This document shows positions 1-64,000 of a stretch of 64,000 nt of DNA, one piece after another. The translations under genes were made by a program, and so were the position numbers. The notes beneath the pieces were generated by a model. It was not told where the DNA came from. It was given only the letters and a program-made list of their open reading frames with translations, and did not search any database. Each line of letters starts with the position of its first letter. Position 1 is the first letter of the stretch. The DNA comes from Mustelus asterias (Eukaryota): assembly GCF_964213995.1 (NCBI RefSeq), contig NC_135808.1, positions 33,790,001 through 33,854,000 on the forward strand, in the 5' to 3' direction.

Positions 1-140
1 TTGGTGAGGGGACCAAAGGTTACAGGGAAAAAGCAGGAGAATGGGGTTGAGAAACTTAGCAGTCATGACTGAATGGCAGAGCAGACTCAAGGAGCTGAAT
101 GGCCTAATTCTGCTCCTATATCTTATGGTCTTATGGTCTA
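1..140 (+). mobile_element. CR1 LINE 3' end
   Basis: Typical CR1 3' UTR (GAATGGCCTAATTCTGCTCCTA) ending in (TCTTATGG)n. Confidence 0.8.
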
Positions 141-259
141 AAACATACCTGGGGCAATTTTCCACTTTGCTGGCTAGGTGCCAGTGTTGTAGCTGTACTG
201 TACAGCTTGGCTAGGGGCACGTGTTACATGCTCCCTATTGCTGTGTATACTGGGGCGGC

Positions 260-594
260 CATGATGTGGAGATGCCGGTGTTGGACTGGGGTAAACACAG
301 TAAGAAGTCTCACAACACCAGGTTAAAGTCCTGGCTGGAGACAATACACATCTCATTAACTTGTGCTTAACCCTCTCTCCACTCACATTGTCTGTAGCTT
401 TAAGACTTGATTAGCTGTAAAGACTCGCATTCCAACCATTATTTTGTAAATTGAGTTTGTGTCTTTATATGCCCTATTTGTGAACAGAACTCCCACTCAC
501 CTGATGAAGGGGCAGCGCTCCGAAAGCTAGTGGCTTGTGCTACCAAATAAACCTGTTGGACTTTAACCTGGTGTTGTGAGACTTCTTACTGTGT
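260..594 (+). mobile_element. Penelope-like element terminal-repeat remnant with inverted 5' tail
   Basis: 296-330 is the reverse complement of 558-592; contains a hammerhead core; flanked by a duplicated CTGTGTATACTGGGGCGGC (241-259 / 589-607); homologous to 16341-17139. Confidence 0.8.
497..533 (+). ncRNA. minimal type-I hammerhead ribozyme motif (Penelope)
   Basis: TCAC-CTGATGA-A-GGGGC(AGC)GCTCC-GAAA-GCTA-GTGG: stem I TCAC/GTGG, 5-bp stem II, palindromic AGCT stem III. Confidence 0.75.
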
Positions 595-599
595 ATACT

Positions 600-903
600 G
601 GGGCGGCACAGTGGTTAGCATTGCTGCCTCACAGCGCCAGGGACCCAGGTTCAAATCCGGCTTCAGGTGACTGTGTGGAGTTTGCACATTCTCCATGTGT
701 CTGTGTGGGTATCCTTCGGGTGCTCCAGGTTTCCTCCCACAGTTCAAAGGTGTGAGGATTAGGTTGATTGGCCATGATAAATTGCTCCTCAATATGAGGG
801 TAAATACATAGGGTTACAGGGATTGGGTCTGGGTGGGATTGTTGTAGGTGCTCGCTCAATGGGTCGAATGGCCTCCTTTTGCAGTGTAGGGATTCTATGG
901 TTC
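600..903 (+). mobile_element. HE1-type V-SINE (tRNA-derived head, CR1-like tail)
   Basis: GGCGGCACAGTGGTTAGC A-box region, GGTTCAAATCC B-box, central TGTGGAGTTTGCACATTCTCC domain, GATTCTATG tail. Confidence 0.88.
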
Positions 904-919
904 CTTTATTTACGTTCAA

Positions 920-2720
920 AGGCCCAGCTTCAAAAATTGCAGATGACACAAAATTTATAAGTATTGTGACGCACGAAGACAGTAGTGATAGACTAGGATG
1001 TAGACAGCTGGGGGAAATGGACAGAAATATGGCAGACTAAATTTAATGCAGAAATATCTGAAGCGATATCTTTTGAGAGGAAGAACGAGAAAAGGCAACT
1101 TAAAATAAATTCTAAAGGGAGTGCAAGAGCAGAGAAACCTGGACGCATATGCATGCAAATGTGGTAATATAAACAGGGCCTAGTTTTAAGGCTGATAACA
1201 TTGGATATCCTAAATTAAAGAATTGGGCATATTAAAATCAAACACAGTCAAACCTCGGGCAGGCCAATTGTACAAATACACAAACATGTCTGGGCCTGAC
1301 CCATCAATCACCCATCAAAGGTCATTGCACTCTACTGATACTTAGCAGGAGATCATTGCACCCCATTGAAATGCACCGGCCTATTGTTAGAAGCCCAGAT
1401 CGGGCCAGACTTTCTGTCACCCAGAGTTCCTGCAGTTAGCTTATCTGATAACAGGTTACATGTAAGCAACAGCATGTAGATGGACACCTGGGGGCGGACC
1501 CTGGTGGCCTGTCAGGCAGACATCAAGAAACCCACTGGGTATTGGAACCCCCTCCTGGGACCTCATTGGCCGGAAGCCAGAGAAGCTTCTGGAAAGGCAA
1601 GCAGGCAGGGGGATAAAGGGACACATTTTCAAACACACCAGCAGTGAAGACTCGACGAAGAAGGTGACCTTCACCATTTGGAAGACTGGCCAGAGAAGGA
1701 AGGAAGAAAGAAAGAAGCTGCCATCGAGATTCACCGTCATGATGACAGACCAGAGGGACTCAGAGAATCGGGCCTGCAGTTTAACCAAACCATCTTTGCG
1801 GGTAGTACGCTTGAATCTGGGGTATCCTTTTGTTTTATGTGGGTAATTTAAGGGTTGATAGTGTTATTATTAATAAACTTGTTGAACCTTTACTTGTGTA
1901 TGTCCTTTGTCCATCTTGCAAATAAGGACACCGGGGTAAAACCTTAGAGTAAGCAAACTGGTCGAAAGTATCTGAGAATTAACAGGTACAACACAAATCA
2001 TTAAAGGTGGCAGGACAGGTTGAGAAACAAGCTACTGTGATATATGGGATCTTGAGCTTTATAAATGGAGGCATAGAGTACAGAAACAAGGAAGTTAAGG
2101 TTCAGGGGATGAAAAACTCCAGCTAGGATAGATCAGCAACACTAGGGCTGTTCTATTTAGAGAATCAAAGAATCCCCACAGAGTAGAAGGAGGCCATTCA
2201 GCCCATCATTTCTACACCAACTCTACCACAGAGCATTCCACCCAGGCCCTATCCCCATAACCCCACATATCTACCCTGCTGATCCCCCCCAACCTACACA
2301 TCTTGGGACACGAAGCAGCAAATTAGCATGGGCAATCCACCTAACCTGCACATCCTTGAAAGAAAAAGCGGAGAGGAGATTTGAGAGGAATTCAAAACCA
2401 CTGGGGCCCCTGGAAGGGTAGATACAGAGAAAAACTGCTCCCTTTAGTGGAAAGATCAGGAAGCAGATAAACACGGATTTAAGGTGATTTAGTGAAAAAA
2501 AGCAATGGCGACCTGAGGAGAACATGTTTTTACCCAGCCAATTGTTCGGATCTGGAGTGGTCTGTCTGAGTGTGTTGGGAGCAGATTGAATCGTGTCTTA
2601 CGGATAATTAATTGCCGGAAGGGAAAAAAGACAAGGTTGCGGGGAGTGAAGCTTCAGCTGGGTTATTTCTAGAGAGCCGGCACTCACACGAAGGGTCGAA
2701 CAGCTTCATTCTGCAATCTG
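920..2720 (+). mobile_element. old fragmented CR1 LINE, interrupted by a solo LTR (1160-1993) and a SINE fragment (2163-2358, -)
   Basis: RT-like K(I)ADDTK at ~935-952; CR1 sequence resumes exactly after the LTR; decayed 3' UTR to ~2720. Confidence 0.7.
1160..1993 (+). mobile_element. solo LTR (834 bp)
   Basis: TGTGGTA...TACAACA termini; 4-bp TSD CAAA (1156-1159 / 1994-1997); AATAAA at 1872. Confidence 0.85.
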
Positions 2721-2862
2721 ATTATTTTATGAATGCATGTTCCTATGTCTGTATGAATGTTCCTGTATTTCTGTCCATGTTCACTAGCTCTGTGTACATG
2801 TACCCTAACCTCTGGACATGTCTGTGACTGGGTGAGATCAGTCTTTCTGCTGCTCCATAGCC

Positions 2863-2876
2863 AGTTTCGCTTTCAC
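2863..2876 (+). promoter_or_regulatory. ISRE (IRF/ISGF3 site) of the b2m promoter
   Basis: AGTTTCGCTTTCAC matches the consensus AGTTTCNNTTTCNC, ~310 bp upstream of the ATG. An ISRE is a known element of MHC-I/b2m promoters. Confidence 0.85.
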
Positions 2877-2933
2877 GGCTGCTGCAGACCCGCCCACTCA
2901 AACTTGTCCGTTTCACAAACTGTACAGCAGTCT

Positions 2934-3034
2934 CTTACCCGGAGACCGGTGACCCGCAATGGGCCCAATATTGCGATTGGCTGCAAAGGGGATGGTGGGC
3001 GGTGCCAGGCGGGGCGGCTGATTTTCTGATTGGT
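2934..3034 (+). promoter_or_regulatory. X1-X2-Y module, GC boxes and second Y box
   Basis: RFX-like CTTACCCGGAGAC 2934-2946; CRE-like GGTGACCC 2948-2955; ATTGG 2976-2980 (20 bp after X2); CCAAT 2965-2969; GGGCGG at 2997 and 3012; CTGATTGGT 3026-3034. The region is CpG-rich. Confidence 0.7.
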
Positions 3035-3182
3035 GCAGCGCTGCTTGTTTGCTACAGTTTATTCGGGAGCCCAGGAAGCGAGGGGCAGAAGTGCGAGCGG
3101 AGAGCCAGAGTTACCTGAGTGAGGATCGGAGTCCGGACTGAATCTTAACTTCAACCCCAGAGCCCGCAGTCAACCTGCAACG

Positions 3183-3237
3183 ATGATGCTGAAACTTGCC
3201 GTGCTGTCCTTGCTGGTGTCCCTGTGCCTGGCTATAA
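3183..3237 (+). CDS. b2m: beta-2-microglobulin exon 1 (signal peptide MMLKLAVLSLLVSLCLAI, phase-1 junction)
   Basis: ATGATG at 3183; hydrophobic leader; GTGAGT donor at 3238; splices in frame to exon 2 (A|GT = Ser). Confidence 0.95.
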
Positions 3238-3390
3238 GTGAGTTTGGTGTCTGGGGAGCTCTTGGGGTGAATGCGCGGCCGCTTAGCAGAGTATAGGAGA
3301 TTTTAATTCGAGAGAGAACCATTAGGCCCATCTCTGTGCCTCCCCTCTCTTTGCAGGAACTCTCTCCTCAGTCCCATTCCTTTTTTTAAA

Positions 3391-3590
3391 TTATTATTTA
3401 TTAGTATCACAAGTAGACTTACATTAACACTGCAATGAAGTTTCTGTGAAAACCCCCAGTCGCCACACTCCGGCGCCTGTTCGGGTACACAGAGAGAATT
3501 TAGCATAGCCAATGCACCTAACTAGCACGTCTTTCGGACTATGGGAGGAAACTGGAGCACCCGAGGAAACCCACACAGACGTCGGGAGAA
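3391..3590 (-). mobile_element. V-SINE variant with a different (AATAAAT) 3' tail, in b2m intron 1; related pieces at 19245-19410 and 63278-63340
   Basis: Central V-domain (GGAGGAAAC..GGAGCACCCGAGGAAACCCAC) joined to the tail TTTATTAGT..CACAAGTAG..CTTACATTAACACTGCAATGAAG. Confidence 0.75.
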
Positions 3591-4085
3591 AAGGACCAGC
3601 TAGATTGAGTCTTGTGTATCGGGTCAGTGAAGGACCTCACTTACGGTTCACAGCCATGGTGAGGAACTCATTACTTTCTGAAGGGGGAGCACTCTGGAGG
3701 GCAGAGTCTTGATCAATATTTCAAAGCTCTTTATTGCTCCACGCCTGAGGTGTGGTGATCCTCGGGTTAAATCGTAACCAGTCATCTCTCTCTCTCTCTC
3801 AAAGGGAGAGTCCTCTGGGACTGTGGCAATGTTTCATTGTTTCACCTCCCCCGATAACATTTTGTTGACTTCATGGAGATCACATCCACAAGACTTGCTG
3901 TTAGCGATAGTGTAAGCGTGTTTGTGAAGATGATGTGTGAGTTTGCCACAGTAAAGCCATAGTTAAGAGACACTGGGTTTGTGCTGTTGTGACCTCGTGA
4001 CCAGAAGTCCCATGAAAACCAGGCACTTTGTTCATCAGAATGCAACTTCTTCAACTCCACCCTCAGTTTTCTGTACGTCCTGTAT

Positions 4086-4236
4086 CAGGAAAAGAAATGC
4101 TGGAAATGCTCAGCAATCTGGAAGTATTGAGAGAAACAGAGTTAGTGTTTCAGATGATGACTCTTCAGCAAGCTGAAATAGTAACTGTTTCTCTTTCCGT
4201 AGACATGCTGGGAATTTCCAGAATGTTCTGTTTCTA
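4086..4236. mobile_element. degenerate fold-back repeat (Penelope-type terminal repeat family, related to 29209-29302)
   Basis: Arms AAATGCTGGAAATGCTCAGC...GAGAGAAACAGAGTTA and TAACTGTTTCTCT...GCTGGGAATTTCCAGAAT are inverted copies of each other. Confidence 0.55.
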
Positions 4237-4444
4237 GTTTCCTGTATCCAGTGCCCTTTTCTCTTATCCAGCTATCAGTTCAAACTTTTACTTTGATCTT
4301 TCATCTTGCACTGCCCATTTTGTGTTCAGTATCTTGTATCTTTTGCCACTCTTCGTTGCATTTTCAACATTTTTTCTCTCTCTTAAGTCTATGTCCCATC
4401 CACTGTGACAGAGAAATTCCTCTAGTCAACATATGGGTATCTTC

Positions 4445-4670
4445 CAGAGGCTAGGAGAGATCCCAGTCAGTGGATATTTGCCAGCGACTGAGACAAAGAC
4501 AGCCCAGTCAGTACAGAGCTCTTGTGGGGACTGTGGCCAAGAGATCCCCGTCAGTGTGCGATATTGCCCAGAGACTGGAATTATGTGATCCAATTCAGTG
4601 TACAGATGTATCCCAGAGACTGGGACTGAGAGATCCCAGTCAGTGTCTGGATATCTCCCAGCCTCAGTAC
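4445..4670 (+). repeat. degenerate ~43-bp minisatellite in b2m intron 1 (~5 units)
   Basis: Recurrent GAGATCCCAGTCAGTG...ATAT..CCCAGAGACTGG. Confidence 0.75.
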
Positions 4671-4747
4671 CAAGAAGACAGACCGCAGTCAATGAAGAAT
4701 TTGAGTGCAGTTTGTTAATTTGCTCTTTACTCTGCTCTATCCCTTAG

Positions 4748-5020
4748 GTTCTCCAAATGTCCAAGTGTACACCTACAGACCCATTGAGGAGGGCAAAAGC
4801 AATGTGCTGCTTTGCCATGCCAAAGAGTTCACCCCCCCCAACATCAAGCTGGAGCTGCTGGAGAATGGAAAAACCATATCCAATGCCAACCAGTCTGACC
4901 TCTCCTTTGAGGCTGATTGGAGCTTCAAACTCACCAAGTTTGTGGAAATCGTCCCCAAGGATGGAATCAAGTATTCCTGTAAGGTGGAACACAATGGTAA
5001 TTTAAGAGAGGTTCAGCTTG
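4748..5020 (+). CDS. b2m: beta-2-microglobulin exon 2 (Ig C1-set domain)
   Basis: SPNVQVYTYRP...NVLLCHAKEFTPPNIKLELLENG...SDLSFEADWSFKLTK...YSCKVEH has the b2m hallmarks (PxVQVY, two Cys, SDLSF..DWSF). Pyrimidine tract + TAG acceptor at 4745-4747; GTAAGT donor at 5021. Confidence 0.98.
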
Positions 5021-6174
5021 GTAAGTAATCTGTCTATTCGTCGTGACTAATTTGCATCTACACAAGCTCTTTCCACACATACTGTCTCCACCTGTAGTAC
5101 CAGATCATCAATTGTAAACTTAATCCAAAACATGTAACTTCCACGAAGTGACAATCAGTGTGTCGGATTGCCACTCCACCCCTACTTATCTAACATTTTT
5201 CATTCCTGTCTTGCCCGACTCAGGCCGGGTAAGAACTGTGCAGGGCAGTGCACTCCTAAACCCTTCAGTTGAGTGGTGTTGCAACAAAGGGAAGGAGGCC
5301 ACACCCCTTTTTATACAACACCGGTTGTTGTCAATAAGGTGAGTTTAAAGTGCCGGCCGTTTTCAAATCAGGGAGAAACTAGATTTGTCAATGGAATGGT
5401 TAGAAGGCCTGCTTCCATTCGTTGGGACTTAGCCACAATTGTATTAAAAGTATTTGCTTCCTCTGTCCTTCACACTTTCGCCCACTTCCCTATCCTCTTG
5501 ACCGGTATGCACTGTGTAAAGAACTAATGAACTTTATAATAACAATGACAAGTGTTAAAACGCTGAGGGAAAAACATGCACATTCAGAAACTTTATTTAA
5601 AAATAACTTATTTTTACAACCCTATGAAACTATCAGTCAGTCGTGTCAATAAAAAAAGCTTTACTGGACTTTACGCCTCTTAATCTCATCCAGATAAACA
5701 CAAAGACATTTCCAAAAAAAATCAAAGAATAACTTATTCTAACTTCAAAGGTGTCAATAATCAAAGCAAACACTCCAGTTCATCCTATCAGAACAGACAG
5801 ACCCCTGCTGAGGTAATCCATACAAGAGCCTTGGTGCTCAGCCAAACCCATCTGGGATTTGTTTCAGAAGAAATAGACGCCCGAAAAGCTGTATCATCAG
5901 CTGGGCTCACTATGAATGCTTCGACATATGGATCCCAACGTTCACTACACAGTGAGTTTCGTGGAGACTATTCTTTAGTGATTAATTGCTGACTAGTTAA
6001 CAGTTTCATTATCATGTGACTACCAAAAAGGTGGTGGGAAAGCTAGATATACCTTGATCTTCCAACTGGTAATTTCCATGTTCCAAAATGCAGAATGAAG
6101 ACCAAGTGACTGGTGGCCAGCTGTAGGTTTTGGTCACAGACTAATGATGTTTTATTCTATGCTTCCACCCACAG

Positions 6175-6185
6175 ACAGATACTAG
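6175..6185 (+). CDS. b2m: beta-2-microglobulin exon 3 coding part (G|AC AGA TAC TAG = D-R-Y-stop); exon spans 6175-6200
   Basis: Branch-like CTAAT at 6141, pyrimidine tract, CAG at 6172-6174, GTAAGC donor at 6201. A tiny stop-containing third exon is the conserved b2m architecture. Full protein is 112 aa. Confidence 0.88.
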
Positions 6186-6297
6186 CCTGTCACTGCAGAG
6201 GTAAGCACTGTCCTGCAACTGAGCAACAATGATTACTGATGGGACATATTGCAGCACAAAATTCAATTCGACGGCCTGTGTTTTTCTTCTTTTGCAG

Positions 6298-6930
6298 CCA
6301 TTGGATGATGCTAGTCGATGAATCAACCACTTCAGGGGATCAAATCACTTTGTTTCAACCTATTTTCAAATGTTAAATTTTATAGGAAATCAGTGACTTA
6401 ATGCTGTTGATTAGACATCTTAAACTATTCTGAGTGGTAGGAAGTAAGTTTGTGTTTAGTCCTGTAATCTCTGTAAATTACGCCCCAGCTTTGTGTCCAT
6501 TTCTGAGGGTTTTCGCTTCTCTGTCATTAAAGTTCTAAAATGTTGACTCAGTTGATTTAAAATTGCCACATTTTACCGCTCCTTCCCGCCTGGCGGGATA
6601 TATTGCCACCGAAATAAAACCTGGCTTCCCATCCCACCCTGCAGATTTACCCTGAGAAATCCTTCAATGTGCTACAAAATCTCGGCACTGTTGTGATTTG
6701 AGTGTTTGGGTCATCATTGTTTTAATACTTGGACTTGGCATATTACAGAGATTACCTAAGATTAATTTTAGAAGCATGTTCTGCAAATCATAGACGCTCA
6801 GTGCTCATTATTTTGTAATTTTGTGGGCACATATATTGATAATTTGATTGGAATGTTACTGTTTCACATGCAATTCTATTATCTGTAAGCTTATCAGTGT
6901 GAATAAAACCTTTCTCTTTATCTCCCTTGT
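6298..6930 (+). other. b2m: b2m exon 4 (3' UTR only)
   Basis: Strong acceptor TTTTTCTTCTTTTGCAG ending 6297 (97-nt intron 3). AATAAA at 6613-6618 and 6902-6907, the latter followed by T/GT-rich sequence. The 3' end is approximate. Confidence 0.8.
6902..6907 (+). terminator. polyadenylation signal of b2m (alternative upstream signal at 6613-6618)
   Basis: AATAAA followed by a U/GU-rich downstream tract. Confidence 0.65.
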
Positions 6931-7139
6931 TGTCTCATTTAACTACTCTGGAGAGAAGAAACAGCTCATTCGCCCTAGTGTTATTGTGAGTAATCCCAGA
7001 CTTGTATGTCCATTTTAAAGGTAGTAGACTAGAAAGAACTAGGTGATAACTCACTGAGGAAGCCTCTGCTCATTGAGGGATTGATCCCACTGCTTACAGT
7101 GATGTTCCAAACATGCAGGTTCAGGACTAACAGGCAGAA

Positions 7140-8085
7140 CCACAACAACAATATGTATCAATATATTGTCTATAAAACTTCCAAAGGCCAATCATATGTA
7201 TATTATCAATCAAAATTTAACGCAGCCAAATAAGACTTGGTCAAAAAGTTATCTTAAGAATGTTTGAAAGGAAAAAGAGGATTGGGAGAAAATTCCATTG
7301 CTCAGGACCTCTGGAAGCTGAAGACATGGCCCCAATGGTGCAGCAATTAAAACTGGAGAGGTGCCAAGATGAAAATTGGAGAACCACGGGTATTTGGGAG
7401 GGCTGTGGAACAGAACGTTGCAAACATCAGGAGGGATGAGGCCATGGATGGAGTTTAAATACAAGGGTAAGAATTTTAATATCATCATAGAATCCCCACA
7501 GTGCTGAAGTCATCATTCGGCCTGTTCTAGTCTGCACCAACTCTCTGACAGAGCACCTCACCCAGGCCCTCTCCCCAGCCTGATCCCCATAACCCCACAT
7601 GTTTACAATGACAAATCCATCAAAACTACACATCTTTGAAGACTAAGAAGCAATTTAGCATAGCCAATCCCCATATCCTGCACATCTTTAAACTGAGTGA
7701 GGAAACTGAAGCTCCCGGAGGAAACCCACACAGACACAAGAAGAACATGTAAACGCCATACAGACAGTCACCCAAGGCCGAATTGAACCCAGGTCCCTAA
7801 GCTGTGAGGTAGCAGTGCTAACCACTGTGCAACCATGCTGCCAAAATCGAAGTTGGTCAACACAGGGCCACTAAGTCCGACCACCCATGTAATTTGGTGT
7901 GAGATAGTAAAATGCAGCAAAGATTTAAATGACATGGAATACGTGGAGGGACAAAGATGGAAGTCTGTCCAAGATTGTATTTGCCTATTTGAGGTTAGAA
8001 ATAACAAAGGCCTAGACTAAATAAACACAAAGATTTGATTGAGCAGCAGTTCCACACTGGTGTCCTGGTGAACACAGTTAAATGG
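7140..8085 (-). mobile_element. L2 LINE 3' fragment, split by a full-length HE1 SINE (7485-7842, -)
   Basis: Minus-strand translation KILTLVFK../SIHGLIPP..CNVL resembles the L2 ORF2 C-terminus. Confidence 0.65.
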
Positions 8086-8469
8086 CAGTGAGCTGATGGG
8101 AACTGGATTCAAAGGAAGGCCAGGTGTGTGTGAAGGGTTCTCTGGGGGTATGCGTTCCATTGTAGTTCCTGATAAACTAAGGAATACAATGGAAGCTGGT
8201 GTGACACAGGCGCTGTCATGTTGCAGTGGTAGGAAGTACATTTTTAATGGTGGGTTTGTAGAGTCTTAGATGTACAGACAAAACAAAAAGTTTTCTATGC
8301 CCTGCAACGATATGCCTGCATAAATGTAACATGAAATTAAAATGTCAAATAAAGCTATTTATTTATTTTTGTGCAGGAAATAAAATACTTTAATGCTCAG
8401 AGTGCTTTAATATACAATTTAAAGAAAGGTTCTGTTATAAATGTGCGTGTTGCCCATAAGGCCAGAATG

Positions 8470-8730
8470 TTTTTATTCATTCGTGGGACCAGCGTCGCTG
8501 GCTGGCTGGCCAGCATTTATTGCCCATCCCTAATTGCCCTTGAGGAGATGATGGTGAGCTGCATCTTGAATGGCTGCAGTCCATGTTCTGTGAATTGACC
8601 CACAATGCCATCAGGGAGGGAATTCCAGGATTTTGACCCAGCAACTGCAAAGAAACAGGGATATATTTCCAAGTCAGGATGGTGAGTGGCTTGAGAGGAA
8701 CCTGCCGGTGGTGGTGGTTCCCATGTATGC
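8470..8730 (-). mobile_element. 3' tail of the CR1/L2-group LINE seen at 19518-23063 (another copy at 15428-15688, +)
   Basis: Reverse complement of ...CCTGACTTGGAAATAT...GGGTCAAAATCCTGGAATTCCCTCCC...GATGGGCAATAAATGCTGGCCAGCC. Confidence 0.8.
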
Positions 8731-8844
8731 TTGGTCCATCTGTAATTGCCTTTGAACTAAGTAACATGCTAGGCCTTTTCAGACAGTAGTTCTGTGTATC
8801 TGTTGTCTCATGGAGGAAAAGGGGGAAGATTTCACTCACCCGCT

Positions 8845-11800
8845 CCACTCTGTAGTTACAGTACATAGTCTGACCTTGTGAATCACACCAAGATTGTAGT
8901 TATACTGCACACAGACTGATGCTGTGAACTCACTCCCAGACTGTAGTTACACTGCACACCCTGACCCTGTGAGCTAACTCCCAGAGTGCAGTTACACTGC
9001 ACGTAGTCTTAACCTGTGAACTCTCACCCAGAATTAGTTACTCCATGACCTTGTGAACTCAGTCCCTGACGGTAGTTATACTGACATACAAACATTCTGA
9101 CCCTGTGAACTCACTCGCGGACTGCAGGTACTCTGACCCAGTGAACTCTCGCAGACTGTAGTTACACTGCACACAGTCTGACCCTGTGAACTCAGTCCCA
9201 AAGTATAGTTATACTGAACACAGTTAGACTCCCTATAAAATCCCTATAGTACAGAAGAGGGCCATTTGGCCCATTGTTTCTGTATCGACTTTCTGACAGG
9301 GCATCATACCCAGGACCACCTAACCCTGCAACACCACACATTTACCCCGCTAATCCCTCTACCTACACATCTTTGGACATTAAGGGGCAATTTAGCATGG
9401 CCAATGTACCTAACCTGCACATCTTTGAACTGTGGGAGGAAACCAGAGCACCCGGAGGAAACCCACACAGACACAGGGAGAACTTGCAAACTCAACACAG
9501 TCATCCAATTGAACCCGGGTCCCTGGATCTGTGAGGCAGTAGTGCTAATCACTGTACCACCAAGCTACCCTAACTCACTCCAACACTGTTGTTTATACAG
9601 CACACAATCTGACCCAGTGAACTTGCTTCCAGACTGTAGTCATCCTGCACACAGTCTGACACTGAACTCACTCCAGGACTATAGTTATACTGTACAAAAT
9701 CAGATGTGAGAATTCAGTCGCAGACTGCAGCTAAACTATACAGTCTGACCCTGTGAACTCCCAGCCTGTAGTTTTAGTGCCCACAGTTTGACCCTGTGAT
9801 CTCACACACAGACTATAGTTACACTGCACAATGTCTGACTCTGCAAACTGTGGCCAAGACAGTGGTTATACTGCACACAGTCTGTCCCTGTGAATTCACA
9901 CCCAGGGTACACTACACTGTGACTTTTCAATATCACTTCCAGACTGTAATTGACTCTGTGAACCTATAACCAGACTGCAGTTACACTGCACACAGCCTGA
10001 CCCTGTGAACTGTCTCCTAAACTGTAGTTATACTGTGCACAGTCTGATCCTGTGAACTCACTCACAGATTGCAGTTGCATTGCACAGTCTGACCCCGTAA
10101 ATTGATTTGCTGACTGTAGATTATAGCACAAAGTCTGACCCTGTGAATTGTCTCCTAGACTGTAGAAACACCACAGTCTGATGCTCTGAATTCACTCCCA
10201 GACTGTAGATACGCTGCAGTTTGACACTTTGAACTCACTCCCAGACTGTAGTTGCACTGATGACAGTCTGACCTTGTGAACACTCCCCCAGACTGTAGTT
10301 ACACTGCACACAGTCGGACGCTGTGAACTCCAAGACTAGATATACTGCATAGAGTCTGAACCTGTGAACTCACTCTGGATTGTAGTAAAACTGTACACAG
10401 TCTGACCCTGTTAACTCACTACCAGGCTGTAGTTACACTGTAAGCAGTCTGACCCTGTTATCTTATTACCATAACATACTCACAGACTGTAGCTACACTG
10501 TGCACGGTCTCACCCTGTCATCACATTAACAGAACACACTCACAGACTGTAATTACACTGCACAGTCTGACCCTGTGATCTCACTCCCAGACTATAGATA
10601 CGCTGCAGTTTGATTTCACTCCAAAACTGCAGTTGCACTGTTGAGTCTGACCCTGTGAACTCTCCCCTAGACCATAGCTACACTGCACACAGTCTGACCC
10701 TGTGAACTCTCCCCAGACCATAGCTACACTGCACACAGTCTGACCCTGTGAACTCTCCCCTAGACCATAGCTACACTGCACACAGTCTGACCCTGTGAAC
10801 TCTCCCCTAGACCATAGCTACACTGCACACAGTCTGACCCTGTGAACTCTCCCCTAGACCATAGCTACACTGCACACAGTCTGACCCTGTGAACTCTCCC
10901 CTAGACCATAGCTACACTGCACACAGTCTGACCCTGTGAATTCTCCCCTAGACCATAGCTACACTGCACACAGTCTGACCCTGTGAATTCTCCCCTAGAC
11001 CATAGCTACACTGCACACAGTCTGACCCTGTGAATTCTCCCCTAGACCATAGCTACACTGCACACAGTCTGACCCTGTGAACTCTCCCCTAGACCATAGC
11101 TACACTGCACACAGTCTGACCCTATGAACTGTCTCCCAAACTGTAGTTAAACTGCACACAATCTGACCCTGCAAACTCACTCTCAGATTGTAGTTATACT
11201 GCACACAGTCTCATCTTGCGTACTCACTCCCAGACTGCAGTTACAATGCACCATCTGACCCTGTGAACTCACTCCCAGACTGCAGTTACAATGCACCATC
11301 TGACCCTGTGAACTCACTCCCAGACTGCAGTTACAATGCACCATCTGACCCTGTGAACTCACTCCCAGACTGCAGTTACAATGCACCATCTGACCCTGTG
11401 AACTCACTCCCAGACTGCAGTTACAATGCACCATCTGACCCTGTGAACTCACTCCCAGACTGCAGTTACAATGCACCATCTGACCCTGTGAACTCACTCC
11501 CAGACTGCAGTTACAATGCACCATCTGACCCTGTGAACTCACTCCCAGACTATCAATGTGCTGCAGTTTGATGCTTTGATCTCAATCCAAGACTGCAGTG
11601 GCACTGATGAGTCTGACCCTGTGAACTCTCCCCTAGACTGTAGTTACACTGTATACAGTCTCACCCTGTGAAGTCACTCCCAGACTGTAGTTACACTGCA
11701 TACAATTTGACCCTGCAAACTCACTCTCAGACTGTAGTTATACTGCACAGTCTCATCTTGTGTACTCACTTCCAGACTGCACTTACAGTGCTCAGCCTGA

Positions 11801-14497
11801 TTCTGTGAACTCAATCCCAGACTGTAGTTATACCTCACACAGTCTGACTGTGTGAACTCACTCCCAGACTCTAGTTACACTGCACACAATCTGACCCTGT
11901 GAACTCACTCACAGGCAGCAGTTACTCTATGACCTTGTGACCTCAGTCCCAGACTGTTGTTATATTGTAAACAGTCTGACCTGTGAATTCAGTCGCAGAC
12001 TTCAGTTAACCTGCACTCAGTCTGACCCTGTGAACTCACTCCCGGATGTAGGTTCGCTGATGACAGTTTGACCCTCTCCCAGACTGTAGTTACACTGCAA
12101 ATAATCTGACTCTGTGAACTTCACTCACTGTGAAGTCCAAAGATGTGCGGATTAGGTTGATTGGCCATGCTAAAAAATTGCCCCTCAGTGTCCTGAAATG
12201 CGTAGGTTAGAGGGATTAGTATATGGGGTAAATATATGGGGGTAGGGCCTGGGTGGGATTGTGGTCGGCGCAGACTCGATGGGCCAGATGGCCTCTTTCT
12301 GCACTGTAGGGTTTCCATGATTCTATGAACTCATTCCCAGATTACAGTTATGCTGCACGCAGTTTGACCCCTTGAACTCACTAACAGACTGTAGTTACAC
12401 TTCACACAGCCTGACCCATTGAACTCACTCACAGACTGCAGTTACAACATGAATAAGTTGACCCTGCAAACTCACTCCCAGACTGTAGTTACACTGGCAC
12501 ATAGTCTGACCCTGTGAACTCATCCCAGACTGTAGTTACTCTATGACCCTATAATCTCAGTCCCAGACTGTAGTTATACTGTAAACAGTCTGACCTGTGA
12601 ATTCAGTCCCAGACTGTAGTTATAGTGCACAGTCTGACCTTGTGAACTCACTCCCAGACTGTAGTTACACTCCACACAGCCTGACCCTGTGAGTTCACTT
12701 GGTCAGACTGTGTGCACTGTAACTAAAGTCTGGGAGTGAGATCATAGGGTCAGACTGTGCAGTTATACAACAGTCCACGAGTGAGTTTGCAGGGTCAGAC
12801 TGTGTGTACTGTAAATTCAGTCTGGGAGTGAGTTTGCAGGGTCAGACTGTGTGTAGTGTAAGTTCAGTCTGGGAGTGAGTTTGCAGGGTCAAACTGCTTC
12901 AGACTATAGGTACACTGCACACAGTCTGACCTTGTGAACTCACAACCAAATTTTAGTCATGCTGCATGTAGTCTGGCCATGTGAACAAATTCTCAGATTA
13001 TAGTTTCACTGCACACAATCTGACCCTATGAACCAACTTTCAGACTGTAGTTTCACTGCACACAATCTGACCCTGTGAACCAACTTTCAGACTGTAGTTT
13101 CACTACACACAATCTGACCCTGTGAACCAACTTTCAGACTGTAGTTTCACTACACACAATCTGACCCTGTGAACCAACTTTCAGACTGTAGTTTCACTGC
13201 ACACAGTCTGACTCTGTGAACCAACTTTCAGACTGTAGTTTCACTGCACACAGTCTGACCCTGTGAACCAACTTTCAGACTGTAGTTTCACTGCACACAG
13301 TCTGACCCTGTGAACCAACTTTCAGACTGTAGTTTCACTGCACACAATCTGACCCTGTGAACCAACTTTCAGACTGTAGTTACACTGCACACAGTCTGAC
13401 TCTGTGAACTCACTCATGGAATTAAATATATTGCAGTTTGACTCTTTTATTTCTTCCCGGACTGTAGTTACACTGAGAGTTCGATCCTATGAACTCACTC
13501 CCAGATGTCAGTTACACTGCACAGTTTGACCCTGCGAACATCCTCACAGACTGTAGTTACACAGCAAAAAATCTGACCCTGTGAACTCACTCCTAGAGAG
13601 AGATCACAGGGTCAGACTGTGCAGTGTAACTACAGTCTGGGAGTGACTTCACAGGGTCAAACTGTGTGCAGTGTAAGTGCAGTCTGGGAGTGTGTTCACT
13701 GGGTCAGACTGTGTGCAGTGTAACTACAGTCTGGGAGTGAGTTTACAGGATCAGACTGTGTACAGTTTAACTACAGTCTGGGAGTGATGTTCACAGGGTC
13801 AGACTGCGTACAGTATAACTACAGTCTGGGAGTGTGTTCACCGGGTCAAACTGCGGGCAGTGTAACTACAGTCTGGGAGTGTGTTCACAGGGTCAGACTG
13901 TGTGCAGTGTAACTACAGTCTGGGAGTGAGTTTACAGGATCAGACTGTACAGTTTAACTACAGTCTGGGAGTGATGTTCACAGGGTCAGACTGTGTACAG
14001 TATAACTACAGTCTGGGAGTGTGTTCACTGGGTCAAACTGTGGGCAATGTAACGACAGTCTGGGAGTGAGTTTACAGGGCAAACTCTGTGTGGTGGAACT
14101 ACAGTCTGGGAATGGGATTACAGGGTCGGAATGCGTGCTGTGTAACTAGAGTCAGGGATCGAGTTCATAGTGTGAGTCTGTGCAATGTAACTACAGTCTG
14201 CGACTGAATTCACTGTCATGCTGTGTAAAGAGTTACCACAATCTGGGGCTGAGTTCACGGGGTCTAAGTATGTGCAGTGTAACTACAATCTGGGAGACAG
14301 TTTACAGGATCAAACTGTGTGCAGTGTCTTTGCAGTGTGGGTGTGAGTTTACAGGGTCAGGCTGGATTCAGTGTAACTAAAGTCTGGGAGTGAGTTCACA
14401 GGGTCAGACTGTGCAGTGCAACTACAGTCTGGGAGTGAGGTTACAGTTTGATTCTGTGAACTGACTCTCAGACTGTTACACTGCACACAGCCTGACT
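8845..14497. repeat. satellite A: 45-47-bp tandem array (consensus CAGACTGTAGTTACACTGCACACAGTCTGACCCTGTGAACTCACTCC)
   Basis: Near-perfect sub-arrays: 47-bp at ~10650-11125, 45-bp at ~11222-11550, 47-bp at ~13000-13390. Inverted blocks at ~12691-12896 and ~13598-14440. SINE insertions at 9238-9570 (-) and 12131-12326 (+). Confidence 0.95.
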
Positions 14498-14803
14498 GTG
14501 TAGAGTAGGACCACGGAGTGAATGGGGCATAAATACAGTGTGTGAGCTGGTTCCTGTTGAAAACGCTTCTAGAAATGAGGGTCACAGCCAAAGTGTTGTC
14601 TTTGTCGACTTCCCGATTCTGAGATGGAAATGCTATATTGTAGGCTAGGACAGTGTGAGTGTGTGTGATACCATGTTGACAGCCTGATGATTCCAGTTGT
14701 TGCTAGTGTTTACATTATCTGCTCCACTCCTCTTAGACACATTGAACAATTTGTGTGTGCTGATGCCCATTTCTTTCCTGCTCTGGCAGCCGGGAGAATA
14801 CTG

Positions 14804-14879
14804 GGGAATTTCCACACCCATTCTGCTCGAACGGAGCTGTGCTGTGTAGGGGAGAGACCTGCTCCTTCTGGGAATCCCC
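14804..14879. promoter_or_regulatory. two NF-kB sites with an overlapping STAT (GAS) site
   Basis: GGGAATTTCC 14804-14813; TTCTGGGAA 14866-14874 overlapping GGGAATCCCC 14870-14879; TATAAAA at 14994. Function is inferred from motifs only. Confidence 0.5.
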
Positions 14880-15689
14880 GGCAAGTCAAAGCAGCCCCAG
14901 TCACCAGAAACTCAGACAACCCCACAGCTAGCTCCGCTCTCCAACCGGCACTCGACCCAAAACTTCCTCCTCAAAACCATACATTCTGCACCCTATAAAA
15001 CATTGTCCTCTCCAAGCGTTTTCACTGTCTACAACCCCCCGACCCCACCGCACCCAATTCCAACCTTTGCTCGACTCTCTGCTTAAATTCTTCGGATCCG
15101 ATTTTCTGACACTGTGGACAGAACTGGAATCGCACTGACAATAATAATACAGGTTCAGGGCAGTGGATGGGGAGGTGGGAGGGAGCTGGGGAGATCACGG
15201 CTCCCCTCAATTCCCAAGTAAAGATTTCATGGCAAATGTCCGAGAAAGCAAACTTCCGATGGCCAATTTCCCTGCACTGAGAACCATCCAAAAAAGGTGA
15301 CTGAAATCATGAACTTCGGATAGTTCTTATTGTCTTACATCAATAGAAAACGTTAGACCAGTTAAAGGCACTTTATAGGTAACTATTGTACTAACCAGTA
15401 CTGACTGACCACCCTGTCATTATGGCACACTCAGTAGCAGCCGTGTGTACTACAAGATGCATTGCAGGAACTCACAAGGCTCCTTAGGCAACACCTTCCC
15501 AACCCAGGACCACTTCCATCGAGAAGAACAAAAGCAGCAGATACCTGAGAACCACCACCAAGTTCCCCTCCAACCATCCTGACTTGGAAATATATCGCCG
15601 TTCCTTCATTGTCATTGGGTCAAAATCCTGGAATTTCCTCCCAATAAATGCTGGCCAGCCAGTGACGCCCATGTCCCACGAATGAATAA

Positions 15690-16310
15690 CACTGCCCACC
15701 TCCCGCCAATTGGGCCATCCAGACACCCCCAACTTACAACTAGCATCCCCCCCATGGAACACTGCCCCACTTAAATCCTAGCTAACCTCCAAGCCAGACC
15801 TGACCATCCCCACCCACTGTCTGAGCCCCTCCAAATGCACCCCCCCCCTCCACCGACTGTCCAATCACCTACCATTGCTGGACCTTTACCAATTGCCCAG
15901 CACCCCCTCAACTGTCCAGCACCCAGCGACTGCCTAGCACCCACCAATTGTCCAACACCCACCAACTGCCTAGCATGCACCAACTTCCCAACACGCACCA
16001 ACTAACCAATGCCCACCAACTGCCCAATCCCCGACTGCCTAACCACACCTTATTGCCCAACCCCTACCAACTGCCCAACACCTACCGGCTGCCTGACCCT
16101 GACTATCTAATCGCCATCCCATTGACTGACCCCCACCAACTCTCCGAGCCACATTGTCTGCTCTGACTGCCCAATCTCCTCTGACTACTCAACCCCACTC
16201 CCCCGACTGCTAGTCCCAACCCACCCTGACTGTCTGACCCTGCCCAAGTGCCCAACCACCTCTGATTGCCCAACCTCATTTCCCCCCAAATTCTAACCAC
16301 CTAGCTGACA
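15690..16310 (+). repeat. degenerate C-rich 18-bp minisatellite (CCACCAACTGCCCAACAC)
   Basis: 6-aa periodic ORF (HQLPNT)n at 15948-16166. Confidence 0.75.
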
Positions 16311-16403
16311 AATCTAAGTTCTCCCTGGCTGCACTTTTAAACACAGTAAGAAGTTTAACAACACCAGGTTAAAGTCCAACAAGTTTATTTGGTAGCAAAA
16401 GCC

Positions 16404-16442
16404 ACACAAGCTTTCGAGGCTCTAAGCCCCTTCTTCAGGTGA
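16404..16442 (-). ncRNA. minimal type-I hammerhead ribozyme motif
   Basis: Minus strand reads CAC-CTGAAGA-A-GGGGC(TTAGA)GCCTC-GAAA-GCTT-GTG. Confidence 0.72.
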
Positions 16443-16601
16443 GTGGGAATTCTGTTCACAAACAGAATTTATAAAGACACAGACTCAATTTACATGAATA
16501 ATGGTTGGAATGCGAATACTTACAACTAATCCAGTTTTAAAGACAGTAAGAGTTTTAACAACACCAGGTTAAAGTCCAACAGGTTTATTTGGTAGTAAAT
16601 G

Positions 16602-16638
16602 CCATTAGCTTTCGGAGCCCTGCTCCTTCGTCAGATGG
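16602..16638 (-). ncRNA. minimal type-I hammerhead ribozyme motif, intact core
   Basis: Minus strand reads CCAT-CTGACGA-A-GGAGC(AGG)GCTCC-GAAA-GCTA-ATGG, with perfect stems I and II. Confidence 0.8.
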
Positions 16639-17789
16639 AGTGGAAATCTGCTCTCAAACAAGGCACACAGAGACACAAAATCAAGTTACAGAATACTGAT
16701 TAGAATGCAAATCTTTACAGCCAACCAGGTCTTAAAGATACAGACAATGTGAGTGGAGGGAGCATTAGGCACAGGTTAAAGAAATGTGTATTGTCTCCAG
16801 AAAGGACAGCCAGTGAGATTCTGCAAGTCCAGGAGGCAAGCTGTGGGGGTTACCGATAGTGTGACATGAACCCAAGATCCTGGTTTAGGCCGTCCTCATG
16901 TGTGCGGAACTTGGCTATCAGTTTCTGCTCAGCAACTCTGCGCTGTAATCAGTATTCTGTAACTTGATTTTGTGTCTCTGTGTGCCTTGTTTGTGAACAG
17001 ATTTCCACTCCATCTGACGAAGGAGCAGGGCTCCAAAAGCTAATGGCATTTGCTACCAAATAAACCTGTTGGACTTTAACCTGGTGTTGTTAAAACTCTT
17101 ACTGTGTTTACCCCAGTCCAACGCCGGCATCTCCACATCTGGACCTTTCAACTCAGCTGATGCAAAACGGGGGCATGGCCTCCTTGTGTACAACTCTGAA
17201 TGAACCTCTCAACATAAGGCCTCGGTAACACGTTGCCCTGCACATTTCAGCCCAGCAGGAGTCAGAAGTTTGGGAAAGAAAGGATTTGAAAGATTCTGAG
17301 GCAAACAGTAAGAGTGAAGTGACAATCTGACTCCAATTACCGCTCTGTGGAAGATCGGGTCCATTATTACTGCATGTGACTGTGAGAAAGGATCATTCCT
17401 CATCCTTCAAAACCTGTCTGCAACCTTTGAGACTAATATCCTTCCAGTTGGACTCAAATTTGACCTTTTCTTCCCATACTTCATGACTGAAGGTCCCTGT
17501 CTCTCCAATTTAGGGTCCAGATCTCTCTGACTGGGGGTCCGGGTTTGTACCCACTCTCCTACAGGAGAGACAGGTCCGGGTCTTTAATCTCCCTTTCCAA
17601 ATTATGGTCCAGTTCATTACTCTGTAGGACGAGACAATACTCCCTTGGACTGAGGATCTGTGTCTTTCCTATGTATTGCTATGTTGTGTATGTATATATT
17701 AGTGTGAATGAGTGATATTCTGAGTTTCTGTGTATGAATGTGAATGTGTAATTGTGTGTGCGTCTATGTGAGGTTGTATCTTAGATTAA

Positions 17790-17985
17790 GGGCGGGATTT
17801 TCCACACAACTGCCGCATCTTTCGCGGCGCCAGAGGTGACCCAGTATTGACCAGCGGCGGTCCAGTTGTTGTCAGTGGGGTTTCCCATTGAATGCACCTC
17901 TTGCTGGTGGGAAACCTGCAGCTGGGGCATGCCATCGGTGGGACCAGAAGATCCCGCCAGCATGAATGGCCAGAAAATTCTGGCC
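17790..17985. mobile_element. MITE, PIF/Harbinger-type
   Basis: GGGCGGGATTTTCC...GAAAATTCTGGCC terminal inverted repeats; 3-bp TSD TAA/TAA. Confidence 0.8.
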
Positions 17986-17989
17986 TAAG

Positions 17990-18395
17990 TGTATGATAGT
18001 ATACACTTGAGAATGATGGTGTATTGTGTTTTAGTATGTATCTCTGATTGAGTGTGGTTTTGTGTGTTTAAGTGTGTGCGATTTATTCTGCGTGATAATG
18101 TGTGCATATGTCTGTGTGTTAGCAAGTAACTGTAAGATTGTGTTTGGTGCAAATGATTGTGTGTGAGAGAATATTTGAGTCAGTTTGAGTGTGAGATGGT
18201 TTGTTTGTGATCGTGAGTGTAAGTATATGGGCAATTTGTGTGTTTGCGTGTGAGATTGTGTATTTGCGAATGTGCACAAATTAATGTAAATGTGTGATTG
18301 TGAGATTACATGCATGTGTGCAAGTGTGTGCCAGTGATTCTGTGTGTGAGAATTAGTGTGTGTGTGCAGTGGTGTTTGACATGATGCACTTGTCA
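17990..18395. repeat. degenerate (TG)n-rich simple repeat
   Basis: TG-rich low-complexity tract, also at 17680-17780. Confidence 0.8.
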
Positions 18396-18431
18396 CTCAA
18401 ATAAAGGTAGTTGTTAATTATCTCTAGGGCT

Positions 18432-18490
18432 GTCACATGACTGATGATTTCTGAGAGCTATTTCTGGGAAATTGCGTAACAGAAAGTCCC
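18432..18490. promoter_or_regulatory. compact E-box / GAS / C-EBP / kB-like motif cluster
   Basis: GTCACATGA 18432-18440; TTCTGGGAA 18462-18470; ATTGCGTAAC 18471-18480; AGAAAGTCCC 18481-18490 (GGGACTTTCT on the - strand). Confidence 0.5.
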
Positions 18491-18739
18491 TGAGTCTGGC
18501 AGATTGTGAGCTTTCAATCTTTAGCTAAACAACACAGGGCACAGTGCTGCGTCTTATAGTCCAACCAATAGAGAATAAATAGTCCACAGCATCAGCAGTT
18601 ACTGGGTAAACCCTGTGAATTACTGTCTGCATTTGCAGTCCCTGTCACCACTACGCCTCTCCCCCCCCTCCACCCGGGGCTCCACAAAGGCAGCACATGA
18701 AGGTCATGCCAAGGCTTCTTACTCTCTCGCCCTATTTTC

Positions 18740-19075
18740 CAATTGTTTGATCCTGAGGGGTATTGATTGGGTGGATGTGGAGAGCATGTTTCATCTTGTG
18801 GGAGAATCTAGAACTGGGGTCACTGTTTTCCCATTTATAACTGAGATGAGACAATTTTTCAATGAGGGTAGTGACTGTTTGGAACTCTCTTCCTGAAAAG
18901 GTGCCGGAAGCCGAGGCTTTGAATATTTTTAAGGCAGAGGTGGATAAATTCTTGATAAGCAAGGGGGTGAAAGATTATCGGGGATCAGCGGGATGAAGAT
19001 TTAAGATTACTATTATTAAATAGCGGAGCAGACTCGATGGGCTGAATAGCCTTTTCCTGCTCCTTGTTCATATGC
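18740..19075 (+). mobile_element. CR1 3' fragment
   Basis: ILRGIDWVDVESMFHLVGESRT; CR1 3' UTR. Confidence 0.8.
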
Positions 19076-19517
19076 CTGCTCTCTCTCCCCCACCCCGTTA
19101 CCTCTTCTTCACACTCTACCTTCCTTTTTATTCCCCCCTTTCTCTCTTCCCTCCTGCTCACTCTCTCGCCCATTCTCCACTCTCGCTTCCGCTTTCCTCC
19201 CTCTCACTTTCTCATACCCTCTCCCTTACTCTTTTTTAAAAAGTTTATTTATTAGTCACAAGTAAGGCTCACATTAACACTGCAATGAAAGTTACTGTGA
19301 AATTCCCCTAATCACCACACTCCAGCACGTGTTTGGGTCAATGCACCTAACGAGCTCGTCTTTCAGAATGTGGGAGGAAACCGGAGCACCGGAGGAAACC
19401 CACGCAGATACCTCTCTCTTGTACTCTCTCACCTTCTCCTTCACTCTTGCCCTCTCCTTTGTACTCTCTCTCTCACTTTTCTTTTGCCTTTCAATATCCT
19501 TCTCATTCTCTCTCAGT

Positions 19518-22500
19518 GGGAGAGGCGATGGCCTCGTGGTATTATCGGTAGACTATTAACCCAGAAAACTTGGCTAATGTTCTGGGGACCCGGTTTCAAA
19601 TCTCACCATGGCAGTTGGTGGAATTTAAATTCAATAAAAAATATCTGGAATTAAGAGTCTATTGATGACCATGAAACCATTCTCGATTGTTGAGTAAACC
19701 CATCTGGTTCACTAATGTTCTTCAGGGAAGACAATCTGCCGTCCTTACTGGTCTGGCCTACATGTGACTCCAGAACCACAGCAATGTGGTTGACTCTCAA
19801 GTGCCCTCCAAAATGGCCTAGCAAGCCACTCAGTAGTATCAATTGCTACAAAGGCTCAACAAAGAAATGAAACCAGATGGACTACCTGGCATCGACTTAG
19901 GCATCAGAAAAGAAAACTGCAAAACAAACAGCCCTGTCGACTCTGCAAAGTCCTCCTTACTAACAACTGGGGGCTAGTGCTAAAATTGGGAGAGCTGTCT
20001 CACAGACTAGTCATTCTCGCATCATCATATCTTATAGATAACACCCCAGACACCACCATTACCATCCCTGGATATGTCCTGTCCCACCAGCAGGACAGAC
20101 CTATCAGCACAGTGGTATACAGTCGGGACGGAGTTGCCCTGGGAATCAACATTGACTCCGAACCCCATGAAGTCTCATGGCTTCAGGTTGAACATGGGCA
20201 AGGATATCTCTTACTGGTTACCACATACCATCCTTCTTTGGCTGATGAATCAGTACTCCTCCATGTTTTCCAACACAGGAAGCACTGATGGTAGCAAGGG
20301 CGCAAAATGTACTCTTGGTGGGGGATTTCAATGTTCACCACTGAGGGTGGCTCAGCAGCAGCACGACTGATCGAGCTGGTCGGGACCTAAAGGATATAAC
20401 TGCTAGACTGGGTTGGCACCAGGTGATGAAGGAACCAAAAAGAGGGGAAACATACTTGACCTCATCCTTACCAATCTGCCGGCTGCAGATGCATCTGTCC
20501 ATGACAGTATCAGTAAGAGTGACCACCGCAGAGTGCTTGTGGAGACAAAGTCCTGCCTTCACATTGAGAATAACCTCCCATCGTGTTGTGTGGCACTATT
20601 ACCGGGACAGGCTTCAAACAGATCTAGCAACTCAAGACTGGGCATCCATGAGGCGCTGTGGGCCATCAAGAGCAGTGGAACTGTACTCCAGCGCAATCTG
20701 CAAACCCATGGCCCAGCATATTCCCCACTCAACCATTATCATCAAGCCAAGAGATCAATACTGGTTCAATGGAGAGTGCAGGAGCAGCACCAGGCATATC
20801 TAAAAATGAGGTGTCAACCTGGTGAAGCTACCAAACAGGTTACTTGCATGCCAAATGGCAAAAACAGCAAGTGAGAGACAGAGCTAAGCGATCCCACAAC
20901 CAATGGATCAAATCTAAGCTCTGCAGTTCTGCCACATCCAGCTGTGAATGGTGGTGGACAATTAAACAATTCACCAGAGAAAGAGACTCCACAAACATCC
21001 TCATCCTCAGTGATGGAGGAGCCCAGCCATTGACTCTGTCGACACTTCCCGCGGCCTCGGCAAAGCAGCCAGCATAATTAAGGACCCCACGCACCCCGGA
21101 CATTCTCTCTTCCACCTTCTTCCGACGGGAAAAAGATACAAAAGTCTGAGGTCACGTACCAACCTACTCAAGAACAGTTTCTTCCCTGCTGCTGTCAGAC
21201 TTTTGAATGGACTTACCTTGCATTAAGTTGATCTTTCTCTACACCCTACCTATGACTGTAACACTACATTCTGCACTCTCTTGTTTCCTTCTCTATGAAC
21301 AGTATGTTCTGTCTGCATAGCACGCAGGAAACAATACTTTTCACTGTATGTTAATACATGTGACAATAAATCAAATCAAAAAAAAAAGATAAGGCTGAAG
21401 CATTTACAGCAATCTTCAGCCAGAAGTGCTGAGTAGATGATCCATCTCAGCCTCCTCCAGTGGTCTCCAGCATCACAGATGCCCATCTCCAGCCAATTTG
21501 ATGCACTCCATATGATATCAAGAAATGGTTGGAGGCACTGGATACTACAAAGGCAATGGGCCCTGATAACATTCCGGCAATAGTACTGAAGACTTGTGCT
21601 CCAGAACTTGCCGCTCCCCTAGCCAAGCTCTTCCAGTGCAGTTATAACACTGGCATCTACCCAACAATGTGGAAAATTGCCCAGGTATATCCTGTACACA
21701 AAAAACAGCTCAAATCCAACCCAGCCAATTACCGCCCAATCAGTCTACTCTCGATCATCAGTAAAGTGATGAAGGGGTCATTAACAGTGCTATCAAGCAG
21801 CACCTGCTCAGCAATAACCTGCTCAGTGATGCCCAGTTTGGGTTTCACCAGGGTCACTCAGCTCCTGACCTCATTACAGCCTTGGTTCAAATACGGACAA
21901 AAGAGCTGAGCTTCAGAGCTGAGAGTGGCAGTCCTTGACATCAAGGCCGCATTCGACCGAAGGAGACCTAGCAAAACTGGAATTAATGGGTATCAGGGGG
22001 GAAAACTCTCCCCTGGTTGGAGTCATACCTGGTACATAGGAAGATGGTTGTGGAAGGTCATTCACTCCTGGACATCTCTGCAAGAGTCCCTCAGGGTAGT
22101 GTCCTGGGCCCAATCACCTTCAGCTGCTTCATCAATGACCTTCCCTCCATCATAAGGTCAGAAGTAGGGATGTTCGTCGATGATTGCACAATGTTCAGCA
22201 CCATTTGCGATTCCTCAGATACTGAAGCAGTCCATGTTCTAATGCAACAAGGTCTGGATATTATCCAGGCTTGGGCTGACAAGTGACAAGTAACATTCGC
22301 GCCACAGAAATGCCAGGTAATGATCATCAATAATAAGAGACACTCGAACCACCGCCCCTTGACATTCAATGGTGTTACCATCACTGAATCCCCCACTGCC
22401 AACATCCCTGGGGTTACCATTGACCAGAAACTCAACTGGACTCACCTCATAAACACAGTGGCTACAAGAGCAGGTCAGAGGCTAGGAATACTGCAGCGAG

Positions 22501-23063
22501 GTAACTCATTTCCTAACTCCCCAAAGCCTGCCCACCATCGACAAGGCACAGGTCAGGAGTGTGATGGAATACTCTCCATGGATAGGTGCAGCTCCAACAA
22601 CACTCAAGAAGCTTGACACCGTCCAGGACAAATTAGCCTGTTTGACTGGCATCACATCTACAAACATCTACTCCCTCCATCACCGACGTTCAGTAGCAGC
22701 AGTGTGTACTATCTACAAGATGCACTGCAGCAATTCACCAAAGATCCTTAGTCAGCACTTCCAAACCCACGACCACTTCCATTTAGAAGGACAAGGGCAG
22801 CAGATACATGGGAACAGCACCACCTGCAATTTCCCCACCAAGTCACTCACCATCCTGACTTGGAAATATTTTACCGTTCCTTCACTGTCGCTGGGTCAAA
22901 ATCCTGGAATTCCCTCCCTAATGACATTGTGGGACAACCCACAGCACATGGACTGCAGCGATTCAAGGCAGCAGCTCACCATCACCTTCTCAAGGGCAAC
23001 TAGGGATGGGCAATAAATGCTGGCCAGCCAGCGCTGCCCATGTCCCATGAATGAATAAAAAAA
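19518..23063 (+). mobile_element. decayed CR1/L2-group LINE (APE + RT) with a tRNA/Deu-SINE-like 5' leader
   Basis: A box TGGCCTCGTGG 19529-19539 and B-box-like GTTTCAAATC at ~19593. APE motifs (GGFQC = GDFN frame-shifted, LDLILTN, SDH) and RT motifs (KAMGPDNIP, NYRPISLLS, VPQGSVLGP, MFVDD). Tail ATGAATGAATAAAAAAA. Confidence 0.88.
21027..21388 (+). mobile_element. Rex1/Babar LINE 3' fragment nested in the LINE above
   Basis: Near-identical to 25239-25594 and 63660-63978; (AATCA)n tail. Confidence 0.85.
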
Positions 23064-23212
23064 CTCTCTTGCACTCTCCCTCATCCTTTCCTCTGGCTGC
23101 AATCTCTCCTTCTTACTCTCCCTCACTTTCTTAGTCTCTTGCTTTTTCCCTCTCCATACTGTCTCCTACTCCCTTTCACTACCTCTCTTACTCTCCATCG
23201 CACTCCACAGAT

Positions 23213-23672
23213 GGGAATCTCCCAAAAAAATTCGAAGTGTTGAAACTGGAGTAAATCCTGCTGGTTTTTTCAGCAGACTTTCAAAATGAATCTCCCACTC
23301 TGTGCACTGCAGAGTGCACTGACATGAATCTCACGGAAAGTCAGTGGGCAGAACCTATTCCCGCTGGAGGGACCAGCAGCATAGCACTGAGCGGGCCACT
23401 GTGCATGCGCCAATCTGTCAGCGCTGAGATTGGCGCATGCAGTGATCGAGATTTCAGTCCTGGGCCCACTAATTAGATGTAAATTCTAATTTGAATAAAT
23501 TATACAGCCCTGCACCGATTTCTGGCGTGGAGCTGACGGCGCCGGGAATCTGGAGGCCAGAGACTCACGCAGGCCATAGCTCCCGGCGGAAAGTCTGTGA
23601 AACAGCCTCCGCTTGAGTCTCCCGGCCAGTTGCGCTGCTAAAGCAGCACAGCAGACTGGGAGAATCGCCCCC
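23213..23672. mobile_element. Harbinger-type MITE (internally deleted)
   Basis: GGGAATCTCCCAAAAAAATT...GGGAGAATCGCCCCC termini shared with 30406-31468 and 55160-56218. Confidence 0.7.
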
Positions 23673-24369
23673 CACTTCTCATTCACCTGTATCTCCTGCC
23701 TCATTCATCAAATCCTCACCCTCTTTCTCTCTCCCCCATTTACTTTCCAGAATTTCCTTAGAACCTCTCCTCCTCTCTTTCATGCTTGAAGACACTCCTT
23801 AAAATCTACACCCATGACCAAGATTATCGTCATTTCTCAAAATATCACATGCTTCAATGTCAAATATTGCTTTATAAAACTTCTGTGAACTGCCTTGGGC
23901 CACTTAATTACATTTAAAATACTATATGAATAAAAGCTGCTGTTACTGTTATATTTACTATAGTTTAGAGACTGAATCCTCACTGGTGAGTGTTATATTT
24001 ACTATAGTTTGGATATTGGAGGCGAAGATTTCCTATTTTTTTTCGGCAGAGTGGTACAGCCGGCAGGAAAAACAGTGTGGAAGTCACAGGCCCCAACAAT
24101 GTCTTTCTCTGCTGTATCGTTCACCTGACAGATGATAAACAGTGAAGGGGCATGCCCCACAACGTCATGTTGGTTGGGTGTGCTCTGACTGAGTCCATCT
24201 GTCAGCAACTTAGGTTTTAAATTCCTGAACAACAACCCCCCCACCCCCCTCCCCCCTCCCCGCCTCCTCCAAAATCCTCCCTCCTCCCCAGGCATTGCCC
24301 TGGGGCAATGCTAGGAGGCTGTGCCACGGGGCAGTCCAAGGCATAATCCTCTTCCCCCAATTGCCTGGA

Positions 24370-25594
24370 TCCACTACTGTTCGCCTACCGCTGCCACAGG
24401 TCCACAGCAGATGCCATCTCCTTGGGCCTACACTCAGACCTGAAACATCTAGATAACAAATACACATATGTCAGACTCCTATTCATAGACTACAGCTCAG
24501 CCTTTAACACCATTATTCCTATGAGACTCATCTCCAAACTTCATGGCCTGGGGCTCAGCTTCTCCCTCTGCAACTGGATCCTAGACTTCCTAAACCACAG
24601 GCCACAGTCAGTAAGGATAGGCAACGACACCTCCTCCACAATCATCCTCAACACTGGTGCTCCACAAGGCTGTGTCCTCAGCCCCTTACCATACTCATTA
24701 TACACCTACAACTGTGTAGCCAAATTCCCCTCCAACTCAATTTTCAAGTTTGCTGATGATACCACTGTAGTGGGTCGGATCTCAAACAATGATGAGGCGG
24801 AATACAGGAAAATGATAGAGAATCTGGTGAACTGGTGCAATGATAATAATCTCTCCCTCAATGTCAACAAAATGAAGGAGATAGTCATCAACTTCAGGAA
24901 GCGTAGTGCGGGACATGCCCCTATCTACATCAATGGGGGTGAAGTAGAAATGGTTGAGAGCTTCAAGTTTTTAAGTGTCCAGATCACCAACAACCTGTCC
25001 TGGTCCGTCCATGCTGACACTATAGTTAAGAAAGCCCTCCAATGCCTCGACTTTCTCAGAAGACTAATGAAATTTGGCATTTCCCCAACGACTCTCACTT
25101 ACTTTTACAGATGCACCATGGAAAGCATTCTTTCTGATTGTATCACAGCTTAGTATGGCTTCTGCTCTGTTCAAGACCACAAGAAACTACATAGGGTCAT
25201 GAATGAAGTCCAGTCCATCACTCAAAACATCCTCCATCCATTGACACTGTCTACACTTCCCGCTGCCTCAGAAAAGCAGCCAGCATAATTAAGGGTCCCA
25301 CGCACCCCAGACATACTCTTTTCCGCCTTCTTCTGTCGGGAAAAAGTTACAAAAGTCTGAGGACATATACCAACCGGCTCAAGAACAGTTTCTTCCCTGC
25401 TACCATCAGACTTTTGAATGGACTTACCTCACATTAAGTTGATCTTTCTCTACACCCTAGCTATGACTGTAACACTACATTCTGCACTCTCTCCTTTCTT
25501 TCGCTATATACGGTATACTTTGTCTGTATAGCATGCAAGAAACAATTCTTTTCACTGTATACTAATACATGTGACAATAATAAATCAAATCAAA
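24370..25594 (+). mobile_element. 5'-truncated Rex1/Babar LINE (RT)
   Basis: ORF 24422-25153: [46 protein letters not shown]; (AATCA)n tail. Confidence 0.9.
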
Positions 25595-25894
25595 TAATAA
25601 ATTAAATTGAAGTTCAGCGAAGAGAGATTCTCTGGTGTGGTTTATATTACTGGAATGTCTGAGAAATTGAGTATGTCAACGTACACAATTTCACTGAAAA
25701 TCCAAAATGTTCTTTCTCAAACAGATTAAAATTAAAAATATACAAAGAGATTTAAAACATGCAGTCACCCACCCCACGCAGTTAGTCAGACTAGGTAGAC
25801 CGCCGGTTAACAGACTAGACCAATTATTCTTCTTCTGGACTTCCCCTGTTGCTTGTCTCGCTCCAACAAAAGAATGAAAAATTCTAGTGGGAGG

Positions 25895-28800
25895 TCCCTC
25901 CATCCGTGGTTAAACTAAAAAATGTTAAAGATAATATCCAACTTTAAGAAAAAACATATATTTGCACAAAGACAGTAGTAGGTCAGAAGATTGGACAGAA
26001 TGTAAAGAGCAACAAAGAATGACAAAAATATTAATGAGGAGAGATTAATTAGCATTTGAGAAGAAGTTAGCGAGAAATTTTAAAGACAGACAGTGAGAGT
26101 TTTTATAGATATTTAAAAAGGAAAAGTTAACAAAGTGAGTGTTGGTGCCATAGCAAGTAAATCAGGGGAATTAATAATGGAAAATAAGGTGAAGGGAAAT
26201 TAATTGAACAGGTACTTTGCATTGGATGTAGCGGATACAAGTAACATCCCAGAAATGGCTGTAACTTGGGAAGGAAGGAGGAATTCAAGAAAATTTACAA
26301 TGGACCATAGGGATGTGGTACTTAACAAGTTGTTGGAACTGCAGGTTGACAAGTTCCCAGGTCCTGAGGAATTTCATACTAGGATTTTAAAAGAAGTGGC
26401 GAGCGAAATAGTCCTTTCCTTGGAATTGCCACCTTGCCATGGTGGAGAGGCTTGAACATTCTGTTAATCCCAAGAGTGATGCTATCGGGAGTCTTAAACT
26501 CCTGGCAGAGTCATCCATGACATCAGCCTTTGATGGAGAAAACACTTCAAGGAACTCCTAAACTGTGATACAATCATGGATGAGAACATGTTTGAGGAAA
26601 TCCCCCAACTCCCCATCAAAGATGATCTTGGACTCCCACCAAGCTTGAATAAAGTCAAAGTCATCAATAAACACATGAAGAATGGAAAAGCCGTAGGAGT
26701 GAATGGGATTCCAGCGAAGATTTTCAAACCTGGAGGAGGACAGATCACTCATTATCTCCATCAACTGTTCCTGAAAATCTGGGACTGAGAAGAAATTCCT
26801 GCTGACTTCAGGGATGCTATCATTGCCCCCATCTCAAGAAAGGAGACAAAGCAGACTGTGAGAACTACCAAACTATCTCCCTACTCTCCACAGCGCTGGG
26901 AAAATCATCGCCTAAATCCTCACTAGCTGCCTTCTTCCAATCTCCAAAGAAATCCTTCTGGAAAACCAGTGTGGCTTCCGACCAAACTGTGGAACAATGG
27001 ACATGATTTTCACTGCTCGACAACTTCAAGTGAAATGCCAGGAACAATATCAACCACTCTACATGGCCTTCATTGATCTGACCAAGTCAATTGGGAAGTG
27101 CTATGGAAGACCCCATCAAAGGCCGGCTGTCCAGGGAAATCAACATCCTCCAACTCCTCCATGGCAAGATGTCAATGACAGTCCTCACCAATGGAAATAT
27201 GACAGAAAATTTTGAAGTCAAGGCTGGAGTCAAACAGGGATACGTCACACCCGCATCCTTTTCTGCATCTTCATCGCCACCATCCTTCACCACCACCATC
27301 CTTTCCTTGTCAAGAACAAGCTTCCCAGTGGAGTGGATATCTACAAGATGGATGGGAAACTTTTCAACCTCAACGAGTTGAAATCCAAAATGAAAATGAC
27401 ACTGACTTCATTCATGGAACTACAGTACGTGGATGACAATGCCATCTCCGCACTCTCAGAAGAGAATCTCCAAGCCATGCTTGACACCTTCACGGAAGCA
27501 GACCGAAGAATCAGTCTCAGCCTCAACTTCAAGAAGATTCAAGATCCATTAACAACCCACCCCAGGGCAAGATCTGGTCTCTTCCACCATCAAGATCAAT
27601 AAAGAAACTCTCCAAAACTTGGAACATTTCCCCTACCTGGGGAGTCATCTCTCATCTAAGACTTAAATTATTGCGGAGATCCAACATCGTATCCAATCCA
27701 CAAGTGACTAAACATGAGAATCCTTGATGACTGCGACATCCGTGCTGACACCAAGATCCTCGTGTATAAGGTAGTCATCCTCCCAACTCTTCTATACGGC
27801 TTAGAAACTTGGACCACATACAGACACTACCTCAAGGCCCTGGAGAGGTACCATCAATGCTGTCCAAGACGGATTGTCCACATCTACTGGGAGGACAGGC
27901 CTACTAATATCAGCATTCTTGAAGGAGCCAGGAGCACCAGCATTGAGACCATGATCATCCAAAACCAACTCCGCTGGGCCGTCAATGTGCTTAGAATGTC
28001 AGAGTCCCAACAGCCAAAGCAAATCTTCTTTGTCCAGCTCAAAGAAGGCTCTTGAACTAAGAAGACAAAGGAAGTGCTTAATAGATATTGTGAAGGCTGA
28101 CCTTAAGAAATGCAACATAAACATCAATGCCTAGGAGATCCTTGCTCAGAAGAGACCTGCTTGGAGGAACCTCTTGATTGAAGGGACACATTCTTTGAGG
28201 GCTCCCTTTGGCAAGCGGAAGCCCTGAAAAGGAGCCTGAGAAAGGAATACCAGCGGTCTAGAATCCAAGCACCAAACCCACCTCCCGACAACGTCCGTCA
28301 AGCATGTGATTGAAGATGTAGCTATAGGATCGGACTTATCAGTCATGCAAGGACTGACAGAATCCATGGCCAATAATAGAGTTTCTTAGGTGGACTATCA
28401 TACTCATTAATGAGTGATCACCGAAGAAGACTGAGATAGTTGATGCATTTGTTTTAATTTTCCAAAATTCACTTGATTCAGGGAATGTTCTTTAGATTCA
28501 AAATGTAACTCCTTTATTCCACAAGGAGGGAGACAGCAAACAGGAAACTATAGGCTAGTTAGCTTATCTGTCATCAGGGAAATGTTGGAGGCTTTACTAA
28601 TGACGTTATAGCAGGGCACTTGGCAAAATTCAAGATGATTCGGCAGAATTAATATGGTTTTGTGAAATCATATTTAACCAACTTATTGGAGTTTCTGAGG
28701 AAGTGACATGTGGAACCGGTGGATGTACTGTACTGAAGACTTATGGAAGGCATTCAAGAAGGTGTCTCATCAAATATTATTGATAAAAATAAAAGATCCT

Positions 28801-29208
28801 GGTGTAGAGGGTAGCATACTGGCATAGATAGTAGATTGGCTAGCAAAGAGAAAACAGAGAGTAGGTATTTTCTGGTTGGCAGAATGTGATGAGTGGTGTA
28901 TCACTGCAGGAATTTTAACTCTTCATAATTTATATAGATGAATTGGATGAAGGGACTGATGCTGTGGTTCCTAAATTTTCTGATGACACAAAAATAGGTA
29001 GGAAAGTAAAGAGGAGCTGCAAAGGCAAATAGATAGATTATGCGAGTGAGCAAAGATCTGGCAAATGCAGCATAAGATGTAGAAATGTGAAGTTGTCCAT
29101 TTTGGTAGGGCAAATAAAAGAAAGAAGCATATGATCTAATTGGTGAGAGATTGCAGAGCTCAGAGATGCAGAGGGATCTGAGTGCAGTAGTGCATGAATT
29201 GCAAAAGG
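25895..29208 (+). mobile_element. old CR1 LINE interrupted by the RTE element
   Basis: DKFPGPEEFHTRILKEVASEIV continues after 28433 (EIVDAFVLIFQNSLDSG); decayed RT motifs to ~29200. Confidence 0.75.
26413..28432 (+). mobile_element. RTE-clade LINE, internally deleted
   Basis: MDMIFTARQLQ.KC.EQ.QPLYMAFIDLTK, ELQYVDD, KILVYKVVILPTLLYG.ETWT; GAAGAAGA tail; imperfect TSD GAAATAGT/GAGATAGT. Confidence 0.88.
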
Positions 29209-30405
29209 CTGCCGAATGGGTCATCGGACTCGAAATGTTGGCTCTATTCTCTCTCCATAGATGCTGTCAGTCCTGCTGAGATTTTCCAGCATTTTCTGTT
29301 TTTGATCACCAGGGTGTGTGCTCAGTCTTTGATTGGTCCATGTCCAACTCTGCTTCGGCAATATCGTTTTGTTTTCTCACATGACCCTCCTGTATGCAGT
29401 TGTTTAGGAACAGGGAGTCTGGTCCTCCATCTGTTGCTACTTCAATGCCTTATTTGTTTTCGAAAGCAGTTGTGCAACTCCCCCTGGCCCCACCAACCCC
29501 AATAAGTCATGAGACATTTGCATTTATCAAAGGAAAACACAACCACAGCAAACTCCTTCAGCAGTATTTTTTCTTGAATCTCAGGCATTCTTTTAAGCAA
29601 GTTTATACAGCAATTATGAAAAACATTCTTAAATTACTAATAGTTTAATAACTGTACCCACACTATTGTGAGTTATATTTATTTGCACTCAGTGACTGCA
29701 ATCTCACAGGTTGTTTTAAATTTAACATTGATTAGGACTGCAACCTTCAGGCGAGTACTCTATCACAGCAAGGAAGAAGGATTCCAGGAAGAGGATAAAT
29801 TAACCATGTTAACCAAGGAAGTTAAGGATAGTATTAAACTTAATGTGACAGAGTTGAATGGTAAGCCAGAGGACTGGGAAAGTTTTAAAGGCCTATAAAA
29901 GGTGAGCAACAAAAAAGAGAGAAGATAAACTATGAGAGTAAACTAGCAAGTAATGTAAAAGCAGACAGTAAGAGCTTCTTTAAATATATAGAAAGGAAGA
30001 GAGAGACCAACGTGAATATAGGCCCCTTTGAGAATGAGACTGGGGACATAATAATGAGGCAGCACAAAATGGTGGAGGAGTTAAATAAATACTTTTCATC
30101 AGTCCTCGCCCTTGAACACACGAATAACATTTCAAATATACTAAATAATCAAGGGGTAAAATGGGAGGAGGAAGTAAATACAATAACTATCACTAGAGAC
30201 AACGTACAAGGGAAACGAATAGGGCTAAAGGCCAATAATTCCCCTGGACCTGATGGGTTGCATCCAGGATATCAAAGGAAGTAACTACAGAGATAGTGGA
30301 TGCAATATGTAGTAATCTTCAAAGAATTCTTAAATTCAGAAAAAGTCCCAGAGGATTAGAAAACTGCCAATGTTTCCTTTATTCAAATAGGGAGACAAAA
30401 ACAAG

Positions 30406-32298
30406 GGGGCGGTTCTCCCATCCCGCTGCACTGATTTTTAGCGCATGGGATCGGGAGATTTGGGCGGTGTCTGATCCGCTGGATCCGCACTGGGCGTCCG
30501 GCCCCAAGTGTCTCCCCCAGTGCTGTCAGCTCCGTGCCGGAAATCAGCGCAGAGCTGCATAATTTATGTTAATGAAAATTTACATATCACTTAAAGGCTA
30601 TTTGCAGGCCCAGGACTGAAATCTCAGGGTCCACTAGTTTATAGTAGCTCCCAACTTTTGGGGAGCTGGCGGCCCGACCCCGCTGGAGTGAAGGCGGGGG
30701 GGGGGAGAAATCAGGGCCCCACAGAAGGTTGGGCACTGGGGGTGGTGCCCCTTGGGCATTGGCACCCCTTGGGCATTGGCAGAGCTAGCCTGGGCCCCCG
30801 GCACTGTCCAAAGGGCAAATTGCCAATGCCCAGTGGGCACCTTGGCACTGCCCACCAGGCATGGGGCAGTGCCAAGGAGGTGGGGCCTAATGGGAAGGGC
30901 CTGATGGGGGCTGGGCCTCCAGGGGCAATCTGTGGGGGTGAGGGTCCTGCTGCCACTCTGCAGTTGGGCTGAGTGACAGGAGGGAGGCCAGCGATCAGGG
31001 CTGGCCATCGGTGTGGGGGGGGGGGGGGGGGCGGTTGGGAGGCCGGAGCAGCCTGCTGGAAGGGGTCGGGACTGCCAGGTTGGGGGGGGGCGGGGGTGGA
31101 AATCGGTTGGGGGGGGTTGCAAGAGATCAGGAGTGGGGGGATGGGTGAGGCTGGGCCCAGGCATGCTTGCAGGGGGTGGGGGGCGGTGTTGTTGGGGGCA
31201 AAAATTGGACCGATGAGGCAGGGCTCGCAGGGCTGGCCAACAATCAGGAGGCCGGCAGACAGGAGCGACTGCGCATGCACTGACCTCGGCACTGACCGAT
31301 CAGCGCAGTAGCCTGCTCAGCCACTGATTTTTTACATGATTCATGTTAGTGCACTCTGCAGTGTTAGAGTGTGAGGGATTCTTCTCTGAACTCCCACTGA
31401 AAAAACCAGTATGATTTGCTCCAGTTTTCACACAAATTCAACACTTAGAATTTTTTTGGGAGAATCGCATGTGATGCTAAAAATCTGACTGGCACTTCGT
31501 GCCAAATGATTTATAATGTTCCTGGCCCCTCTCCAATGGCATGTACCACTTCACACCCAGAAAGGGCACAAGGCCGATTAGCATATTTGAATTAGTATTT
31601 ACATATGCATGGCCCAACTGAAACCCAACGCATGGAACCTTCCAGCCTTTGGGCGCAGCGCCATCATGGCAAGAATCAGTATAGGTCTCTACTGGTGCAG
31701 ATCTGGCGTGATGGTCATGCCAGGGGGGCTCGGAGGCCATCAAGGGTGATTGGGGGCATACCTGGGTAGTGCCCATTGGGCACCCCAGCAGTGGCCACAA
31801 GGTAATGCTAGTTGGACACTGCCAGTGTGCCAGGAAGAGTGCCAGGGGATGGGGCCTGGGTGAGGGTCATAATGGGGTGGGAGAGGCTATGTAAAAGGGC
31901 CGTGCAAGGGTGGATCATGGAGCGGGTCTTGATGGAGGATGTCAGGGGGGCCTTGATGTCTTGATGCAGGTGACCTGTGTTGCAAGAGGGTGGGGTGTAG
32001 AGGGGGAAAATATGCTGCCAATGAAGAGGGTGGGGAGTTCCCTACATCAGTGGGGGTGGGGAGGTGAGGGGATCTCCCAGTGCACTGTGATATCGAGACA
32101 CCCTTGCAAAATGGCACCAGTTCAGCAGTGTGTTTAGGCCCTGCCACCCTCAGTACTGGCCCAAAACTCCCAACTGTCCAAAAAAGTGACTGAGTGTTGA
32201 AAGATTGCAACGTAGGCCGCACCTGAGAGATCGCCGTGGTTCACCCCATTTTTCCTCACTGTTATGACACTTGGAAACTTTTTGGGAAACCTCCGCCC
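30406..32298. mobile_element. composite of two GC-rich Harbinger-type MITEs fused at ~31468
   Basis: GGGGCGGTTCTCCC start; GGGAGAATCGC at 31458-31468; second end GGGAAACCTCCGCCC; body homologous to 55160-56218. Confidence 0.7.
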
Positions 32299-32859
32299 AA
32301 GATAATCAAGCAGAGTCAGCAGGGCCGATTCTCCCAGCCCGCTGTGCTGCTCCAGGAGACATCAGCGGAGACTGTTTAGCGGGCTCCTCGCTGGGCTTCC
32401 ACGCATCTCCAGGGCCAGGATTTCTGAAGCATTCTCTGGTGCGGGACTGATTTCAATGTTTAAATCGCCATTTAAATTTTATTAGTGGGCCCGGTACTGA
32501 GGTGGTAATGAGCAGCATATATAAGGGGGAACCAATAGATGTAATATAATTTGATTTTCAAAATGTGTTCAATAAGGTACCGCACAAAAGGCTACTTAAT
32601 AAAAGAACAGCCCATGGTATTGGGGTAATATATTAGCATGGATAGAGGATTGGCTAACTGATAAAAACAGGGTTGGGATAAGAGAGGCATTTTCAGGATG
32701 GCAACCTGTAACTAGTGGAATACTACAGGGATCAGTGTTGGGGGCTTAATTATTTAGAATTCATACTCATGACTTGGACGAGGGAAGTGAATGTATTCTT
32801 GCCATGATTGCACATGACACAAAAATAGGTGGGAAGGCAGGTGGTGAGGATGACACAAA

Positions 32860-32985
32860 GGCCCTGATTTTACCAACATGGCCACCCGAGGCTCGTAAGA
32901 TTGTGCCCGAAGCCAAAGTGGAATGCTGTTCTGCGAGCCTCGCCTGCCCTGATTTCGGGGTGGCCGTGCCGGTAAAATCAGGGCC
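32860..32985. mobile_element. 126-bp hairpin MITE
   Basis: 15-bp perfect TIR GGCCCTGATTTTACC / GGTAAAATCAGGGCC; AAA duplicated at the flanks. Confidence 0.85.
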
Positions 32986-33096
32986 AAAGGGTCTACAGAG
33001 GGATATAGACAGGTTAAATGAGTGAGCAAAAACCAGGCAGATGGAATTATAATGTGGGAAAATGTGAAGTTTTGCATTTTGCGAGGAAGAATAAAG

Positions 33097-34219
33097 GGGA
33101 TGCAGATGTATGGGATTGGGGGTGATCTAGGAAATTGGATCAGGAATTGGCTAGCGGATAGGAAACAGAGGGTGGTGGTTGATAGTAAATATTCATCATG
33201 GAGTGCGGTTACAAGTGGTGTACCTCAGGGATCTGTTTTGGGGCCACTGCTGTTTGTAATATTTATTAATGATCTGGATGAGGGTATAGTTGGGTGGATT
33301 AGCAAATTTGCTGATGACACCAAAGTCGGTGGTGTGGTAGACAGTGAGGAAGGGTGTCGTAGTTTGCAGGAAGACTTAGACAGGTTGCAAAGTTGGGCCG
33401 AGAGGTGGCGGATGGAGTTTAATGCGGAGAAGTGTGAGGTAATTCACTTTGGTAGGAATAACAGATGTGTTGAGTATAGGGCTAACGGGAGGACTTTGAA
33501 TAGTGTGGAGGAGCAGAGGGATCTAGGTGTATGTGTGCATAGATCCCTGAAAGTTGGGAATCAAGTAGATAAGGTTGTTAAGAAGGCATATGGTGTCTTG
33601 GCGTTTATTGGTAGGGGGATTGAATTTAGGAGTCGTAGCGTTATGTTGCAACTGTACACAACTCTGGTGCGGCCGCACTTGGAGTACTGTGTGCAGTTCT
33701 GGTCCCCACATTACAGGAAGGATGTGGAGGCTTTGGAGAGGGTGCAGAGGAGGTTTACCAGGATGTTGCCTGGTATGGAGGGGAGATCCTATGAGGAGAG
33801 GCTGAGGGATTTGGGATTGTTTTCGCTGGAAAGGCGGCGGCTAAGAGGGGATCTTATTGAAACATATAAGATGATTAGAGGTTTAGATAGGGTGGATAGT
33901 GATAGCCTTTTTCCTCTGATGGAGAAATCCAGCACGAGGGGGCATGGCTTTAAATTGAGGGGGGGTAGTTATAGAACCGATGTCAGGGGTAGGTTCTTTA
34001 CCCAGAGGGTGGTGAGGGATTGGAATGCCCTGCCAGCATCAGTAGTAAATGCGCCTAGTTTGGGGGCGTTTAAGAGATCCGTAGATAGGTTCATGGACGA
34101 AAAGAAATTGGTTTAGGTTGGAGGGTCACAGTTTTTTTTTTTAACTGGTCGGTGCAACATCGTGGGCCGAAGGGCCTGTTCTGCGCTGTAATGTTCTATG
34201 TTCTATGTTCTATGTTCTA
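33097..34219 (+). mobile_element. young 5'-truncated CR1 LINE with an uninterrupted RT C-terminal ORF
   Basis: ORF to 34116 without stops (VTSGVPQGSVLGPLLF, ISKFADDTK); (TTCTATG)n tail. Confidence 0.95.
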
Positions 34220-35299
34220 TATTACTGAAATGGAAAAAGACTGTAGAAAGCTGCAGCACAGAAGGATTTGAGGGTCTTGTGGATAAATCACAAAAAGCTA
34301 GCATGTAAGTTCAGCAGGTAATAGGGAAGGCAAATGGAATAGAGTGCAAAAATAGCAAAGTCTTACTGAAACTATACAAGGCACGAGCTAGACCACACCT
34401 GGAGTACTGGGAACAGTTTTGGTCCTCTTATCTAAGGAAAGATATACTGGCATTGGAGGCAGTCCAGAGAAGGTTCACTGGGATCCCGGTTATGGAAGGA
34501 TTTTTCTTTTGAGAGATTGAGTAGGTTGGGCCTGTACTCATTGGAGTTAAGAAGAATGAGAGACAAACTTATTGAGATATATCGGATTCTCAGGAGGTTT
34601 GACAGGGTGGATGCTGAGAGGTTGCTTCCCCTTGTGGGAGAGTCTAGGACCAGACGGCATAATCTCAGAGTAAGGGTTTATCCATTTGAGACAGAGATGA
34701 GGAGGAATTTCTTCTCTCAGTGGGTAGCGAATCTGTGGAATTCTTTACCGCAGAGGACAGTAGAGGCTGGGTCATTAAGTATGTTCATCGCTGAGATAGA
34801 CAGATTTTTAATTAATAAGGCAATCAAGGGTTATGGGGATAATGCGGGTAATTGTGGTTGAGGATTCTCAATTGGGCTGAATGGCCTACTTTTGTTCCTA
34901 TGTCTTATGATCTTATAGTATTATGGCCATGAAGTGACAAGATCCATCCATACTTTATGATAGTTTAGGCATTAAAACATTACTGGTGTGTAGTATAACT
35001 ATATTCCTTTATTCACTACATATTCATTGGTGCAGTCAATGTTTACTGCAGTTTAGTGACTGGTTCCTGACTGTGCTGGGTAACCTTTACGATAGCTTAC
35101 AAATTGGATCCTCACTAGTGTGTGTTATACTTACTGTAGTTTAGAGACTGGATCCTCACTGTGTTATTTTATATTCAATGTAGATGTGTGACTAGATCCT
35201 CATTATACTTACTGTAATTTAGTAACTGGATCACATTGGTCTGGGTTATATTTAATGCAGTTTAGATACTGGATCCTCACTGGTGTGGTGTTATATTCA

Positions 35300-37350
35300 C
35301 CACACACGTAGTGACGCCGATGGTTCAGGCACAGCAGTAGCGACGGAGTGAGGAGGTGAGTACCACTGAGCACCTGGGTGCGGTGGCGAGGGAGGTGGTG
35401 CAGGGTCTCAGTGGAGTGAGGTGGGGGAGCTTGCATGGATACAGGGGTTTGGGAGGGCTCGTGCCGGTCTGGGGACAGAAGATCAGGAGTCGCCGCTGGC
35501 TTTGGGCTTGTGTTGCGTGCATTCCCCCTGGCTGATGAGTGACCCCCCAAGGGGTTGCTTATAAGGTGTACTCCCAACCCCAGTGATGTCACCACAGTTA
35601 CCCTGCTATCTGTCTGCTGGACAGGCTCTGTGGTTTATCGCTGACATTCCATCCCAGGCCCCACTAACAGTAACAGTCAGCAGCTCTGTCAGCTGCTGCT
35701 CCAAGCACGGGAGCTGTGCAGGTGTTAACACGGCTCCTCACACTGCATGGACTCTGCTGTCCGCGATGGTCACGAGGGTACTTCTCCCCCGTCTGTCTGA
35801 ACTGTTGGCCATTCCTGGTAGACACTGCATCAGACATCCAGGTGGGTGCATTAATGTCCATGATGGGGAGTTTCCAATGGGGTCCCCTCACTGACACCCG
35901 GACTCTGGTTGGTGGGAGGTGGTAAGAGGCCCAGGATGGATAACCTTACTGACTGTCACTCTCTCTTCTTCCGAGATGTTGACTGGGGTCGTTGTGAGGG
36001 CAGCTGGGGAGTGGGGGGGGGGGGGGGGGGGGGAGGAGGGTGGGGAGTGGGGGTGGGGGTGCCAACTCCTGAGGGCCCTGTCTCCCCTGGGTTGGCTCCT
36101 GCAAAAAAAGATACACAGTAAGTGCAAGGGAGGGGCAAGTATCTGAGCAGATTGTAACTTACTTCAGATAGGCTACATTAATGAAGGTTTTATAAGTCCC
36201 CGATTCTGCAATGCGCTCCGGCCTGGCTGTCAGTTATAGTTCTCTCCCTCGTCTCCCTGAGCAGCTCCATGGCCCGCTCTGAAGGCAGTGAGGACCCCAC
36301 CGGGGACCCCACCTCCGGTCTTTGCCCTTTCCCTCTTGTTATGGGCCATCTTCTCCTGTAGGGACAAAAGGAGGGGTGGATGGGATTGAAAAACTGATGG
36401 CTGAATGGCCAGGGTGGGGTCAGTCAGGGCCGTTAGCAGGCAGGCATTGTGGAGGAAGGTGCCAGAGGGGTTAGAATCATAGAATTCTACAGTGCAGAAG
36501 AGGCCATTCGACCCATTGAGTCTGCACTGACCACAATCCCACCCAGGCCCCCATTCCCGCAACCCCACATATTTACCCTAGCTAATCCCCCTTACACTAG
36601 GATGGCCATTAGCCATTAGCATGGCCAATCCACCTAACCTCCACATTTTTGGACTGTGGGAGGAAACCGGAGCACCTGGAGGAAACCCACGCAGACACGG
36701 GGAGAATGTGCAAACTCCACACATACAGTGACCCAAGGCCGGAATTGAACCCAGGTACCTGGCGCTGTGAAGCAGCAGTGCTAACCACTGTGCCCACAGG
36801 TTGGAGGAAGGTGCTAGGTGGTCGGGTGCTGGGAGGATGTGGGGTGTCAGGGAGTGACTTGACATATAGACATTGCAGGCGTAACAGATGGGACTGATGT
36901 CAGGATGTGATGGACACTCACATTGCCTAAACAATGTCGTTCATTTCCTTTCTGCACTGGCTGCTGATCCACGAGCACTGGCTGTCGCTGCCACTGCCTT
37001 CCAGGCTGCATTGCTGGCCCGACCCATGGCCTGCCAGCCGTTTTGGTGGGGAGGGTGTGGGGGAAATATTGCCCTCCTCTCCTCTTTGGCGTCCAGCAAC
37101 CATCCCAGCTCCCCCTCAATGAGCCATTGGGTTGCTTTGTGGCTATCTTGCTGCCGTAACTTACTGTCCATCATTAGTGTTTCTATGGACTCCTCCATGT
37201 GGCTAGTTTGGGCAAAACAGGCACATGCAGCCTCCAATCCAGCGAGAATCGCATGGAGGCTTTTTCATTGCACTGAGTGTTGAACAACAGCAGTGGGGGC
37301 ACGCTTGAAAAGATTGGCGTGATTTACTCCCGTTTTCAGACTTTTTTGAT
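35300..37350 (-). pseudogene. relic of a PIF/Harbinger transposon Myb/SANT-like (trihelix) gene
   Basis: Minus strand reads EGELGWLLDAKEERRAIF...AAWKAVAA.ASARG.(fs)QCRKEMNDI, then an intron ending CCCTACAG, then EKMAHNKRERAKTGGGVP. An HE1 SINE (36472-36796) sits in the intron. Confidence 0.7.
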
Positions 37351-37355
37351 ACTTA

Positions 37356-38144
37356 GGGCCCCATTTTACCATTTTGATTCTAAGTGCTGGGCGGACTTGA
37401 AATTGGGAGTGTTTCAGATCTGACTTTTAGACCCGTTCTCAGATGTCCCCATACACACTCTGCCTGCAAAAATATCAGCGAGTCTAAATCGTGCTGCACA
37501 AGCCTGTGGGCGGGGCTTAACGCACCCGAAATCCTGCAGCTCCGATCGGCGCCTCCAATACATATGCGCAGAAAAAAAAATTATAGAATGCTGCTCCCCT
37601 TCCACATCCCTCCTGGGCCAGATAATGCCTCCCTCTGGCCCTCACAGACATCCCACCCCCCAGCATTTCTGACCCCCTTACCTCCCCACACCTCTGCCAC
37701 CCAGACCGATTGTGGGCCCCTCCCCCCACCGATCTCAGGCAGAGTGGCAGCGGATTCCCCCCAACCCCCAACCCCCTCTCCCCACCAATCCCAATCAGAG
37801 AGCAATCGGATGCGAGGCACCTACCTTCTCACTAACTGGAGCACCTGAATCGGACTTTTGTGGAGCATGTCTGTTTCGATTCTGGATGGGCGAATGCGGT
37901 GGTAAAGCGGGAAGCATCGGTAAGGTTGTGTGTGCAGCCCATTAAGTCTATTTGAATGCATGCAAATTCATTTAAATGGCCATTTTGTCTGTTTCGGGCG
38001 CAGTCTCAATCGTGGCCATTTTCGGGCCTTGGTAAAGGGGGAACCGGCATGGAGGCGGGTGCAGATCGCCCTACTCACCTCACGCCCGACTTTACCAAGT
38101 TTACACGCCCAAAAACGGCGCAACTTGATGGTAAAATTGGGTCC
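37356..38144 (+). mobile_element. Harbinger-type MITE (same family as 57903-59070, opposite orientation)
   Basis: GGGCCCCCATTTTACCAT / ATGGTAAAATTGGGTCC TIRs; TTA/TTA TSD. Confidence 0.85.
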
Positions 38145-38147
38145 TTA

Positions 38148-39098
38148 GGGTGCAATCTTATGAAGAAAATTCTTCAGTGGCGAATGACTGTGGCGTCCTG
38201 TCACCACCTCCCTCCCATCCCCATCATCAGTGGCAGTGCAACCTCATCCTCCCCCATGTTCACCCTACCCCATGGCAACAATGGTCGCCAACATCGGGGC
38301 ACTCCTGATGTGTCCCCCTGTCATGAACCCTTCCACGGCCCACCCTGCACTTCCCGCTCCCCCCCCCCCGCCCCCCCGCCCACTGTGCTAGTCTCCCCAC
38401 CGCGATCATGTCCTTGCATACCACCCTTCGCCAATCATCCCCTTTGCATAACCCTCCATCCTGCTGGTCACCCCCCCTTGCATAAGCTCCCCCCCCCCAC
38501 CCCACCCCCCACCCCAGTCAATCACCCCTCCCCTTACATATCCCACTGCCGATTATTGTCCATCTGCACAGCTCCCTTGCCCCTTCCTGCAAAGTTGCCT
38601 GCCCACCTGCAGAGCTCTGCCCCTTGCCTCCCTGTCATAGCCCCACCCACCACTCAGGCTCCATCCCCTTGGCATTGCCCCGACAGTTACGGTGCCCTGT
38701 GGCACTGTCAGTGCAAGGCTGGCACTGTCTCATGGGCACTGTCCGGTCATGCCCCCGATCAGCCGGCGGCGTCAATGGCTGATCCCCTCAGCGAGGCCAT
38801 CATGTCTAGTTTCCACTAGTGGAGACCAGCTGTATTTCTCGGTGGCGTGAGATCCAATTAATGAGAAGGTAAGTGTCTGTGAAGCCAGAAGACACAGTGC
38901 AGGACTCATTAATGACATGTGCAAATCGGCTTTGCGCCCCTTTTTGGGTGTGGAGCCGATCGGCAAAATAGTGCTGATAATTTTCCATACAGCGCAAAAA
39001 TGGGTGCAAACACTATGTTTTGCTCTGCATGCAATCTTACGAGCTTGCCACACCGGTCGAACAAATAAGACCATGCCCTTTTTTGGCAAGATCGTCCC
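38148..39098. mobile_element. GC-rich Harbinger-type MITE
   Basis: GGGTGCAATCTT...AAGATCGTCCCC termini; body similar (reverse) to 31470-32298. Confidence 0.65.
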
Positions 39099-39779
39099 CT
39101 GTATTTGTGTTACATTTACTGTAACCCACTGACCCTCACGGGTGTGTGTCCTATTTATTAATCTTAATAATTACTGAGATATAGAGACTGGATCCTTACT
39201 GGTGTGTGATATACTTACCGTGGTTTGGAGACAGGATTCTCACTGTGTTATATACACTGTAGGCTCATGAATTGACCCTAATTGGTATGTGTTACATTTA
39301 CTGTAGTTTCGCGACTGGATCATCACTCGTTTGTATTATATTTAATGTACTTTATATCAGAATCCTCACTGGCGTGTGTTACATCTAGTGTAATTTAGAG
39401 AGCAGTTCCACAGTGGTGTGCGTTTTATTTATTGTAGGTTAGAGACTGGATTCTCACTGGTGAGTGATTTATTTAACGTAATTCAGAGACTGGTTCCTCA
39501 CTGGTGTGTGTTATATTTACTGTCGTTTAGGGACTAGTTCCACAGTAGTTTGTGTTACATTTACTGTAGATTAGTGACTGGATCCTCACTGTTGAGTGTT
39601 TTATTTGCTGTAATTTAGAGACTAGATCCTCACATATGGGTATTACATATACTCTAGTTTAGAAACTGGATCCATACTGGTGTGCATTATACTTACTGTA
39701 CATTAGAGACCAGATCCTCACTGGTGCATGTTATATTTTCTGTAATTTAGAGACTGGATCCTCACTGATGTGTATTTTC

Positions 39780-40105
39780 ATAGAATCTTACAGTGCCCAT
39801 CAAGTCTGCACTGAACACAATCCCACCCAGGCCCCATCCCCACAACCCCATACATTTACCCCCAAGCTAGTCCCCGCAACTCTAAGGGGCAATTTAACAT
39901 GGCCAATCCACCTAACCAGCACACCTTTGGACTGTGGGAGGAATCCGGAGCACCTGGAGGAAACCCACGCAGGCACGGGGAGAATGTGCAAACTCCACAC
40001 AGACAGTGACCCAAGCCGGGAATCGAACCTGGATTTCTGGTGCTGTGAAGCAGCAGTGCTAACCACTGTGCCACCGTGCTGCCTCCATTGTGCCACCGTA
40101 CTGCT
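39780..40105 (-). mobile_element. HE1-type V-SINE inserted in satellite B
   Basis: Full head-to-tail match to 600-903 in reverse. Confidence 0.88.
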
Positions 40106-41331
40106 TAAATTATATTTACAGTAATTTAGAAACTGGATGTTCACTGGAATGTGTTATATTTACTGTCGTTTAGTGACCAGTTCCGTAGTGGTTTGTGTTA
40201 ATATTACTGTAGATTAGTGATTAGATCCTCACTGGTGTGTGTTATATTTATTTGAGTTGAGGGACTGGATCATCACTGGTGTGTGTTATATTTACTATAA
40301 TTTAGTGACTGAATCATCAGTGGTGTGTGTTATATTTACTGCGATTTAGAGACTGGGTCATCACTGCTGTGTGTTATATTTACAGTAATTTAGTGACTAG
40401 ATCCTTGCTGGTGTGTGTTATATTTACAGTAATTTAGTGACTAGATCCTTGCTGGTGTTATATTTACAGTAATTTAGTGACTAGATCCTTGCTGGTGTGT
40501 GTTATATTTACAGTAATTTAGGGACCAGATCCTCACTGGTGTGTGTCATATTTTCTGTTGTTTAGAGACCAGTGTTTTGTGTTATATTTACTGTAGATTA
40601 GTGACTCGATCATCACTGTTGAGACTTTTATTTGCTGTAATTTAGAGACTAAATCCTCACTGGTATGTGTTACATTTACTGTAATTTAGAGGCTGGAACA
40701 TCACTGGTGCGTGTTCTATTTATTGCAATTTAGAGACTGGATCATCACCAGTAATTGTTAAATTTACTGTAGTTTAGAGACCGGTACCGTGGTGGTTTGT
40801 GTTATATTTACAGTAGATTAATGACTATGTCCTCACCGTTCAGCATTTTATTTACTGTAATTTAGTGACTGGATCCTCACTGGTGTGTTATACTTGCTGA
40901 AACTTAGAGACTGCATCCTTACTGGTGTGTGTTACATTTACTGCAATTTAGAGACTGGATCATCACTGCTGTTATATTTCCTGTCATTTAGAGATCAGTA
41001 CCACACTGGTGTCTGTCTATTTACTGTAATTTAGGGACTGGGTCCTCACTGGTGTCTTATATTTACTGTAATTTAGAGACTAGATCCTCACAGGTGAGTG
41101 TTATACTTACAGTAATTTAGGGACCAAATCCTTACTGGTGCGCGTTTTATTTATTGTAACTTAGGGACTGGTCCTCACTGGTGTGTGTTATATTTACTGT
41201 CATTTAAAGACCAGTACCGCAGTGGTTTGTGTTATATTTACAGTAGATTAATGACTGTATCCTCACTGTTCAGCATTTTATTTATTGTAGATTAGTGACT
41301 GGGTCCTCACTGGTGTGTGTTATATTTACAG

Positions 41332-41957
41332 TGAAGTGGGGAAAAATTATAAAAATGGTTACCTGACACACAAAATGGTTGCCTGGGAAGAGACATTAAG
41401 CAGGCACTGGCTCTTAGCACAGACAGCTACTTAAAGTTAAAACATGCAGCATAGACAGTTATTTAAAGTTAAACATGCAGGAACCAAATGCTGCTGGAAG
41501 CCAGTCAGAGCTTGAGGCATTTTAAAGATAAGGACAGACCCAGGACAATAAGATCTGATAATAAGATCAGCCATAGATGGGAACAGAAATACATAAATGC
41601 AACAAAAACCAATCACTGTATGTATAGACCGAAACCAGTCATTGATAGAGGAAATGTATCCATTCTATGAACAATGTGATGCTAAATGCCCATATCTGTA
41701 CCTGTCTGATTGTAACGATGTGTTAACTATCGATCACCATAATCTGTCTACTCAACTATAACGATGTGTTAAATGGCTAATGTCCGGACTATCCATTGTC
41801 AGAAAGGTATAAAAATGATCAACTGCTATTGTATGATTGAGCAGGTAGCTGCCAAGTACTGTGGAGTACCAGTGCTTTCTCCCTGAAGCTTCATGTCCGA
41901 AATAAAACTGTATTGTTGAAACCTCCAGTCTGACTCCGGTGGTAATTTCCCACAACA
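41332..41957 (+). mobile_element. solo LTR (626 bp) in satellite B
   Basis: TGAAGTGGG...CCCACAACA termini; 4-bp TSD ACAG (41328-41331 / 41958-41961); TATAAAA at 41809; AATAAA at 41901. Confidence 0.9.
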
Positions 41958-42310
41958 ACAGTAATTTAGAGACTGCATCCTTACTGGCGGGTGATATATT
42001 TACAGTAATTTAGAGACTGGATCCTTAATGGTGTGTGTTATATTTACTGTAATTTAGAGACTGGATCCTTAATGGTGTGTGTTATATTTACTGTAATTTA
42101 GAGGATGGGTCCACAGTGGTTTGTGTTGTATTTACTGAAACTTAGAGACTGGATCTTCACTGGTGTGTGTTACATTTACTGTAATTTAGAGACTGGACCC
42201 TCACTGGGTCTGTAATATTTAAGGTAATTTAAACACTAGATCCTCACTGGTGTGTCTTATATTTACTGTAGATTAGTGACTGGATCTTCACTGGTGTGTT
42301 TTATATTATA

Positions 42311-44072
42311 CTTCACGTCCCCATTGATGTAGGCAGGGGCATGCCCTCCACTACACTTCCTGAAGTTGATGACGATCTCCTTCATTTGTTGACATTGAGG
42401 GAGAGATTATTGTCGCATCAGTTCACCAGATTTTCTCTTTTCTGTACTGTGTCTCGTCATTGTTTGAGATCTGGCCCACCATGGTGGTGTCATCAGCAAA
42501 CTTGAAAATCGAGTTGAAGTGGAATTTGGCTGCACAGGCAGAGGTGTATAAAAAGTATAGTAAGGGGCTGAGGACATTGCCTTGCGGAGCACTGGTGTTG
42601 AGAATGATCATGGAGGATGTGTTGTTGCCTATCCTTACTGACTGTGGCCTGTGGTTTAGGAAATCTAGGATCCAGTTGCAGAGGGAGAAGCTGAGCCCCA
42701 GGCCATGAAGGTTTGAGATGAGTCTCGTAGGAATAATGGTGTTAAAAGCTGAGCTCTAGTCCATGAATAGGAGTCTAACATTGGTGCCTTTGTTATCTAG
42801 GTGTTCTCGGGTTGAGTGTAGGGCCAGGGAGATGGCATCTGCTGTGGCAATAGGCAAACTGTAGTAGATCCATGCAATCTGAGGGGCAGGAATTGATTTG
42901 TGCCATTACTAACCTCATAATGATAGATGTCAGAGCCACCGGGCGATAGTCATTAAGGCACGCTGCCTGGCTTTTCTTTGGTACCGGGATGATGATCGCC
43001 TTCTTGAAGCAGGTAGGGACCTCAGATTGGCGTAAGGAGAGGCTGAGGATATCTGCAAATACCCCCGCCAGCTGGTCCGCACAGGACCTGAGTGCCCGTC
43101 CGGGTACCCCATCCGGGCCAGTTGCTTTTTGTGGGTTGACTTTTGAGAAGGCTGCTCTGACGTTGGCAACGGATACAGATTTGTTCGAGGCTTCTGGCAT
43201 GAAGGGCATGCTCTCGCTGACCTCTTACTCAAAATGGGCATAGAATGCGTTGAGCTCATTGGGGAGGGGCGCATTGGAGCCGGTGATTTTACGTGCCTTC
43301 ATCTTGTAGCCTATTATGCAGACCTTGCTATAGTTGGCTAGCCTGGGATTCTATCTTGGTCTGGTACTGTCTTTTGGCATCTTTGATAGATCTCTGTAGA
43401 TCGTATCTGGCTTTCTTGTATAGGCCAAGGTCACCTGACTCGAACACCTCAGACCTGGACTTCAGCAGGCAGTGGATATCCCTGTTCATCCATGGTTTCC
43501 ATTTGGGAAATACATGGATTTGCTTCTTTGACACAAAATCTTCTACTCACTTACTAATGAAATCTGTTACTGTAGTGGCGTACTCATTCAGGCTGGTCGC
43601 AGAGTTTTTAAATATTGACCAGTCTACTGACTCGAGCAGTCCTGCAGGAGATCATCAGATTCCTCAGACCAACATTGCACGACTTTCTTTGACGGATTCT
43701 CCCATTTCAGTTTTTGCTTGTAAGTTGGGAGCATGAGCACAACCTTGTGGTCTGATTTATCAAAATGTGGGCAGGCAATAGAGCGGTAGACATTTTTAAT
43801 ATTTGTGCAGCAGTAGTCTAGGATGTTTGGGCCTCTGGTGGAACAGGAGATGTGTTGGTGGTATCTTGGTAAGCCTGATTGAAGTCCCTGGCCACGATGA
43901 ACAAGGTCTTGGGATGTTTCGTCTCAAGGTTATTTGCGGTGATGTATATTTTGTCCAGTGCGGTCTTCATGTCCATGTGGGGTGGGATGTAAACTGCTGT
44001 CAGGATAACAGAGGTGAACTCCCATGGAAGGTAGTAGGGGTGGCATTTTAGTGTCAGGTATTCTAGGTCTGG
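42311..44072 (-). mobile_element. Rex1/Babar LINE internal fragment (APE end + RT), truncated at both ends
   Basis: [43 protein letters not shown] on the - strand. Confidence 0.9.
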
Positions 44073-46888
44073 GGATCCTCACTGTGGAGCCTTTTAATTT
44101 GCTGTAATTTAGAGACTAGATCGCCACTGGTATGGGTTATATTTACTGCAATTTAGAGACTGGATCATCATGTGTATTATACTTACAGTAATTTAGGGAC
44201 TAGATCCTCACTGGTGCGTGTTCTATTTACTGTAATTTAGAACTGGGTCCTCACTGGTGTGTGTTACATTTGCAGTATTTTGGAGACTGCATCCTTACTG
44301 GTGTGTGTTATATTTATTGTAGATTCGTGACTGGATCCTCACTGGTATGTATTATATTTATTCAATAAGAGACTGGAACCTCACTGGTGCATGTTATATT
44401 TATTGTAATTTAGAGACTGAATCCTCAGTGGTGAGTCTTATATTTACTGTAATTTAGAGATTGGATCCTTACTGGTGTGTGTTATATTTGCTGTAGTTTT
44501 GGACACCAGTATCATAGCAGCTTGTGTTATATTTACTGTAGGCTAGAGACTGGATCCTCACTCGTTTGCGTTATATTTACTGTAGTTTAGTGATCAGATC
44601 TATCGTGGTTTGTGTTATATTTACTGTATTATAGAGACTTCACTCCACTAGTATGTGTTATATTTGTTGTAGTTTATAGGCCGAATCGTCACTGGGGTGA
44701 TGGTATATATACTGTAACTTACACACTGGATGTTCACTGGCATGGATTATATTTACTGTAGCTTAAAGACCAGTTCCACAGTGGGTTGTGTTACATTTAC
44801 TGTAGTTTAGTGACTCGATCCTAACTGGTGTGTGTTATATTTACTGTAGATTAGTGACTGGATCTTCACTGGTGTGTGTTATATTTACTGTAGTTTAGAA
44901 ACTGTATCCTCACTGATGTGTGTTATATTTACTGTAGTTTAGTGACTCGATCCTAACTGGTGTGTGTTATATTTACTGTAGTTTAGTGACTCGATCCTAA
45001 CTGGTGTGTGTTATATTTACTGTAGATTAGTGACTGGATCTTCACTGTTGGGTGTTTTATTTGCTGTAATTTATAGACTGAATCATCACTGGTGTGTTAT
45101 GTTTACAGTAATTTACACACTGGATCCTCACTGGTGTGTTATATTTACTGTAGTTTAGACACCAGATCCATAGTGGTTTGTGTTTTACTTACTATAGTTG
45201 AGGGACTAGATCTTCACTGGTGCGTTATTTTACAGTAATTTAGTGACTGGATCCAAACTGGTGTGTGTTATATTTTCTGTAATGTAGTGACTGGATCCTG
45301 GTGTGTTATATATTTGCTGTCATTTAGAGACCAGTACCACAGTGATTTGTGTTAAATTTACTGCAGAGTAGTGACTGGATTCTCACTGGTATGTGTAATA
45401 TTTACAGCAATTTAGAGATGTAGCCTCACTGGTGTGTGTAATATTTACAGTAATTTGGAGACTGGATCCTTCCTGGTGTGTTATATTTAGTGTAGTTTTG
45501 AAGATCAGTACCACAGTGGTTTGCATTATATTTACTGTAGTTTAAAAATCAGATCCAGAGTGGTGTGTGTTATATTTACTGTAATTTAGAGACTGGATCT
45601 TCACTGGTGTGTGTTATATTTACAGTAATTTAGAGATTGAATCCTCACTGGTTTGCGTTACTTTTACAGTAATTTAGAGACTGGATCTTCACTGGTGTGT
45701 TACAATTACAGTAGATTAGTGACTGGATCCTCACTGTTTTATTTACTGTAATTTAGTGAATAGATCCTCTCTGCTGTGTGTTATTTTTACTATAACTTGA
45801 GACTGAATCCTACTTGTGTTTTATATTTACTGTATTTAGAGACTGGATCCTTACTGGTGTGTTATATTTACTGTAGTTTGGAAACCTGTACTACAGTGCT
45901 GTGCATTATACTTGCTGTAGTTTACAGACTGGATCCTCCCTGTGTTATATTTACAGCAATTTAGAAATCAGATCTATAGTGGCGTGTTAAATTTACTGTA
46001 GATTATGGACCGGGTCCTCACTGGTGCATGTTATATTTACTGTAATTTAGAGACTGGATCCTGACTGGTGTGTGCTATTTTACTCTAAAGAGTCTGGATC
46101 ATCACTGGTGTGTGTTATATTTACTGTAATTTAGAGACTTCATCCTCACTGGTGTGTGTTATATTTACTGTAATTTAGAGATTTGATCCTCACTGGTGTG
46201 TGTTATATTTACTGTAATTTAGAGATTTGATCCTCACTGGTGTGTGTTATATTTACTGTAGTTTTGGACACCAGTGGTTTGTGCTATATTTATTGTAGGT
46301 TTGAGACTAGATCCTCACTGATGTATTTTATTTTTACTGTAATTTAGAGACTGGATCTTCACTGGTGTGTGTTATATTTACTGTAATTGAGAGACTGGAT
46401 CCTGACTGGTGTGTGTTATATTTACTGTAATTTAGAGACTGGATCCTGACTGGTGTGTGTTATATTTACTGTAATTTAGAGACTGGATCCTGACTGGTGT
46501 GTGTTATATTTACTGTAATTTAGAGACTGGATCCTGACTGGTGTGTGTTATATTTACTGTAATTTAGAGACTGGATCCTGACTGGTGTGTGTTATATTTA
46601 CTGTAATTTAGAGACTGGATCCTGACTGGTGTGTGTTATATTTACTGTAATTTAGAGACTGGATCCTGACTGGTGTGTTATATTTACTGTAATTTAGAGA
46701 CTGGATCCTGACTGGTGTGTGTTATACTTACTGTAATTTAGAGACTGGATCCTGACTGGTGTGTGTTATATTTACAGTAATTTAGAGACTGGATTCTCAC
46801 CGATTTGCGTTCTTCTTACTGTAATTTAGAGACTGGATCCTGACTGGTGTGTGTTATTTTCCGTATTATAGAGACTGGATCCTCACTG

Positions 46889-47412
46889 CGAAAGGATATA
46901 TTGGCCTTGGAAGGAGTGCAGAGAAGGTTCACCAGGTTGATACCGGAGATGAGGGGTGTAGCTTATGAGGAGAGATTGAACAGATTGGGTCTGTACTCGT
47001 TGGAGTTTAGAAGGCTGAGGGGTGATCTTATAGACACATATAAGATAATGAAGGGGCTGGATAGAGTAGAGGTGGAGAGATTCTTTCCACTTAGAGGGGT
47101 AACCAGAACTAGAGGACACAGCCTCAAAATAAGTGGGGGCCGGTTCAGAACAGAGTTGAGGGGGAACTTCTTCTCTCAGAGGGTAGTGAATCTCTGGAAT
47201 TCTTTGCCCATTGAAGTGGTGGAGGCTACCTCGTTGAATATGTTTAAATCACGGGTAGATAGATTTCTGATCGATAAGGGAATTAAGGGATATGGGGAGC
47301 AGGCGGGTAAGTGGAACTGATTCGTTTCAGATCAGCCATGATCTTATTGAATGGCGGGGCAGGCCCGAGGGGCCAGATGGCCTACTCCTGCTCCTATTTC
47401 TTATGTTCTTAT
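46889..47412 (+). mobile_element. young CR1 3' fragment in satellite B
   Basis: RKDILALEGVQRRFTRLIP...GYGEQAGKWN*; TCTTATGTTCTTAT tail. Confidence 0.93.
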
Positions 47413-50400
47413 AATTACAATAGATTGGTGATTGGATTCTCACAGTTTTATGTACTGTAATTTAGTGAATAAATCCTCACTGGCGCGTGTTCTATTTACT
47501 GTAATTTTGAGGCAGGATCATCACTGGTGTGTGTTCTATTTCCTGTCATTTAGACACCGGTACCGCAGTGGATTGTATTATATTTACAGTGGATTAATGA
47601 CTAAATCCTCACTGTTCAGCATTTTATTTACTGTAATTTAGAGACTGGATCCTCATTTGTGTTTTATATTTACTGTAGTTTAGAGACTGGATTCTCACTG
47701 GTGTGTGTTATATTTACTGTAGCTTTGGAGACCAGAATCACAGTGCTGTGTTTTAATACTACTGTAGTTTAGAATCTGGATCCTCACTGTTGCCCGTTAT
47801 ATTTACAGAAATTTCGAGATCAGATCTATGGTGCTGTGTGTTAGATTTACTATAGATTACGGACTGGATCTTCACTGGTGTGTGTTATACTTACTGTAAT
47901 TTAGAGACTGGATCTTCACTGGTGTGTGTTATATTTGCTGTAGTTTAGAGACTGGATCCTTACTGGTGTGTGTTATATTTACTGTAATTTAGAGACTGGA
48001 TCCTGACTGGTGTGTGTTATATTTACTGTAATTTAGAGACTGGATTCTTACTGGTGTGTGTTATATTTACTGTAATTTAGAGTCTGGATCCTTACTGCTG
48101 TGTGTTATATTTACTGTAATTTAGAGACTGGATTCTTACTGGTGTGTGTTATATTAACTGTAATTTAGAGACTGGATTCTTACTGGTGTGTGTTATATTT
48201 ACTGTAATTTAGAGTCTGGATCCTTACTGGTGTGTGTTATATTTACTGTAATTTAGAGACTGGATTCTTACTGGTGTGTGTTATACTTTCTGTAGTTTTG
48301 GAGACTAATGGTTTGTGTTATATTTGCTGCAGCTTTGTGACTAGATCTTCACTGGTGCGTCTTACTTTTACTGTATTTTAGAGACTGGATCTTCACTGGT
48401 GTGTGTTATATTTGCTGTAGTTTAGAGACTGGATCCTTACTGGTGTGTGTTATATTTACTGTATTTTAGAGTCTGGATCTTCACTGGTGTGTGTTATATT
48501 TACTGTAGTTTAGAGTCTGGATCTTCACTGGTGTGTGTTATATTTACTGTAGTTTAGAGTCTGGATCTTCACTGATGTGTGTTATATTTACTGTAGTTTA
48601 GAGTCTGGATCTTCACTGGTGTGTGTTATATTTGCTGTAGTTTAGAGACTGGATCCTTACTGGTGTGTGTTATATTTACTGTATTTTAGAGTCTGGATCT
48701 TCACTGGTGTGTGTTAAATTTACTGTAGTTTAGAGTCTGGATCTTCACTGGTGTGTGTTATATTTGCTGTAGTTTAGAGACTGGATCCTTACTGGTGTGT
48801 GTTATATTTACTGTAATTTAGAGACTGGATCCTTACTGGTGTGTGTTATATTTACTGTATTTTAGAGTCTGGATCTTCACTGGTGTGTGTTATATTTACT
48901 GTAGTTTAGAGTCTGGATCTTCACTGGTGTGTGTTATATTTACTGTATTTTAGAGTCTGGATCTTCACTGGTGTGTGTTATATTTACTGTATTTTAGAGT
49001 CTGGACCTTCACTGGTGTGTGTTAAATTTACTGTAATTTAGAGACTGGATCTTCACTGGTGTGTGTTATATTTACTGTAATTTAGAGACTGGATCTTCAC
49101 TGGTGTGTGTTATATTTACTGTAGTTTAGAGTCTGGATCTTCACTGGTGTGTGTTAAATTTACTGTAATTTAGAGACTGGATCTTCACTGGTGTGTGTTA
49201 TATTTACTGTAATTTAGAGACTGGATCTTCACTGGTGTGTGTTATATTTACTGTAATTTAGAGACTGGATCTTCACTGGTGTGTGTTATATTTACTGTAA
49301 TTTAGAGACTGGATCTTCACTGGTGTGTGTTAAATTTACTGTAATTTAGAGTCTGGATCCTTACTGGTGTGTGTTATATTTACTGTAGTTTTGGACACCA
49401 GTGGTTTGTGCTACATTTATTGTAGGTTTGAGACTAGATCCTCACTGATGTATTTTATTTTTACTGTAATTTAAAGAGTGAATCCTCACTGGTGCGTGTT
49501 ATATTTACTGTAATTTAGAGACTGGATCCTGACTGGTGTGTGTTATATTTTCCGTATTATAGAGACTGGATCCTCACTGGTATTATAATTTCAATAGATT
49601 GGTGATTGGATTCTCAGTTTTATGTACTGTAATTTAGTGAATAAATCCTCACTGGCGCGTGTTCTATTTGCTGTAATTTTGAGACAGGATCATCACTGGT
49701 GTGTGTTCTATATCCCGTCATTTAGACACCAGTACCGCAGTGCTTTGTGTTATATTTACAGTGGATTAATGACTATATTCTCACTGTTCAGCATTCTATT
49801 TACTGTAATTTAGAGACTTGATCCTCATTTGTGTTTTATATTTACTGTAGTTTAGAGGCTGGATTCTCACTGGTGTGTGTTATATTTACTGTAGCTTTGG
49901 AGACCAGAATCACAGTGCTGTGTTTTAATACTACTGTAGTTTAGAATCTGGATCCTCACTGTTGCCCGTTATATTTACAGTAATTTCAAGATCAGATCTA
50001 TGATGCTGTGTGTTAGATTTACTACAGATTACAGACTGGGTAATCATTGGTGTTTGTTATACTTACTGTAATTTAGAGGCTGGATTCTTACTGGTGTGTG
50101 TTATACTTTCTGTAGTTTTGGAGACCAATGGTTTGTGTTATATTTGCTGCAGACTAGATCCTCACTGGTGTGTCTTATTCTTACTATAATTTAGAGACTG
50201 GACCTTCACTGGTGTGTGTTATATTTACTGTAATTTAGAGACTGGATCCATACTGGTGTGTGTTATATTTACTGTAGTTTAGAGACTGGATCTTCACTGG
50301 TGTGTGTTATATTTACTGTAATTTAGAGTCTGGATCTTCACTGGTGTGTGTTATATTTACAGTAATTTGGGACTGGATCCTTACTGGTGTGTGTTATATT

Positions 50401-53400
50401 TACTGTAGTTTTGGACACCAGTGGTTTGCGTTATATTTATATATATTTGGTGTTACAGGTTTGAGACTTGATTCTCACTGGTGTGTTTTATTTTTACTGT
50501 AATTTAGAGTCTGGATCATTACTGGCGTGTGTTATATTTACAGTAATTTAGAGACTAAATCCTCACCGGTGCGTGTTATATTACTGTAATTTAGAGAATA
50601 GATCCTCACTGGTGTGTGTTATATTTACTGTAATTTAGAGAATAGATCCTGACTGGTGTGTGTTATATTACTGTAATTTAAAGAGTGAATCCTCACTGGT
50701 GTGTGTTATATTACTGTAATTTAGAGAATAGATCCTCACTGGTGTGTGTTATATTACTGTAATTTAGAGAATAGATCCTCACTGGTGTGTGTTATCTTAC
50801 TGTAATTTAGAGAATAGATCCTCACTGGTGTGTGTTATATTACTGTAATTTAGAGAATAGATCCTCACTGGTGTGTGTTATATTACTGTAATTTAGAGAA
50901 TAGATCCTCACTGGTGTGTGTTATATTACTGTAATTTAGAGGCTGGATCCTGACTGGTGTGTGTTATATTTTCCGTATTATAGAGACTGGATCCTCACTG
51001 GTATTATAATTACAATAGATCGGTGATTGGATTCTCACAGTTTTATGTACTGTAATTTAGTGAATAAATCCTCACTGGCGCGTGTTCTATTTGCTGTAAC
51101 TTTGAGACAGGATCATCACTGGTGTGTGTTCTATTTCCTGTCATTTAGACACCAGTACCGCAGTGGATTGTATTATATTTACAGTGGATTAATGACTAAA
51201 TCCTCACTGTTCAGCATTTTATTTACTGTAATTTAGAGACTGGATCCTCATTTGTGTTTTATATTTACTGTAGTTTAGAGACTGGATTCTCACTGGTGTG
51301 TGTTATATTTACTGTAGCTTTGGAGACCAGAATCACAGTGCTGTGTTTTAATACTACTGTAGTTTAGAATCTGGATCCTCACTGTTGCCCGTTATATTTA
51401 CAGCAATTTCGAGATCAGATCTATAGTGCTGTGTGTTAGATTTACTATAGATTACGGACTGGATCTTCACTGGTGTGTGTTATACTTACTGTAATTTAGA
51501 GACTGGATCTTCACTGGTGTGTGTTATACTTACTGTAGCTTTGGAGACCAGAATCACAGTGCTGTGTTTTAATACTACTGTAGTTTAGAATCTGGATCCT
51601 CACTGTTGCCCGTTATATTTACAGCAATTTCGAGATCAGATCTATAGTGCTGTGTGTTAGATTTACTATAGATTACGGACTGGATCTTCACTGGTGTGTG
51701 TTATACTTACTGTAATTTAGAGTCTGGATCTTCACTGGTGTGTGTTATATTTACTGTAATTTAGAGGCTGGATTCTTACTGGTGTGTGTTATACTTTCTG
51801 TAGTTTTGGAGACCAATGGTTTGTGTTATATTTGCTGCAGACTAGAACCTCACTGGTGTGTCTTATTCTTACTATAATTTAGAGATTGGATCATCACTGA
51901 TGTGTGTTATATTTACTGTATTTTAGAGTCTGGATCTTCACTGGTGTGTGTTAAATTTACTGTAATTTAGAGTCTGGATCTTCACTGGTGTGTGTTATAT
52001 TTACTGTAATTTAGAGTCTGGATCTTCACTGGTGTGTGTTATATTTACTGTAATTTAGAGTCTGGATCTTCACTGGTGTGTGTTATATTTACTGTAATTT
52101 AGAGTCTGGATCTTCACTGGTGTGTGTTATATTTACTGTAATTTAGAGACTGGATCTTCACTGGTGTGTGTTATATTTACTGTAATTTAGAGACTGGATC
52201 TTCACTGGTGTGTGTTATATTTACTGTAATTTAGAGTCTGGATCTTCACTGGTGTGTGTTATATTTACTGTAATTTAGAGTCTGGATCTTCACTGGTGTG
52301 TGTTATATTTACTGTAGTTTAGAGACTGGATCATCACTGGTGTGTGTTATATTTACTGTAATTTAGAGACTGGATCTTCACTGGTGTGTGTTATATTTTC
52401 TGTAGATTAGAGACTGGACCCTCACTGGTGTGTGTTATATTTACTGTAATTTAGAGTCTGCATCTTCATTGGTGTGTGTTATATTTGCTGTAGTTTAGAG
52501 ACTGGATCCTCACTGGTGTGTGTTATGTTTACTGTAGTTTAGAGTCTGCATCTTCATTGGTGTGTGTTATATTTGCTGTAGTTTAGAGACTGGATCCTCA
52601 CTGGTGTGTGTTATATTTACTGTAGTTTAGAGACTGGATCCTCACTGGTGTGTGTTATATTTACTGTAATTTAGAGTCTGCATCTTCATTGGTGTGTGTT
52701 ATATTTGCTGTAGTTTAGAGACTGGATCCTCACTGGTGTGTGTTATATTTACTGTAATTTAGAGTCTGCATCTTCACTGGTGTGTGTTATACTTACTGTA
52801 GTTTAGAGACTGGATCTTCACTGGTGTGTGTTATATTTACTGTAATTTAGAGTCTGCATCTTCACTGGTGTGTGTTATACTTACTGTAGTTTAGTGACTG
52901 GATCCTCACTGGTGTGTGTTATATTTGCTGTAGTTTAGAGTCTGGATCATCACTGGTGTGTGTTATATTTACTGTAACTTAGAGACATGATCCTCACTGG
53001 TGTGTGTTATATTTACTGTAGTTTAGAGTCTGGATCTTCACTGGTGTGTGTTATATTTACTGTAGTTTAGAGTCTGGATCTTCACTGGTGTGTGTTATAT
53101 TTACTGTAGTTTAGAGTTTGGATCTTCACTGGTGTGTGTTATATTTACTGTAGTTTAGAGTCTGGATCCTCACTGGTGTGTGTTATATTTACTGTAATTT
53201 AGAGACTGGATCTTCACTGGTGTGTGTTATATTTGCTGTAGTTTAGAGTCTGGATCTTCACTGGTGTGTGTTATATTTACTGTAATTTAGTGACTGGATC
53301 CTGGTGTGTGTTATATTTACTGTTGTTTAGAGACTGGATCTTCACTGGTGTGTGTTATATTTACTGTAATTTAGAGACTGCATTTTCACTGGTGTGTGTT

Positions 53401-55159
53401 ATATTTGCTGTAGTTTGGAGACCAGTACCACAGTGGTTTGTGTTATATTTACTGTCGTTTAGAGATCAGATCCATAGTGCTGTGAGTAATATTTACAGTA
53501 ATTTAGAGACCGGATCCTTACTGGTGTGTTATAATTACAGTAGATTGGTGACTGGATCCTCACTGTTTTATTTACTGTAATTTAGTGAATAGATCCTCAT
53601 TGGTGTGTGTTATAATTATTATAATTTTGAGACTGGATCATCATAGTGTGTGTTATATTTCCTGTCATTTAGAGACCAGTACCATGGTGGTTTGTATTAT
53701 ATTTACAGTAGATTGATGAATATATTCTCACTGTTCAATATTTTATTTACTATAATTTTGAGACTGGATCCTCACTTGTGTTTTATATTTACTGTAATTT
53801 AGAGACTGGATTCTCACTGCTGTGTGTTATATTTACAGCAATTTAATGATGTCATAGAATCCCTACAGTGCAGAAGGAGGCAACTGGGTCCATCGAATCT
53901 GCATCGACCACAGTCCCATGTCACCCCACTGGTGTGTGTAGTATTTACAGTAATTTGAAGACTGGATCTTCACTGGTGTGTGTTACATTTACTGTAATTT
54001 AGAGACTGGATCATCACTGGTGTGTGTTATATTTACTGTAATTTAGAAGCTGGATCTTCACCGGTTTGAGTTATACTTACAGTAATTTAGAGACTGGATC
54101 TTCACTGGTGTGTGTTATATTTACTGTCGCTTAGAGACCAGTACCACAGTGTTTTCTGTTATACTTACTGTAGATTAGTGACTAGGTCGTCACTGGTGTG
54201 AGTTATATTTACTGCAGTTTAGAGACTGAGTCATCACTGGTGTGTGTTACACTTACAATAATTTAGAGACATGATCCTCACTGGTGCGTGTTATATTTAC
54301 TGTAATTTAGAGTCTGGATCTTCACTGGTGCGCGTTATATTTACTGTAATTTAGAGACGGGATCCTTACTGTTATGTGTTATATTTACTGTCGTTTAGAG
54401 AGCTGTACCACAGTGGTTTGTGTTAAATTTACTGTAGATTAGTGACCGGAATCTCACTGGTGTGTGTTATATTTACAGCAATTTTGAGATATCACCTCAA
54501 TGGTATTTACAGTAATTTGGAGACTGGATCCTTCCTAGTGTGTGTTAGATTCACTGTACTTCCGGAGACCAGCACCACAGTGGTTTGTGTTATCTTTACT
54601 GTAGTTTAACGATCAGATCCATAGTGGTGTGTGTTATATTTACTTTCGATTAGATACTGGATCCTCACTCTCGTGTGTTACACTCACAGTAATTTAGAGA
54701 CTGTATCCTTACTGATGTGAATTATATTTATTGTAGATTAGTGACAGGATCCACATTGGTGTGTGTTTTATTTACAGTAGATTAGTGACTGGATCCTCAC
54801 TGCTGAGCGTTTTATTTGCTGTAATTTAGAGACTAGATTCTCACTGCTGTGTGTTATATTTACTGTCATTTATATACCAGTAACACAGTGGTTTGTGTTA
54901 AATTTACTGTAATTTAGAGACTGAATGCTCACTGGTGTTATATTTATTGCAATTTAGAGACTGGGTCATCACTGGTGTGTGCTTTATTTACTGTAGTTTT
55001 GGACACCAGTGCCACAGTGGTTTGTGTTATATTTACTGTAGGTTAGATACTGGATCCTCCCATGTTTGCGTTATAGTTTAGAGATCAGAACCATAGTGGT
55101 TTGTGTTATATTTACTGTTTTATAGAGACTTCACCTCACTGGTGTGTGTTATATTTATT

Positions 55160-56218
55160 GGGCCCGATTCTCCCATCCTGACGCGCACATTTTTTGACAC
55201 GTCTGAATGGGAGAATCGCATGTCGGCCATTTCTGGCCTGGAGACCGGTGGGAAGAGAGGTAAGTAATTTAAATCTTTTCTTAATGTATTTTAAATCTCA
55301 TTATTGGGCCCAGCCTGGACTTCTCCGGGCCTGATAGCACCTCCCACTAGGAGTATTTTACTCCGGTGGGGTTCAGAGTAGCTCCCCACTTGCAGGGAAC
55401 TAGCGGGAGACACCGCCGGAGTGAAGGGGGGGCAATTGGGGCCCCCCAGTGGCTCGGGCAGTGGGGGCGGGTGTCCCCTAGGCATGGGCACCCTGGCAGT
55501 GCCAGCCTGTGCCCAGGCACTGCTCAAGGGGCAAAGTGCCCATGTCCAGGGGGCACCATCACAGCCCATTGGGCATCGGGCAGTGCCAAAGGGGTGGGGC
55601 CTTGGGGGAAAGGGGGAGCCTAGGAGTGGGGCTAGGTAGGCCTAGGGGGCAGGGACTAGGGGGCGGTCTGTGGAGGTGGAGGTCCTGCTGCCACTCAGCA
55701 TTGGGATCAGCCGGGGCTGGAGTGAGGCCAGTGATCGGGGTGGGCTGAGGGGAGGGGGGTGGTCTGCCAAGAGGGTGGGGGGGAGGGGTGTCTGTGTCCG
55801 GGGGGTGGTCAGCGGAGGAGGGGGGGGCTGCTGGGGTGGGGGGATCGCCACTGCCGGGAGGGGGGCTAGAGATTGGGGCTCTCCGGAAAGGGGGGTGGTC
55901 CGGGCTGGCCCAGGAATGTTTGTGTATGCCGCGATTGAGCAATGGGTTGGTGGGGGGAGGTGGCTGGAGGGGCAGCACTGCGAGGGTCCCAGGCTGGCCA
56001 GCAAACGGGGAGACTGACAGATCGGGGCAACGGTGCAATTTGCAGAGTTCCAGAGCTGTCAGACTCCGGCACCGTCCCCCAAGCTTTTAATGAGATTCAT
56101 GATTCATGTGCCTGCATGGCACAGAGTGTACAGATTCGGGTCTGAAGTTGAACTGAAAAAACAGTCGTGATTAACACCAGTTTTCTCACCAATTTAGCAC
56201 TTTTGGGAGGATCGCTCC
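55160..56218. mobile_element. Harbinger-type MITE in satellite B
   Basis: GGGCCCGATTCTCCC / GGGAGGATCGCTCC TIRs; 3-bp TSD ATT/ATT; the satellite unit rejoins perfectly when the element is removed. Confidence 0.88.
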
Positions 56219-56439
56219 ATTGTAATTTATAGACTGAATCCTCACTGTGGTATAGATACTCAAATTGATACATTTGATCCTCACTGGCATGTATTATATT
56301 AATATATAGAAACCAGCTCCACCGTGGTTTGTGTTAAATTTACTCTAGATTAGTGACTGGATCTCACTGGTGCGTGTTATATTTACTATAATATAGAAAC
56401 TGGATCCTCACTGGTTTGTGTTATATTTATTGTAGGTTA

Positions 56440-57900
56440 GAGTCATAGAGGTTTACAGCATGGAAACATGCTCTTCGGCCCAACTTGTCCATACCGCCAT
56501 TTTTTTAAAACCCCGAAGCTAGTCCCAATTGCCCGCATTTGCCCCATATCCCTCTATACCCATCGTACCCATGTAATTGTCTAAATGCTTTTTAAAAGAC
56601 AAAATTATACCCGTCTCTACTATTACCTCTGGCAGCTTGTTCCAGACACTCACCACCCTCTGTGTGAAAAAATTGCCCCTCTGGACACTTTTGTATCTCT
56701 CCCCTCTCAGCTTTAACCTATGCCCTCTAGTTTTAGAGTCCCCTACCTTTGGAAAAAAATATTGACTATCTAGCTGATTGGTGCCCCTCATTATTTTATG
56801 GACCTCTATAAGATCACCCCTCAGCCTTCCACGCTCCAGAGAAAAAAGTCCCACTCTATCCAGCCTCTCCTTATAACTTAAACAATCAAGTCCCGGTAGC
56901 ATCCTAGTAAATCTTTTCTGCACTCTTTCTAGTTTAATAATATCCTTTCTATAATAGGGTGACCAGAACTGTACACAGTATTCCAAGTGTGGCCTTACCA
57001 ATGTCTTGTACAACTTCAACAAGATGTCCCAACTACTGTATTCAATGTTCTGACCAATTAAACCAAGCATGCTGAATGCCTTCTTCACCAGTCTGTCCAC
57101 CTGTGACTCCACTTTCAAGGAGCTACGAACCTGTACCCCTAGATCTCTTTATTCTGTAACTCTCCCCAACGCCCTACCATTAACTGAGTAAGTCCTGCCC
57201 TGGTTCGATCTACCAAAATGCATGACCTCGCATTTATCTAAATTAAACTCCATCTGCCATTCGTCAGCCCACTGGCCCAATTGATCAAGATCCCGTTGCA
57301 ATCTGAGATGACCTTCTTCACTGTCCACTATGCCACCAATCTTGGTGTCATCTGCAAACTTACTAACCATGCTTCCTAAATTCTCATCCAAATCATTAAT
57401 ATAAATGACAAATAACAGTGGACCCAGCACTGATTCCTGAGGCACACCACTGGTCACAGGCCTCCAGTTTGAAAAATAACCCTCTACAACCTTCGTCTGT
57501 CTTTTGTCATCAAGCCAATTTTGTGTCCATTTGGCTACCTCACCCTGGATTCCGTGAGATTTAATCTTATGCAACAATCTACCATGCGGTACCTTGTCAA
57601 AGGCCTTGCTGAAGTCCATGTAGACAACACCAACTGCACTGCCCTTATCTATCTTCTTGGTTATCCCTTCAAAAAAGTCAATCAAATTTGTGAGACATGA
57701 TTTTCCACTCACAAAGCCTAATCAGTCCTTGCGTCTCTAAATGCCTGTAGATCCTGTCTCTCAAAATACCTTCCAATAACGTATCCACCACAGATGTGAG
57801 TCTTACTGGCCAGTAGTTCCCAAGCTTTTCCCTGCAGCCCTTCTTAAACAAAGGCACAACATTTGCCACCCTCCAATCATCAGGCACTTCACCTGTGACT
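56440..57900 (-). mobile_element. CR1 LINE (RT), slightly decayed
   Basis: ORFs 56519-57118, 57149-57712 and 57678-57887 (VYMDFSKAFDKVPH, VSKFADDTK). Confidence 0.93.
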
Positions 57901-57902
57901 AG

Positions 57903-59070
57903 GGGCCCGATTTAATCATCGCGTTGCTCCCGTTTTCGGGCACAAAAGCTTGGTAAAGTTGGGCGCGAGGCAAGTAGCTCGATCCGTGCCTGCCTCCACG
58001 CCAGTTCCCCCTTTGCTAAGGCCTGAAAATGGCCGCAATCGGAACTGCGATGGCCATTTAAATACATTTCCATGCATTTAAATTGACTTAATGGGCTGCA
58101 CGCCCAACTTTACCGACACTTCTCCCTTTACCAATGCGTTTGCCCATCCAGTATCGGCACGAATCAGACATGCTCCATATAAGTCCGATTTGGGCGCTCC
58201 AGTTAGTGAGGAGGTAGGTGCCTAGCTTTCGACGGCCCTCTGCTTAAGATCGTGGAGGGGGTTGGGGCGGGGGGGAAGCTGGGTCCGCTGCCACTCTTCT
58301 TGAGATTTATTGGGAGGGGGGTCTGCTGCCACTCTGGCTAAGATCAGTTAGGGGAAAGGGGGGTCCGCTGCCACTCTGCCTGAGATTGGTGGTGGGGAAG
58401 GGGGGTCCGCTGCCACTCTGCCTGAGATTGGTGGTGGGGAAGGGGGGTCCGCTGCCACTCTGCCTGAGATTGGTGGTGGGGAAGGGGGGTCCGCTGCCAC
58501 TCTGCCTGAGATTGGTGGTGGGGAAGGGGGGTCCGCTGCCACTCTGCCTGAGATTGGTGGTGGGGAAGGGGGGTCCGCTGCCACTCTGCCTGAGATTGGT
58601 GGCAGGGGAAACGGGTCCACTGCCACTCTGCCTGAGATCGGTGGCGGGGGAGGTGGGTCCACTGCCATTCTGCCCGAGATCAGTGGAGGGAAAGGGGGGA
58701 GGGGCCCACGATTGGTCTGGGTGGCGGAGGGGTTGAGAGGGGTAAGGGGGTCAGTAATGCTGTGGGGTGGGGCAATGCCTGTGGAGGCCAGGGGGAGGCA
58801 TTATCTGGCCTGGGAGGGATATGGCAGGAGAACAGCATTCTATCATTTTTTTCCTGCGCATGTGCAGTTGGAGGCGCCGATCGGAGCTGCAGGGTTTTGG
58901 GCAAGTTAAGCCCCGCCCACAGGCTTGTGCAGCGCGATTCGGACTCGCTGTTATTTTTACAGGCAGAGTGCGTATGGGGGCACATCAGAATGGTTCTTAA
59001 AGTCAGATCTGAAACACTCCCAGTTTCAAGTCCGCCCAACACTTTGAATCAAAATAGTAAAATAGGGCCC
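57903..59070 (-). mobile_element. Harbinger-type MITE with an internal 42-bp minisatellite expansion (~58270-58690)
   Basis: Reverse-complement homolog of 37356-38144; 42-bp unit GGGGAAGGGGGGTCCGCTGCCACTCTGCCTGAGATTGGTGGT. Confidence 0.88.
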
Positions 59071-59555
59071 TAAATCTCAGTAGTGAGTTTTATTATTACT
59101 GTACTTTAGTGACTGGATTCTCAAAGGTGTCTTTTATATTTACTGTAATTTAGAGACTGGATCCTTACTGGTGATATATTTACTGTAATTTTGGACACCA
59201 GTACTACAGTGGTTTGTGTTATATTTACTGTAGTTTAGATACTGGATCCTCACGTTTGTTATATTTACTGCAGTTTAGAGATCAAATCCATAATGGTTTG
59301 TGTTATATTTACTGGTGTGTGTAATATTTATTCTAATTTATAGACTGAATCCTCACTGGTGGAGGGGTATAGATACTGTAATTTATACACTGGATCCTCA
59401 CTTGCGTGTCTTATATTAATGTCATTTCTAGACCGGTTCCATAGTGGTTAGTGTTAAATTTACTGTAGACTAGAGACTGGATCCTCACTTTTTAAATTTA
59501 CTGTAGGTTGGATATTAATCCACAGTGGTGCATTTTATTTTTACTGTAGTTGAGA

Positions 59556-59746
59556 GACTGTATCCTCACTGGTGTGTGACTGGATCCTCACTGGTGTGTG
59601 ACTGTATCCTCACTGGTGTGTGACTGGATCCTCACTGGTGTGTGACTGGATCCTCACTGGTGTGTGACTGGATCCTCACTGGTGTGTGACTGGATCCTCA
59701 CTGGTGTGTGACTGGATCCTCACTGGTGTGTGACTGGATCCTCACT
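59556..59746 (+). repeat. 22-bp sub-array (GACTGGATCCTCACTGGTGTGT)n derived from half of the satellite B unit
   Basis: About 8.7 near-perfect copies. Confidence 0.95.
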
Positions 59747-62700
59747 GCTGAGCATTTTATTTGCTGTAATTTAGTGACTAGATCCTCATTAGTGTATGCT
59801 ATATTTACTATAATTTAGAGACTGGATCCTCACTTCTGTTTTTATTTACTGTAATTTAGAAACTGTGTCCTCACTGGTGTGTGTTATATTTACTATAGAT
59901 TAGTGACTGGATCCTCACTGGTGTGTGTTATATTTACTGTAATTTGACGGGATCCTCACTGGTGTGTGTTATATTTACTGTAATTTAGAGACTGGGTCAT
60001 CACTGGGGTGTGTTATATTTACTGTAATTTAGAGAACTGGGTCATCACTGGTGGGGTTATATTTAGATTAGTTGCTCACTGTTGAGTGTGATATTTGCTG
60101 TAATTTAGTGACTGGATCCTCACTGATTTGGCTTATATTTACTATGGTTTAGTCACTATACTTTCATTGGCGAGGGCTATATTTGCTGTAGTTTAGGGAC
60201 TGGATCGTCACTGGCCTGTATTTTGTTTACTGTAATTTATAGAGAGGATCCTAACTGGAATGTATTATAGTTACTGTAATATAGTGACTCCATCCTCACT
60301 GGCGCATGAGATTATATTAAATCTAGTTTAGAGACCGTATCCTCAACTGGTTTGTCTGATGTTCACTTTAGGTTTGAAACTGGATCCTCAGTGTTATATT
60401 TCCTGTAGTTTAGAGAGTGGATCCTCACTAATATGTTATATTTACTGTAGTTGATGCCTCGTCCTCAATGCTGTGCTTTATTTATTGTGAATTCGGACTG
60501 GATCCTCACTGGTTTACTTAATATTTACTGAGATTTAGAGGCTGGATCTTTACTGGTGGGTGATATATTTACTGTGGTTTACAGACTGGATAGAGTGTGT
60601 TATATAAACTCTAGGTTTGTGAACTGGAATCTAATATAACACAAACTAGTGAGGATTCAGTTTCTAAGTTACAGTAAATATAAAGTAAACCAGTGAGGAT
60701 TTGGCCTCCAAACTACACACACCAGTGAGGATCTAATCTCTAAACAAGACATTATATAACACCACACCAGTGAGGATTCAGTTTCTAACCTATAATAAAT
60801 ATAACACAAACTAGTGAGGATCTAGTCTCTAACTACAGTAAATATAACATATACCAGTGAGGATCCAATCACTGAACTACCATAACTATAATGCCACAGA
60901 GTGAGAATACAATGACTAAATTACATTAAATCATAGAATAGAATCCGTACAGTGGAGAAGGAGGCCATTGAGTCTCCACCGACTCTCCGACAAAGCATCA
61001 TTCACTTCACGAAACTACAATAAATATAACCCACACCGGTGAGAATGCAGTCATTAAACTACAGTAAATACAACACATAACAGTGGGACTTCAGTCTCTA
61101 AATTATTGTAAATATAACCCAAACCAGTGAGGATCCAGTCACTAAATTACAGCAACTATCATGCTCACCCATGAGGATGCAGTCACTAATCTACAGTAAA
61201 TATAACAGTTTTGTGACTGGATCATCACTCATTTGTATTATATTTACTGTCGTATAGATGCTGGATCTTCACTGGTGTGTGTTATATTTACTGTAATTTA
61301 AAGACTGGATCATCATTGATGTGGTGTTATACTTACTGCAGTTTCATGACTTGTTCCTCAATTCTGTGCTATTATGAATTAGACTGGATCCTCACTGGTT
61401 TACTTAATATTTTTTTGAGGTTTCGAGACAGGATTCTCACTGTATATTTGTGAATGGACTCTAATTGGTATACATTATATTTGCTGTAGTTTCATGACCA
61501 GATCAAGACTGTTGTGTTATATTTATTGTAGTTTCGGGATTGGATCATCTCATGTTTGTGTTATACTTACTGCATTTTATATCTGGATCCTAACAGATAT
61601 AATGTTTACTGTTTTTTAGAGACTGGGTCCTCACTGATGTGGGTTAGATTTAATGTAATTTAATGACTGGATCATCAATGGTTTGTGTTGTATTTACTAT
61701 AGTTTCCAGACTGGAACCTCACCGATGTAATATTTACTGTTTTTTAGAGGCAGAATCCTTACTGGTCTGTGTTACATTTACTGTGATTTCGAAGCTGGAC
61801 CATCACTGTTGTGTGTTATATTTAAGATAGTTTAGACTGGATCCTCAGTGGTGTGGGTTATATTTACTGCAGTTTAGAGACTGGATGTTCATTGGTATAT
61901 GTTATATTTACTGTTGTCTAGAGACTCGACCTCACTGGTGTGGGTTATATTTAATGTAGTTTAGTGACTGGATCATCTCTGGTTTGTGTTATATTTCTTG
62001 TAATTTATAGATTGGTCCTCACTGATTTTTGTGATATGCGCTTTAGGTTAGAAATTGGATTCTCTCTGGTTACTGCACCTAGACACTGAATCTTCACTGG
62101 TGTGCGTTGTATTTGCTGTTGCATAGAGATTGGATTCTCAAAGGTGGCTGTATATTGTTTGTAGTTCAGTGACTGCATCCTCAATGCTGTGTGTTATATT
62201 TAATGTAGCTGAGACTGGATCCTCATTGGTGTGTATTATATTTACTGTACATTAGTGACTGGATCCTCACTGTTAAGCATTTTACTTGCTGTAATTTAGT
62301 GACTAGATCCTCACCAGTGTGTATTATATTTCTTGCAGCATAAAGACTGGATCCTCACTGGTTCGTGTTAGATTTATTGTAGTTCAGTGACTGGTTCGTC
62401 ACCAGTGGTGTTATATTTACTATAATTGAGAGACCAGATCCTCACTAATGTGTGTTTTATTTTGCGTAATTTACTGACTGGATCCTTACTGCTTTATGTC
62501 ATATTTACGGTATTTTAGAGGCTGAATCCTAACTAGTCATAAATTTACTGTTGTTTAGTGACTGGATCCTCACTGGTTTGTTATATTTACTTTAATTTTG
62601 TGTTTATTGAATTGATCCACTTACAGTGATTCATATATTTGATTCCAATCTCTATGCCTTATATTTATCTATATTTATTTTGTGTATTGACTATAGCCTC

Positions 62701-63057
62701 ATGGAGGACTTTCTTTTGTGCTATTTGTTTTGGTCCGGTCCTCACTAGTGCCTGTGACCCAGCAGTTTATTGACTATATCTTCTTTGGTGCAGGTTATAT
62801 TTGCTGTAGTTTAATGACTGGATCTTCACTGTGTTACTTTTCTCCAATGGGAAATTGTGTTTTCACTGGCATGTGTCAAATTAAGCAAGTTCAGCCAATA
62901 GAATTTAAGTTGTATATTTGTCAAATTTAACATAATTTATTGTCTGGCTGCTCACTCATGCTTCACAATTGGTCTAATGACTAGGTGCTTATTTGCGTGC
63001 ATTTGTGCCCGAATCTTCAGTGGTATGCTAGCTTTACTGCAATTTATTGGCTAGATA

Positions 63058-63445
63058 GGGACGGCATGGTGGTGCAGTGGTTAGCACTGCTGTCTCATAG
63101 CACCAGGGACCCAGGTTCAAATTCGGCCTTGGGTGACTGTCTGTGTGGAGTTTGCATGTTTTCCCAGTGTCTATATAGGTTTCCTCTGGGTTCTCCAGAC
63201 CAAAGATGTGCAGGTTAGGTTAATTGGCCATGCTAAATTTTCCCTTCGTGTCCAAAGATGTATAGGTTAACTTGAGGTTTTTTTATTAGTGCCACAATTA
63301 GGCCTAGATTAACGCTGCAATGAAGTCACTGCAATGAAAAGGTTAGGGGGACTATTGGGCTAAATGTGAGGGGTTATGGGGATAGGGCCTGGGTAAGATG
63401 CTCTGAGAGTCGGTGCAGACTCGATGGGCTGAATGGCCTCCTTAT
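63058..63445 (+). mobile_element. HE1-type V-SINE
   Basis: GGCATGGTGGTGCAGTGGTTAGCAC head, V-domain, CR1-like tail. Confidence 0.85.
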
Positions 63446-63659
63446 ACAGATTATTTGAGATACTCACTGGCATGTGTTACATTGACAGTAATTTACTGAG
63501 TAGCTCCTTAACGCCTTGAGGATATGTTCACTGCAACTCTGGGACCTATTAATGAGTAAAATGGAGATTAGGGAATGAATTATCAAGTCAGCATCTTTAT
63601 GAAGATGTTTTTTTTGTTGATTATGGTCTTGCCTTATCCTTTGTTTGGAAGTGTCTGTC

Positions 63660-63978
63660 TACACTTCCAGCTGCTTTGGAAAAGCAACCAGCATAACCAG
63701 GTCCCCACACACCCCGGACGTATTCTCTTCCATCTTCTTCTGTCGGGAAAAAGATACAGCAGTCTGAGGTTACATACCAACCAACTCAAGAACAGCTTCT
63801 TCACTGCTGCCATCAGACTTTTGAATGGACTTACCTTAAATTGATCTTTCTCTACACCCTAGCTATGACTGTAAAACTACCTTGCCTTTCCTTCTCTATA
63901 AATGGTATGCTTTGTATGGCACGCAAGAAACAATACTTTTCACTGTATACCAATACGTGTGACAATAATAAATCAAAT
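63660..63978 (+). mobile_element. Rex1/Babar LINE 3' fragment
   Basis: Matches 25250-25594; AATAAATCAAAT tail. Confidence 0.85.
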
Positions 63979-64000
63979 GTGTTTTCTTCGGTTTAAAAGT

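What the first reader, a model, noticed from the sequence alone, without database searches (positions are those of the whole stretch)
19518..20000. LINE ORF2 headed directly by a Pol III tRNA/Deu-SINE-like leader, with no ORF1
Seen: a tRNA-like head (A box 19529-19539, B-box-like motif ~19593) and a ~200-bp conserved-looking core (CCATCTGGTTCACTAATG...GGCCTACATGTGACTCCAG...GCAAGCCACTCAG) run, after only ~130 bp, into an APE+RT reading frame. That frame continues colinearly to a GGGCAATAAATGCTGGCC...ATGAAT tail. No SINE tail, poly(A) or TSD is visible at the junction. Established: this core resembles the Deu domain of DeuSINEs (SacSINE1/AmnSINE1 group), whose tails are borrowed from CR1/L2-group LINEs; LINEs normally use Pol II 5' UTRs and usually encode ORF1. 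Inference: this is an autonomous SINE-headed LINE, and the short SINE could be its internal-deletion derivative rather than a parasite of it.
Basis: partly seen in the sequence, partly recalled or inferred. Interest (0 to 1): 0.72.

Follow-up and report, generated by a model that had tools for sequence, protein, structure and literature searches.

The report
Shark LINE with a tRNA-type promoter
This is a dead copy of an abundant shark-and-ray jumping gene (Zenon) that encodes its own copying enzyme yet begins with the tRNA-type promoter of non-coding SINEs and has purged that polymerase's T-rich stop signals, so it is likely a protein-coding element made by RNA polymerase III, and the short SINEs are likely cut-down versions of it.

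Summary
The structure is real; the 'Deu/SacSINE1' label is wrong. Window 19518-23063 is a decayed copy (11 frameshifts, 4 stops, one nested insertion) of a 3.3-kb family whose 5' end matches the published elasmobranch Zenon LINE consensuses (Stuart et al. 2026, supplement). 18 of 20 fetched copies run from head to tail. With head-free queries, 26 of 58 copies reach the head and none shows another 5' UTR or an ORF1. The family has one APE-RT frame under purifying selection, no usable AUG, and intact A/B boxes. Its sense strand has no 5-nt window with 4 T (11.9 expected; 0 of 5000 permutations), unlike 61 outgroup LINE frames. Short head+core+tail elements outnumber it and have several breakpoints, as expected of internal deletions. 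A profile of this genome's real Deu SINE does not hit the leader. Best reading: an autonomous LINE transcribed by Pol III and translated without cap or AUG. This is inferred from sequence only; there is no RNA evidence and no intact copy was found. The family is catalogued, but my searches found no description of its tRNA head. The scan noted this family before in other genomes.

The parts
19518..23063 (+). Decayed full-length copy of the elasmobranch Zenon LINE (family unit about 3.3 kb), no TSD
   Evidence: 7.8% from the family majority line
19518..19610 (+). tRNA-like head with a long variable-arm-like hairpin; resembles tRNA-Ser (the only tRNA type compared)
   Evidence: z 5.6 for the majority line, 3.2 for this copy; much of the score comes from the A/B boxes
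19529..19539 (+). Pol III A box
   Evidence: sequence
19593..19603 (+). Pol III B box, degenerate in this copy and perfect in the family majority line
19695..19836 (+). Conserved core, nearly invariant by eye in 7 published shark and ray Zenon consensuses and kept (whole or most of it) in the short derivatives; not the Deu domain; function unknown, candidate ribosome-recruiting element (inferred)
19868..19870 (+). Out-of-frame ATG after an A-rich linker; opens a 36-codon frame (family majority line) that overlaps the APE start in the wrong phase
   Evidence: present by eye in 6 of 7 published consensuses; kept in 66 of 82 copies
19947..23003 (+). Broken single APE + RT reading frame (family: 979 open codons, first Met at codon 182; GDFN, SDH, QGS and FADD motifs)
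21030..21381 (+). Nested 3' fragment of an unrelated LINE ending in TCAAA repeats (Rex1-like by recalled C-terminal motif, untested); absent from the other copies at this site
23004..23063 (+). 3' UTR with AATAAA (23012-23017) and a short A tail; shared with the short derivatives

Best explanation
This is a dead copy of the elasmobranch Zenon LINE, a 3.3-kb single-frame APE-RT retrotransposon whose 5' end is a tRNA-type A/B-box promoter and which is likely transcribed end to end by RNA polymerase III and likely translated without cap or AUG start. Shown: the head-core-frame-tail unit is multicopy, the frame was under purifying selection with this head attached, T-rich tracts are purged from the sense strand, there is no usable in-frame AUG, and short head+core+tail forms carry several breakpoints. 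Inferred: a Zenon ancestor in early sharks and rays picked up a tRNA-derived head by template switching. Pol III transcription then selected against T tracts, and the conserved core and leader likely recruit ribosomes to the uncapped RNA. The SINE-like short forms likely arose repeatedly by internal deletion and were copied by the LINE enzyme.
For: Multicopy unit: 39 non-self hits at 82-88% identity among 40 scored; 18 of 20 fetched have head and tail. Head-free queries: 26 of 58 copies reach the head, 14 more break off inside the leader, and none shares another 5' region. Selection: substitutions shared by 5 or more of 83 copies are 57 synonymous to 58 other, against 111 to 439 for private ones (p=5e-10); older against younger subfamily, 83 synonymous, 51 replacement and 0 stop codons. 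Older copies 12-19% diverged also carry the leader. T purge: 0 windows with 4 T in 5 against 11.9 expected (0 of 5000 synonymous permutations), while A, C and G give 75, 74 and 46; 61 outgroup frames have a median ratio of 1.0 (range 0.48-1.35) and 3 other LINE frames of this genome show none; TTT 3 against 14.6. Seven published shark and ray consensuses keep both boxes and the core; the first 400 nt of the hagfish and coelacanth Zenon do not show them. A 37%-identical full-length relative starts with ATG, is T-tract-rich and has no B box upstream. Short forms: 12 breakpoint pairs among 30 units, and one older-type short form carries older LINE core and tail states; L076 and L296 keep extra LINE sequence at the junction.
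Against: No transcript, polymerase or translation data were obtained. No intact copy among 147 scored (longest open frame 632 codons), so all family-level features come from majority lines of decayed copies. TTTT absence alone is marginal (P 0.05-0.13); the strong signal comes from TTT and interrupted tracts, and that these weaken Pol III elongation is recalled, not sourced here. The element has no fixed terminator: 15 of 88 tails have 4 or more T before the A tail, which can also arise after insertion. The AATAAA and A tail fit Pol II as well. The core does not fold better than shuffles (z -0.57), so an IRES-like role has no structural support here. No start codon or canonical slippery site was found. 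Kojima 2024 argues that Pol III processivity restricts such elements to short lengths.
Confidence: 0.64

Rival explanations
1. Split labour: Pol III makes the RNA that is reverse-transcribed, but the protein is made from a separate capped Pol II transcript (read-through or spliced from a host promoter) of the same or another copy.
For: It avoids cap-independent translation; no start codon or IRES structure was found; the AATAAA signal fits Pol II.
Against: Purifying selection on successive master lineages is easiest to explain if the copied RNA is also the translated one. A capped transcript would still meet ten out-of-frame or short upstream ATGs and no usable in-frame AUG.
Confidence: 0.14
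2. An ordinary Pol II LINE that captured a SINE as its 5' UTR. The A/B boxes serve as a TFIIIC-bound or Pol II promoter element, and T-tract avoidance has another cause (premature polyadenylation, splicing or RNA decay).
For: LINEs are described as Pol II-transcribed (PMC10886601); 5' UTR swapping is common in LINEs (recalled); AATAAA plus A tail.
Against: Other LINEs face the same Pol II pressures but show no purge (61 outgroup and 3 same-genome frames). C-rich windows are not depleted, so it is not general pyrimidine-tract avoidance. The 5' end lies 11 nt before the A box, as in Pol III units, and AUG initiation was lost.
Confidence: 0.17
3. SINE first throughout: the short element is an independent SINE lineage, and the long form is a chimera that repeatedly re-acquires the head from it, or a passenger moved by another LINE.
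For: Short forms outnumber long ones (82 of the first 100 of 4,766 exact matches). The head is ultimately tRNA-derived, and an ancestral SINE donor cannot be excluded. SINE modules are exchanged by template switching (PMC5499810, PMC7245038).
Against: The long form carries the head in five species and in old and young subfamilies. Its frame is under selection, and no headless partner LINE appeared. Short forms match LINE subfamily states at both ends and have several breakpoints.
Confidence: 0.05

Closest known systems
Elasmobranch Zenon LINEs (CarCar, RhiTyp, ScyCan, HypSab Zenon-1 and SquAca Zenon-1 to -3; Stuart et al. 2026, PMC13343379; 'CR1-Zenon like LINE' in the whale shark preprint 10.1101/443036)
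   Same: The first 400 nt of these consensuses match this leader by eye, including head and core; same length class (3.2-3.3 kb for five of seven), no ORF1, A tail, crustacean relatives.
   Different: The paper's main text has no occurrence of tRNA, polymerase III or promoter. The head, the T purge, the missing AUG and the short derivatives are not described in what I read.
DeuSINEs (SacSINE1, AmnSINE1)
   Same: tRNA-type head followed by a conserved body, in the same host group.
   Different: No sequence match: the Deu motifs are absent and the profile of this genome's Deu-type SINE does not hit leader or tail. Different tail (L2-2_CM type for SacSINE1, PMC5499810).
Bipartite non-autonomous LINEs (RTE, Ingi/RIME, Vingi, R2) and SINEs built from them (Kojima 2018, PMC5786205)
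   Same: Short elements made of the 5' and 3' ends of an autonomous LINE by internal deletion.
   Different: There the parent is taken to be Pol II-transcribed and the tRNA head is added afterwards. Here the autonomous parent already carries the head. Zenon is not among the four clades listed.
R2 retrotransposons (recalled, apart from the ribozyme reference seen)
   Same: Single-frame LINE translated from an uncapped RNA not made by Pol II, without a normal AUG.
   Different: R2 is co-transcribed by Pol I, is site-specific, uses a restriction-like endonuclease and a ribozyme; no such ribozyme was evident here by eye.
T+ SINEs (B2, Can; PMC9599045)
   Same: tRNA head, AATAAA near the end, T run before the A tail in some copies.
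   Different: T+ SINEs are short and non-coding; here only 15 of 88 tails have 4 or more T.

Membership tests
Elasmobranch Zenon LINE | Sequence identity with the published consensuses | tested here: met
   Motif search and by-eye match of the first 400 nt of 7 consensuses; the rest of each cell was cut from view
Elasmobranch Zenon LINE | Single APE + RT frame, no ORF1 | tested here: met
Elasmobranch Zenon LINE | Poly(A) tail | tested here: met
   Short A tails in most of 88 ends
Elasmobranch Zenon LINE | RT phylogeny inside the Zenon clade | not tested
   No tree with named Zenon references was built; only crustacean-labelled relatives were seen
DeuSINE (SacSINE1/AmnSINE1) | Deu central domain | tested here: not met
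DeuSINE (SacSINE1/AmnSINE1) | L2-type tail shared with the shark Deu SINE | tested here: not met
   The Deu-type SINE profile, which includes its tail, does not hit the last 200 nt
Pol III type-2 transcription unit | Internal A and B boxes at the 5' end | tested here: met
Pol III type-2 transcription unit | No internal T-tract terminators on the sense strand | tested here: met
Pol III type-2 transcription unit | Terminator at the 3' end | tested here: inconclusive
   15 of 88 ends with 4 or more T; not in the majority line
Pol III type-2 transcription unit | Pol III occupancy or dependence, triphosphate 5' end | not testable with these tools
   No raw RNA reads were offered
Autonomous LINE | Frame under purifying selection in master lineages | tested here: met
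Autonomous LINE | Intact copy in the genome | tested here: not met
   None among 147 scored; only the best candidates are scored

The most novel reading that the evidence does not exclude
Elasmobranch Zenon is an autonomous, protein-coding retrotransposon transcribed by RNA polymerase III over 3.3 kb and translated from that uncapped RNA without an AUG start. Its conserved leader recruits ribosomes, and its deletion products are SINEs born complete with head, body and tail, which would give one origin and one function for a conserved SINE body.
Probability: 0.55. Interest if true: 0.9.

Novelty: new variant of a known kind. Interest (0 to 1): 0.74.

Why it matters
The standard division is that LINEs are Pol II-made and coding while SINEs are Pol III-made, short and non-coding (stated in PMC10886601). 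A 3.3-kb coding LINE with a Pol III promoter that has been kept across sharks and rays, and a sense strand purged of T tracts, would break that division. It would be a natural Pol III messenger RNA and would point to a cap-independent, non-AUG initiation element in a vertebrate genome. It also makes the open question of what conserved SINE bodies do directly testable, because here the body is the leader of the parent LINE.

Tried and rejected
ARAGORN finds no tRNA in the window, and Rfam gives only chance hits on 19300-20100. The Deu label was rejected; a z of 3.4 between the core and one flank holding a Deu copy was not reproduced by the 19-copy profile. TSD search was at chance level. No RNA holder was listed on record; laying four contig runs shows cover and short-form joints but nothing on expression. 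The core motif was not found in viral or prokaryote contigs or in paper main texts. No A+B box pair upstream in 80 metagenome relatives, many of them 5'-incomplete, and no tRNA in the 29 scanned. Two searches aimed at older subfamilies returned mostly young copies, leaving only 6 old head+frame copies. Folding of the core and start region was not above shuffles; HDV-ribozyme and tRNA-mimic pseudoknot folds were considered by eye only and not established. ATG 350 as a start with a -1 frameshift: no canonical slippery heptamer, no shared frame-joining indel, and 9 of 83 copies share ATT there. Met 182 as a start: it lies inside the APE domain and is not kept in the older subfamily line. The sequence look-up in earlier findings was empty. 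No structure prediction was run.

Full report
Observation. The window shows a tRNA-like head at 19518, a conserved core at about 19695-19836, a broken APE-RT frame from about 19947 to 23003 and a tail to 23063. The copy is dead: 11 frameshifting indels, 4 in-frame stops and a 350-bp fragment of another LINE at about 21030-21381. The A box has one mismatch; the B box is degenerate here but perfect in the family.

The junction is a family feature. A search of the 3.68-Gb genome with 19510-20110 gave 13,452 first-look candidates; the 39 non-self hits among 40 scored were 82-88% identical over most of the query. I fetched 20 of the top loci with long flanks, and 18 run from head to tail; spans are 3,035-5,866 nt, most near 3,250. 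That query contained the head, so I repeated the test with two head-free queries. Of 58 copies, 26 reach the head, 14 break off inside the leader and 18 further downstream at scattered sites; the sequence upstream of the truncated copies shares only other repeats. No alternative 5' UTR or ORF1 appeared. TSDs are at chance level in 40 copies.

Coding capacity. A majority line of 18 copies plus the window copy is 3,295 nt with one open frame of 979 codons; copies lie 4.2-9.1% from it. Natural fragments hit the Pfam endonuclease and RVT_1 models. In 83 head+frame copies, non-CpG substitutions shared by five or more copies are 57 synonymous to 58 other, private ones 111 to 439 (p=5e-10). An older-subfamily line, made by changing the younger line where 46 older pieces agree and so biased towards it, differs by 83 synonymous and 51 replacement codons and no stop. 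Six older copies, 12-19% diverged in the frame, carry the leader too. The masters therefore needed their own protein while they carried this head. No intact copy was among 147 scored.

Pol III signature. The sense strand of the majority line has no run of four T. That alone is marginal (P 0.05-0.13), but TTT occurs 3 times in the frame against 14.6 under synonymous permutation, and Phe codons are 16 TTC to 2 TTT. There is no 5-nt window with four T against 11.9 expected (0 of 5000 permutations), while A, C and G give 75, 74 and 46 such windows. Of 80 metagenome relatives, the 61 with a frame of 400 codons or more have a median observed/expected ratio of 1.0 (range 0.48-1.35). Three other LINE frames from this genome show no depletion, and five natural frames of the family do. 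Real copies have 0.21 T4 runs per kb against 3.7 in 15 pieces of other LINEs of this genome. The head resembles this genome's tRNA-Ser, the only type compared. The best full-length metagenome relative (37% identity) starts with ATG, is T-tract-rich and has no B box upstream, so these traits look derived.

Translation is unsolved. The first in-frame Met is codon 182, inside the APE domain, and is not kept in the older line. Ten upstream ATGs open only short frames. The last, at leader position 350, is out of phase in both subfamilies, has no canonical slippery site, and is ATT in 9 of 83 copies. Non-AUG, cap-independent initiation is my inference; folding gave no support for a special structure.

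Short forms. Of 29 non-self head+core hits, 26 join directly to the tail (23 classed by script, 3 more on reading) and 3 are long. An exact motif at the core end has 4,766 matches; of the first 100 listed I count 82 short-type and 18 long-type. Thirty short units show 12 breakpoint pairs, mostly 317-318 or 290-295 joined to about 3221. All 24 short units with the head covered carry a head variant found in 4 of 27 long copies; they were mostly selected by likeness to the window copy, which has that variant. One older-type short unit has older LINE core and tail states and its own breakpoint. L076 and L296 keep extra LINE sequence at the junction, up to the APE start. Contigs of other runs bridge the same joints. 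Repeated internal deletion from the LINE fits best; an ancestral SINE as donor of the head is not excluded.

The Deu label fails. The published Deu block (Kojima 2020 supplement) does not match; its first motif is absent at up to three mismatches from the window and from a young copy. A Deu-type SINE from this genome carries all three motifs at one mismatch each, and a profile from 19 of its copies hits a positive control at E 3e-60 but not the leader, the window region or the tail. The vertebrate Deu domain is described as 330 bp; the profile covers that whole SINE.

Identity and literature. Earlier AI notes of this scan had flagged the same kind of element in other genomes and pointed to Zenon and PMC13343379; I had reached the Pol III reading before opening them and then checked the lead. 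Seven consensuses from five sharks and rays in that paper's supplement begin with this head and a nearly invariant core; two hagfish and one coelacanth Zenon do not show it in the 400 nt visible. The main text states that Zenon lacks ORF1 and has a poly(A) tail, and contains no 'tRNA', 'polymerase III' or 'promoter'. Ten searches listed no paper whose title or abstract start describes a Pol III-headed autonomous LINE. What I saw of each paper: PMC13343379, abstract, passages and supplement rows cut at 400 characters; PMC5499810, parts 1-2 of 6 and passages, supplement unavailable; PMC7245038, parts 1-3 of 4 and supplement passages; PMC5786205, PMC4824008 (one supplementary file not searched), PMC10886601, PMC11481361, PMC9599045 and bioRxiv 10.1101/443036, passages only. 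R2 biology, Rex1, HE1 and CR1 labels, and weak termination at interrupted T tracts are recalled.

Verdict. A known family with undescribed and unusual anatomy. Autonomy, head-frame linkage and the T purge are shown. Pol III transcription of the whole unit (about 0.75) and translation of that same RNA (about 0.6 overall) are inferred and need RNA data.

Noticed in passing
window 19234-19411 (-): Fragment of another abundant SINE just upstream, HE1/V-SINE-like by recalled motif; it recurs in many unrelated flanks and is not part of the element.
   Followed up: partly
window about 18730-19075 (+): 3' end of a CR1-like LINE (label recalled, untested).
   Followed up: no
window 8470-8728 (-), 15427-15687 (+), 143-217 (-): Further truncated pieces of the same Zenon family.
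   Followed up: partly
window 8850-14446 and 39167-62602: Large 47-bp and 44-bp minisatellite arrays, with strand inversions, covering much of the window.
   Followed up: no
window 33022-34113 (+), 24347-25150 (+), 56897-57721 (-), 42447-43164 (-): RT-region fragments of other LINE clades; used only as T-tract controls.
   Followed up: partly
G000:C71:1886592-2278546: Tandem array of tRNA-Ser-type matches at about 2.9-kb spacing.
   Followed up: no
3' ends of family copies (e.g. L035, L042, L298): T run of 1-7 before the A tail, at about constant combined length in copies with 3 or more T; resembles terminator elongation described for old T+ SINE copies.
   Followed up: partly
L119 (metagenome contig RCNA010015835.1): The only outgroup LINE piece with no T4 run and a low T-window ratio (0.48; 12 of 100 permutations as low); its 5' end is missing, so a Pol III head could not be checked.
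   Followed up: partly
leader positions 200-231 (window about 19718-19748): By eye, the published whale shark consensus has paired changes (AAGG/CCTT to GAGG/CCTC) that would keep a core hairpin; an alternative pairing also fits.
   Followed up: no
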